Part shown: in pieces, positions 1 through 64,000 of the stretch | How the letters are laid out: each line of letters opens with the position of its first letter | Numbering within the stretch: the first letter of the stretch is position 1 | Source: Octopus vulgaris | Lineage: Eukaryota | Assembly (NCBI GenBank): GCA_951406725.2 | Contig: OX597833.1 | Span: 15,686,001-15,750,000 of the forward strand | DNA length: 64,000 nt | Direction: 5' to 3' | Notes under the pieces: model-generated | Database searches by the model: none | Told to the model about the DNA's origin: nothing | The model's input: the letters and a program-made list of their open reading frames with translations, nothing else | Translations under genes and position numbers: made by a program

Positions 1-94
1 GTATACAAAGTTGTGTTAAACACACACATGTATGTATGCATGGAAAAATGTGTGTGTGAGTATAATATATATGTATGTGTGTGTGCATGTGTAT

Positions 95-147
<53 letters not shown>

Positions 148-222
148 CTTATAATATTCATACGCATCTTTGAATATATGAATATATATCTATATACACA
201 CACACATATATATATCTCCATA

Positions 223-270
<48 letters not shown>

Positions 271-304
271 ATGTGTTTATGTGTATATATATATATATAT
301 ATAT

Positions 305-507
305 CAAAATGTGACCTCGGGTGTACCGTTGGCGATTTTTTTCCCTCTGTCTTCCCTTCTCTGGATCTTTCCTTCTATGTTTCCGACGATCTCCGCTCGA
401 AACGTTAAACCCTCTTTCTTTCCTTCATTCCTAAGCGTCCAATAATACTATATTTACTCCACGTTCTTGCGTTGTTGTGTTTTTTGTGCTTTCTTGTTTG
501 GATTAAC

Positions 508-508
<1 letters not shown>
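305..508 (+). mobile_element. Short TA-embedded element, Penelope pLTR-like, with degenerate hammerhead-like core
   Basis: Flanked by (TA)n on both sides; contains tttccgacgatctccgctcgaaacgttaaa (CYGAYGA...GCTCGAAACG); layout similar to 13603-13775, 22690-22850 and 61915-62116. Confidence 0.45.
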
Positions 509-565
<57 letters not shown>

Positions 566-568
<3 letters not shown>

Positions 569-760
569 TTACAGATATAGGGTGAAATATAATTGCTTTA
601 ATAAAATCAACAAATCTCACATAGTAGTATTTCGGTATGGAAAAAGACCATATTCGGTGAAAAACTTATATAATTATAATAATAAGGGTTTTTGCAACAA
701 GTTGCTTGACCACATACACAAAATTTTAGAAATAGCAGCCAAAGGACTACTATATAGTAG
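566..760 (-). mobile_element. Short dispersed TA-associated repeat (possible Penelope-derived terminal repeat)
   Basis: Shares gttgcttgaccacatac..aattttagaaatagcagccaaa with 36245-36320 and 39440-39495; its reverse complement shares accgaatatgg..ttttccatac with 36440-36465. Confidence 0.55.
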
Positions 761-869
761 TAAGTTTGCCTTTTTATTTTCTTCAAAAGTTTGTGTTTGG
801 ATAAAATTTTTTATGGAAAAGTTATGCAACAACTAATAAATACAAAATACATTCGATTGTGCAAATTCC

Positions 870-1540
870 TTGCACGGGAAACCTGCCTTTGTATGGCGTG
901 TTTCTCCATTTTGTAAATTCGTCTTCGGCTTTTTTTTCTAAAGTCGTTCTTTGAGAAGAACGGTGGTCTCCTTGACAACGCTTACGACGTTGTATTCCCT
1001 CCCCTCCCCTTCCCCACTGCTTCACGAGGGAGGGAAAGAAGGGGTGGATTGAGACAGGTGCACGTGCGAGCATGGACGCCGACACACGAAGAATTTGAAG
1101 AACCCAGACGACAACTTCACAGTCAACGACTACTACGTACAACTCTGCCACGACCACCACCAACTATGCCGAAAGAACGTATCTGGTGGACGCATCTGAA
1201 AGTATTGGAGACAAACACTTTCCTCTCTGGTCAACCTCTCATCAACTTCTTCAAGTGTCACTTGAAGAGGAAAGTGAGAGTAAAGAGGCAAGTTTTGTCT
1301 AGCGAATGTTTTAAAAAAAAGATGGGTGAATGTAGCAAGGATGGCACGTATGAATGACGAAGCCACCTTGAGCATGATCCTATGAACGAAAAAAAGAAAG
1401 GAAAAAGAGAGACATGTACTGTAATGTGCTTTTTGTATGACATTCTTGCCCAAGGTTACCGTGGTGTTTCCGCTTTTCTTTTCACAGATAAACCTAATCT
1501 GTTTTCCCTTTTTACATTTGACATTTCTGTGAATTTGGTT
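870..1540 (+). mobile_element. Internally deleted Tx1/L1-like LINE remnant (putative 5' UTR/ORF1 start joined to ORF2 C-terminus and 3' UTR)
   Basis: 1166-1385 reads MPKERIWWTHLKVLETNTFLSGQPLINFFKCHLKRKVRVKRQVLSSECFKK, then after a frameshift RWVNVARMARMNDEATLSMIL*, resembling Tx1-type ORF2 ends; upstream is MDADTRRI*RTQTTTSQSTTTTYNSATTTTNYA. Clade assignment is inference. Confidence 0.5.
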
Positions 1541-1543
1541 GGG

Positions 1544-1677
1544 TTCCGTCTACCAAATCCACTCACAAGGCTTTGGTCGGCCCGAGGCTATAGTAGAAGA
1601 TACTATACGCCGTGGTACTGAACCCGGAACCTTGTGGTTGGTAAGCAAGCTACTTACCACACAGCCACTCCTGCACC
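1544..1677 (-). mobile_element. SINE C, 5' half
   Basis: Reverse complement of head ggygcaggagtggctgtgtggtaagtagcttgc..ggttccgggttca; matches other C copies. Confidence 0.85.
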
Positions 1678-2058
1678 TATATATAAAGCTGAAGTTGTCT
1701 GTGTATGGCAGGTTTGGTAGCCTTCAACAAACACTATCTCCTCCGAGACCCTGCGGCACAAGTTGACCAAAATTGAGTGTATGATAGAAGAAGGCTTGCT
1801 CTTCTTTCCGTAGAAGAAAAAATCCAAATCGGACCATGTTAACACCAAAAATTATTTACATCAAAAAGGTGCTTATTTTTCTATGAAAATCTCTATTTTT
1901 TACGATTTTTTGACAGTTGTGTCGCCATTTTTCGGTGTATTTCAACCAGAAAAATGCACACTTAAAGAGAATAACAAGCTACATAATGCAAAACTTTTCA
2001 AAAATTCCAATTTTAAAGGGTCGAAACAAACCCGAGCAACGCCGGGCGATACTGCTAG
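1677..2058 (+). mobile_element. Non-autonomous Helitron-like element, divergent interior
   Basis: 5' ctatatataaagctgaagttgtctgtg; 3' hairpin cccgagcaacgccggg then cgatactgCTAG|t, same 3' end as four other copies. Confidence 0.75.
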
Positions 2059-2217
2059 TATATACATAAGTCTTTGATAGAATAATTTCTGTAAGAGCGT
2101 CCCAAAAATTTAACAATATTATACAAAAAAAAGATACAGGACTGAATCAGGACTGAAAATTCAATACATATTTCTGATTACCGAAGAATTTCCTCTTCCC
2201 AGTATTCTTGTCATCGG

Positions 2218-3060
2218 AGGCAGCTAAGTAGTAAAATTGTTAGAACATCGGACAAAGTTCTAAGTAGCAATCATTCCGATTATTTACGTTCTGGGTTCAA
2301 ATTTCGCCGAGGTCGAGGTTTGCCTTTCCTTGCTTCGATGTCGATATAATAAGTATCAGTTAAGGCGACGAGCTGGCAGAAACGTTAGCACGCCGGGCGA
2401 AATGCGTAGTCGTATTTCGACTGCCGTTACGTTCTGAGTTCAAATTCTGCCGAGGTCGACTTTGCCTTTCATCCTTTCGGGATCGATAAATTAAGTACCA
2501 GTTATGCACTTGGGTTGATGTATCGACTTAATCCGTTTGTCTGTCCTTGTTTGTCTCCTCTGTGTTTAGCCCCTTCTGGGTAGTAAAGAAATAAGTATTT
2601 CGTCTGTCTTTACGTTCTGTGTTCAAATTCCGCCGAGGTCGACTTTGCCTTTCATCCTTTCGGTGTCGATAAATTAAGTACCAGTTAAGCACTGGGGTCG
2701 ATATAATCAACTTAATCCGTTTGTCTGTCCTTGTTTGTCCTCTCCGTGTTTAGCCCCTTGTGGGTAGTAAAGAAATAGGTATTGCGTCTGTCTTTACGTT
2801 CTGTGTTCAAATTCCGCCGAGGTCGACTTTGCCTTTCATCCTTTCGGGGTCGATTAAATAAGTACCAGTTACGCACTGGGGTCGATATAATCGACTCAAT
2901 CCCTTTGTCTGTCGTTATATGTCGCCTCTGTGTGTAGCCCCTTGAGGGTAGTAAAGAAATAGATATAATAAATATCAGTTGAATACTGAGATCGGTCTAT
3001 TTCTTTACCGAAAATCCCCTAAAGTTGCTGGTTTTGTGCAAAAAATTTAAAATCAATAAT
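2218..3060 (+). mobile_element. Old SINE A interrupted by a young SINE A trimer (2364-2961)
   Basis: Degenerate A head 2218-2361 resumes at 2981; insert is one head plus three ~183-bp units; TSD gatataataa(g/a)tatcagtt at 2343-2361 and 2962-2980. Confidence 0.85.
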
Positions 3061-3631
3061 TTTCTAATAGATTTCTAGAAATATCCTCAGTGGTTATGGA
3101 ACGTTAATTAAACCAAGACGTGAACGAAATGATAACACTGACCTGAGGCGATAATACCGTAGGGAAACGTCTGTTTTACTGTCATTGATATATATTTTGC
3201 CAATTAGAATTTTCCGCCTGTTTTTATTTCTCTGGACAAAATATAAAATAAACACGATTCAAATTCATATCTTAAATTATAATCTTTTGGAAAATATTGA
3301 ATACGTAATGATTTCTCACTTTAATAGAAAATTCAAATTATCAAATTGAAATCAACATTTTTTGCTGACATTCATTTTAAAATATTATATTGCTGGATAT
3401 GATTTCCCTCGAGGCAGTTGATTTTATAGGTGGATGACTTATTTTATTTTCAATTCCCTATCATCAAAGTTGAAGCGAAATCTGTTGTCAACGACGTAAG
3501 TGAAGGCTTCATAAGTGTTTCATTGGACTTCTTCAATGTCGTTATCCTATCTGATGACACATTGTAGTTACATAACGTTTACTAAGATCGAATAAAGAGG
3601 ACTTCTGATTAATGTCATTCCTAATAAGGGA

Positions 3632-4047
3632 TACTCTTTTACTCTTTTACTTGTTTCAGTCATTTGACTGCGGCCATGCTGGAGCACCGCCTTTAGTCGA
3701 GCAAATCGACCCCGGGACTTATTCTTTGTAAGCCCAGTACTTATTCTATCGGTCTCTTTTGCCGAACCGCTAAGTGACGGGGACGTAAACACACTAGCAT
3801 CGGTTGTCAAGCAATGCTAGGGGGACAAACACAGACACACAAACACACAGACACATACATATATATATATATATACATATATACGACAGGCTTCTTTCAG
3901 TTTCCGTCTACCAAATCCACTCACAAGGCATTGGTCGGCCCGGGGCTATAGCAGAAGACACTTGCCCAAGATGCCACGCAGTGGGACTGAACCCGAAACC
4001 ATGTGGTTGGTTAGCAAGCTACTTACCACACAGCCACTCCTGCGCCT
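3632..4047 (-). mobile_element. SINE C, full length, young subfamily
   Basis: tRNA-like head, CORE-like cttgggcaagtgtctt, internal (TA)/(TG) tract, tail gactgaaacaagtaaaagagtaaaagag; near identical to 21627 and 62843 copies. Confidence 0.9.
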
Positions 4048-4071
4048 ATATGCTATTCATATTTATTTCTG

Positions 4072-4496
4072 GGATCTTTATCTTTTGACCGACAGATTTA
4101 AAAACTAATGTTTTGTCGAACTTCGGACACTGGTAGAATGTGTCATATAAAACATCTTTTACTCTTAGCGCTTTTGAGAAAAACTTATATTTACGAAGTT
4201 ATTTCACTTTAATGTTGTCGTATTTCGGTAATTTCAACCAATCAATGACGTGTATTCAGCTGAATAAAATTACTGCCGTTGTTTGTCAACAACAGCTATC
4301 GGCGGTGTATTTTTCGTTTGTCACTGTTATTTATGACATCGTTCGTGCGTTTGTACTGGTTTTAACTTTAAGATCTTAGGGTTATGGGTAAGAGCTTTAG
4401 AGTAGGGGTTGTCATAAATAATGGTGACAGGCGAAATATACACCACGCGAAGTTCTTGTTGATAAACAATAGTAGTAATTTTATTCAGCCGAATAC
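4072..4496. mobile_element. MITE-like DNA element with ~87-bp internal inverted repeat and TTAGGG-like spacer
   Basis: 4252-4338 is an imperfect reverse complement of 4410-4496; 4072-4260 matches 48580-48795 in reverse and starts ggatcttt. Confidence 0.65.
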
Positions 4497-4507
4497 TAAT
4501 GCACGTT

Positions 4508-4681
4508 CCCACGTTTTTATTGATCGCAATCTGGGATCGATTTTTGTAATTTTTTCAAGACATATACACGCCCTGATGACGTCTGTATCTACATATAACA
4601 TTTGAGCGCAATCGGATGGAGGATACCCGAGATTCTAGAAGACACACACACAGACAGACAGAACGGATTTTATATAATAGA
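4508..4681 (-). mobile_element. Helitron-like 5' fragment
   Basis: Reverse complement begins a|TCtattatataaaatccgttctgtctgtctgtgtgtg; no 3' CTAG end found. Confidence 0.5.
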
Positions 4682-4685
4682 TGAG

Positions 4686-4905
4686 GGCGGGGAGCTGGCA
4701 GAATATTTTGCACGCCGGGCAAAATGTTTAGGGCATATCGCCCGTCTTTACTTTCCCAGTTCAAATTCCGTCGAGTTCGATTTTAACTTTGACCTTTCGC
4801 GGTCGATAAAATAAGTACAAGTTGAACATTAGGTCGATTTAATTAACAAAACACGTCTCTCCCCGCCAAACTGTCCAGCTTTGTGCCTACAGTAAAGAAG
4901 ATTAT
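4686..4905 (+). mobile_element. Old SINE A monomer
   Basis: ggcggggagctggcagaa..gttcaaattccgtcgag..gtcgataaaataagtac; old-type tail ttgtgcctacagtaaagaagattatt. Confidence 0.8.
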
Positions 4906-4911
4906 TTAAAA

Positions 4912-5312
4912 CTAGCAGTATCGCCCGGCGCTGCTCGGGTTTGTAAGGGAAATAACTATATAAGCATTTTTAGAGAGTTATAGCCAAAAAATAGCAAAAA
5001 ATGCACTAAAAATGGAAAACAAATGATGGTAAATTTTTTTAAAATCGTTGACTCATCGTAGACATTTTTAGAGAGTTACTTCCCTTATATAATAGCGAAA
5101 AAATGCATTAAAATGGAAAAAATTATGGTAAATTATTTTTTTAAATCGTAGACTCATCGTAATACCAAGACGCGCGCTAATACCCAGAAGGGCTCGATAT
5201 GAATCACGACTATAAGATACCCGGTTTTGGTTAAATGCACCGCAAATGTGGGAGTAGTTAGGAATCTAAATCGTAGGAGACAGACACACAACTTCACTTT
5301 TATATATAAAGA
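4912..5312 (-). mobile_element. Non-autonomous Helitron-like element
   Basis: On minus strand a|TCtttatatataaaag ... cccgagcagcgccgggcgatactgCTAG|t; A|T insertion site, no TSD; internal ~95-bp duplication as in 59289-59685. Confidence 0.85.
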
Positions 5313-5315
5313 TAT

Positions 5316-5520
5316 AAGCGTGGTGATCTGACAGAATCGTTAGCGCATCGAGCATTTCTTCCGAAAATTTGCGTTCTCAGTTCATATCCCGCCAAGATCA
5401 AATTGGTGATCATCATTTTGGGTTTGATAACATAAATGACAGTTAAACACTGAGGTCGGTGTAATCTACTTAGCCCTGATCCCCAAATTGTTGACCCTGC
5501 GCCGAAATTTCAAACCCTTA
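5316..5520 (+). mobile_element. Old SINE A monomer (degenerate)
   Basis: ctgacagaatcgttagc..gcgttctcagttcatatcccgccaag..tail ccccaaattgttgaccctgcgccgaaatttc. Confidence 0.7.
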
Positions 5521-5577
5521 TTTAAAATGGGAACAACATTCAACATGTCATAAAGTAAAATACATCGTAAAATATAT

Positions 5578-6540
<963 letters not shown>

Positions 6541-6659
6541 AATTTCAAATTACTAACTTACGTTGTTTGTGTGATTTGAGGTAGGGTAATTATCATCTCT
6601 TGGTAGTATTTGTTATAATGACTGATTTGTATTTCGTATGTCAATATATTTTTCTGTTT

Positions 6660-7270
6660 CACGACGGCGAGCTGGCAGAATTGTCAGTAGGCCGGATAAA
6701 ATACGTAGCGGCATTTTGTCGATCCCTACATCGAGAGTTCAAATAGCAGCGAAACCACCGAGATTGACTTTGCCTTGTATCCTTTCAGGCTCCATGGAGT
6801 TAGTACTAGCTGAGCGTGGAGGCGCAATGGCCCAGTGGTTAGGGAAGCGGACTCGCGGTCATAGGATCGCGGTTTCCATTCCCAGACCGGGCGTTGTGAG
6901 TGTTTAGTGAGCGAAAACACCTAAAGCTCCACGAGGCTCCGGCAGGGGATGGTGGTGATCCCTGCTGTACTCTTTCACCACAACTTTCTCTCACTCTTAC
7001 TTTCTGTTTCTGTTGTACCTGTATTTCAAAGGGCCGGCCTCGTCACTCTCTGTGTCACGCTGAATATCCCTGAGAACTACGTTAAGGGTGCACGTGTCTG
7101 TGGAGTGCTCAGCCACTTACACGTTAATTTCACGAGCAGGCTGTTCCGTTGATTCGGATCAACCGGAACCCTCGTCGTCGGAACCGACGGAGTGCTTCCA
7201 CTCCACTAGCTGAGCACTAGGGGCGATGAAATCGATTTACTCTTTCCGCCGAGACTGAAGATCTTTGAAT
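6660..7270 (+). mobile_element. Old SINE A interrupted by SINE B (6817-7204)
   Basis: TSD actagctgagc on both sides of the B copy; degenerate A sequence continues across the insertion. Confidence 0.85.
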
Positions 7271-8109
7271 ACAATTTCAAATCAATATATCTTTCAGTTT
7301 CAATAAAGCTACTTAAAAGACAGAAAACTCAAACGGGACACACACTACTTAGCAATGAAATATCCATATCTATCAGTTGCTCATATGTCACAAAATATTG
7401 AAATTATAAAGAGACACAGACAATTCTCGGGGGAAAATTACACTTTTTTTTTTTTTTGCTGTATTTACTTTTGTAAAGAAATCCTTTGTGCAAATAGATT
7501 TAGAAAGCGACTTAAGAGATAAACTCCTGTCACTAAATATGTTTTTTTCAAAATATATTTATCTTTATAATTTATTTGTTAAATCTAGCACTTTTGTCAA
7601 TAGAATATTTATTTTTTCCAGTCACACTCTTGTTTTTAGTTCTTTTAGTCATCAATAGCTAGAGCGTATTTTACATATGACTTTGGAATAAAGACTATCT
7701 CGAAAAGCTACCAGTGTCTACAGATCTGATCTGAATTTTTTCTTACGAAAAGAAGAAAACCTCAACTAAGGACGTATAGCCTTACTTTTCATGTAAAAAC
7801 TGATACGTTTTAAACCTGATACGAATCTACTTTGACACCCTAAATATAAGAGATGTCAAATGATAAAATCACAGCCTCATTCTTTACTGAATACAGCAAA
7901 AAGTGACTGTACCTACATAAAACTGATTAGACAAACATAGCAATGGAGATCATTAGTTTTTATGATCAATAGTCTCCATATTTTTCATTAAAACAACGTT
8001 ACAATCTCTCTAAGACTGATTGGCATCTGGTGCGTATGTCACGCGGTTAAGTACGATCTGGGGTTCAGGTTATCGTTCTATAGCAGCTATACTATATTGT
8101 AGTTGAGGG

Positions 8110-8492
8110 GCGGCGCAATGGCCCAGTGGTTAGGGCAGCGGACTCGCGGTTGTAGGATGGCGGTTTCGATTCCCAGACCGGGCGTTGTGAGTGTTTATTG
8201 AGCGAAAACACCTAAAGCTCCACGAGGCTCCGGCAGGGGATGGTGGTGATCCCTGCTGTACTCTTTCACCACAAACTTTCTCTCAGTCTTACTTCCTGTT
8301 TCTGTTGTACCTGTATTTCAACGGGCCGGCCTTGTCACTCTCTGTGTCACGCTGAATATCCCCGAGAACTACGTTAAGGGTGCACGTGTCTGTGGAGTGC
8401 TCAGCCACTTACACGTTAATATCACGAGCAGGCTGTTCCGTTGATTCGGATCGACCGGAACCCTCATCGTCGTAACCGACGGAGTGCTTCCA
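8110..8492 (+). mobile_element. SINE B, full length
   Basis: A-box tggcccagtggttag, B-box ggtttcgattccc, tail gtcgtaaccgacggagtgcttcca; nearly identical to 6817, 19729, 33678 and 35114. Confidence 0.9.
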
Positions 8493-9162
8493 TACATCCC
8501 ACAAACAACAGTTCCTGACGTCACCTGATTCTGGAACACGGAAATTTTGCCTGCGATCAAAACGAAGCTTCAACAAATACAACAAAATGACCGTTTAAGT
8601 GAATCAGCCAACTGGAACGGCTGATGGCCATTCCCCACAGGGAAGCCAACCACACAGAATGACAGATTTGACAACCAGAAAAACAAGACGCCAAAAGTAC
8701 TTTAACGAATCAAAAATCAGATTCATTCACTGAAAAAAATTATAAATACACCGGATTCAAGAAAAACGCGGTTACAAGCAAAAGTTCTTGTACACGACGG
8801 AAAGAGAATCACAAACTATAAACCAAACCCCTTTTGTTTACTAGCTTCATTTCTCCCTTGTTTTTCTCCCTCTTAACTCAGTATGACCGAAACTTTGATG
8901 ATATACAATATCTAGTAACATTATATAATTTTATGCATCTTTTATATCATTCAGCCATGAACATTTAAACTTGTAAACATTGAAATTTTTAAACATGTTT
9001 TTCTAATTCATAAATCAAAATTGTTACCATTGATAAACAAAAAAATATTGTTGAAACTTGTTTGGTATACATATAAATAAATTTATTTAAAAGCAATTAT
9101 AATTATTTAAATTTACCTATATATTTTTTCCTGCGTGGAAATACACCTCTCTTTTGTTATAT

Positions 9163-9532
9163 ACTCTTTTACTGTTTTACTTGTTTCCTCGCCTTTAGTC
9201 GAGCAAACCGAACCCAGAACTTATTCTTTGTAAGCCTAGTACTTATTCTATCGGTCTCTTTTGTCGAACCGCTACGTTACGGGGACGTAAACACACCAGC
9301 ATCGCTTGTCAAGTGATGTAGGGGGACAGACACACACACACATATATATATATACATATACATATATACGACCGACTTATTTCAGTTTCCGTCTACCAAA
9401 TCCACTCACAAGGTTTTGGTCTGCCCGAGGCTGTAGCAGAAGACACTTGCCCAAGGTGCCACGCAGTGGTACTGAACCCGGAACCAAATGGTTGGTAAGC
9501 AAGCTACTTGCTACACAGCCACTCCTGCGCCT
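9163..9532 (-). mobile_element. SINE C
   Basis: Matches family C with small internal deletions. Confidence 0.85.
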
Positions 9533-10339
9533 ATATATATACTAATTTCAAAGCGAACGATTTCCCAAACCTTGTTTTTGGAATGCAATTTTATTGGTCT
9601 AAAAAGTAATCTTTAAGACATAATCAAGAAGGAACGCCACAAGGCTCCTAATTTTAAAATATTCACACTGAATAGTTATAGATGCCACTATCAGTTCAGG
9701 TGTTTGCTAGGTCGTGCTCTGTATTGTAAGAAATTGAATTCTGGAACCTTACATTTTAATTCTACTGAGTGAATTGCTCTTGTCTACGGGGGAAATAAGC
9801 AATCCATTAATAGCTCTTCTACAATATTTGTTATGACCAATGCTCACCTTTCAACCCTCTCTCAGCGTAAGTGCTAATGGCAATGAATCAGTCATTAGCA
9901 AACCTGTCAAGATTGTTTAATTTAATCGGCTAAACAGACGCCTGAGCGGCAACAATCAAGGCAAGTTTACTCGTAATCAAATTGTTAGGCGTACAGCATA
10001 CTTTATAGTTTTCAAAATTTACAGAGAAGAAAAGAACTTCTACAAGTTTATTTGATAGTTTATTTGATAGTTAAACCTTTCAAACAGCGTTTCCAATTTC
10101 TTTTACCCTGTTGTTATATAAGCAATCCAGAACTTATATTTGATTAAATCCGAAACTTGCTGTTAACAATATGTGAATATCACACTAGCCTTTATCTTAT
10201 GCAGTGGAATGAAACATACTTGCTTGTATGGCCAATGTTATCTTATTCAAATTCTTAAATTAGTCTACGTAAATTCATACTGACATGGTTTAGAAAAATT
10301 CTAGCAATACTGTAACGACTTGTAAGGTATAAAGATTTT

Positions 10340-10535
10340 TTTTACTTGTTTCAGTCATGTGACTGTGGCCATGCGACGAGCTTCTTTCAGTTTCCGTCTA
10401 CCAAATCCACTCACAAGGCTCTGGTCGGCCCGAGGCTACAGTAGAAATACTTACCTAAGGTGCCACGCAGTGGGACTGAACCCGGAACCATGTGGTTCGT
10501 AAACAAGCAACTTACCACACAGCCACTCCTACGTC
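10340..10535 (-). mobile_element. SINE C, internally deleted
   Basis: Tail end joined directly to the 5' half at gccatg|cgacg. Confidence 0.8.
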
Positions 10536-11266
10536 TATGCTATACATTTCTTCACTTATGCCAACGTTTCTGAGACATTCTACCTACGGTTAGACGTTCT
10601 ATATTTGATAAATTATATTGGAAACCAATGTCATTTAGTATACCGCTGTATTAATAAGAACGACTGAAAAACTTTCTCTCCAGAGGACAAGATCAATATT
10701 CGCTTGTTAACGATATTAACATCTTTCTTAGTTATAGTCGCTCGGAATCTATATTAATATACACTAATATGTCGTTAAGTTTTATTATGAAGACAACAAT
10801 TGCCAGTACCTTAATCTAGAGTTATATCTAAGAAATTAACTTTGCTTAAGCTTCTATTTACTGCGATCTTTGAATACTTTGATTAATTCCTTCTTTATAG
10901 CATCCATCGCAAAGTCATGACGCAAACTATGTAATCAATCCACAGAGGAGGGACAAATGTTACATAAATTTACAAACAGCATAAATTTACACTGGCATTT
11001 TCCATCCGAGGTAATGAACATACTTGATATATCAATCTCTCTTTTCCCAAGATATATTAACTTAAGCTTCGTGTTAGCAATTATTAGAAATGTTTAAATG
11101 TAATATACACGTCATTCTGCTTAGAAGAATATTCTGTCGTATAACGAACTGTGTATGAGAGTAAGAGTAGATACACTGAAGAAAGTCTGTGGTATTCGTC
11201 TCGGGACAGCATTTCTTACAGACGTATAGTGTTACAAAATTATGATTAATTAAAATATATGAAACA

Positions 11267-11540
11267 TAGGCACAAGCTTGGCTGAGTGGCAAGAAGCTTG
11301 CTTCCCAACGACATGGTTCCAGGTTTGTGTGTGTGTGTGTGTGCCCCCGCCATCGCTTGATAACCGATGCTGGTGTGTTTTTGTCCCCATAACGGCCCGG
11401 CAAAAGATAGCGTTAGAATATACACTAGGCTTACGAAGAAGAAGTTCTGGGGTCGATTTTTTTCGACTAAAACCCTTTAAGGAGGTGCTCCAGCGTGGCC
11501 GCAGTAAAATGATTGAAACAAGTAAAATAATACAAGAATA
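11267..11540 (+). mobile_element. SINE C, older, deleted
   Basis: Degenerate head, (GT)n, then 3' half ending gaaacaagtaaaa. Confidence 0.75.
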
Positions 11541-12059
11541 AATGACTAAATGAATGCCAGATCAATCTCGTGTGGCAGCGGTGGTGGAATTGTTAAATAT
11601 GTATTACTTCCTCTTTGAGCTTTGTGAAATGCAAGTATGCATTAATAACTACACGCCAAGACAAAACCAGCTTACACTGATATACAAAAAAGAAAACAGT
11701 GTTTGAATTAACATGAATGATGTAATCAATGGACGGGATGAATAAGTATTCGCTGCGTGCGCCAGAAACAGTATTGGTTCAAAATAGCAACGTGAGTTTC
11801 CTATATGGGTTGAGAGACTCATTCCAGATTTCAGTGTGGCGCTTCAATACCAAGAGTAAGATCCCCTATACTATTAACGTCTAGCAAATTTTAAGGAGAG
11901 CCGCTCATTCCAACTATCTACTAAAGGCTGCAGAAAATTTGCGACATAAGGAATATCATGCTAACAGCCTAGCAGTAAAAGAATAAAGCCTGTACCAACT
12001 GGGAAATGGAAACTACGCATGATTCAGGTGAGACCTTTCTAGGAGAGGACTAATTTGCG

Positions 12060-12096
12060 GTGTTGTTGTTGTTGTTGTTGTTGTTGTTATTCAGGT

Positions 12097-12143
<47 letters not shown>

Positions 12144-12153
12144 CATAATAATA
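12060..12153. repeat. (GTT)n and (TAA)n microsatellites
   Basis: Directly visible trinucleotide runs. Confidence 0.95.
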
Positions 12154-12189
12154 ACATCGAAAAATACCTTAGGAATGAGAACCCAGGTG

Positions 12190-12958
12190 GACGAAATCTT
12201 CATCATTTCTTCTGACCAAATTTAAACATCGCCAACGAGTATTGAAGAGGGAACTTTTTTCACTGAAAATTTTCGCTAGAAACTTCTTTCATCGAAACGA
12301 AACTCACCTGGGTTCTTCGGCAGAATACAATTACTATATTTTTCGTGTTCGGCAGCGGATAACTTTCTTAAAAGTAGTCGTACTTTTTCTCGTCGGACCA
12401 TCTTTTACATTCTTTCTTGAAGATTTCTTCGTATCTTCAAAAATATGCAGAGAAGGTAATCCCTTCTTCTGGTTTGTGGCTGCATTCTTCAATTGAGTTT
12501 GCTACGCTGTTTGGCGAAAACGAACTTAAAATATTTTAAGACTTCTTCAACATTCTTACAATTCCTGCTGGTGCTGATGTTGCTGTATTTGTTGGTGGTG
12601 TTGCTGCTGTTGCAACTGCACTACGTAGGCCAATAAATCGTTTATGTTAAAACAATATTTTCTTTAGTTTCATATCAAAAGAAAAAAAAATGTCAACGTC
12701 CAACGCAAGGTTCGAACAACTCGTCGCCGCTTTTATATCTTTGTATGTTGGGTATTTAATTTAACAAAGCAAAGGGGGGAAAAGTAGTTATACAGCACGC
12801 TACTATTACTATTACACCATACTCAACGCTTTCAATACTGCTCACAGTGAACTGCTTACCAACTCAAACTGCCAATCACACACAGTTCTTTCATTTATAT
12901 CACAGAGTCAGTCCACCTGTAGACACTTGGGTGTGGTGGTCGAAAATCTTGCTCAACA
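12190..12958 (-). mobile_element. Gypsy LTR-retrotransposon 5' fragment (LTR, PBS-like site, decayed gag)
   Basis: Minus strand: TGTTG start near 12958; ggcgacgag PBS-like site near 12720-12728; gag-like FSPNSVANSIEECSHKPEEGITFSAYF*RYEEIFKKECKRWSDEKK..LLLRKLSAAEHE..NCILPK, homologous to 40760-40965. Confidence 0.75.
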
Positions 12959-13530
12959 ATATCATGAAAATATAATGTCCATAATATATACATATGTGTG
13001 TGTGTGTGCATGTAAACGCTTGATCTGTGTGTCCCCATATAAAACTAAATTATCGTTATAGACATAAAGACTCGTTGTAAAACTGATAGATCATGATAAG
13101 TATGCAGAATTTGTATAACTAATGTGTTATACAAATTTATACAAATAACTTGGAGGAGAGTTATGAATAATAGACAGAAATATGGCAACGTTTCTCATAT
13201 ATAAGTATAATCTTTTGAAGAATTTCGTCAATTGAAATTCATGAAATTAAAAGACAAATTTCCTTCTAGAAATGTTTAAAATGTTAAAACAAATATGGAC
13301 GCCGTCTATAATTAGATTAACTGATCAAGACTTTTGACAAAACAAACAATGCAATTTGAAGTGGATTTCGTTTTGAAATTCGTATGGTGAACGCATCTTA
13401 CATGTTACATTTACTATTTGAGCTCCTTCGATAAACAATGTGCAATGATATGAGATATAATACATACGTGTATATATTTTCCATGTGTTCCGTGACGAAC
13501 TTCTGTTTAAATTTTGAAACTTTTATATCA

Positions 13531-13568
<38 letters not shown>

Positions 13569-13602
13569 GAAACTCTTATATCTGTGTGTATATATATATA
13601 TA

Positions 13603-13775
13603 TAGGGAGAATTCCCGAAAAACACAAAAGACGAAGGCAGGTGGTGTAGAAAACAAACAGGTGTATTAGTATAACGCTCAGGAATAGAAAAAATTCTTTA
13701 ACATTCCGAGCCTACGCTCTTCCGCAGAAAGGAACACAAAAAGAAACAAGGAGACAAAAAAAGCATTGCGTCATC
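13603..13775 (-). mobile_element. Short TA-embedded element, same family as 61915-62116
   Basis: Reverse complement: ttcctttctgcggaagagcgtaggctcggaatgttaaag..tgagcgttatactaatacacctgtttgttttctacaccacctg. Confidence 0.7.
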
Positions 13776-14454
13776 CGATAAATAATGAGGTTTTTTATAC
13801 TTCTTCTATTTCTCAAAATTAAGACAAAGAAAACTCTTCTGCCTCCACCTGTTCTGACATTTTTTTCTTTTCAACGAGTACATGTTATAGGTGATCGTTT
13901 TCTTCTCCATCCTCTCCATAATTCCTTTGAGGAGCGACAACATAACGTTGCTGCCCTCCTACTGAGACATCTTCTCATACTCCTTCAGACCAGCGAAGTC
14001 CAGCCCCCTTTTGGTTCACCTCCATGGTTTCAGCAAACTCCCTGTCTTCAACACTCCGTCGATCTTTATCACCGCCCTTACCAGCTATTCCTCTTCCGAC
14101 AATAGCTCAGACCCGTCAAGGTCTGAGTACATCTTCTAACCAGCACAAAAAGCTACGTCCGACTTACAAAATCCAGACACCAAATAACTCGACGCATGCG
14201 CGGAAGCAAGTTCTTACCACACAGCCAAGCTTGAGATAACTAAAGAAGCTGATTTGAATAATAACCACTTGCGTAAAACACTATGTCAAGCCAAATATTA
14301 CCAAATAAGCGATATCTTCATTTAAACTTCTCCAAACGGATTAGACACTAGTCATCAGGCAAACAAACATGGTTGCTTTCATTTGTTGTCTTCATAAATT
14401 AAGACAAAACATAACGGGATAAGCTGAAGATCAGTTGAAAGATGTAAAATATTT

Positions 14455-15192
14455 ATCTTCATCATCATCATCGTTTAACGTCCGCTTTCCATGCTAGCAT
14501 GGATTGGACGGTTCAACTTGGGTCTGGGGAGCCCGAAGGCTGCACCAGGCCAGTCAGATCTGGCAGTGTTTCTACAGCTGGATGCCCTTCCTAACGCCAA
14601 CCACTCTGAGAGTGTAGTGGGTGATTTTATGTGCTACCGACACAGGTGCCAGACGAGGCTGGCAAACGGCCACGCTCGGATGGTGTTTTTTATGTGCCAC
14701 CGACACAGGTGCCAGACGAGGCTGGCGAACGGCCACGCTTGGATGGTGTTTTTTATGTGCCACCGACACAGGTGCCAGACGAGGCTGGCGAACGGCCACG
14801 CTTGGATGGTGTTTTTTATGTGCCACCGACACAGGTGCCAGACGAGGCTGGCGAACGGCCACGATCGGATGGTGTTTGTTACGTGCCCACAGCACGGAGG
14901 CCAGTCGATGCGGTACTGGCTACGGCCACGTTCGGATGGTTTTCTTATGTGCCACCGGCACTGGTACCACAAAGATACAAATTCCATTGATGCTCATCTA
15001 TTTTGATTGGGTTTGATTTTCACTTGCCTCAACAGGTCTTCACAAGTGTCCCAAGAAGGAAGGTATGCACAGGTGGACTGACTACGTCCCAGGTAGGGGC
15101 CACGGGTTATGGCCTCACTAGTCTTGCCGGGTCTTCTCACGCACAGCATACTTCCATAGGTCTCGGTCTCTAGTCATTTCCTTGGTGAGACC
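14455..15192 (-). mobile_element. 5'-truncated RTE-clade LINE: ORF C-terminus, 3' UTR and (GAT)n tail
   Basis: 15192-15118 translates GLTKEMTRDRDLWKYAVREKTRQD*; RTE-associated motif ggttggcgttaggaagggcatcc; (GAT)n tail near 14459-14472. Confidence 0.75.
14628..14950. repeat. 63-bp minisatellite, 4 near-perfect copies plus degenerate copy, in LINE 3' UTR
   Basis: cacaggtgcc recurs at 14641, 14704, 14767 and 14830. Confidence 0.95.
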
Positions 15193-15249
15193 TCACTGAA
15201 TTCTGAGGCAGCTTAATAAACTGATTTCCAATATTCATAACTTACTCTC

Positions 15250-15900
15250 AAATAGGGAGTATATTACCAAATTTAAATCAAAGCCTAGCAACTTTCATCA
15301 AATCATAATTCGAAAGAAATACGATATGCAGTAACGGAACAAGGCTTGAATCCATAAAAATATTTAACCACCCCACCAGAAAAATCTTTAAATTTACACC
15401 AGCCATAGACATTCTTGGATGACCTACCCTACATCTAAGCTATTTTATTGTCTGCATTTTAAATCCCCTATGAACCCACACGCGGAGTTTTATCCAAGGG
15501 GATTTCCTGCCTCATCATCCCACTAAAACTGAACCAAATTGGTTGTTCTTCAGCTTTGAAGTAGTAATATTCTATATAATTCTTTTACGCGATTTATGAA
15601 TATTGGCAATTAAATATTAGAACTGAAATGATAGAGAAGCCATTCCCAATAAATTCAATATAGACTTAATATTAGATGTTATCACACTCGCCCTTGAGAA
15701 TAACACATTTGTCTTCAAAGAGAAAAACATCGTGAACTTGGACGCACGTTGATGAAAAGCAAGAATATTGCAGTTCCTGCAAAATCAGAAGTGGGACACT
15801 TGGAACAAAAACTGTAAAGGGTAGAGAAAAACTATGGCCATGAACTCGCAAGATATACCGGAAGGCATGTAAAGGAAAATGTCAGATATTTCTATACAGT
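15250..15900 (+). mobile_element. Decayed Penelope-like reverse transcriptase fragment
   Basis: HLSYFIVCILNPL*THTRSFIQGDFLPHHP..FSFEVVIFY..LAIKY and IPNKFNIDLILDVITLALENNTFVFK resemble PLE RT motifs; stops and frameshifts present. Confidence 0.6.
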
Positions 15901-15919
15901 AGTCAAATACGAAGCACTA

Positions 15920-16242
15920 GAAAAAAAAACGATAAACGTCGCCCTTTTCAAGCCTAGCCAGACTCATGGGCCCGGTTTCCCGGTTTCTGTGGCGTATGTG
16001 TTCCCCCAGCTGGACGGGACGCCAGTCCATCGCAGCATTACTCAAGAAATAGGAAGAAAGAGTGAGAAAACGGTGTGGCGAAAGAGTACCACAGGAGTCG
16101 CCACCACCCACTACCGGGCCCTCGTGAAGCTTTTAGGTGTTTTCGCTCAATAAACACTTACAACGCCCGGTCTGGGAATCGAAACCGTGATCCTCCGACC
16201 GTGAATCCGCTGCCCTAACCACTGGGCCATTGCGCCTCCACG
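15920..16242 (-). mobile_element. SINE with B head and tail X
   Basis: B head plus gctgcgatggactggcgtcccgtccagc..aaaccgggaaaccgggcccatgag..ggcttgaaaaggg; likely TSD gaagcact. Confidence 0.85.
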
Positions 16243-16495
16243 TGAAGCACTTTAGCAATTTGTTAATATTGCAACAGCATATATATTCACCTAAATAAGT
16301 ACTTATGATATTGTGAAAATACCAAATGGCATGTGAAACTCAGGCATTGTAACTAGATATAATCATATCTAAAATATACTTGGTTTTAGTATTCTATAAT
16401 TTTTGATTGAGAAACACTGCAGTGTTTCTACAGCGATTTTTGTTAAAAACATCAATAAGTGCAATATACTAAATGTATTGCGCAACACAATGTTG

Positions 16496-16767
16496 TACGA
16501 GTGAGTGCTGAAAATTTCCTGGCTTTAGGTAAAAGAAAATGCATGCGAATCACTTAATTGTGGTTTTATTCAACATATTCCCCTCTCAGATTCACACACT
16601 CACTGCAGCGGTCTTTCAGTTTTTCTAAGCCCTGTGAAAGAGCTCTTAAGATTGGGCCTCCAGCCAAGCATTTCCTGATACCATTAAAGCTAGGAACTAC
16701 ATATATTTCATTTAATACTACATTCATTATAACTTCTTTAATAATTTTGGTTCTCTAGTCCTCGTAT
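16496..16767 (-). mobile_element. Mariner-derived MITE / deletion derivative
   Basis: tacgag..gtgctgaaaatttcctggcttt at left, aaagctaggaact..cctcgta at right; minus strand encodes EKLKDRCSECVNLRGEYVE*, like a mariner transposase C-terminus. Confidence 0.7.
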
Positions 16768-17136
16768 ATACGATGTTTGTACAACTATTTACGCCTAGAA
16801 CTATTTTAGAAAATACTTAAATAATATATGATAAATTGTCTGTGTTTTATTTTGATAAAATAGAGAAGAAACCTTTACACAGTTTAAATAACTGACACAT
16901 TGATAACAGGCCTTTTGTTGTCTTTTGTTTATAGTATAAGTGATGTTATTGCTAGTTTTTTTTTAAATATTTATTTTGACGTTGATTAATTGGTAATATA
17001 TAGCGTACAAAAAATATATAAGAAAATTAAATAGACTTTCGCTTTGTTTTAGAGTATTTCAGCAACGTAACAGTCCACGTATTTGTTTTAACAGTAGTAC
17101 TTTATCATTATCCTTCTAAAATTCTCATGTATATAA

Positions 17137-17900
17137 GGCGGCGAGCTGGCAGAAACGTTAGCACGCCGGGCGAAATGCTTAGCGGTATTTCATCCGCCGT
17201 TACGTTCTGAGTTCAAATTCCACCGAGGTCGACTTTACCTTTCATCCTTTCGGGGTCGATAAATTAAGTACCAGTAACGCACTGGGGTCGATATAATCGA
17301 CTTAATCCGTTTGTCTATCCTTGTTTGTCCTCTCTGTGTTTAGCCCCTTGTGGGTAGTAAAGAAATAGGTATTTCGTCTGCCATTACGTTCTGAGTTCAA
17401 ATTCCGCCGAGGTCGACTTTGCCTTTCATCCTTTCGGGGTCGATAAATTAAGTACCAGTTACACACTGGAGTCGATGTAATCGACTTAATGCTTTTGTAT
17501 GTCCATGTTTGTTCCCCTCTATGTTTAGCCCCTTGTGGGTAATAAAGAAATAGGTATTTCATCTGCCGTTACGTTCTGAATTCAAATTCCGCCGAGGTCG
17601 ACTTTGCCTTTCATACATTCGGGGTCGATTAAATAAATACCAGTTACGCACTGGGGTCGATGTAATCGACTTAATCCGTTTGTCTGTCCTTGTTTGTCCT
17701 CTCTGTGTTTAGCCCCTTGTAGGTGGTAAAGAAATAGGTATTTCGTCTGTCTTTACGTTCTGAGTTCAAATTCCGCCGAGGTCGACTTTACCATTCATCC
17801 TTTCGGGTTCAATAAATTAAGCACCAGTTTTGTACTGGCATCGGTCTAATCGACTGACCTCCTCCCTCAAAATTTCGGGTCTTGAGCCTAGATTAGAAAT
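17137..17900 (+). mobile_element. SINE A tetramer; last unit has old-type tail
   Basis: One head plus four ~183-bp units; imperfect TSD aaaatt(c/t)tca(t/c)gtata. Confidence 0.9.
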
Positions 17901-18599
17901 GAAAATTTTCACGTATACACATAAGCCGCTCACACATGCACGCATACAAACGGTAACACAATGTACATGGCATGGTTCTGAGTATTAATTCCTGAACTAG
18001 TTATGCATTTTAACGTTGGTCTTTAACAATATTAGGAAAATTTTAGAGGAATGTAAAAGTTAATTTTCTTTCAAAAATAATCATTACGTTTGATATTTGC
18101 TTCAACACCCTTAATTAACGCTTTGATAGTCATCTCTGATTTAATTAGGAAAACCAACACTGATTTAGAAGAAGATTTAATTTTTCAAGTGTAATTTTGG
18201 TTTTATTGCACTGTGTATTCATCTCGTATCCTAAAAAATATCGAAAGAGCAAACATTTATAACTTCACTAAAGATTCTATTTTAAGTGCCAAGTATTTTT
18301 CTTTTAAATGTATCATTTACTACTTTTTATCTCTTCACATCGTATTCCCAACACGTCTCAAAAGTCCTTTCATTGAAACGTAATGAAACATTATTTGTTC
18401 TCGAAATGCTTTCGAGAATTCTCAGTGTTTTCTTTCTGCCAATTCAGCACTTTTTCTTTCATTCTCTCTAGCGACGTAATGAAAATTTCGTCTCAAAAAT
18501 AATTGTAATAACTGATCGCTTTTAATTTCAGTAAAGGTTCTATTTTAAAATGTCTAATACTTTTCTTTCAAACGTAAAATGACATCAGATTGGTTCCAA

Positions 18600-18830
18600 G
18601 GCGGCGAGCTGGCAGAAACGTTAGCACACCGGGCGAAATGCTTAGCCGTATTACGTCTGCCGTTACGTTCTGAGTTCAAATTCAGCCGAAGTCGACTTTG
18701 CCTTTCATCCTTTCGGGGTCGATAAATTAAGTACCAGCTACGCACTGGGGTCGATGTAATCGACTTAATCCGTTTGTCTGTCCTAGTTTGTCCCCTCTAC
18801 GTTTAGCCCCTTGTGGGTAAGAAAGAAACA
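18600..18830 (+). mobile_element. SINE A monomer, young
   Basis: Full head and tail; imperfect TSD atca(g/t)attggtt(c/t)caa. Confidence 0.9.
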
Positions 18831-18844
18831 GATATCATATTGGT

Positions 18845-19010
18845 TTCAAATTTTGACACAAGTTTAGCAACTGGTACTTATTTTGTGGGCCCCGGAAGAA
18901 CAAAAGGCAATGTCGTCCTCGGCGGAATTTGAACTGAGAAGGTAAAAACTGACGAAGTTCTGCTAAGCACTCAGCCCGGTATGATAGCGATTCTGCCAGG
19001 TCTCCGTCTG
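18845..19010 (-). mobile_element. Old SINE A
   Basis: actggtacttatttt..ctcggcggaatttgaactg..gattctgccag. Confidence 0.7.
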
Positions 19011-19064
19011 GTAACACAATATAATATAGCCAACACTCCCCCAAAGGATTTTATTTAAAACGTG

Positions 19065-19229
19065 GAGAAGCAGGAGTGGCTGTGTGGTAAGTAGCTTGTT
19101 TACCAGCCACATGTTTCCGGGTTCAGTCCCACTGCGAGGCACCTTTGGCAAGTGTCTTCTACTATAGCCTCGGGCCGACCAAATTTGGTAGACGGAAACT
19201 GAAAGAAGCCCGTCGTATATATGTAAATG

Positions 19230-19264
<35 letters not shown>

Positions 19265-19490
19265 ATGCGTGTGTGTTTGTGTGTCTGAGTTTGTCCACCC
19301 CAACATCGCTTGACAACCGAAGCTGGAGTGTTTGTATCCCCGTCATTTAGCGGTTCGGCAAAAGAGACCGATAGTATAAGTACTGGGCTTACAAAGAATA
19401 AGTCCCGGAGTCGAGTTGCTCGATTAAAGGCGGTGCTCCAGCATGGCCGCAGTCAAATGACTGAAACAAGTAAAAGAGCAAAGAGCAAGC
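19065..19490 (+). mobile_element. SINE C
   Basis: Full family C structure. Confidence 0.9.
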
Positions 19491-19728
19491 AATATCTTTA
19501 GAATCTTTTCTCGACGTGCTTTTCGGATATGATTTGTTTACTAATATGAACATTTTAGAATTATATAATCCATGGGAACCTTGTGAAAACCTAGCCTTAA
19601 AATCATTTTCATAAGTTTTAATTTCAGCAAAGGTTCTGTTTCAAACTGACCAATAGTTGTCTTTTAAATATGGCCTAAACGTTTTGCTTACCATGTAATT
19701 TGACAACATATATCCCATAAGGTTTACC

Positions 19729-20108
19729 GAGGCGCAATGGCCCAGTGGTTAGGGCAGCGGACTCGCGGTCGTAGGATCGCGGTTTCCATTCCCAGACCGG
19801 GCGTTGTGAGTGTTTATTGAGCGAAAACACCTAAAGCTCCACGAGGCTCCGGCAGGGGATGGTGGTGATCCCTGCTGTACTCTTTCACCACAACTGTCTA
19901 TCACTCTTACTTCCTGTTTCTGTTGTACCTGTATTTTAAAGGGCCGGCCTTGTCACTCTCTGTGTCACGTTGAATATCCCCGAGAACTACGTTAAGGGTA
20001 CACGTGTCTGTGGAGTGCTCAGCCACTTACACGTTAATTTCACCAGCAGGCTGTTCCGTTCATTCGGATCAACCGGAACCCTCGTCGTCGTAACCGACGG
20101 AGTGCTTA
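19729..20108 (+). mobile_element. SINE B
   Basis: TSD cataaggtttacc on both sides. Confidence 0.9.
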
Positions 20109-20609
20109 CATAAGGTTTACCCCCACGAATAAAAACACACGCACTGGTGCAGTTTCACTTTTTATTATTCCTTAATTATTTAACTATTTAGTTGACTGAC
20201 GAATAGAATGTTTGATTAATCATTCGGTTAATTGATCAATCAGATGTGATATATCTGTACCGCAAACCAACTCCAGTCCTTGCCTTCGAAGTCAATTGAT
20301 AAGATATACTCCTAAACTTCCACAATCTTCTTATTTAAATGTAGCAAAATATTATTTGTTCAGGAAAGGAACTTTGAAACTTTCAATAATCTATATGAAA
20401 TAATCTATATCGACTTGAACGTTCTATATCAAACAATATATATTAGCTTAACCATTACTGTGCACTAACAGTGTAAGCGTCTGAACGTTTACTGGAAAAC
20501 AATGAGTCATCCTGGGAATCAATATTCAAATATAATTTCTGCTGTACATTCTAGTGCATTGAAAACTTTGAAATGGTGAAAGTTCTAATTTTATTACGGA
20601 AATCTATAC

Positions 20610-20925
20610 ACGCCCCCCACACACCCCAATGCAAGCACACATACGTGCACACATGCATATACATACATATCTATAAATACATATATCTATGCATATGAAT
20701 ATGTGTATGGGTGTATTTAAAAGAGTAAAAGAGTATATGTATATATACATATATATATATGTGTGTGTGTGTGTCTATGTGTGTGTGTGTGTGTGTGTCT
20801 GTGTGTCTATGTGTGTGTGTGTGTGTCTGTGTGTCTATGTGTGTGTGTATGTGTGTGTGTATGTATGCATATATATATATATGTGTGTGTGTATGTACAT
20901 GTGTAAATCTATAAATATAAATGTA

Positions 20926-21024
<99 letters not shown>

Positions 21025-21075
21025 CTATCTATATATATATTCATATATATGTTATATGTATGTATGTATGTATGA
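20610..21075. repeat. Compound microsatellite (CA/TA/TG/TATC/TATG)
   Basis: Directly visible. Confidence 0.95.
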
Positions 21076-21524
21076 ATAGAAATTCTCCAAAGCACCGTTT
21101 TGTCTCAAGAGAAAAGTGTGGTGAAAACGAAATAATAGTTTTGCTTCTTTCTTATAATTTTTTATAAAACATATAGTAACATCGAAATCCAATTTAAGTT
21201 TACTTAAGAAATATGTACATGTGTTAATGGAGGGTTCACTACGACATGTCCTACAGGGTTATTTTATTGATGGCGTTGAACGGAGTTATACTGAATTAAA
21301 GACGAATCGCTTATGAGTGCATTTGGTAAAGGAAAACTCTCTCTTTCTTTCTCTATTGCCTATTCATTTATGTATCTATCCATCCTTTACTTCTCTCTCT
21401 GTTTTCTCTCCTCTTTGATTTTCTCCCTCTCTTTCCCCCTTTTCCCCAAAAAACAAAAATATTTTTCTCCTCTTCTAAACAAAGCAAATTCATCCTATGT
21501 ATATAACTGCACAACGAAACGTTC

Positions 21525-22042
<518 letters not shown>

Positions 22043-22188
22043 ATATATATATTTATATATATATATTCTTCGATTTTAATCGAGCCTTGACGTGTTCGAT
22101 AAGCGAACGAAAGCGCTAATAAAGAATCGATCAATATTCTGACTGCATCCTTTTCCTCGATATACAATATCTATACACCGCTTCAAAC

Positions 22189-22231
<43 letters not shown>

Positions 22232-22252
22232 TATTTTCATAAAGCTTCCCGT

Positions 22253-22284
<32 letters not shown>

Positions 22285-22286
22285 CT

Positions 22287-22620
22287 TGTGGCACTCCGTC
22301 AGTTGCGACGACGAGGTTTCCAGTTGATCCGATCAATGGAACAGACACGTGTACCCTTAACGTACTTCTGAATGAGATTCAGCCTGATATGGAGTGTCAC
22401 AAGGCTGGCCCTTTGAAATACTGTTACAACAGAAACAGGAAGAAAATGTGAGAGAAGGTTGTGGGGAAAGATTCCAGCAGGGTTCGTCCCTAACGGAGCC
22501 TTGAGGTGCTTTAGGTGTTTTCACTCAATATACACTCACAATGCCCGGTCTAAGAATCGAAACTCCGATGCTACGACAGCGAGACCGCTACCTTAACCAC
22601 TGGACCATTGTGCCTCCACT
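22287..22620 (-). mobile_element. SINE B, older and deleted
   Basis: gcactccgtcagttgcgacgacgagg..ccttaaccactggaccattgtgcctccac. Confidence 0.8.
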
Positions 22621-23518
22621 ATACATATACACACACGCACACACGCACACACGCACACACATACACAGAGCGCTGAAAAGTACAAGTTTTTCATGCACTC
22701 TCTGTATATTTTTCCCTTATTCCTTTCAGTTGTATATCTTATGCTCGAAAAGTAAAAGCCTTTTTCATTTTCCCCAAGCGTGAAACTAATACACTTGCTT
22801 TTGTTCCTACACCTGTCTTCATCTTTTGTTTCTCTATAAAATTTCACTGAATATATGCAACTAGAGACTTCTATCGCTATGTGTGACTGCGTGTCTGTTA
22901 AAAGGATATCGGTATATACTCACACATACATGTACACACTACCATGCACGCAAAGACAGCAGAAATACACCCCTGTAGAAAATACACAAACAAAATGCAT
23001 ACACCGCATAGTAAATGCTAAATTTAGCAAATCTATTAACTGATAGCATGGTATTATTTGATTTAGAATGTTACATCCAGGCAATTGCCTTTAATTTAAA
23101 ACGATGTGAAAGGCGATGGGTATTAAGAAATTTTTAATGAAAGATGTACTCGTCGGGTAATGAAACCAAGGACAATAGAAATTTAAATAGCTATTAATGA
23201 GTAGTAATACTGTTGGGAAGTGTTCTGCTAATAGAAATGATTATGGGTAGTTCAAGTAGCTAGATACTTAAAGTTGTTACAAATTAATACTACTGGTAAT
23301 GATCTAAAATCAGTAGACATTATTATAAAGAGAGGGAAGATGGGACGTGATGCGAAATTATTAACGATTGTAAAACTGTTATATTACTAAAGAAATGGAA
23401 ACGCAAGTCGAGAGAGCATAAGTGTTAAAAGAATAACATATACTCATATGCATGTTTTTCTTGGTCTGCTTCCTCACTGCTAACCTCAGTCACTCTCTGT
23501 CCTGCTCTCTCTATGAAT

Positions 23519-23602
<84 letters not shown>

Positions 23603-23906
23603 TGAAATAGAAAGATGAATAATCTTGTTGCAGATTAATCAAAAGTTTAACCGATACCTTGGTAGCAAAAATCACAGCAGAAGACAGCACGGTTGGAGGT
23701 ACAACCATATGGTGTTGCAACCGTGCGTTGGTGCGGATAATTGAATTTTAATATTATTAGTGAATTGAAGAAATGGAGTTGAACGAAGATTGAACAGAAA
23801 TCGTATTATTGCATTCTACACGTGTTTCGAAAGGCACAATTTACCAAATTCCGATTGAATAAGGAGACCATATTGTGTCTTTCTCTTCAGGAAGAAATAG
23901 GAAATC

Positions 23907-23909
<3 letters not shown>

Positions 23910-23979
<70 letters not shown>

Positions 23980-24158
23980 CATATATACACATATATATAT
24001 ATACATACAAATATATATATATATATATACATAAAAGTGGATGTTGCATTAGAACATAATATTGCGATATGAGAGATTTTCTCTTGATAAATGTCGTAGT
24101 GTTTGAGAGCAATATTCACTTTCAAGGGATAAACATTTTACATTACACACACACGCAT

Positions 24159-24209
<51 letters not shown>

Positions 24210-24383
24210 TAGATAGATAGATAGATAGATATATATATACATATATATATGCATATATATATATACATATATATACATATATATATATACATATATATAT
24301 ACATATAACATATATATACATATATGTATGTATATATATGTATATATATATATATATATATGTGTGTATATATATATATATAC

Positions 24384-24416
<33 letters not shown>
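23910..24416. repeat. Compound microsatellites (TA, CA, GATA, GA)
   Basis: Directly visible. Confidence 0.95.
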
Positions 24417-24422
<6 letters not shown>

Positions 24423-25120
24423 GCAAAAAAAAAAAAAAAAAACGAAGACAGGTGGTGCAGACAACAAATAGAAGATATACATGCGAAACATTTCTGTTAT
24501 ATGTTCCACCAAAAATAGCTTTGAGGAACATTTCCTTCAGTAGGTTTCAATTTAACCTAAATGTCAAATTCCCAGATATCAGTTGACTTTTACAGAAATA
24601 ATCGTTATTTAGGTATGTGTGATCTTGTTTTTCAAACTATAGAAGAATTTACATCTATTCGTCAAGAGATTATGATTCAATAACGTCCTCGGTAGTAACC
24701 TTTATCGATGCTAAACCAGTCGCAGACTTTGAACTATCTATATACTCTAAACTTGATACAGTAAATTAAATGAGTATATAAAGAACGGCCACAAACATTC
24801 CAAGGTGAAATAAACAACGTAAATGCTTTACTCCTCGCAGAAACTACAGGAGTTACTCAGAGTTACTTCAAGTCCTTTTGAATCCATTTCGTATTAACTG
24901 GTACATGAGGGTCGCAAGCGCTTCGCTCCTAAGCCTGTACGTTTCACCTGCGTCGGTCAGCGAAAAATGAATCAGTCTCCGCTTGCAGAAGGCTTCCATC
25001 TGCGGTCACTTGTTGAAACACAACCCACTTTAGCTAGTTTCAGTTGCCATATATGCCTTCTTGTTGGCATTCTTTAGATGTGTGTTCCAGAACAATCCAT
25101 TCTATTAGAATATACTCATG

Positions 25121-25302
25121 GGCGTAACTTCGGTATAGGTACCGGAAGTGTTTTTTATATATATGGTGGGTCAGGGATAGGGTTAGGGTTTGTCTTAGGA
25201 TTAGGGTTAGGGTTAGAGGTGGGAGAAAAGGGTTTCTGTTATCTTCAGAAATGTAAACAAAGCCACTTCCGGTACTTACGGTACCTATACCGAAGGATCG
25301 CC
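25121..25302. mobile_element. MITE with 8-bp TSD, GG-starting TIRs and internal TTAGGG-like repeats (Merlin-like)
   Basis: TSD tactcatg at 25113-25120 and 25303-25310; TIR ggcgtaacttcggtataggtacc / ggtacctataccgaaggatcgcc. Confidence 0.8.
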
Positions 25303-25773
25303 TACTCATGAATTATTCGACGTCGTGGAAAAAGTAACCAAGTTAATAAAATTATCCGGTGGAGTGTGGCATAGACGAGCAACTCGGATACATAATAAAT
25401 CAGTAAAGGAAATGTTTATTACTAAGTAACATTTGTTAGTATCATCATCAACATTTTAAATAAAAACTGGATGAATGTAGATAGACGAATCGAAACGATG
25501 GTACAAGTTATGAATATCATAAAGTGTTGAACCAAAACTAATTAGAAAATCTCTCGGATAAGTGTTTATACGAGCTTGGGGCACCACTGATCCGCTCATC
25601 ATATTGAAAGAATGCAAAAGTTAAATCAGTATATGTAAATTGAATTCGTTGAGAAAGAAAGAAAAGGCTTGTGACAAATACTGTTATTCAGATTTGTTAA
25701 GAAGAACAGTTCTGGCATGGTCTCAGACCATGAATCTAATAGCGCATATACATATATATATATATATATATTA

Positions 25774-25977
25774 GTTTAAGAGATAGAAACACCCTCAGGC
25801 AACTCAATCATCATTGAATGACATTATCCACAATATGTACATGTAGGACTAAATATTTGAAATAAGAATTGAAGATATTAATTTTGACAATTTTAATATT
25901 TAGTCCTATATGTACCTATTGTGGATAATGTCATTCAATGATGATTGACTTCCTTGAGGGTGATTCTGTCTCTTAAA

Positions 25978-25978
<1 letters not shown>
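25774..25978. repeat. Fold-back element with ~84-bp arms and ~37-bp spacer, inside (TA)n
   Basis: gtttaagagatagaaacaccctca..ggactaaatatt versus aatatttagtcc..tgagggtgattctgtctcttaaac. Confidence 0.9.
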
Positions 25979-26023
<45 letters not shown>

Positions 26024-26439
26024 ATGCAGTGCGTAATTCATTTTAGTACCACTAAATTGAACTTCTCTCCCCTGTGGACTCGGAAATAACTTCCCTAATA
26101 TTACTATTAATTATATATATAAGCATGATATAGATTCTTTTATGTGCTGCTTTTAGTTTCAGGTGCTGGGAGCGTGCCAGACAGTAATTTGTATGACGTC
26201 TGGTATCCTAGCACAGTCACTAAGCACTGCCCACATAGCATTACGAAGCAAAACGATAGAATGAGAGAAAAAGAGAGAAAGAAGTTGATATATAAGGTGG
26301 AAATTTGAAAAAGTTGAAAAAGAACAAGAAAATAGAAGGAAGCAGAAAGTGGAGAATGAGATATAATTCCCCTTAAACCATTCTTAGGGCTAAAAGATTG
26401 CTTAGAGCCTGTAGTACAGTTTTCAATCCAGAAGTGGTG

Positions 26440-26870
26440 GTACTTTCCAGTTAGTCAACAGGAACTTAGCCATATGTTTAAAAGCGCTGAATATTTCGTA
26501 TCTGGAATTCAGCAGTTTGTTAGAGTTCTTTGATGTGGAAAGTATCTGCGTTCTTTCAGCTATGCATAAATTACATGTTTTTGATCCGTTAAATCAATTT
26601 TCCGACTACTTTTTACTCTATCGTATGTGATGTTGTGCTCGATTTTAAATCCCACACGTGGCTAACCAACTTAAGTAGCTTTACGTTTGTCCCTGTGTCC
26701 GAAAGAAGATATGTGGTTAGCATAGCAATTTTTGAATTCTCCTTCACATAATCCGATATAGCTCTTATTATTTGTACTGCTATTATCTAGTATTGCTGTA
26801 ATTTCTATCGCATGTATGGCAGATGTAGTTATACATCCGTGGCCGAGTTCGCCATGAAGATATATATCAA
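26440..26870 (-). mobile_element. Penelope-like element GIY-YIG endonuclease remnant
   Basis: KSYIGLCEGEFKNCYANHISSFGHRDKRKAT, then frameshifted LVSHVWDLK and NGSKTCNLCIAERTQI..LLNSRYEIFSAFKHMAKFLL. Confidence 0.8.
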
Positions 26871-26993
26871 TGAAGATAACCATTTTCTATACCATGCTTG
26901 TATTAATGGCAAAAAATTATACGGAATAATATTCCTTATCGGGTAGAATGAATAGTCCTCTATACCACCGTGACCGTAATCGAGGCAAATTTT

Positions 26994-27027
<34 letters not shown>

Positions 27028-27092
27028 TGTATGTATGTATGTATGTATGTATGTATGTATGTATGTACGTAAGTATGTATGCATGTACGTAT

Positions 27093-27920
27093 GTCAATAT
27101 TCAGTTTTATTTCGAGTTTTCCTGCCATTAGATTTCATTGGAATTTCAGCAATATAAATAGAGTATTGTTGTATGTTGTATATGTGCAGATTGGTATATT
27201 TTGTTTTATATATATATTCTCCTGCATATAGTAACATGTCTAGACATGCTCATATATATTTAAATGATAAACTTCTGGAAAGCTTTACAGATTTTTACAG
27301 TTCCAGTGATGGCTTGGATCTGTAGTCATCGAATCAGTTTTGCCCATTCTACTTTGGTTTTCAGAAGTCTAATTTTTCACGATTGGTATTTAGGTAGTAT
27401 TTAGGTATATAAGGCGGCGAGCTGGCAGAATCGTTAGCACGCCGGTCGAAATGCTTAGTGGTATTTCGTCTGCCGCTGCATTTTGAGTTCAAATTCCGCC
27501 GAGGTCGACTTTGCCTTTCACACTTTCGGGGTCGATTAAATAAGTACCAGTTACGCACTGGGGTCGATGTAATTGACTTAATCCGTTTGTCTGTCCTTGT
27601 TTGTCCTCTCTGTGTTTAGCCCCTTGTGGGTAGCAAGGAAATAGGTATTTCGTCTGCCTTTACATTTTGAGTTCAAATTCCGCCGAGGTCGACTTTGCCT
27701 TTCATCCTTCCGGGATCGATTAAATAAGTACCAGTTACGCAGTGGAGTCGATATAATCGACTTAATCTGTTTGTCTGTCCTTGTTTTTCCCCTCTGTGTG
27801 TAGCCCCTTCTGCGCAGTAAAGAAATATATATTTAGGTAGTGTTTTACGTATCCCAGTGATCCAACATTTACAAGTATAACCCTGAACTTGTAATCAGGA
27901 TAGAGCAATAACAGATTTCT
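27093..27920 (-). mobile_element. 3' end of RLE-type non-LTR retrotransposon (R4/Dong/NeSL-like), split by SINE A dimer
   Basis: RNLLLLYPDYKFRVILVNVGSLGYVKHYL / NTNREKLDF..LQIQAITGTVKICKAFQKFII*; aataaa near the 3' end; (TATG)n on both flanks. Confidence 0.65.
27413..27826 (+). mobile_element. SINE A dimer
   Basis: Head plus two units; TSD tatttaggtagt. Confidence 0.9.
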
Positions 27921-28349
27921 GTATGAGTATGTATGTGTGTATGTCGTACGTATGTATGTATGCATTTAAGAATATAAGCATGCTTGCATACAGCGAGTTT
28001 CCACATTGATCTTTTCTACCACATTCACTCATAAGTCATCAGTTAATCTTGAGCTGGACTATAAGACGTTTACCGAAGTTGTTATCAAGTGGTTGTAAAT
28101 TGCGCCTTTAACCTACTCAGTCATGTTCATGCCTTTTGAATAATATTCAACACTTCTGTAGTCAACGAAGCTTTCTCATGATTTTGAGATTTATGGTGAA
28201 CTTCAGTAGACATTTACAATACGTCGGATGTTTTCATGTAACTTTAGTAAATATATATAATTAAATATGAAACTTTAAACGATATCAGAAAATTTAGATA
28301 TTGAAATTTTGACGGTTGTATGGCAATGAAAGACTGTGTAATTGAAATA

Positions 28350-29482
28350 CAGTAATCCCCCCCACCATATCGCGGTTGGCCTATTGCGCACTCAGTACAT
28401 CGCGGTTCACTTATCACGTACTCAGTACATCGCAGATTTTTCTGGCTAATATATATCAATTTATATCGCGCACTCCTCGGTATATCGCGGGTTTCTGCGG
28501 CCGATAATTATTTATATTTTTTAGACTTTAAATATTTCTGTGTTAAAATATACATTTTCACGCCTAAAAATTAATATGATAATAAATAAAAGTAGACTAT
28601 AGTACTGTACTGTATAATACATTAATTAAGAAATATATTAACAGAAAATACGTACAAAGAATCGCAAATACTGTATGGAAAACGAAGCTCGGTAGGCGAG
28701 TGTGTGGCATTGTTTTGCATTTATGATAAAATAAATATATTCAAATCATTAAAAAATATATATATACAATACAGTAATGTTTCTTATTTTTTTATTGCCC
28801 ACAAGGGGCTAAACATAGAAGGGACAATCAAGGACAGACAAATGGGTTTAAGTCGATTATATCGACCCCAGTTTGTAACTGGTACTTAATTTATCGACCC
28901 TGAAAGGATGAAAGGCAAAGTCGATCTCGGCGGAATTTGAACTCAGAATGTAAAGACAGAGGAAATACCCATTTCTTTACTACCCACAAAGGGCTAAACA
29001 CAGAGGAGACAAATAAGGACAGACAAATGGATTAAGTCGATTATATCGACCCTAGTGCGTAACTGGTACCTATTTAATCGACCCCGAAAGGATGAAAGGC
29101 AAAGTTAGCCTCGTGCGGAATTTGAACTCAGAACGTAACGGCAGACGAAATACCTATTTCGTTACTACCAGCAAGGGGCTAAACACAGAGACGATAAACA
29201 AGGACAGACAAACGGATTAAGTCGATTACATCGACCCCAGTGCGTAACTGCTACTTATTTAATCGACCCCGAAAGGATGAAAGGCAAAGTTAGTCTCGTG
29301 CGGAATTTGAACTCAGAACGTAACGGCAGACGAAATACCGCAAAGCATTTCGCTCGGCGTGCTAACGTTTCTACCAGCTTGCTGCCTTCTATATACAATA
29401 CAGTACTGTTTCTACTTCGCGGATTTTCCCCTATCGCGGGAGGTCTTGGTACGTAACAGGTGTAATAATCGACGGGTTACTG
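28350..29482. mobile_element. Tigger/pogo-like non-autonomous DNA transposon
   Basis: TA|cagtaatccc ... gggttactg|TA; subterminal atcgcgg repeats at both ends. Confidence 0.75.
28780..29386 (-). mobile_element. SINE A trimer nested in the Tigger-like element
   Basis: Three units and one head; TSD tatatacaatacagta on both sides. Confidence 0.9.
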
Positions 29483-29939
29483 TATTATAAAGTATAATGT
29501 TGATGATGATAATAATGACGACGATGGAGCAGACTGTTTATTTTCGTGAAATTCGATTGAAGCCATAAATTGAGTCTAGTGAGATTAGAGCAGGAAACGC
29601 GTTATCGGCTTCACAAAAGAATGGAAATAAGTCGTCTTCACTAAATATTCCACATGATTTTACATCGAGACAATAAAATGCCGAATGTATAGAAGAAGAT
29701 CAATACATTCGTATCAAGTTACAGACGACATCGCAATGAACCTGTAGAAACTTATGACCGTTAAAATGACCGAAGTTATTATTTATGACGACGGTAGAAG
29801 CACAAGAGACAGCTGCAGAAAAATATGAAATAACATTGTCGTTCGTTAGACGTAAATGTCTGCACGCATTATGATAACTTGTTGCCATGTGATTGATGTA
29901 ATATGTGGCTAGGAATACATTACTTACCTCAGTCAAAAT

Positions 29940-30334
<395 letters not shown>

Positions 30335-30516
30335 TTTACTTTTGTCTCATTTATATCGCAATTATTATATTATAGTGACCTCCATTGTAGATTTACACTC
30401 GGCGTAGAAATATTTTGTCATAGGTCTTTGTTTAAATAAAAATGGTGATTTTCCGTTGTTGATAATCACTATCTCTTCACCGATAGACAAGCATATACAC
30501 AAACGCACGCAAGCAT

Positions 30517-30565
<49 letters not shown>

Positions 30566-30929
30566 AACATACATTTATGCCCATGTCAAGAAGTGATTAA
30601 AGGACATACATAAATGCATACATACATGCATACACACACATATACATAACATATATGTAGTTTAATGCTTCGTGATGGTAATATCAACGGAAAACGTACT
30701 CCAACTAGTGAGAGATGAATATCATTTAACAAGCGGTGTATATATTTTTATGACCTCCTAACAGTTTCGGGCGATGACATATAACTCAGATAATATTCTA
30801 TAACACGTCAGGTATCCTCATACCCGACGATTGCATGAAGACAGTACAAGAGTCACAAAATGCTGGCTGAGTGGATTTTTCATCGCACGAATCTATTAGT
30901 AGCTCATAAAAATATATACTGCGTTTATT

Positions 30930-31337
<408 letters not shown>

Positions 31338-31947
31338 TTCATCAAAAAGTTATCTCCTATATTACATGCTTGAAAGAGAAGTAGAGGAACTACCTACATT
31401 TTTATTATTATGTTTTAATAGTAATGACGATGCACGAAGAGACAACATCTATATTACACTATTACTGCTGTTTCTGAATGCGGCCCTCTTATGTACTTAG
31501 GGGTAAACGAGTACACTGCAACAGTGTGTGATAACAATATAATCGAAACAAACTCCAGAAACCACACGGAACGTAACAGCATTCTTTTAAGAGCCAACTA
31601 TCCAACACTATAACTGAAGCTGTAAACTTTGAACTATCAACACACTAACTGTGGAACTAGCATGAACTTTTCTCTTTATTTGCCTATAAAAAGCATACAT
31701 AAAGGGGGACGAGCAAGGACAGATATGGCAGCACAAGTGGGAACACAAACATAGACGGCTGAATAATATGAAATTATATAATGAAGATGTAATGGCTACT
31801 ACTCGGCCCCACTTCCGAGTCGTAACATTTAAATGTATTTTTATCCGACTTTTACAGAATAGTTATCTAGTAAGTATACAGCTTACAGCTTTAGTATTTC
31901 AAAATTCACCATAGGTGGCAAATGTTCATATTATTTTATTTCTATTT

Positions 31948-32598
31948 GGGGGCGAGCTGGCAGAATCGTTAGCACGCCGGACGGAATGCTTAGCGGTATT
32001 TCGTCTGTCGCAACGTTCTGTGTTCAAATTCCGCCGAGGTCGACTTTGCCTTTCATCCTTTCGAGGTCTATAAATTAAGTACCAGTTACGCACTGGGGTC
32101 GATGTAATCAACTTAATATCTATGTCTGTCCTTGTTTATCCCCTCTATGTTTAGCCTCTTGTGGGTAGTAAAGAAATAGGTATTTCCTCTGTCGCTACGT
32201 TCTGAGTTCAAATTCCGCCGAGGCCGACTTTGCCTTTCATTCTTTCGGGATCGATAAATTAAGTACCAGTTACGCACTGGGATCGATGCAATCGACTTAA
32301 TCCCTTTGTCCGTCCTTGTTTGTCTCCTCTATGTTTAGCCCCCTGTAGGCAATAAAGAAATAGGTATTTCGTGTGTCGCTACGTTCTGAGTTCAAATTCC
32401 GCCGAGGCCGACTTTGCCTTTCATTCTTTCGGGGTCGATAAATAAAGTACCAGTTTCGCACTTTGCCTTTCATCCTTTCGGGGGTCGATAAATTAAGTAC
32501 CAGTTACGCACTGGGGTCGATATAATCGACTTAATCCCTTTGTCTGTCCTTGTTTGTCCCTTCTATGTTTAGCCCCTTGTGGGTAGTAAAAAAAAAAT
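31948..32598 (+). mobile_element. SINE A multimer (3-4 units, one with internal slip)
   Basis: Junctions aagaaata|ggtatttc; partial repeat restarts at actttgcctttcatcc near 32460. Confidence 0.9.
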
Positions 32599-32948
32599 AA
32601 TTTTTATTCCTAATGGGTCTATTTTATCATCGATGCTGGTTTCTAATTTTTCATAATTTTTTCTATCAATTTGAATACATTGTATACCAGGGACTTTAGT
32701 TTTATTTTACTCTCTGATTCTAATAACTGTCCTCATCTCTATTTTCTCTTCAATAGCTGCATTTGTCCAGTAATATGTTTTTAACTTTCGTGTTTCTTGT
32801 GTGTCTTCCTTTGTGCCTACTTGTGTGTAATTGTAATCGATTAGTGAATCTGTACTGTCGGAAATTTTTCGTGTACGTGAAGTGTCTGTGAGAATTTTCT
32901 TGGGGTTACTAGCTGGACTGTATGTATACAGCTATGTATACAGCTATG

Positions 32949-33486
32949 TAAAACTGTATACAGCTATGGTACGACCACACTTGGAATTCGCATCATCAGT
33001 TTGGAACCCCTATCTTGCTCAGAACATTGACCTCCTGGAATCGGTTCAGAGACGTGCAACCAAACGCATACCCTCCATCAGACACCTACCATATTCTGAG
33101 CGCCTTGTTTCCCTGGGCATGGATTCACTGAAGCTCCGGCGTCTGGCGACGGACTTGGTAAACGCCCACAAAGTTGTCAACCACCTCACCAATAACAACA
33201 CTGAACACCTTTTTGATCTCCATGTGTCTAACACACGTGGACATGCCTACAAAGTCGGAAAACAACACAGCTCCCATGACTTTCGGAAACATTTCTTCAC
33301 GCTCAGAGTTGCTGAAGCATGGAATAAACTGCCTGCGTCAGTTGTTGACTGCCATGACACTGCATCCTTTAAGGCCCTCATGCTTTCCGAAATCCGTCGA
33401 AACTACACCTGATTATATATGCACTTTAGATGAGTTGTAGTGCACCTGAGCACTGTACACAATGTTTATTATTATTATTATTATTA
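32949..33486 (+). mobile_element. 5'-truncated CR1-clade LINE: open ORF2 C-terminus, short 3' UTR, (ATT)n tail
   Basis: LYTAMVRPHLEFASSVWNPY..LESVQRRATK..YSERL..L..SLKLRRL..TRGH..FFTLRVAEAWNKLP, the standard post-RT CR1 motifs; stop at 33412. Confidence 0.92.
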
Positions 33487-33677
33487 CATGTTGGTGTATG
33501 CTTGGTTGGGGATTCTGTCCTGTTTGGTGTGTTCATGTTTGTTATTTGCAGTGTAGGCTTTTGAGTTTCCACTTCATATTTTCGTGATCGATGAAATAAC
33601 TACAAGCCGTGCACTCAGGTAAAACTTGCGTGCGCTAAGCAAAACGCGGCAGGGGAAATATTTTTAAACATGTGGAC

Positions 33678-34062
33678 GGAAGCACTCTGTCGGTTACGAC
33701 GACGAGGGTTCCGGTTGATCCGAATCAACGGAACAGCCTGCTCGTGAAATTAAAGTGTAAGTGGCTGAGCACTCCACAGACACGTGTACCCTTAACGTAG
33801 TTCTCGGGGATATTCAGCGTGACACAGAGAGTGACAAGGCCGGCCCTTTGAAATACAGGTACAACAGAAACAGGAAGTAAGAGTGATTGAAAGTTGTGGT
33901 GAAAGAGTACAGCAGGGATCACCACCATCCCCTGCCGGAGCCTCGTGAAGCTTTTAGGTGTTTTCGCTCAATAAACACTCACAACGCCCGGTCTGGGAAT
34001 CGAAACCGCGATCCTATGACCGCGAGTCCGCTGCCCTAACCACTGGACCATTGCGCCTCCAC
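33678..34062 (-). mobile_element. SINE B
   Basis: TSD ttttaaacatgt. Confidence 0.9.
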
Positions 34063-34419
34063 TTTTAAACATGTATACTTATATAATCTAACTTTTCAAC
34101 GTCCTTGTAGTAATAGAGAAAGAATAATGCTGAGCATGCGCACAAGTACTAAACTATGCAGAATTAGTTTTGAAAATATTGACATATTATTATTAAAGAC
34201 ACTTTGCATAAATCCTGGAAATTTCTCGAATTTGCTTTTAGTAGTAAACTATTGTGATTCCATAACTCTCAGTGAAAGGATTTTTAAACATGTTCCTGGA
34301 ATTATTTTTCTCTTCTGTACTTCATATATAATTCTGCATGGAATTAGGCAAGCTTATGCAATGTTCATGTTTCATGCTATTTTCGTAGTAACTGTATCCA
34401 TCGATTACAGATGTACGTG

Positions 34420-35030
34420 TAAGTATGCTTATCAAATATTTCTTCCAATGCCACCGAGAATGCTATTTTATTTGCATAAAATGGAAAATATTCCAACAGC
34501 GTCGCTCAAATGACGTTGGCTTCAACTTCAAAATTCACCCAATGCCTATACCCTGAGCCCTCCGTCCCTACAATGATCATGCCCATGTCTCATCACAAGA
34601 CCAAAGAGGAATTATTTCACCTCAAACATGCCTGTTTTCTATAACATCATGCCAAGACTAAAGGAAATAAAAAGATCTCAACATTCCAACGGTTCTTGAA
34701 TGGATTACTCCAAGTGTTAAGCCGACTGATAAGGTCCGGTTTCCCGGTTTCATGGCATATATATTCCCAACCTGGACGGGACGCCGGCCCGTCGTAGGAT
34801 TATTTATTTTTGCCAACCGAATACATAGAATCAATGTAAAATAAAATAGTTTACACAAGAACACAATGTGTTACCCGGTCCTGGAATCGAAACCACAATC
34901 TTACGATCATGCGTCTAACACCCTAACCACTTAGCTACACGCCTCCACAACTTCAGTAAGAGATGAAACCACATCGGTATACCTGCAGATTGGCTCTCTT
35001 TATATAACTACCCACTGTTCTGAATGGATC
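34420..35030 (+). mobile_element. Highly decayed LINE ORF2 C-terminus (CR1/L2-like), split by SINE D
   Basis: DVGFNFKIHP..ALRP..RNYFTS..FYNIMP..FQRFLNGLLQ across frameshifts; weak recognition. Confidence 0.35.
34725..34948 (-). mobile_element. SINE with D head and tail X
   Basis: Head ggaggcgtgtagctaagtggttagggtg..ggtttcgattccaggaccgg; tail shares aaaccgggaaaccgg. Confidence 0.75.
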
Positions 35031-35113
35031 CAGATATTGTTGGGGTTCTTTGACAAGTAAAGCTACCTCCTGAAAAACTACTGATCTTTTCCTCAAGGGT
35101 CTCCAATGTTGGT

Positions 35114-35498
35114 GTGGAGGCGCAATGGCCCAGTGGTTAGGGCAGCGGACTCGCGGTCATAGGATCGCGGTTTCGATTCCCAGACCGGGCGTTGTGAGTG
35201 TTTATTGAGCGAAAACACCTAAAAGCTCCACGAGGCTCCGGCAGGGGATGGTGGTGATCCCTGCTCTACTCTTTCACCACAACTTTCTCTCACTCTTACT
35301 TCCTGTTTCTGTTGTACCTGTATTTCAAGGGGCCGGCCTTGTCACTCTCTGTGTCACGCTGAATATCCCCGAGATCTACGTTACGGGTGCACGGGTCTGT
35401 GGAGTGCTCAGCCACTTACACGTTAATTTCACGAGCAGGCTGTTCCGTTGATTCGGATCAACCGGAACCCTCATCGTCGTAACCGACGGAGTGCTTCC
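35114..35498 (+). mobile_element. SINE B
   Basis: TSD ccaatgttggt. Confidence 0.9.
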
Positions 35499-36157
35499 AC
35501 CAATGTTGGTATGATGGGGCAAATGGCAGAAGGCACATAATCCAGGATATGATAGATCACTAGAATATCGAAGGCATAATGCAACCCGCGAACCGAGCTT
35601 CGTTAACCTTGGGAAGACAGTTCTCAAGCTTTCTGCTGCTTGTGCAGATGGCAAGTTTGTATTTAAAGCACTAACAAAAGGGAAGCTCAAAGCTTTTGAA
35701 TTACTAAGCCAATGTTAAGACAGTGTTTTATATAAATTAAAGTTTTCTATCATTTTCATTCTGTTCAACACAAGGGATCTTAATTTCGACAGTTCCAAAA
35801 TTGTTCATGCTTATGAGATGAAATGCGGAAAGTTTTAATGGATGCACTTACCATCAGTAACTGATGCCGTGGGAGACAAACCCTTCATTTGTGCTCTTCG
35901 TATCGGTAATTGCACGCGATTGTTTCTCACGCGTCATTGTCCCTGAGGTTCAGAAACAAATTTCTGTTTTCTGTGTATACGTTGCACAAACCAGAATGGA
36001 AAGTTTGAAATTGCCCATCACTACACAATCTTACAAATATGCAAACCCATACAAGCATACACACACACGAGCAGACACACTTGCTTAAACTGAAATGCAT
36101 AAATACATATGTACATATACATACACACGCGGAAAAACACACATGACAAAAGTAACG

Positions 36158-36244
<87 letters not shown>

Positions 36245-36250
<6 letters not shown>

Positions 36251-36530
36251 TAACAATAATTAAGGGTTTAGCAACACGTTGCTTGACCACATACAGAAAA
36301 TTTTAGAAATAGCAGCCAAAAGATTGCTATTTATTTTGTCTTAAAAATATGTCTCCACAGATATATGTGGAGTCATATTTTGTAGAAAAAAGAAATAGCA
36401 ACCTTTCGGCTGCTATTTCTAAATTTTTGTAAAATATTTTACCGAATATGGTTCTTTTCCATACCCAAAACTACTTTGTAAAATTTGTTAATTTTATTAA
36501 ATTAATAATTTTTTACACTATATCATTCAT
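36245..36530. repeat. Inverted pair of the 566-760 family forming a ~135-bp fold-back
   Basis: tttagaaatagcagccaaaagattgctattt / aaatagcaacctttcggctgctatttctaaa; inner aaaatatgtctccaca / tgtggagtcatatttt. Confidence 0.8.
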
Positions 36531-36531
36531 G

Positions 36532-36577
<46 letters not shown>

Positions 36578-36804
36578 CACAAGCACACAAAAGTATACAT
36601 ATATGTAAAACATATACAGAGAATTCATAGGTGTCGTGCATACAAATCTCTATCCTGAAACGCCTGCGTAAAGTGTAAAAGCCTAGAATCTGTACATAGT
36701 CATACGTATATATGTAAAGATATATATTCATTTGCATATGCGCACACATATACACACATATGTATATAATGTACGCATTTGATGAATCTGTATATATATA
36801 TATG

Positions 36805-37015
36805 TATGTGTGTTTGTGCCATCACCATCGCTTGACAACCGATGTCGGCGTGCTTACGTCCCCGTAACATTAGCTATTCTGCAAAAGATACCGACACAAT
36901 GACTACTAGACTTACAAAGAATAAGTCCTGGGGTCGATTTGTTCGAACTAAAGGCGGTGCTCTAGCATGGCCGCAGTCAATTGACTGAAAGAGATAAGAG
37001 AATAAACGAATAAAG
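36805..37015 (+). mobile_element. SINE C, 3' half
   Basis: catcgcttgacaaccgatg..ggcggtgctctagcatggccgcagtc. Confidence 0.8.
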
Positions 37016-37079
37016 AATATATGTGTGTGAATAACTGTGTACGTATATACATACAAATACATATATAAGTATACATGTT

Positions 37080-37627
37080 TTTTTTTTTATGCGCCCTTTT
37101 AAAGCCTAGCCAGGCTCATGGGCCCGGTTTCCCGGTTTCTGTGGCGTGTGTGTTCCCCCCAGCTGAACGGGACGCCAGTCGATCGTAGCGTTACTCGAGA
37201 CACAGGAAGAAAGAGTGAGAGAAAGTTGGGGCGAAAGAGTACAACAGGGATCGCCACCACCCCCTGCCTGAGCCTGGTGAGCTTTAGGTGTTTTCGCTCA
37301 ATAAACACACACAACACTTGGTCTGGGAATCGAAATCGCGATCCTCCGTCGGCGAGACCGCTGCCCTAATCAGTGTGCCACTGCACCCTTTTAAAGCCTA
37401 GCCAGGCTTATGGGCCTTGTTTCCCGGTTTCAATGGCGTATGTGTTTCCTAGCTGGACGGGATGCCAGTCCATCGCAGCGTTACTCATTTTTGCCAGCTG
37501 ACTGGACTGGAGCAACGTGAAATAAAGTGTTTTGCTCAAGAACACAACGCGTCGCCCGGTCCAGGAATCGAAACCACAATCTTACGATCATGATGCCGAC
37601 ACCCGAACCACTATGTCACTCGCCCCC
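37080..37627 (-). mobile_element. Head-to-tail SINE pair: D head+tail X (37385-37627) then B head+tail X (37090-37385)
   Basis: ccttttaaagcctagccaggct occurs at ~37095 and ~37387. Confidence 0.85.
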
Positions 37628-37660
37628 ACATAAGATTACATATATACATATATATAAGTG

Positions 37661-37718
<58 letters not shown>

Positions 37719-38304
37719 GTGTGTGTGTGTGTGTAATATGAACATGTATATGCATGCATGCATATTTGTGCATTTTTTAGGTGTGCATACGAGTCTGTCC
37801 GATTAACTATTCTTTATAACATTGCAAATGCAATGATGGCGACGGTACAAAAAACGATAAATCATTCCCTACATGAAAACACCATTAACGCGTGCGTAAC
37901 TTTACCAGCGCTGCATCAATATCCGTATGAATTACGAGAGTCTTCTCTCTCACACCGTGTGTAGATATACGAATGTAGGTGTGCGTACGTATGTGTGAGT
38001 TCGTGTGTCTCTGTGTGTGTGTGTATTTGTGTGCGGCTGTGTAATTTATATATATACATACATGTACGTATGTGCTTGTGCGTATGTTTCTGTGTCTGTG
38101 TTTGTCCCCACACCATTGCTCGATGTCCAAGCTTTCATCGGGCTCCCTCTCTCTCTATATATAGTTACTTAAACTGGAATATATTTCATTTCTATAGAAA
38201 GCCCTTCATTCTATAACCCATAACACTCTTTCTCCTTTGACACTGTCTAAAATTTAGTCTATTTCTAGATAATGATTAGTAAAAGGTAGTTTTCTATCGT
38301 AGTA

Positions 38305-38650
38305 CTTTTTTACTCTTTTACTTGTTTCAGTCATTTGACAGCGGTCATGCTAGAGTACCACCTTTAGTCGAGCAAATCAACCCCAGGATTTATTCTTTGT
38401 AAGTCTAGTATTTATTCTATCGGTCCTTTCCGAACCGCTAAGTTACGGGGACGTAAACACACCAGCATCGGTTGTCAAGCGATGTTGGGAGGACTAACGC
38501 AGACACACAGTTTCCGTCTACCAAATCTACTCACAAGGATTTGGTCGGCCAGAGGTTATAGTAGAAGGCACTTGCCCAACGTGCCACGCAGTAGGACTGA
38601 ACCTGGAACCATGTTGTTGGCAAGCAAACTACTTACCACACAGCCACTTC
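38305..38650 (-). mobile_element. SINE C lacking most of the internal microsatellite
   Basis: Family match. Confidence 0.85.
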
Positions 38651-39381
38651 AGTTTCATAGTAGTTAAGTTATAGATCTTAAAATCTTAGAACCGCTTATA
38701 ATACGAATGCTGATGAATTTCTGTTTAAAAGAGTTATTATTTCAAGAACCAGAAACGAAAATTTCATTAAATAAAATGATGGTGGTAATTTTCATTCACA
38801 CAGGAGTAAAAATAATTAGTTACATCGATCTAGGGTAAAACATTACACTCCCTCATTGCCTTGAGCTAAACAAGTAATCAACTGCCAAATTACATTGATG
38901 CAGATGGAAGAACTTATCCAAAAGGAAAAAATAATACCGAACCGTGTCTCTTCAAACATAAGTACACATGCTTTTAGATAGATGTCTAATTACGTACTTA
39001 AATGAACGTGTCAAGAAATCTTTAGAAATGAATGAAATAACTTTTCTACTCTCAGATGGTATACACATACAATATAGCTGTAGGCGGAATTGTCATTGCA
39101 GAAAGTGTGTTTTTAATATCCCTATCAAGACAGAATAATTGGGTTCTTCTGAATAACATATTTCATGCGGAAATTTCAAATTAAGGTCAATAATATGATC
39201 TGCCCACCTCCCTAGCACTTCAAATAATCAGTGGTCCTTAATGCGTTTGTCATAACGGAAAACTTTTATTATTTAAACGAATCTCATTTCTCCTACTTTT
39301 GTGAAAAAAATAATCGTTTAATTTCATGCCATGGAATATTTTAAAGAAAAAAAATGTTATGTATGTATGTATGTATGTATG

Positions 39382-39435
<54 letters not shown>

Positions 39436-39799
39436 GTAAGTAAGCAACAGGTTACTTAGCCACATACCGAAAATTTAGAAATAGCAGTCAAAAACTGCTT
39501 ATTTCTATACATATAACATATACATGTAAAAAGAAGGAAAAATAGCGAAAACAAAGTCTTCGGTGAGTTACGGACGGTTTTTGGCTGATATTTCTAAATT
39601 TTCCTGCGAGAACAGACTGACTAAACGACCAGAAATGTTAACGTTCGGAGTGAGATGGGGGAGAATGTAGGCGTTAATCGCAGGAACTCTTAAGGTGTCA
39701 TTTCGGAAGCTGTCTGAATATTGTCCTTTCGTGCGTATATAGTCCGTGGAGAGTTTGTTGGATTGTTACGTTGTTACTCTGCTTCGTTATATAGCTTAG

Positions 39800-40140
39800 T
39801 GTTCGGAGACCCCCTTCGGTCACGACACAGACCATGGGATTGCACCTAGAAAGTTACCCTCCTAGACACAAGTCCGGGTGAGGTTGTTTATGGAAGACCA
39901 GCAGTCGCCCATGCATACCAGCCTCCCTTCTCCTCACCACTGATGTTATCCAAGGGAAAGGCAAAGGGGCCGATACAGCTTGGCACCTGTGACGTCGCAA
40001 CTCATTTCTACAGCTGAGTAAACTGGAGCAACGTGAAATAAAGTGCCTTGCTCAAGAACACAACACGCAGCCCGGTCCGGGATTCGAGCTCACAACCTCA
40101 CGATCGTAAGCTCGACGCTCTAACCACTGAGCCATGCGCA
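39800..40140 (-). mobile_element. SINE with D head and tail Z, inserted in the 5' LTR
   Basis: gcgcatggctcagtggttagagcg..ctcgaatcccggaccgg..gttcttgagcaaggcactttatttcacgttgctccag, then a unique tail. Confidence 0.85.
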
Positions 40141-40395
40141 TACACATTAATTATTGTTACTACACCGTTATAGAGTGAAACAAAGTACCGTCATAACAAT
40201 GGGCAGAGCAACAATACTGGCGACGATGTTTCGAAGATCATGGAGGATAATAAACAAATTTTTGTGACACAAAATTATTAATTATGGAAGACTTATTAGC
40301 TTCTATTGCAACAGTAACAGCACGAACAGCAACAGGAGTTGCAGAACAACTTGAAGATCAACAACTACAACAAAACCAGTTGTAGTGCCAAAGCA

Positions 40396-40662
40396 CTGGG
40401 GTAGAAAGGGCTCCTTAGCCGTAGTGAAGGCAATCTATCTAGGGAGATAACCTTACAATAAATCACTGGGTCCGTAGCTTAGAAATACTGGGTTGACGTC
40501 CAGCGGGAACAGCTTTGTTTCATGGAGGAGGAAAGATCTTCTTTAGTACTTGGTTGTACAATGCTTTCCAATGTGTGTAGTAGTGGCGCGCGCACACATT
40601 ATTAGCCATTTGAAAAGACTATGAAAGTCTCGACCACGGTCGAACAATGATGATGATGATGA
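40396..40662 (+). mobile_element. Short non-autonomous retroposon with (GAT)n tail, probably RTE-derived
   Basis: TSD tgccaaagca at 40386-40395 and 40663-40672; 3' hairpin tcgaccacggtcga; no Pol III boxes seen. Confidence 0.7.
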
Positions 40663-41183
40663 TGCCAAAGCAACAACAGAATGAGTCGAACAACAGTACT
40701 CAAGGGTCAGCCAGCAGTTGATGGAATTTATAAGGAAATTTAGAAACGCTTCAAGTTAGTTTTCACCAGACGGCGTATCGGACTCTCAAATTGAATTCAG
40801 TTATAACCCAGAAGAGGGTATAACGCTTGCCGTATAGTTCAGAAGGTACGAAGAAATCTCCAAGGAAGATTGCAAATTGTGGACGGACGAGGAAAAAGTA
40901 AAAATATTATTACGTAAATTAACTCCGTGAGAACATGAGGAATATTGTAATTTTATACTACCCCCAAAAAACTAGCGAAATGTGGAGCTATATTACAATT
41001 CGTGGTAAAACCCGTAGAGCAAAAGTCTTCGTGTTAATATAGGCAAGAAATCTGTTCCCTACGGACTGGATGCAATTGTTTAATTTATGGGACCTACCCA
41101 TAAATCTGATCTGTAAAAACATTTGTTGTAACCTGATGCCAGTGACTGTATAAGATATAACACGTAAATCAGTGTTGGGTAAA

Positions 41184-41697
41184 TCTATATATGTAGATGT
41201 GTAGTTGTGTGAGTGTCTGTCCGCTTCGATTTAGATTCCTAACTACTCCCACATTTTGCGGTGCAGTTTAACCAAATTCGGGTATCTTATAGTCGTAATT
41301 CATATCGAGCCCGTCTGAGTATTAGCGCGCGTCTACGATGAGTCTACGATTTTTAAAATAATTTAACATCATTTTTTATTCCATTTTAATGCATAATTTT
41401 TCGTGTGTCGATGGCGGCGGAGTTGGCGTCCACGCTCACAGCTGCACCTGTGTTGCTTTTCCCTCTTCTTCCCTCCCTCGTGAAGCTGTGGGGAAGGGAG
41501 TTTAAGGAAATCAACGTCGTAATGCGTTGTCAAGGAGACCAGCGTTCTTTTAGAACAACGACTTCATGGCTTGAAGACACCAAAACAGAAATGGCTAAGA
41601 AAGCCCGAATTGGCATCTATAGGGGAAGTAATTCTCTAAAAATGCTTATATAGTTATTTCCCTTACAAACCCGAGCAACGCCGGGCGATACTGCTAA
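41184..41697 (+). mobile_element. Helitron-like element carrying a ~215-bp foreign segment, nested in Gypsy pol
   Basis: a|TC start, hairpin plus CTAA|t end; 41400-41615 is homologous to the reverse complement of ~900-1090. Confidence 0.85.
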
Positions 41698-43737
41698 TAC
41701 ATCATAAAATTGAAGGAAACCTTGAAAAATAAACAAAATGGAAACGCGATGCTCTGTGACGATGTACAAATGTAGGCACAAAGAGTCAAGAATGAAAGCC
41801 TTGATGATGAGTTAAGTGTTTTAGCCGACAATTGACCGGGACATTGAAAATTTGATGAAATCATGTAGAGGTTGTGCGCCAGCAGCCAAGGCACCACCGG
41901 TGAAAAAACATCCCAGACTGATAGTACGTGGTCCAGGTTACATATAGACTACGCTGGACTGGTGAATAGCGCGTAATACTTGATCAATGTTGATAGTTTT
42001 GCCAAATAGCTGGAATTATGTAGGTGCAGTCAACCAACATCGAAGGCAACAATAAAGTTCCAGCACAAACCTTTTTGTCGATACAGGGCACGAGTTCAAA
42101 GATGTCTGCAAAATGCTTGCAATCGAGCACATATTTACCCCCTCCTTACCACCTGAGATCAAATGGGCAAGTAGAACGATTTGTGGACACTTTTAGGCGA
42201 CCACTAAAAAAAAATCAAGGAACGAGTAAGGAAATGACGAAACGCTATCTGAATTCTTAAAGGTGTACAGAATAACGCCCAATCCGAATACCAGTACAGG
42301 CAAATTGCTTGTAGAACTAATGTCCACTCGGAAGATAAAATCTGTCTTCGACAAATTGTTGCCAGAGAGAAAAACGTGTAGAGAAACTACAAAAAATTCA
42401 ACAAAACGTTTTGATAAGGAAAACAAAGTCCATTTCAAATTATACAAGAACGGTAAAGAAGGTTGGGAGGGCATGGTGTATTTAATAAAAACTAGACATA
42501 CAGAAGAAAAGAACGAAATTCCAATGGAAGTATTTTATGACATGTTCGATGTGCCAGTACGAAATGAGATTGAGCCTAGAAGGAGCAGGAACAGAAAACG
42601 TAAAGAGACTAAGCATTTAGAAATAATTCGTAAACGGAAACGGCATTGAACTCCCTAGGGAATCGAAATTCCAAAAAGGGAGAGGTGTTGGAAAGAAAAA
42701 AATAATAATAAAAATAAAATAAATTAAATTTATTTTCCTACGGAAGTCGAAATCTCAAAATGGGAGGTGTTGTGGCGAGAGTCACGATCCCCCGTGCGAG
42801 AATAGACTGACCGAACGACTATAAATAGTAGCGGTCGGAGTGAGATAAGAGGTAGAGTAGGCATTAGACGAAGGAAGTCTTTAGTTGTCATTTTAGTAGC
42901 TGTCGGAATGTCGTTTGTTGGTTTATAGAGAGTTTGTTATATACTTACGCTGTTGTTACCCTGCTTCGTTATATATTTTATTGTTACTACACAATTTTAG
43001 TGTAAACAAGAATCGCCATAACAATGGACGATATAATATATACATGCATAATGATTGCCCATACATGTATGTATAGAGATGGAAAAATGGAAAAACAGTT
43101 TGGGTTGCAAGAATTGTAAGTACAATCAAAACACAAGAGAAATTCTTCTGAAACTTCATAGAAATAATAACTAATGTTAAGAATAACATTGACGAAACGT
43201 AAACATCGAACTTCTTCCATTTCAAAGAGAAATGAAGAACATACAAACAGAAAAGCAGAATCACATTATAAAGAGAGATAATGTCAAATATTTGGAAAAG
43301 TTCCGAAAACGAATGCAAACAAATATATTGGAATAGCATTCGTTGCGATTATATCGCGAACATCTATCAGGAAATATATAACAAAATAACTCCACAAGGA
43401 AATGAACATATCAAATGTCATCTAACACATTTGGGGGCGAACTGAAGAAAACAACAAGCATAAACAAGAAAATTGTACAATAAAGGATGAAAAACGGGCA
43501 AAGCAACGATATGTAACCAAGATTATGGAACAATCCCAAATGGTGTATTACGCAAACAAGAGAAGAAAATGCGCAGATAAAATATAATTCACAGTACGAA
43601 TAGAAAATTACGAATTATCGCAAACCTACGAATACATATCGCAAAATCCTAGCTACAGAAAAGAGGACTTAGAAGGTCAGAGAAGGACATAGTGTTACTA
43701 ACTCATTATAAGGGAATATTTATCTGACTATGATACC

Positions 43738-43968
43738 TATTTCTTTATTACCCACAAGGAGACAAACATAAAGGAGACAAACATGGACAGACATAGGTAT
43801 TAAGTCGATTATATCGACCCCAGTGCTTAACTGGTACTTAATTTATCGACCCCGAAAGGATGAAAGGCAAAGTCGACCTCGGCGGAATTTGAACTCACAA
43901 CGTAACGGCAGCCGAAATACCGCTAAGCATTTCGCCCGATGTGCTAACGATTCTGCCAGCTCGCCGCC
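43738..43968 (-). mobile_element. SINE A monomer
   Basis: TSD ttatctgactatgataccta on both sides. Confidence 0.92.
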
Positions 43969-45070
43969 TTATCTGACTATGATACCTAATGAATGAAAGA
44001 AACTAAGGGAAACGTAGGAAATTTTGATTGTAAATGTCTACTAAGAGTATCGCGAAATTCCCCATTTGTATTCTGTGCGTTTGCCACTGCAGGAAACTAG
44101 AACTAAAACGGCGACATTTCAATCTCAAGATAGAGCTAATCTCATCTTCATTAACCTAGTGAATATAGTACAGGAAAGAACGTCAGTTTGCTGATAAATG
44201 TGTTCGTAACGGGTAGACTAGCTCCGTGCGCTTTTCCTGATTTCCAGACTAGAAAACCCTGAAGCTTTGACCCTCTTTATCCGCTAAGTCGTGTTTCTGA
44301 CAAATCAACCATTTCTATACCATAACCCTTCTCTCTCATAAAATTAGTTACACCCTTGAACGTTTGGACTTTACAAGAGATATAGATTGATTTCTATATG
44401 TTTTCGTTTTGTAAACTTCGTCAATGGTTCCTCAGAATCGTTTTCCACTCGTATTGACTTGATTGAACGATTTGTATCCCACCGTTTCTCTAGACGTTCC
44501 CGGAGTGTGTTAGTTGTTGCAATCCCGAGGTAGAATTGCCTGGACATCTGAGAAGGATTTTTGGCTTGGTGCTACATACCTACATCCCCACAGCCATGCC
44601 ATTCAAATCTCCATTGTTCAGGCTTACATCTAACAGCTTCGAGTCTCTCAAACGTGCCCAATTCGCAAATTAGTATTCGCCATCGTGCCCTTGAATTTTT
44701 AGCATCTTGTTAAATGATTTCGCCTCAGATTTAGATTCCCATTGCCTTGGCCCTCATAGCCATAGCATGGAGGATCAAAAGAGATATGATATTTGGAGTA
44801 CCATGCCTGTTTAACATACAGATGGGAACAATGTTTATTTAAATATGTTCTTTATTCAACTTGCAACAACATCTTCATAAGTTACTGAACTCCGTTTTTA
44901 CATCCAATTGCTCTAACTACTCGTCCACTGCACCCTGGTATATGCTGACGGTTGACTGTGAAATCACTCTATCACAACTGAACGGTATATTAACATATGC
45001 ATACAGGCATATGCACACACACATATACACATATACATATACACATACATACATTTATGCATGCATACGT

Positions 45071-45162
<92 letters not shown>

Positions 45163-46079
45163 GCATACATACACACATACATATATATACATATATACAT
45201 ATGCAAACATAAAATAAACTAGATGTTGAGCGCTGAAACAGCAACATTTTCTTCTTGTTATCTTAATTTGAATATTTTTCTTATGATTAGGATATTTTTT
45301 AGCGATTATTCATATATCTAATCAATGCTATTGGTCAATAATTAGTATTACTCTAATTAAGCATACAAAGAAACAGAAAGAAAAGCTGCCACGTTATATA
45401 ACAATACAAGCAGTATTATTAATTAGTTCATTTATGTATATAATAAACTAAGGCGAAAGCGATCTTTGATATTCTGACGCTACTAATTAGAGAAGATAGA
45501 GATACCTTGGCGCAATAAGTTTGTTTGTCTGTTTATACTGAGGGAGAATTGGACGGTTGTATAGACAGGTCGTTATTAAAACCCTGAGGCTATTGTTTGA
45601 GAGTGGTTGTGGTTAATAGAGTCCAGCTACAATTGTCTCTTCTCTGAAGGCCTGTCACGTTCACAGACATCGCAGTTTTCGGAGTGCAGTTGCATCACTT
45701 TCGAATGTGCCGACGGACCAGATGGGATGGTTGGCTAGCTGGCTGACTGGTTAGCTTAGTGACTATGCGATTGGCCGGTACGAAACTGCTGAGACATCAG
45801 CGGGAATGTCTCAGGTGCTAGGACGATAATAATAGCAAGTTAAATATACTCACAGACTAGGAAAATCATTCAACTATCAAAGAAGGTGAATTTAATCGTC
45901 GAAGTTTTTAAAGCACACACAGATTTAGGTCAGGTGTGTGTATGAGCGCACGTGTGTGTGTGTGTGTCTGTGTGTTATTAGAGAGGTGGGATACAGCTAA
46001 ACCATGAATTTCCTGGACATGATACGTAATATTTACGGAAAATTATATGATAATATTGGTTTTCCTTCTTAGAGAAGAG

Positions 46080-47892
46080 GCTACGTTGAGTATATTGACT
46101 CCAGTGCTTAACTGGTGCTACGTTGAGTATATTGACTCCAGTGCTTAACTGGTGCTACGTTGAATATATTCACTCCAGTGCTTAACTGGTGCTACGTTGA
46201 GTATATTGACTCCAGTGCTTAACTGGTGCTACGTTGAATATATTAACTCCAGTGCTTAACTGGTGCTACGTTGAGTATATTAACTCCAGTGCTTAACTGG
46301 TGCTACGTTGAGTATATTGACTCCAGTGCTTAACTGGTACTACGTTGAGTATATTGACTCCAGTGCTTAACTGGTGCTACGTTGAGTATATTAACTCCAG
46401 TGCTTAACTGGTGCTACGTTGAGTATATTGACTCCAGTGCTTAACTGGTGCTACGTTGAGTATATTGACTCCAGTGCTTAACTGGTACTACGTTGAGTAT
46501 ATTGACTCCAGTGCTTAACTGGTGCTACGTTGAGTATATTAACTCCAGTGCTTAACTGGTGCTACGTTGAGTATATTAACTCCAGTGCTTAACTGGTGCT
46601 ACGTTGAGTATATTGACTCCAGTGCTTAACTGGTGCTACGTTGAGTATATTGACTCCAGTGCTTAACTGGTGCTACGTTGAGTATATTGACTCCAGTGCT
46701 TAACTGGTGCTACGTTGAGTATATTGACTCCAGTGCTTAACTGGTGCTACGTTGAATATATTCACTCCAGTGCTTAACTGGTGCTACGTTGAGTATATTG
46801 ACTCCAGTGCTTAACTGGTACTACGTTGAGTATATTGACTCCAGTGCTTAACTGGTGCTACGTTGAATATATTGACTCCAGTGCTTAACTGGTGCTACGT
46901 TGAGTATATTGACTCCAGTGCTTAACTGGTGCTACGTTGAATATATTGACTCCAGTGCTTAACTGGTGCTACGTTGAGTATATTGACTCCAGTGCTTAAC
47001 TGGTGCTACGTTGAATATATTCACTCCAGTGCTTAACTGGTGCTACGTTGAGTATATTGACTCCAGTGCTTAACTGGTGCTACGTTGAGTATATTAACTC
47101 CAGTGCTTAACTGGTGCTACGTTGAGTATATTGACTCCAGTGCTTAACTGGTGCTACGTTGAGTATATTGACTCCAGTGCTTAACTGGTGCTACGTTGAG
47201 TATATTGACTCCAGTGCTTAACTGGTGCTACGTTGAATATATTGACTCCAGTGCTTAACTGGTGCTACGTTGAGTATATTGACTCCAGTGCTTAACTGGT
47301 GCTACGTTGAGTATATTGACTCCAGTGCTTAACTGGTGTTACGTTGAATATATTCACTCCAGTGCTTAACTGGTGCTACGTTGAGTATATTGACTCCAGT
47401 GCTTAACTGGTGCTACGTTGAGTATATTAACTCCAGTGCTTAACTGGTGCTACGTTGAGTATATTGACTCCAGTACTTAACTGGTGCTACGTTGAGTATA
47501 TTGACTCCAGTGCTTAACTGGTGCTACGTTGAATATATTGACTCCAGTGCTTAACTGGTGCTACGTTGAGTATATTGACTCCAGTGCTTAACTGGTGCTA
47601 CGTTGAATATATTGACTCCAGTGCTTAACTGGTGCTACGTTGAGTATATTGACTCCAGTGCTTAACTGGTGCTACGTTGAGTATATTCACTCCAGTGCTT
47701 AACTGGTGCTACGTTGAATATATTCACTCCAGTGCTTAACTGGTGCTACGTTGAGTATATTAACTCCAGTGCTTAACTGGTGCTACGTTGAGTATATTAA
47801 CTCCAGTGCTTAACTGGTGCTACGTTGAGTATATTGACTCCAGTACTTAACTGGTGCTACGTTGAGTATACTGACTCCAGTGCTTAACTGGT
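46080..47892. repeat. 37-bp minisatellite, 49 tandem copies, SINE A-derived
   Basis: Unit gctacgttgagtatattgactccagtgcttaactggt; span 1813 bp = 49 x 37; no spacers. Confidence 0.97.
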
Positions 47893-48000
47893 GCTTATAT
47901 AAGCGAACTCAAAGCAGACAAAATGAAATCAACTTCGGCGGTATTTGAACTCAGAACGCAATCAATCGGAAGAAACACTACAAATCATTTTTTTCACCCA
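47893..48000 (-). mobile_element. Old SINE A head continuing from the last minisatellite unit
   Basis: tcaacttcggcggtatttgaactcagaacg matches reverse-complement A (tcgacctcggcggaatttgaactcagaacg). Confidence 0.75.
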
Positions 48001-48038
48001 CTAGGATAATAATTATAGAGCTTGACTCAGAACATACG

Positions 48039-48121
<83 letters not shown>

Positions 48122-48572
48122 CCGCCCCCTCTCTCTCTCGTCGTACATACATAATTTACAATGAATATTGATCCGTCTAAAATTTTCGTTGACAAATTTT
48201 GATGAGGGAATCCATTTCTCCTTTGAAATTTTAAGGAGATTTTTCTTTCTCTATCATTGTATTTAAATTTAGCTTTGATATCTGTTATCTTAGATGTGTA
48301 TACGTCCATTAAAACACAATGGATGACGATTTTAAAACAACATAATCTTTATTGTAATAAATTAGTATTATCCCGTTCAATTCTAACAATTTAAATACTT
48401 TTTTTATCTTAATGGCGACAAAAGTCAGATTTTGAATGATTAGGAATTTATTTTGCCTATACATGTCTCAGAGTTAGAAATCACTGTACCTCGATTTAGA
48501 GAAATACTTACTAATATCGGTATATGTTAATTAATGCTATATGAGTGGAATTTGGTAGATAGGATAGAATTT

Positions 48573-48795
48573 GGATCTTTTCAATTGTATTCACCTCAAT
48601 AGACGTCATTGATTGGTTGAAATTGCCGAAATGCACGAAATAAACAACAAATAGCTTACAAACTACAGAAGTTTCTCAAGAAAGACAAGAGAAAAAGATG
48701 TTTTATGTAACACATTCTACGAATATACGAAGTTTAAAAGTGTTTAGTTACAAAGAAATTATTTTTTAAATCTGCCAATCAAAGCGAAAAGATCC
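48573..48795. mobile_element. MITE with GGATCTTTT TIRs and 8-bp TSD (Merlin-like)
   Basis: tagaattt|ggatcttttt ... aaaagatcc|tagaattt. Confidence 0.78.
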
Positions 48796-49001
48796 TAGAA
48801 TTTTTATAATTTCAACCATGTGTATGTTCACAGAAATGTTTTAAAATGTTTAATATTCGCATTAATATAATTAATATAATTAATATCATTCACTCACCTA
48901 ATATAACAGTCGAGATATCATGAAATCGTCAATGGAAAACAATTTAATCTGCCAACTAGTTTAATATTAATGTGATCGATATGCTACAATTACTCAGCAA
49001 T

Positions 49002-49240
49002 TTGCTCCTTAATCCGTGAAGAGATTGTGAATTCCCGACACACCACTAGTGGCAAATATGTCTAGCGTTTGTCTCCTCTGAAAACGGTATTAATCATCGA
49101 CTAATCATGCTATAACTTTCGTTTGCTATAAAAATGAATATGCAATATATGTTTTAAATGATAAAGAACAAATATTGTTTCTACTTTTTTTCAACCGTGC
49201 AAAGCAAATGGAATTTGACGATGTTTCGTTAGGTCACTTA
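49002..49240 (+). repeat. ~240-bp direct repeat, copy 1 (copy 2 at ~53250-53491)
   Basis: Colinear match from ttgctccttaatcc through aaaacggtattaatcatcgactaatcatgcta to gttagg..actta. Confidence 0.9.
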
Positions 49241-49427
49241 ATAACGAGTAACCGATGAATGTATAAACGATAAACACGCGATTCACAATATTTGCCGACG
49301 TTTTTTTTTTTTTTTCTAGAATCGATATTGCATTTCCGATATCTCAAACTTGGATCTATTCCTGAGTTTGAGTAATAGAACCCAAAACTACATTTTGTAA
49401 TGAGCGTCATAAAGCTAGTTCTGCTTA

Positions 49428-49825
49428 TCTTTATATATAAAAGAGAGGTTGTATGCTGTCTGTCTCCTACGATTTAGATTCCTAACTACTCCCACATTTT
49501 ACGGTGCAGTTTAACCAAAACCGGGTATCTTATAGTTGTGATTCATATCGAGCCCTTCTGGGTATTAGCGCGCGTCTACGATGAGTATACGATTAAAAAA
49601 AAAATTAACATCAATTTTTCCCATTTTTAATGCATTTTTGGCTTATATAAGGGAAGTAACTCTCTAAAAATTTATTATTAAATCTCAGAACGTAAAAAGC
49701 TACAGTAACCCCCCCCCCCCTTTGTGGTTAGCCATATTGAGATGGCTATTATACTTTACATCTCTAAAAATGCTTATATAGTTATTTCCCTTACAAACCT
49801 GAGCAACGCCGGGCGATACTACTAG
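49428..49825 (+). mobile_element. Helitron-like element with ~100-bp unique insert
   Basis: a|TCtttatatataaaag ... gccgggcgatactaCTAG|t; insert bracketed by repeated tctctaaaaat. Confidence 0.85.
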
Positions 49826-50289
49826 TTGTTTATAGATGGAAAAGAGGTACAAATATCAGAGCATATCTACTGGAATCTCCCCTGTTGTAATTGAGCTTCT
49901 ACGTTACTTTGACAACTCCAAAGTCTTCTAAATCTACAATCGTACTTGTAAAATTATTATCTCACTTGAGTGCCATCTAATGTTTATCGTTATTCAGGTC
50001 GCGACATTTCAAATTTTACTTTTTTTTTTTTTTAAATCTACGACTGTTTATCTCCCTGGTATCATCTTGTGATTCGCAAATATTTTCAGACCATTGTTGT
50101 TAACGAGTGGAATACTTTTAAGATTGGCAAAAAGAGCGAAAAACCATTTTTAGCTCTACCAACATATTCATATCCAACTACTTGTAGAGCGATCTCTCCT
50201 CCGCCTGCCTTGCGTGCGGCAGTTTACGCTCGGATGCGTAATGTAGGATGAAAGTATGTGATATACATATCGCTGAAAAAAAATTAGGA

Positions 50290-50600
50290 TTTTTTCTCTT
50301 CTTTCTTTTGCGTTTTCCTAATTTTAGTTCTCCTTTCTTTGACATTATTCATTCTAAAGAGAAAAAAACGAGCCTATTTCTGTTTTATTTGCATCGTTTT
50401 CATAAATGGCATGTGAATCCTTCTGGAATAGTTTCTCGATAATATTGCACTCGTATTCCAAACACTGTTCTTTCGCTTGATTGCAATTCCTTCTTATCAT
50501 TTATTGAGATCTTTGATGTGTTTCTAGTCAATAGCTTTTTCATTCATTTTCTCGTGAGACGTTTCATCTCAGTGACTAACATTTATATATTACTTAATAC
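50290..50600 (-). mobile_element. Decayed LINE fragment (RTE-like EN-RT linker)
   Basis: KHIKDLNKMIRRNCNQAKEQCLEYECNIIEKLFQKDSHAIYE resembles the RTE linker; weak. Confidence 0.4.
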
Positions 50601-51157
50601 CTCAGTGCTATTTCATTAACCCTTGAAATGTTTATATACTCTTTGAGGCTTATCAACCACAGTTGATAGATCACGTGGCACTGCATATGCATTTCTAGCT
50701 TCCATTGTGTAATTTCCACTGATGTGAAAACAATATGTATGTTCGATTTTGGTAAAACTTAGGGTATTTTGAGGTGTTCTAAATTTCCCAGTATTAGGTT
50801 GTTAGCTTTGCTTAAATTTACTCTTGGATGTGAAAGGTACGTTTTAATCTAGATGCAATGCATCTGTTTCAAATTAGATATTCTATGATTTCCCAACGCT
50901 ATTTTCATCATAAACGTTAGATATTGGAAAGTAAGAATTGCCACAAAGAATTTATTTGCATTTATCCATTCTATCCCCTATGCTATTGAAATTGCGTACG
51001 TCATAAGAATCTACTATGCGCTTTTTTTTTTACCTTCTACCACCGGCGTATTTCAATGTCATTCAAGTACTTCGTACTTATGAATAAGTGATGGTTTATT
51101 TAATTGATTTTAGGTGATCAAGAACAGTCCATTTTAATTATACGAATTTTAATATAC

Positions 51158-52037
51158 ATTTCTTTACTACCCACAAGGGGATAAGCATAGAGGGGGCAAA
51201 CAAGGACAGACAAACGGATCAAGTAGATTACATCGACCCCAGTGCGAAACTGGTACTTTATTTATCGACCCCGAAAGGATGAAAAGCAAAGTCAACCTCG
51301 GCTAATTTGAACTCAGAACGTAGCGGCAGACGAAATACAGCTACGCATTTCGCCCGGCTTTCAAACGTTTCTTATTTTTTTATTGCCCACAAGGGGCTAA
51401 ACATAGAGGGGACAAACAAGGACAGACAAAGAGATTAAGTCGATTACATCGGCCCCAGTGCGAAACTGGTACTTTATTTATCGACCCGGAAAGGATGAAA
51501 AGCAAAGTCAACCTCGGAGGAATTTGAACTCAGAACGTAGTGGCAGACGAAATACGGCTACGCATTTCACCCGGCTTGCAAACGTTTCTCATTTCTTTAC
51601 TACCCACAAGAGGCTAAACACAGAGGGGACAAACAAGGACAAACAAAGGGATTAAGTCGATTACATCGACCCGAGAGCGTAACTGGTACTTTATTTATCG
51701 ACTCCGAAAGGATGAAAATCAAAGTCAACCTCGGCGGAATTTGAACTCAGAACGTAGCGGCAGACGAAATACGGCTACGCATTACGCCCGGCTTGCTAAC
51801 GTTTCTCATTTCTTTACTACCCACAAGGGGCTAAACATAGAAGGGACAAACAAGGACAGACAAACGGATTAAGTCGATTACATCGACCCTGTGCATAACT
51901 GGTACATTACTTATCGACCCCCGAAAGGATGAAAGGCAAAGTCAACCTCGGCGGAATTTGAACTCAGAACGTAGCGGCAGACGAAATACTGCTAAGCATT
52001 TCGCCCGGCTTGCTAACGTTTCTGGCAGCTCGCCGCC
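51158..52037 (-). mobile_element. SINE A tetramer with 217-bp period
   Basis: ctcagaacgtag at 51312, 51529, 51746 and 51963; TSD acgaattttaatata. Confidence 0.92.
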
Positions 52038-52249
52038 AACGAATTTTAATATAATTATCTTGAGTCACTTACGCTCGTCATTCATTCCCTCAAATTTGTC
52101 CTGTTGTTACATTTCACGCATATTGCTATTTCACTGTTGCTGTACTTCTCAAGATATTGCTCTCTGACGAAGCTGGGCGCAGTACGACGTTCTCTTATCT
52201 CCTCGTCGAAACCGTTAATGAGAAAATAAGGAGAAAATAAACAAACGAA

Positions 52250-53060
52250 AGCAAATGTTAGTGGATGTAGCAAATTCGCCTAAAAATGAAAAGAAAGGTG
52301 GTATGATGATAACATGGCTAGGTATGCTCACTGGGAAGTCTTGAAAGGACACTGAAATAATACGAGTATAAACCAGATACTTTTAGAGAATGGGCAAAGC
52401 CTATATGTTGTGGCAGAAGGCAATAAGCCAAGATGCTACGACTGTGGCAGCCCAGAACATTTAATTGCAAAGTGCGTTCTGGGACAGAAAAAACAAGAAA
52501 GAACAAATAAAAAAACCTGTGTTGGTGCTGTTTCTTTTCTTGGTGATGTTGTTGGGGTTTGTTTGCTGGTTTGTTGTTTTTCTTGGCATTGTTCCATAAT
52601 TGAGTGTGTTGGTGTTGGTGTTGGCAACAAAGGTTATTTATTTGTCCCCGTGAATAATGAGTATTTGATCTTGCTGGATGTTACAATCCGTAGTGATTCA
52701 GCGATTGATGCCCGGATACCAGACATTGTTTTAGTTGATAAAATGAAGAAGGAAGCCAAGATCATTCATAGTTATTCCGACGTCTGTGGATGCACGATTG
52801 AATGGTGAAGAAGTAGAAAAGATTGAGAGGTAAAAAGACACCTCAAAGTGACATTGCACAAATGTGCGCAATGTGGAAAGTAATTGTCATCCCAGTAGAA
52901 GTAACGTTAGCTGTAGTGACATTGGGAAGATTAACATCCAGATTTCAGTAATATCTTGGAGAAATTAGGATTAACCTGAGGATAGAATATACTCATAAAA
53001 CTGCTTTATTGGGGAGACTGATAGCTGGATCTTAAGTATCTTGCAGGATGACTGTGTGAG
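52250..53060 (+). mobile_element. RLE-type LINE C-terminal remnant interrupted by a zinc-knuckle ORF1-like fragment
   Basis: VSGCSKFA..DNMARYAHW, then insert with CYDCGSPEHLIAKC (CX2CX4HX4C), then ILLDVTIRSDSAIDARIPDIVLVDK..EVEKIER..KVIVIPV..KTALLG (PD..D restriction-like endonuclease). Confidence 0.75.
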
Positions 53061-53249
53061 GGCCTTAACATGTTGTTATCTGCTGTTACAGAATTAGCCG
53101 GAGCCAAGTGGAACGTACAATGACGGGCTCTTCTGTCGAAGACCACGTATGAGTGTTCAGCTTTTTGATGAACGATCGTTGCAAATGATTTTTTATAGTG
53201 ATAAAATCTATGTGCTGTACATTCCTTCGTTCCCTCCATCAAGTCGATA

Positions 53250-53491
53250 TTGCTCCTTAATCCCTGAATAGATTGTGATTTCCCGAGGCGCCACTGGTGG
53301 CAAATATGTCCAGCGTTTGTCACCTCTAAAAACGGTATTAATCATCGACTAATCATGCTAGAATAACTTTCGTTTGCTATACAAATGAATATACAATATA
53401 TGTTTTAAATGATAAAGATCAAGTTATTGTTCCTTGTTTTTTCATCCGTCCAAGGCAAATGGAATTTGACGATGTTCCGTTAGGTTACTTA
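53250..53491 (+). repeat. ~240-bp direct repeat, copy 2
   Basis: See 49002-49240. Confidence 0.9.
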
Positions 53492-53600
53492 GAGCAAAGT
53501 GGAATGAATTGTTTTGCTCGAGAACACAACGCACTACCCGATCAAGGAACTGAAAACACAATCCCGGGATCATGAAGTCTACACCCTAACCACTAGGTCA
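53492..53600 (-). mobile_element. SINE D head fragment, degenerate
   Basis: gttttgctcgagaacacaacgc..acaccctaaccacta. Confidence 0.65.
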
Positions 53601-54172
53601 TAATAATAAGAAGAACAATATAGGTATATATAACGATTTCATATGTTTTGATTTTTTGCGTTTTACATCGCGCATTTTAACGAATTCTAATTACATTTTG
53701 CAGTTCTTGTCTGTGTATTCTATTCAGCGAAAAAGGTTAAAACATAAGGTGACTATTTATATTGATTTTTAATATAAAATTGACAAGCAGTGGCACGCAA
53801 TTTACCTGAGAGACAAGCGTTTCAGTATGACTCCGTAATGGAATAATGATATAATTATTCAGTCTTCACCTTTGCTTCTAGAACGAAAGAAAACAATGTT
53901 GTTCATCTGAAACATGAACAGTCAAGCACTAAATTCGTTATAATCTTTCAGTTCTTTGGTGCTTTATTTTTCACGTGATTCTAACTCAAATTTTTGGAAC
54001 AGTTAATTTTTCTTTTCTTAGTCAATAAAATAACTTACAAGAAATAAAATTAGAATAATTTAGTTGGTTTTCCTTGTACGCTGTACTGAATTAAATTATC
54101 ATTCCGAAATCAGTATCTCTACACGCATAGCAGAGAGTCGAAAATGATGCCGCGCAACATTGCAAATGCGTG

Positions 54173-54281
<109 letters not shown>

Positions 54282-54696
54282 AGAAAAAAGCAACAAGTAT
54301 GGATTAGTTTTTTAGTACAATTGTTTCATACGAAGAACAGCTTTATTAAAAGCTGCAAATATTGGAGCAAATACAAGTGTCCCGTACTCATCAGCCAAAA
54401 CACATATGAGTTTTCCAAACATCCTAGGGGGTGAGGCTACACTCATGAAGTATCGAAGAGAGTTCTATAAAAAGCAAATTTAGATTGTAAGCAGACTTCC
54501 AAAGTTCTCTAATGATGCAGAGTTTTATAAAAGGTTTTAAAAAAGTTTGTTAACTTCACAGAAAATGTAAATCCATCCATAATAATGTAGGTGTAATTTC
54601 CGTAGATATGAGGAGATATTTCATACTCAGAGACGATGAATTTATCCATAATAAAGTGGGTATAATTTCCTGATATATGAGAAGATGCCGATCACA

Positions 54697-54855
<159 letters not shown>

Positions 54856-55253
54856 TCAGATGAAAACGTTACTTAAGATGAAGCTCCAGAATTTAGCTGG
54901 GTATTATCCATACAATTTCAAATAAGGTGATTAAAATCAAAATAAGCAACAAGGACATCCGTGTTGCCTATTTTGATTCTATATATATAGTTTATGAGAA
55001 GTAATGTTGTCATTGAGACCCAAAGGTGTCAGGTAATGCTGAATAAGTGCTATAAACAGACCATAGCAAAGTTTCAGGTTCAGTGATTTTGCGAATTAGG
55101 GGTTCAATATTGGCCACATGTCAGCGTGTGTATATAATTTTTTGTTTCGTAATGAGATAAAAAAAACCCAAGGCTGTCTAGATTTTAGAACAATTAAAGA
55201 TAGAATGTCTTACAGAAACTGCCGTTTTTTTTTATCTCATTGCGAAAAAAAAT

Positions 55254-55325
<72 letters not shown>

Positions 55326-56014
55326 TGTATGTATGTATGTATGTATAGCATGTATAGAAAAGGGTGTGAAGTTTGCATTAATTCAATTATTGATTAATTT
55401 GAAAAAATCAACAATTATTTAATCATTTGGATATTGAATTACTGGGTTAGAATTGCATTACTAAAGACCGTGCAATAATCAATAATCCGAGGCAAAGCGA
55501 ATAAATGCCAGATCAGGGAAATTGAAATGCAAATTGAGAACTAATTCAGGGGAATTAATTTTGTCCTGCTGAACTGTATAGCACGATACTCCGTAGACCC
55601 ATTTAGATGGCACAGCTTCTAACGCTGATAGAACTGCTCAATCGTGGAAACAGTTCTAACTACCGGCAAATTAGGAGATATAACTCAGTGAATATGAAGT
55701 GAACAGATATAACCAAATTTATGAATTTCAAATTTATTATATTATAGAAACGATTGATTCTATTTAATGCTTCGTTTGACGTGAAAAATAAATATTTAAA
55801 TATTGTAGAGAATTAAATGAAAGGAAAAATTATTTCCGATTATCTAAATAGTTAACATATAGTATATTTATTTAATATTTCATTCATGTTTTCAGTCGCC
55901 GAGTGGAATTTTTTTTTTTTTCGAATTATTACAATTTTTTCGTTGATTTAGACTACAAAAGAAATATATTATATTCAAATATCAACAAATTTAATAGTTA
56001 TATAACGTATTTCT

Positions 56015-56161
56015 TATATGTATATGTGTATAAATATCTTTACATATGCAAGTATATATACATATATATATATGTATGTATGTATACATATATATATATA
56101 TATGTATATATATATACATATGTATATATACATATATATATATATGTATATATATATATAC

Positions 56162-56202
<41 letters not shown>

Positions 56203-56260
56203 GATAAATATACATATGTATAGTCTAGACATATATACACACGTGTTTACATGTGTGTGC

Positions 56261-56306
<46 letters not shown>

Positions 56307-56389
56307 GTGTGTGTGTGTATATATATGTATATATGTATATATATGAGTGTGTGTATATACATATGTATATATATGTGTATATATATACA

Positions 56390-56423
<34 letters not shown>

Positions 56424-56426
56424 TAT

Positions 56427-56468
<42 letters not shown>

Positions 56469-56500
56469 CGATACATACATTCGCACTCATACACACATGC
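56015..56500. repeat. Long degenerate (TA)/(TG) microsatellite
   Basis: Directly visible. Confidence 0.95.
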
Positions 56501-56919
56501 ATAGGAATACACATTTGGAGAGTGAAAGAAAGAGAAGTGTGTATATGGTTGTCACCAATAATTTCAGTTAGAAGTCTTGCCACGCTTGAATGGTAATGAA
56601 CATTTCCTTGGTCCGTTTCCTCTGGACCAATTCCTTCTAATGGATTTATATTCAATCAGTCTATGCTAATTACAAATAGTTATTTTTTTTTCATTTCTTC
56701 TTTTTATTTCTGTTTATTATATCGCATCAAAAAATAATACCTTGTTACACCAATATTCGTGGAAAGGAGCTAACGTAGCGCAATATAGTTGCGCGCCATG
56801 TTACTGATGAGGCAGGGCAGCGTTTAAAGAACAGATTTTATGAAAATACATATTTCCATTTGGGAGGTACTTGAGATCACACTGCAAGTTCTAATGCTAT
56901 AATAGTAAAAATGTCTGAT

Positions 56920-57072
56920 AAGTAGCGTGCTTATGAAGCACGTGGTTCCAGGTTCATTCCCACTGCGTGGTACCTTGGGCAAGTGTCTTGTGCTATGGCC
57001 TCGGGACGACCAAATTCTTGTGAGTGGATTTGGTAGACGGAAACTGAAAGAAGCCCCTCGTATATATGTATG

Positions 57073-57124
<52 letters not shown>

Positions 57125-57330
57125 TGTGTCTGTATTTGTCCTCCCAACATCGTTTGACAACCGATGCTGGTGTGTTTACGTCCCCGTAACCTAGCGGTTC
57201 GGTAAAGGAGTCGATAGAATAAGTACTAGGCTTCCAAAGAATAAGTCGTGGGGCCGATTTGCTCGACTGAAGGCGGTGCTCCAGCATGGCCGCAGTCAAA
57301 TGACTGAAACAAGTAAAAGAGTGAAAGAGT
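56920..57330 (+). mobile_element. SINE C
   Basis: Family match, head partly eroded. Confidence 0.88.
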
Positions 57331-57564
57331 AGGTAGGTCTTCTCAGCTTACCTTCATCAATTCCAAAAATGAATGCACACACACACACACACACACACAT
57401 ACACACACGCACAACACATGCACATAAACAAACACACACACACGTGTTATTTTCTGTATGGGTGTGCCTTTCCAAATTTTAATATACTACTCCTTGCCGT
57501 AAGTAGGCCGGGCAAAATGCTTAGTATTTGCTCCGCCTTCCCATTCTAGGTTCAAATCACACTG

Positions 57565-57835
57565 CCCAGTGGTTAGAGCAGCGGACTCCTAGACCGGGCG
57601 TTGTGTGTGTTTATTGAGCGAAAACACCTAAAAGCTCCATGAGGAGCAGGGTGGTGGCGACCCCTGTTGTACTATTTCGCTCCAACTTTCTCTCACTCTT
57701 TCTTCCTGTTTCTTGAGTAACGCTGCGATGGACTGGCGTCCAGTCCAGCTAGGGGCAGCAAATACGCCATAGAAACCGGGAAACCGGGCCCATGAACCTG
57801 GATAGGCTTGAAAAGGTCGCATAAATAAATAAAAA
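57565..57835 (+). mobile_element. SINE with B head and tail X, flanked by old SINE A pieces (57500-57560, 57850-58000)
   Basis: gcccagtggttagagcagcggactc..gctgcgatggactggcgtcc..aaaccgggaaaccgggcccatga. Confidence 0.8.
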
Positions 57836-58469
57836 AAGTATATTCCTTAAAGCAGCGAGCTGGAATAATCGTTAGCAAGCCGCCCTCAGTTGAAATTCAG
57901 CCGACATCGATTTTATCTTTCGTCGTTTCAGGGACGATAAAAATAAATACCAGTTGTGTACTGGGGAAATGGAATCGACTTAAACTCCTGTCAAAATTTA
58001 AAAGCAATTTTTACTATGATTACTTCATATGAACTCTTTATCTTTTCCATGTATCTGTGCAGAAACAACGGCGAGGTTTGAGGGTGGATTGGCTGTAATA
58101 TATTTCAATGATCGATCTAAAAATTCTTCTGGAATGGTGAATAACGATTGATGACTCTTCTGAGTATTCGTTTTATAGTTTTGAAAAAAGAAGGTAGAGA
58201 TACATGTAGATTATCCATATTTGTATATACAATTGTGAATATCTCAGCCGGAGGAGGGATATACATTAGACTGTCAATGTTTCACATAAATAGCATACTT
58301 AGACATACACGTCCACCCAAACGCACACACACACAGATATACACACATGTATAGGGCTGGCACCTCAAATCCGTTATTCAATCTGAATTTCATGTCCCCA
58401 AACGTCAACCAGGATACGTAACCAGAAATAATGTGCTAGTTAGAAGAAACCATAAATAACCTTACGTAC

Positions 58470-59075
<606 letters not shown>

Positions 59076-59288
59076 TGTAATCTTAAAACTGTTTTGAGAA
59101 TAAAAGCATATTCATTGACTGGCGGGAGTTGACAGTAAAGACAGTCAAATTTAATACAAATAGCTTATTCTCCGACTAGAGATAATTTGCTTAAATGTAT
59201 TTAAAGAAGATTGGAAAATGCCGTTTGTGACTATTTAAAATTGGGGGATGAATTCTACAGATAAATAAATTTTTTCATTATTTTGAAA

Positions 59289-59685
59289 TCTTTATATATA
59301 AAAGTAAGGTTGTGTGTCTGTCTCCTACGATTTAGATTCCTAACTACTCCCACATTTTGCGGTGCAGTTTAACCAAAACCGGGTATCTTATAGTCGTGAT
59401 TCAAATCGAGCCCTTCTGGGTATTAGCGTGTCTACGATGAGTCTACGATTTAAAAAAAAATTACCATCATTTTTTTCCATTTTAATGCATTTTTTCGCTA
59501 CTAAATAAGGGAAGTAACTCTCTAAATATATGTCTACGATGAGTCAACGATTTTTTAAAAAATTTACCATCATTTTTTTTCCATTTTTAATGCATTCTTT
59601 TGCTATATTTTGGCTATAACTCTCTAAAAATGCTTATATAGTTATTTCCCTTACAAACCCGAGCAACACCGGGCGATACTGCTAG
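59289..59685 (+). mobile_element. Non-autonomous Helitron-like element
   Basis: a|TC ... cccgagcaacaccgggcgatactgCTAG|t; internal ~100-bp duplication. Confidence 0.88.
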
Positions 59686-59829
59686 TAAAGTATAACATGT
59701 GAGTGAGAAATTTCGTGATGGGAGGTTGTGTCAGTAAAGAAAAGTGAAAGTGGTTACCTGAAGAGACAAATGGTTTCTGTGGTTTTTCTATTCAATTTAC
59801 CTTGATTAATATACAAGGAAGAATCATTA

Positions 59830-60431
59830 TCATCAGCAGGTTCGGTATTAAGATCTCTATTCGTGTCTTTTCACCGCCATTCTTACTTTTTCACTATCTT
59901 ATAACTCAGTTCAATCCTTGGTGTTACCAAATCAGTTTGTTGTTGGTCTTCATCTCGAAGTGTCATTCCTTGTAATAACGCTTTTCTGCTATAGGCACTA
60001 GGCCTGAAATTTTGGTGGAGGAGCTAGTCCATTACACCGACCCATTTACACATGTGGTTTTTAATTTATTGACACCGAAGTGATAAAAGGCAAAGTCGAC
60101 TTCAGCAGTGTTTGAACTCAGAACATAAAGACGAAGAAAATGCCGCAAAGCATTTTACCCAGCGTACTATCGATCCTTCTTGTCGCCTTATCACTCCTTC
60201 TAAAAATACTTTGCGCTCTTATTAATGTAATCAAAGCATTTTAATCTTCGTTTCAATAATAGTTGAAATTAATGATGATTTTGCATCTATGTTAGGATTT
60301 ATCGAAATATCCTTCAGATTCTTCTGTACGTCCACATTTCAAAGACTCCTAGTTTATCGGAGTATTTGTCAATGACCATTATTTCTGTAACAATGTGGAC
60401 CTTAATAAAATATTTACACTGCTTTTCTCTT

Positions 60432-60470
<39 letters not shown>

Positions 60471-61850
60471 CTCTTTTACTTTTTTACTTGTTTCAGTTAT
60501 TTGACTGCGGCCATGCTGGAGCATCGCCTTTAATCCAGCAACTCGACCCGAGACTTATTCTTTGTAAGCCTAGTGCTTATTCTATCTGTCTCTTTTGCCG
60601 AACCGCTAAGTGACGGGGACATAAACACACCAGAATCGGTTGTCAAGCGTTGTTGGATGGGACAAACACAGACACACAAACATACACGCACACATATATA
60701 TATATATACATATATACGACGGGCTTCTTTCAGTTTCCGTCTACCAAATCCACTCACAAGGCTTTGGTCGGCCCGAGGCTATAGTAGAAGACACTTGTCC
60801 AAGGTGCCACGCAGTGGGACTGAACCCGGAACCATGTGGCTGGTAAACAAGCTACTTTCCCCACAGCCACTTCTGCACCTATGTGTTTAATACTATTTAT
60901 GATGTCGGAAAGCGTCGCTAATGTGTTTATGTTTTGGACACCAAAAATCTTCATATGTCTATGTTTTGATAATCTAAGGCTTATTGTGCCTATGTTCGAG
61001 CTTTGTTGCTTTCCTATTCTTCATTAATTTTATTCTTTCTTCTATGTCTTCCTTTAGAATGTTATTTCCAGTTGTAACCTCAACTTCAGACACTGATGGT
61101 CTGTCCTCATCAGAACGTTCTGAAATATCCCCGAGCTCTCTTCTTATTATTTTTGCCATATTAATTAAAATATTTACAGTTTTATCATTCACATCCTGTT
61201 TACATATTTCTTTCAATTTATTATTCACCTGCTTTGCTTTCTGTCGTTCCTAAAGATCTAGTATTTCCTTTCATAATTCATTCACCCACCTATCTTCGGC
61301 TTTTCAGCGTTCTTAGCTGATATCTGTTTAGTTTCCTGTATTGTTCAAGAACTGGTTCTTTCACTTTCTGCTTTTCCTTGTCTTTGCTAATATCTCATAT
61401 CCTATCCATCCATTCTTATTACTTTCTCTTTGGGGAAATATTTTTCTTTGCTGAAAAGATGGATTTTTTCGAAATATTCAATCCTTTTTGTAATGTTTCT
61501 GTTATGCTGCCTTCATTCTTAGGATTTTGTATAAATTCTTCTTGACATAGGTTACTATAGGCATTTCCAACTTCAACACTATATTTCTCTTCGTAGTCTT
61601 CCCTCTCGGGTAGCTTACTTTTCTCTTTTGCTTTTATTTGTTGATTTATTAATTCTCTTTTAGTTGTTTTACGGTTTTATTTTATGTCAAACGATCATTG
61701 TATTGTGGTCAGAGTTTATGCCAGCCCCTAAGAATGGCTTTGCTGTTCTTGGTTTTGGAAACTTCGGTTGACCACCAAATGATCGCGTTGGTTTTCTGCG
61801 TATGGCACCACGGTTCTTCCAGGTATATAAGTTTCTCAATGGGTTTGGAA
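59830..61850 (-). mobile_element. Heavily decayed, deleted RTE-clade LINE, interrupted by SINE A (59980-60190) and SINE C (60470-60880)
   Basis: Motifs in the expected order on minus strand: RNLYTWKN..KPFLGAGINSDHN (APE end), ILKEDIEERIKLMKNRKA, KLGVFEMWTYRRI, R*RPTTN*FGNTKD*T..RMAVKRHE*R. Confidence 0.7.
60470..60880 (-). mobile_element. SINE C
   Basis: Full family match. Confidence 0.9.
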
Positions 61851-61914
61851 TACAAACACACATACAGACATACACATATAATGTTATATATTATAATGTT
61901 AAATGTATATATAT

Positions 61915-62112
61915 ATAGTCGCCATGATAGATCGTTAGCCACTACACACATTTTTTTCTCTCCTTCTTTCTGTCCTTGTTTTTTTCTGTTTCCTTTCCTG
62001 TAGAAGAGCATAGGCTCGAAACATAAAAGTGTTTTTCTGTTATTGAGCGTTATACTAATACATCTGTTTGTTTTCTACACCACCTGTCTTCGTATTTTTT
62101 TTCGTAAACTCT

Positions 62113-62116
<4 letters not shown>
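61915..62116 (+). mobile_element. Short TA-embedded element with hammerhead-like core
   Basis: ctgtagaa-gagc-atag-gctc-gaaac; homologous to 13603-13775; (TA)n flanks. Confidence 0.7.
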
Positions 62117-62199
<83 letters not shown>

Positions 62200-62842
62200 A
62201 ATAATTGAGACACTACTCTGTGTTTTGCTTCAGATCAACCAGTACTTGACCGTCTATACTGATGTGAACAGCGTATGTGTATTTCTGAATTATTTTCTCG
62301 AAATCTCTAAAAGGAAGGGTGTATTCATGTATATTAAACTGGGTAAGAAACTATTTATATACCTCTTTATTCTTCTGTTTCTGGTAAGTGCTATTTACTC
62401 TGTTTCTATCTAGAAATAAACGGAAATTACTGTTATTCCCTTCAAACTATCTGTTGGGACTTGTACATCAATGTTTTGAAAATTAATTATTTTCCATTAT
62501 ATTTCACACAGAATGAGCGCCGAGTTGCTGATGCACAAATATTGTTATACCAAATATTCTACTCGAAACCTCATATTGAAGATGTTCCTTAATGGTTGGC
62601 AATCATGTATAGGAGGACTTGGGGATCATCACAGCCTTGTGTTGAGAAGGGTAATTTGGGATTTGAATGAATGTATAATAAAGCAAAGATCGGAGGAGAT
62701 GTTATCCATCTTTTATACTTTATCGGAGTAAGCAAATAATAAATAACACACGCTACCCAAAGACAAAAACCATGCTATACAACATTATAATTGGCCATAC
62801 TCCACAAAGAATTACGGAATTTTCAGTTATTTATAGTATGGT

Positions 62843-63054
62843 TACTCTTTTACTCTTTTACTTGTTTCAGTCATTTGACTGCGGCCATGCTGGAGCACCG
62901 CCTTTAGTCGAGCAAATCGACCCCGGGACTTATTCTGTTGTAAGCCCAGTACTTATTCTATCGGTCTCTTTTGCCGAACCGCTAAGTGACGGGGACGTAA
63001 ACAAACCAGCATCGGTTGTCAAGCAATGCGAGGGGGACAAACACAGACACACAA

Positions 63055-63085
<31 letters not shown>

Positions 63086-63258
63086 CATATATACGACAGG
63101 CTTCTTTCAGCTTCCGTCTACCAAATCCACTCACAAGGCATTGGTCGGCCCGGGGCTATAGCAGAAGACACTTACTCAAGATGCCACGCAGTGGGACTGA
63201 ACCCGCAACCATGTGGTTGGTTAGCAAGCTACTTACCACACAGCCACTTCTGCCCCTA
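62843..63258 (-). mobile_element. SINE C, young subfamily
   Basis: Nearly identical to 3632-4047. Confidence 0.92.
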
Positions 63259-63285
63259 TGGTTGTATCTTTCTGATAAGAGCACT

Positions 63286-63286
<1 letters not shown>

Positions 63287-63372
<86 letters not shown>
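63287..63372. repeat. (CT)n microsatellite
   Basis: Directly visible. Confidence 0.97.
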
Positions 63373-63377
<5 letters not shown>

Positions 63378-63876
63378 GCTTCATATGGTATGGAAGTAGA
63401 ATTAAAAGTGCATAAACCTGAGCAGTGGTTTCGTGAATGAAACAAAAATTTCGAAGCAAGTTTGCGCAATGACGTCAAATGCAGTTCCGATTTTTTTTCT
63501 CTCATTTTTTTCTTTAACCTTCATTATTCTTTTTATATCTGTATCTCCATTTTTCCATCACTCATTATCTCTCACTCTCTTTCTGTCATTCTTTCTGTCT
63601 TGCACTCATTTTCTCAATGGAAAATGCAACATAGAAAAAGACGGCGGGAGAAATGCATAGAGACGGTGAGAACTGATGGTAATGATGACAGCTGCAGAAA
63701 ACTGTTTTTTATTCAATATTCCAATACACAATACAAGTAAACTGAACATGTTTCTCTTCTCTTTCATTTCGTCATCAATCTTACACAGACACACACAAAT
63801 ATTCTCTCTTTCTCTCAATCTCTCTCTCTCACTCTTTCTCCACCTCACTACCTCCGTATATAGTGATATATATATA

Positions 63877-63933
<57 letters not shown>

Positions 63934-64000
63934 AGGGTAAATAATTTCTATAATGGTTTTTAAAAAAAGACCACAATTATTTACTGGTAGAATTCGGTAT

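Follow-up and report, generated by a model that had tools for sequence, protein, structure and literature searches.

Several described systems resemble the SINE arrays analysed here, as far as the consulted parts of their reports go. In crocodilians, SINEU-3 prefers a site in another repeat, its tandem copies were read as sequential insertions, and it is mobilised by a Tx1-type LINE, Tx1-Mar (PMC4494074). Similar to SINEU-3, the octopus family examined here (SINE-A, or family A) shows a preferred site in a repeat and forms tandem copies, the site lying in SINE heads. Whereas SINEU-3 targets Mariner and its tandem copies sandwich a target-site duplication (TSD), family A appears to use the head of its own or a sister SINE and its arrays are mostly seamless; and whereas Tx1-Mar shares the target of SINEU-3, no LINE with the same target was found here in the searches made. 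Arrays of the layout TSD1-(SINE)n-TSD1 in the clam Scapharca broughtonii likewise have one full head, head-truncated repeats and a single outer TSD (PMC11481361). Their inner units also lack part of the tail, whereas tails are whole in the octopus arrays; 3% of the clam copies lie in arrays as compared to 26 of 49 elements here; and for the clam unequal recombination was proposed, whereas nested founders are found here. The SINE satellites of squamates are also tandem repeats derived from part of a SINE and expanded by unequal recombination, and repeated insertion at a locus is mentioned, but the consulted parts describe no fixed targeted join such as the one seen here (PMC10702118).

Two further systems bear on the mechanism. 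Insertion of R2Ol is enhanced when a read-through 3' end pairs with the target, and upstream homology favours full-length insertion (PMC6530143); an RNA that runs into its target and pairs with the nicked primer is also part of the model proposed below. R2 is, however, an autonomous element with an rDNA (28S) target that was tested in vivo, whereas the octopus case is read from sequence. Non-LTR retrozymes resemble the arrays in having tandem units of 150-450 bp, occurring as dimers to multimers and sometimes with a TSD, but they are defined by a type I hammerhead and a circular RNA (PMC7229834), whereas no type I hammerhead was found in the array units and a tRNA-like head is present. Array layout and sequential targeted insertion are already known from the parts of these reports consulted; targeting of a SINE's own head is absent from the literature searched (mostly outside subscription journals), in which no description of the present arrays was found either. 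The consulted parts of an octopus repeat annotation (PMC13282606) do not mention the arrays; its supplement and library may cover them.

The window, i.e. the whole 64-kb stretch of Octopus vulgaris DNA that was analysed, includes six SINE arrays and two monomers of family A. Base numbering throughout follows the family-A majority sequence (233 nt), and the family is compared with a sister family B, which has bases 1-168 in common with A and a different tail.

2343 to 2361, plus strand: left TSD of the first array, 19 nt with one mismatch to 2962-2980
2362 to 2593, plus strand: unit 1 of the first array, with tRNA-like head, body and family-A tail
2594 to 2777, plus strand: unit 2 of the first array, restarting at head base 50
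2778 to 2961, plus strand: unit 3 of the first array, restarting at head base 50
2962 to 2980, plus strand: right TSD of the first array
17135 to 17903, plus strand: array A-A-A-B of three family-A units and a last B unit, 16-nt TSD with two mismatches
18598 to 18830, plus strand: family-A monomer with a decayed 19-nt TSD
27411 to 27827, plus strand: dimer A-A with an imprecise TSD
28785 to 29388, minus strand: array A-A-A, 24-nt TSD with one mismatch, beginning AGAAAC
31948 to 32597, plus strand: array with two complete units, followed by a third that carries a 50-nt duplication within it
43738 to 43970, minus strand: family-A monomer with a perfect 20-nt TSD beginning TAGGTAT
51157 to 52039, minus strand: four-unit array restarting at head base 17, 217-bp period, perfect 15-nt TSD

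The first array (2362-2961) consists of a head and three units with a period of 184, bracketed by the 19-nt TSD, and its neighbouring units differ at 16 and 16 sites. A preliminary description had reported five arrays, at 2364, 17137, 27413, 28780 and 31948, each composed of a head and repeated units that differ from each other, and all five are real and correctly placed. TSDs had been claimed to bracket whole arrays; such repeats were recovered at 2362, 17135 and 28785, whereas the one at 27411 is imprecise and at 31948, where the last part of the array is broken, only a decayed TSD-like match is present. The sixth array, at 51157-52039, had been missed, as had the fact that unit 4 of the 17137 array carries the other tail and belongs to family B. 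That the arrays were inserted as single events was a conclusion of that description and is not visible in the sequence. Directly before the first array lies an older SINE fragment (2284-2362, bases ca. 66-143, 81%) which overlaps the left TSD.

We take the window repeat to resemble octopus tRNA-SINEs, which were reportedly studied by Ohshima and Okada in 1994. The head of unit 1 contains motifs which, judged by eye against the consensus, are A-box- and B-box-like; ARAGORN predicted no tRNA gene in the head and Rfam gave no match to it. In terms of the SINEBase definitions of tRNA-derived SINEs, as far as consulted, the family is short (233 nt), interspersed and of high copy number, with a TSD around 17 of 38 clean A monomers and a LINE-derived 3' region (bases 190-231).

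In the predicted fold of the head, base 50 is the first base after the four-nucleotide loop (46-49) of a hairpin, and the tail sequence GAAAT is able to pair with ATTTC across the join. The restart at this hairpin loop that had been noted in the window recurs in 182 of 206 joins following an A tail, base 17 being used in 14, and the reported complementarity of the tail to TATTTC is real. The hairpin is not supported as the cause of the join, however, the base-17 restart lying outside it, nor is the pairing a requirement, as GAAA is also present in a LINE tail and the base-17 join occurs without it. The whole family-A monomer folds no better than shuffled sequences (z −0.51).

Genome-wide (2.8 Gb), the exact base-50 join gave 34,752 matches and the reversed control none, so the join is not due to chance. 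With a free spacer 30,100 matches were obtained, the same two spacer bases occurring in 96 of the first 100 matches listed; the exact base-17 join gave 3,622. The comparison set consisted of the window and 140 stretches of 10 kb, of which 60 were not pattern-chosen (40 scattered, 20 beside the window) and 80 came from the start of contig C1, nearly all of them centred on junction matches, which favours well-kept arrays. Added later were 20 stretches at base-17 joins and 116 searched loci, used for the tests of 5'-shortening, nested variants and subtypes. In 664 kb that were not pattern-chosen, elements containing A had one, two, three and four units in 23, 12, 8 and 6 cases, so that 26 of 49 are arrays; scaling from these 664 kb puts the genome total roughly at 10^5 arrays. 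Elements were filtered for complete heads and tails, for standard joins and for lying away from the end of a stretch, which left 151 of 367 (38 A monomers, 39 B monomers, 34 arrays ending in A and 40 ending in B), the clean-array filter requiring A in all places but the last.

A DNA-level origin of the join is indicated by nested copies. A head broken near base 65 and followed by a new head was matched exactly 86 times (control 0). Thirty of these loci were fetched, of which 24 are distinct; in 19 a resident head (bases 1 to ca. 65) is followed by a full A copy and a restart at base 50, and five have another structure. At nine loci (L141, 143, 144, 148, 149, 153, 154, 155 and 163) a variant of the resident is found in both copies of the segment from base 50 to ca. 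65 and is absent from the inserted head. This segment is therefore, on the pattern of variants, a true target-site duplication, and the heads of genomic SINEs thus serve family A as insertion sites, at base 50. A single nested case at base 17 was found (L020), and at L144 a dimer lies inside one nested TSD. Nested copies form only ca. 1-3% of elements (four of 112 flagged, two of them clear), so they do not directly explain the seamless majority. A published rule for target-specific SINEs and LINEs, taken from the consulted part of its report, is that over 20% of insertions flank one repeat (PMC4494074); here 26 of 49 elements are arrays, the direct nested proof covering ca. 1-3%.

The reading we favour, with a probability of about 0.6, is that family A inserts into older SINE heads at base 50 or 17, thereby founding most arrays, and that middle units are gained by unequal exchange. 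It rests on four observations: the nested TSDs, last units of the age of resident copies, middle units out of phase with the join, and targets that match the bases following the tail. In mechanistic terms, copies of family A would land in the heads of older genomic SINEs, and the arrays so founded would then gain middle units by unequal exchange of DNA. An L1/Tx1-type LINE with a similar 3' end may supply the enzymes and nick two nucleotides before TAT; the A RNA would extend beyond its tail by a few bases (AGAA in the GCAAT subtype, otherwise GGUAU), and pairing of this run-on with the nicked primer would fix the join.

The age of the last units bears on this. Among the 74 clean arrays, the B unit is in the last place in 40 of the 40 that hold one; of 21 wider elements with B before the end, most, as far as checked, are separate copies side by side. 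Genome-wide, a B tail joined to base 50 was found three times as compared to 30,100 for the A tail. B1-type last units are 0.077 diverged (225/2926), close to free B1 copies (0.080, p 0.73), whereas the first A unit of the same arrays is 0.043 diverged (p 6e-8), the last unit being about twice as diverged. In A..B arrays the last unit is more diverged than the first in 33 and less in 3 of 40; arrays of A only show no such gradient (last above first in 9, below in 19, n=34), and the older GCAAT subtype is enriched in the last place (12/34 vs 10/74, p 0.019). B marks begin 13-15 nt after the join at the frequency seen in monomers (63T in 30/40 vs 31/39), which indicates that the change from A to B was made at the join each time. 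The heads of A..B arrays are A-type (45G in 9/40 and 50C in 10/40, vs 1/39 and 0/39 in B), and in seamless A..B arrays bases 50-65 of unit 1 are A-type as well.

The same observations were weighed against template switching during one insertion, in which the reverse transcriptase would begin on any A or B RNA and, on reaching bases 50-56 (or 17-21), use a few bases of homology to jump onto an A RNA at its run-on 3' end, nested copies being a side product of this homology. This fits A-type heads, B only in the last place and unrelated units, as well as mixed junctions within one array (L067, L062, L079), TSDs that are not old, and arrays shortened inside their TSD (L113, L135, L182, L236); that switching does happen is shown by odd 5' head fragments without a restart at L142, L145 and L158. 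Old copies would, however, be needed as templates, since B1 last units match genomic B1 in age and are not as young as A; TSD-flanked 5' ends show no pile-up at base 50 (0 of 7 starts at 50-66), and nested copies already demonstrate a DNA route to the same join. We consider template switching unlikely as a general account. The template jumping put forward in the preliminary description may apply to part of the seamless arrays, whereas for nested copies a route at the DNA level is apparent.

How units within one array are related was examined by comparing their variants. The two units of AA dimers are 0.107 apart as compared to 0.103 for units of different loci, and the nearest neighbour lies in the own array in only 2 of 38 cases. 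Because distances within dimers are as great as those between loci, dimers are, by sequence distance, two independent copies joined, and would derive neither from a circle nor from a duplicated monomer or one master. Middle units of longer arrays behave differently: their nearest neighbour is in the own array in 29 of 48 cases, and pairs at most 3% apart make up 23 of 138 comparisons within arrays vs 3 of 11,952 between arrays. Of the variants at bases 51-70, middle units share 5 with the last unit (among 6+14) and none with the first (among 10+6), whereas of the tail variants they share 16 with the first unit (among 74+82) and hardly any, namely 1, with the last (among 35+65). Judged from these variants, middle units are chimeras of a last-unit 5' part and a first-unit tail, as is characteristic of unequal exchange. 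This offset results when units 1 and 2 exchange unequally, and a circle closed at the join would have copied one unit whole. At L116, L072, L075 and L080, pairs of units differ at 0-1 positions while other units of the array are 10-20 sites apart, which points to duplication long after insertion; other arrays, including those at 2364 and 17137, hold no such near-identical pair. Chimeric and near-identical middle units are what is expected of SINE-derived satellites and TSD-(SINE)n-TSD arrays that expand by unequal exchange.

These relationships do not support the view that arrays as a rule are single insertions, given the near-identical middle units inside old arrays. Identity of units within a locus had been named at the outset as a sign of DNA duplication that would refute it; near-identity is found for middle units (the 23 of 138 pairs), to which this refutation applies, and not for dimers. 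Neither do units cluster by position across loci (61/156 vs 56.8 by shuffling, p 0.32), which makes a single multimeric master unlikely. Rolling-circle copying of a 184-nt circular RNA, which had been suggested by analogy with retrozymes, would explain the fixed unit length and the near-identical units of some arrays (L127, L080). It is scarcely tenable, however, in view of the distance between dimer units, a repeated segment that is out of phase with the join, the combination of A and B units and of two junction types in one array, and the lack of a ribozyme signature: the 17137 array gave no Rfam match at E<=10, and a check for CTGANG found none on either strand. Window positions 1-33000 gave only microsatellite-driven Rfam matches, none in an array, and HDV-like and hammerhead layouts were rejected by eye and by a motif check. 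The mechanism first proposed is thus mostly replaced, and the preliminary description is partly supported: the join is recurrent and precise, and dimer units have different sources.

The landing base depends on the tail subtype. GCAAT tails occur in 43 of 48 joins at base 17 and GT tails in 243 of 271 at base 50. Of 25 GT-type ends at unique sites, 11 have a TSD that starts with GG after the A tail (background 3%); positions 3-5 of the TSD are T, A and T in 58, 58 and 51 of 72 cases (NNTAT), and the TSD start TAGGTAT of the monomer at 43738..43970 matches the presumed run-on of the RNA into base 50. The only TAT of the A majority sequence is at base 52; common variants create others, which are not used. 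Both restarts, at bases 17 and 50, follow GC.

Bases 190-231 of family A show 76-84% identity with the 3' terminus of an abundant RVT_1/zf-RVT element, whose nearest solved relatives are L1 ORF2p. This tail-sharing LINE abuts or ends in (TATC)n and has its last 42 nt in common with the SINE-A tail; in 23 of 25 cases NNTAT comes after its 3' end, and this repeat could be either target or tail. This L1/Tx1-type LINE is very abundant (37,669 first-look candidates, many with open frames of 1149 aa, e.g. L096:1-2333, at many loci). Neither base 50 nor base 17 was found to be occupied by a LINE, nine matches of one search being judged by the listed match alone, and 30 loci with neither usual flank at base 50 had mostly mutated heads and no evident LINE. 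Poly-A before base 50 (43 matches, 15 loci read) proved to be just the A tail with an A run, and a foreign-looking tail at base 50 (two matches) was traced to a rearranged locus that is present in duplicate and lacks a useful ORF. On C1, the places L061:5397-5620 and L172, though distant, have in common a long and nearly identical stretch in which a headless array and an inverted piece of a head occur.

Two further explanations concern the precision of the join. Heads might be cut as RNA in loops after C (bases 16 and 49), ligated to the 3' end of an A RNA and then copied; U6-L1 chimeras, said to be made by RtcB, would be the model. Both restarts following GC, the position of base 50 after a predicted loop and the precision of the joins are in keeping with this, but the GGTAT and AGAA starts of unique genomic targets according to tail subtype and the resident age of last units are left unexplained, and we regard it as very improbable. 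Alternatively, the join arose once or twice and was spread by multimeric masters, with recombination swapping the last units. The near-invariant spacer (96 of the first 100 matches listed) and the absence of 50C from base-50 joins (0/34 and 0/40) speak for such an origin. Against it stand the lack of clustering by position, the presence of all tail subtypes at the join, B marks that set in no more than 15 nt after the join, a distance too short if crossovers were distributed over 118 nt, and nested copies that remake the join; it is largely refuted and improbable.

For the favoured reading, insertion into older heads, the step from nested to seamless arrays needs explanation. By one route, the head of the cDNA would replace the resident head in place and leave the old outer TSD; by the other, a nested copy would be re-copied from its inner head as one RNA, which is feasible because neither majority sequence, A or B, has a T4 run. 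Both routes would yield more run-on RNA, so that targeting would feed itself. Simple annealing of the TSD overhang was rejected as the main route: heads are A-type and units 1 and 2 do not share their 51-70 variants (1/19 in AA, 2/28 in AB), so that full head replacement or re-copying is needed.

Growth in place is suggested by the fact that no TSD-flanked array is shortened past base 50 (0 vs 52 full; monomers 4 vs 22 full, or 2 vs 22 under the strict rule; p 0.01 for arrays vs monomers with the loose TSD rule, 0.10 with the strict one) and that no common source is seen among 780 pairs of A..B arrays, none of which have rare variants in common in each of the two units; many sources would be needed if re-copying is the route. 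Insertion of a whole RNA is suggested by arrays shortened at bases 16, 35, 42 and 49 inside their TSD, by the nested dimer at L144, by the correlation between the divergence loads of first and last units in A..B arrays (rho 0.62), as predicted for one insertion date, and by array TSDs showing no greater age than those of monomers (8/189 vs 11/139 mismatches). Some arrays, namely the 5'-shortened ones inside a TSD, may thus have inserted whole. TSD age was discarded as a discriminator between growth in place and re-copying, for it gave no separation.

Tentatively, and as something less likely than not, the in-place route can be extended to a homing SINE: RNA running on into its own head sequence would prime wherever a genomic copy of A or B is nicked in its head, and the cDNA head would take the place of the resident one without a second cut, seamlessly adding a unit inside the old TSD. 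About one third of A insertions would follow this course, the two subtypes would serve the two sites, and ca. 100,000 arrays would result. If so, the SINE would build its own landing pads.

Sequences of other animals were searched for the A-B dimer at L083. In four of four runs of organisms A and B, contigs extend from the left flank into the head and end at 5257, swamped by other copies, so that the unit number is not readable; four runs of organisms C-F gave no orthologous L083 contig among the matches listed. In contigs of organism F, loose ends ahead of base 17 are most often an A-like tail (409 contigs; L083:4790-6270). Junction-spanning depth, also in contigs only, differs among organisms C-F. 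The two joins may differ in use between species, as judged from contigs only.

The arrays offer a testable route from dispersed to tandem repeats, with ca. 10^5 loci within a single genome. They are also a natural example of insertion sites that would be chosen by a short RNA run-on of a few bases and not by the LINE endonuclease alone. A TSD around an array does not prove a single insertion, the units within an array are of different ages, and nesting and local duplication skew both the copy numbers and the age landscapes of SINEs in genomes of this kind.

Several minor observations concern other tandem structures. Whole new SINE copies often lie directly after a B tail (L072:9113-8903, L077, L090, L125, L081), forming a second kind of head-to-tail clustering, and at L132 (near 1604) and L241 SINE units are joined to their own inverted copies as palindromes. 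At L165-L169 (G000:C5, ca. 87,874,700-87,875,400), L146/147 and L158/159, the pair of neighbouring heads left by a nested insertion has expanded into a tandem run of bases 3-70, with about 20 copies on C5. In the window, a 63-bp tandem repeat (14625-14969, 5.4 copies) showed no relation to family A by the searches made. A minisatellite at 46080-47895 (37 bp, 49 copies) resembles, in reverse complement, bases 136-160 of the SINE body and is adjoined by a SINE fragment at 47858-47961; it is likely a SINE-derived satellite.
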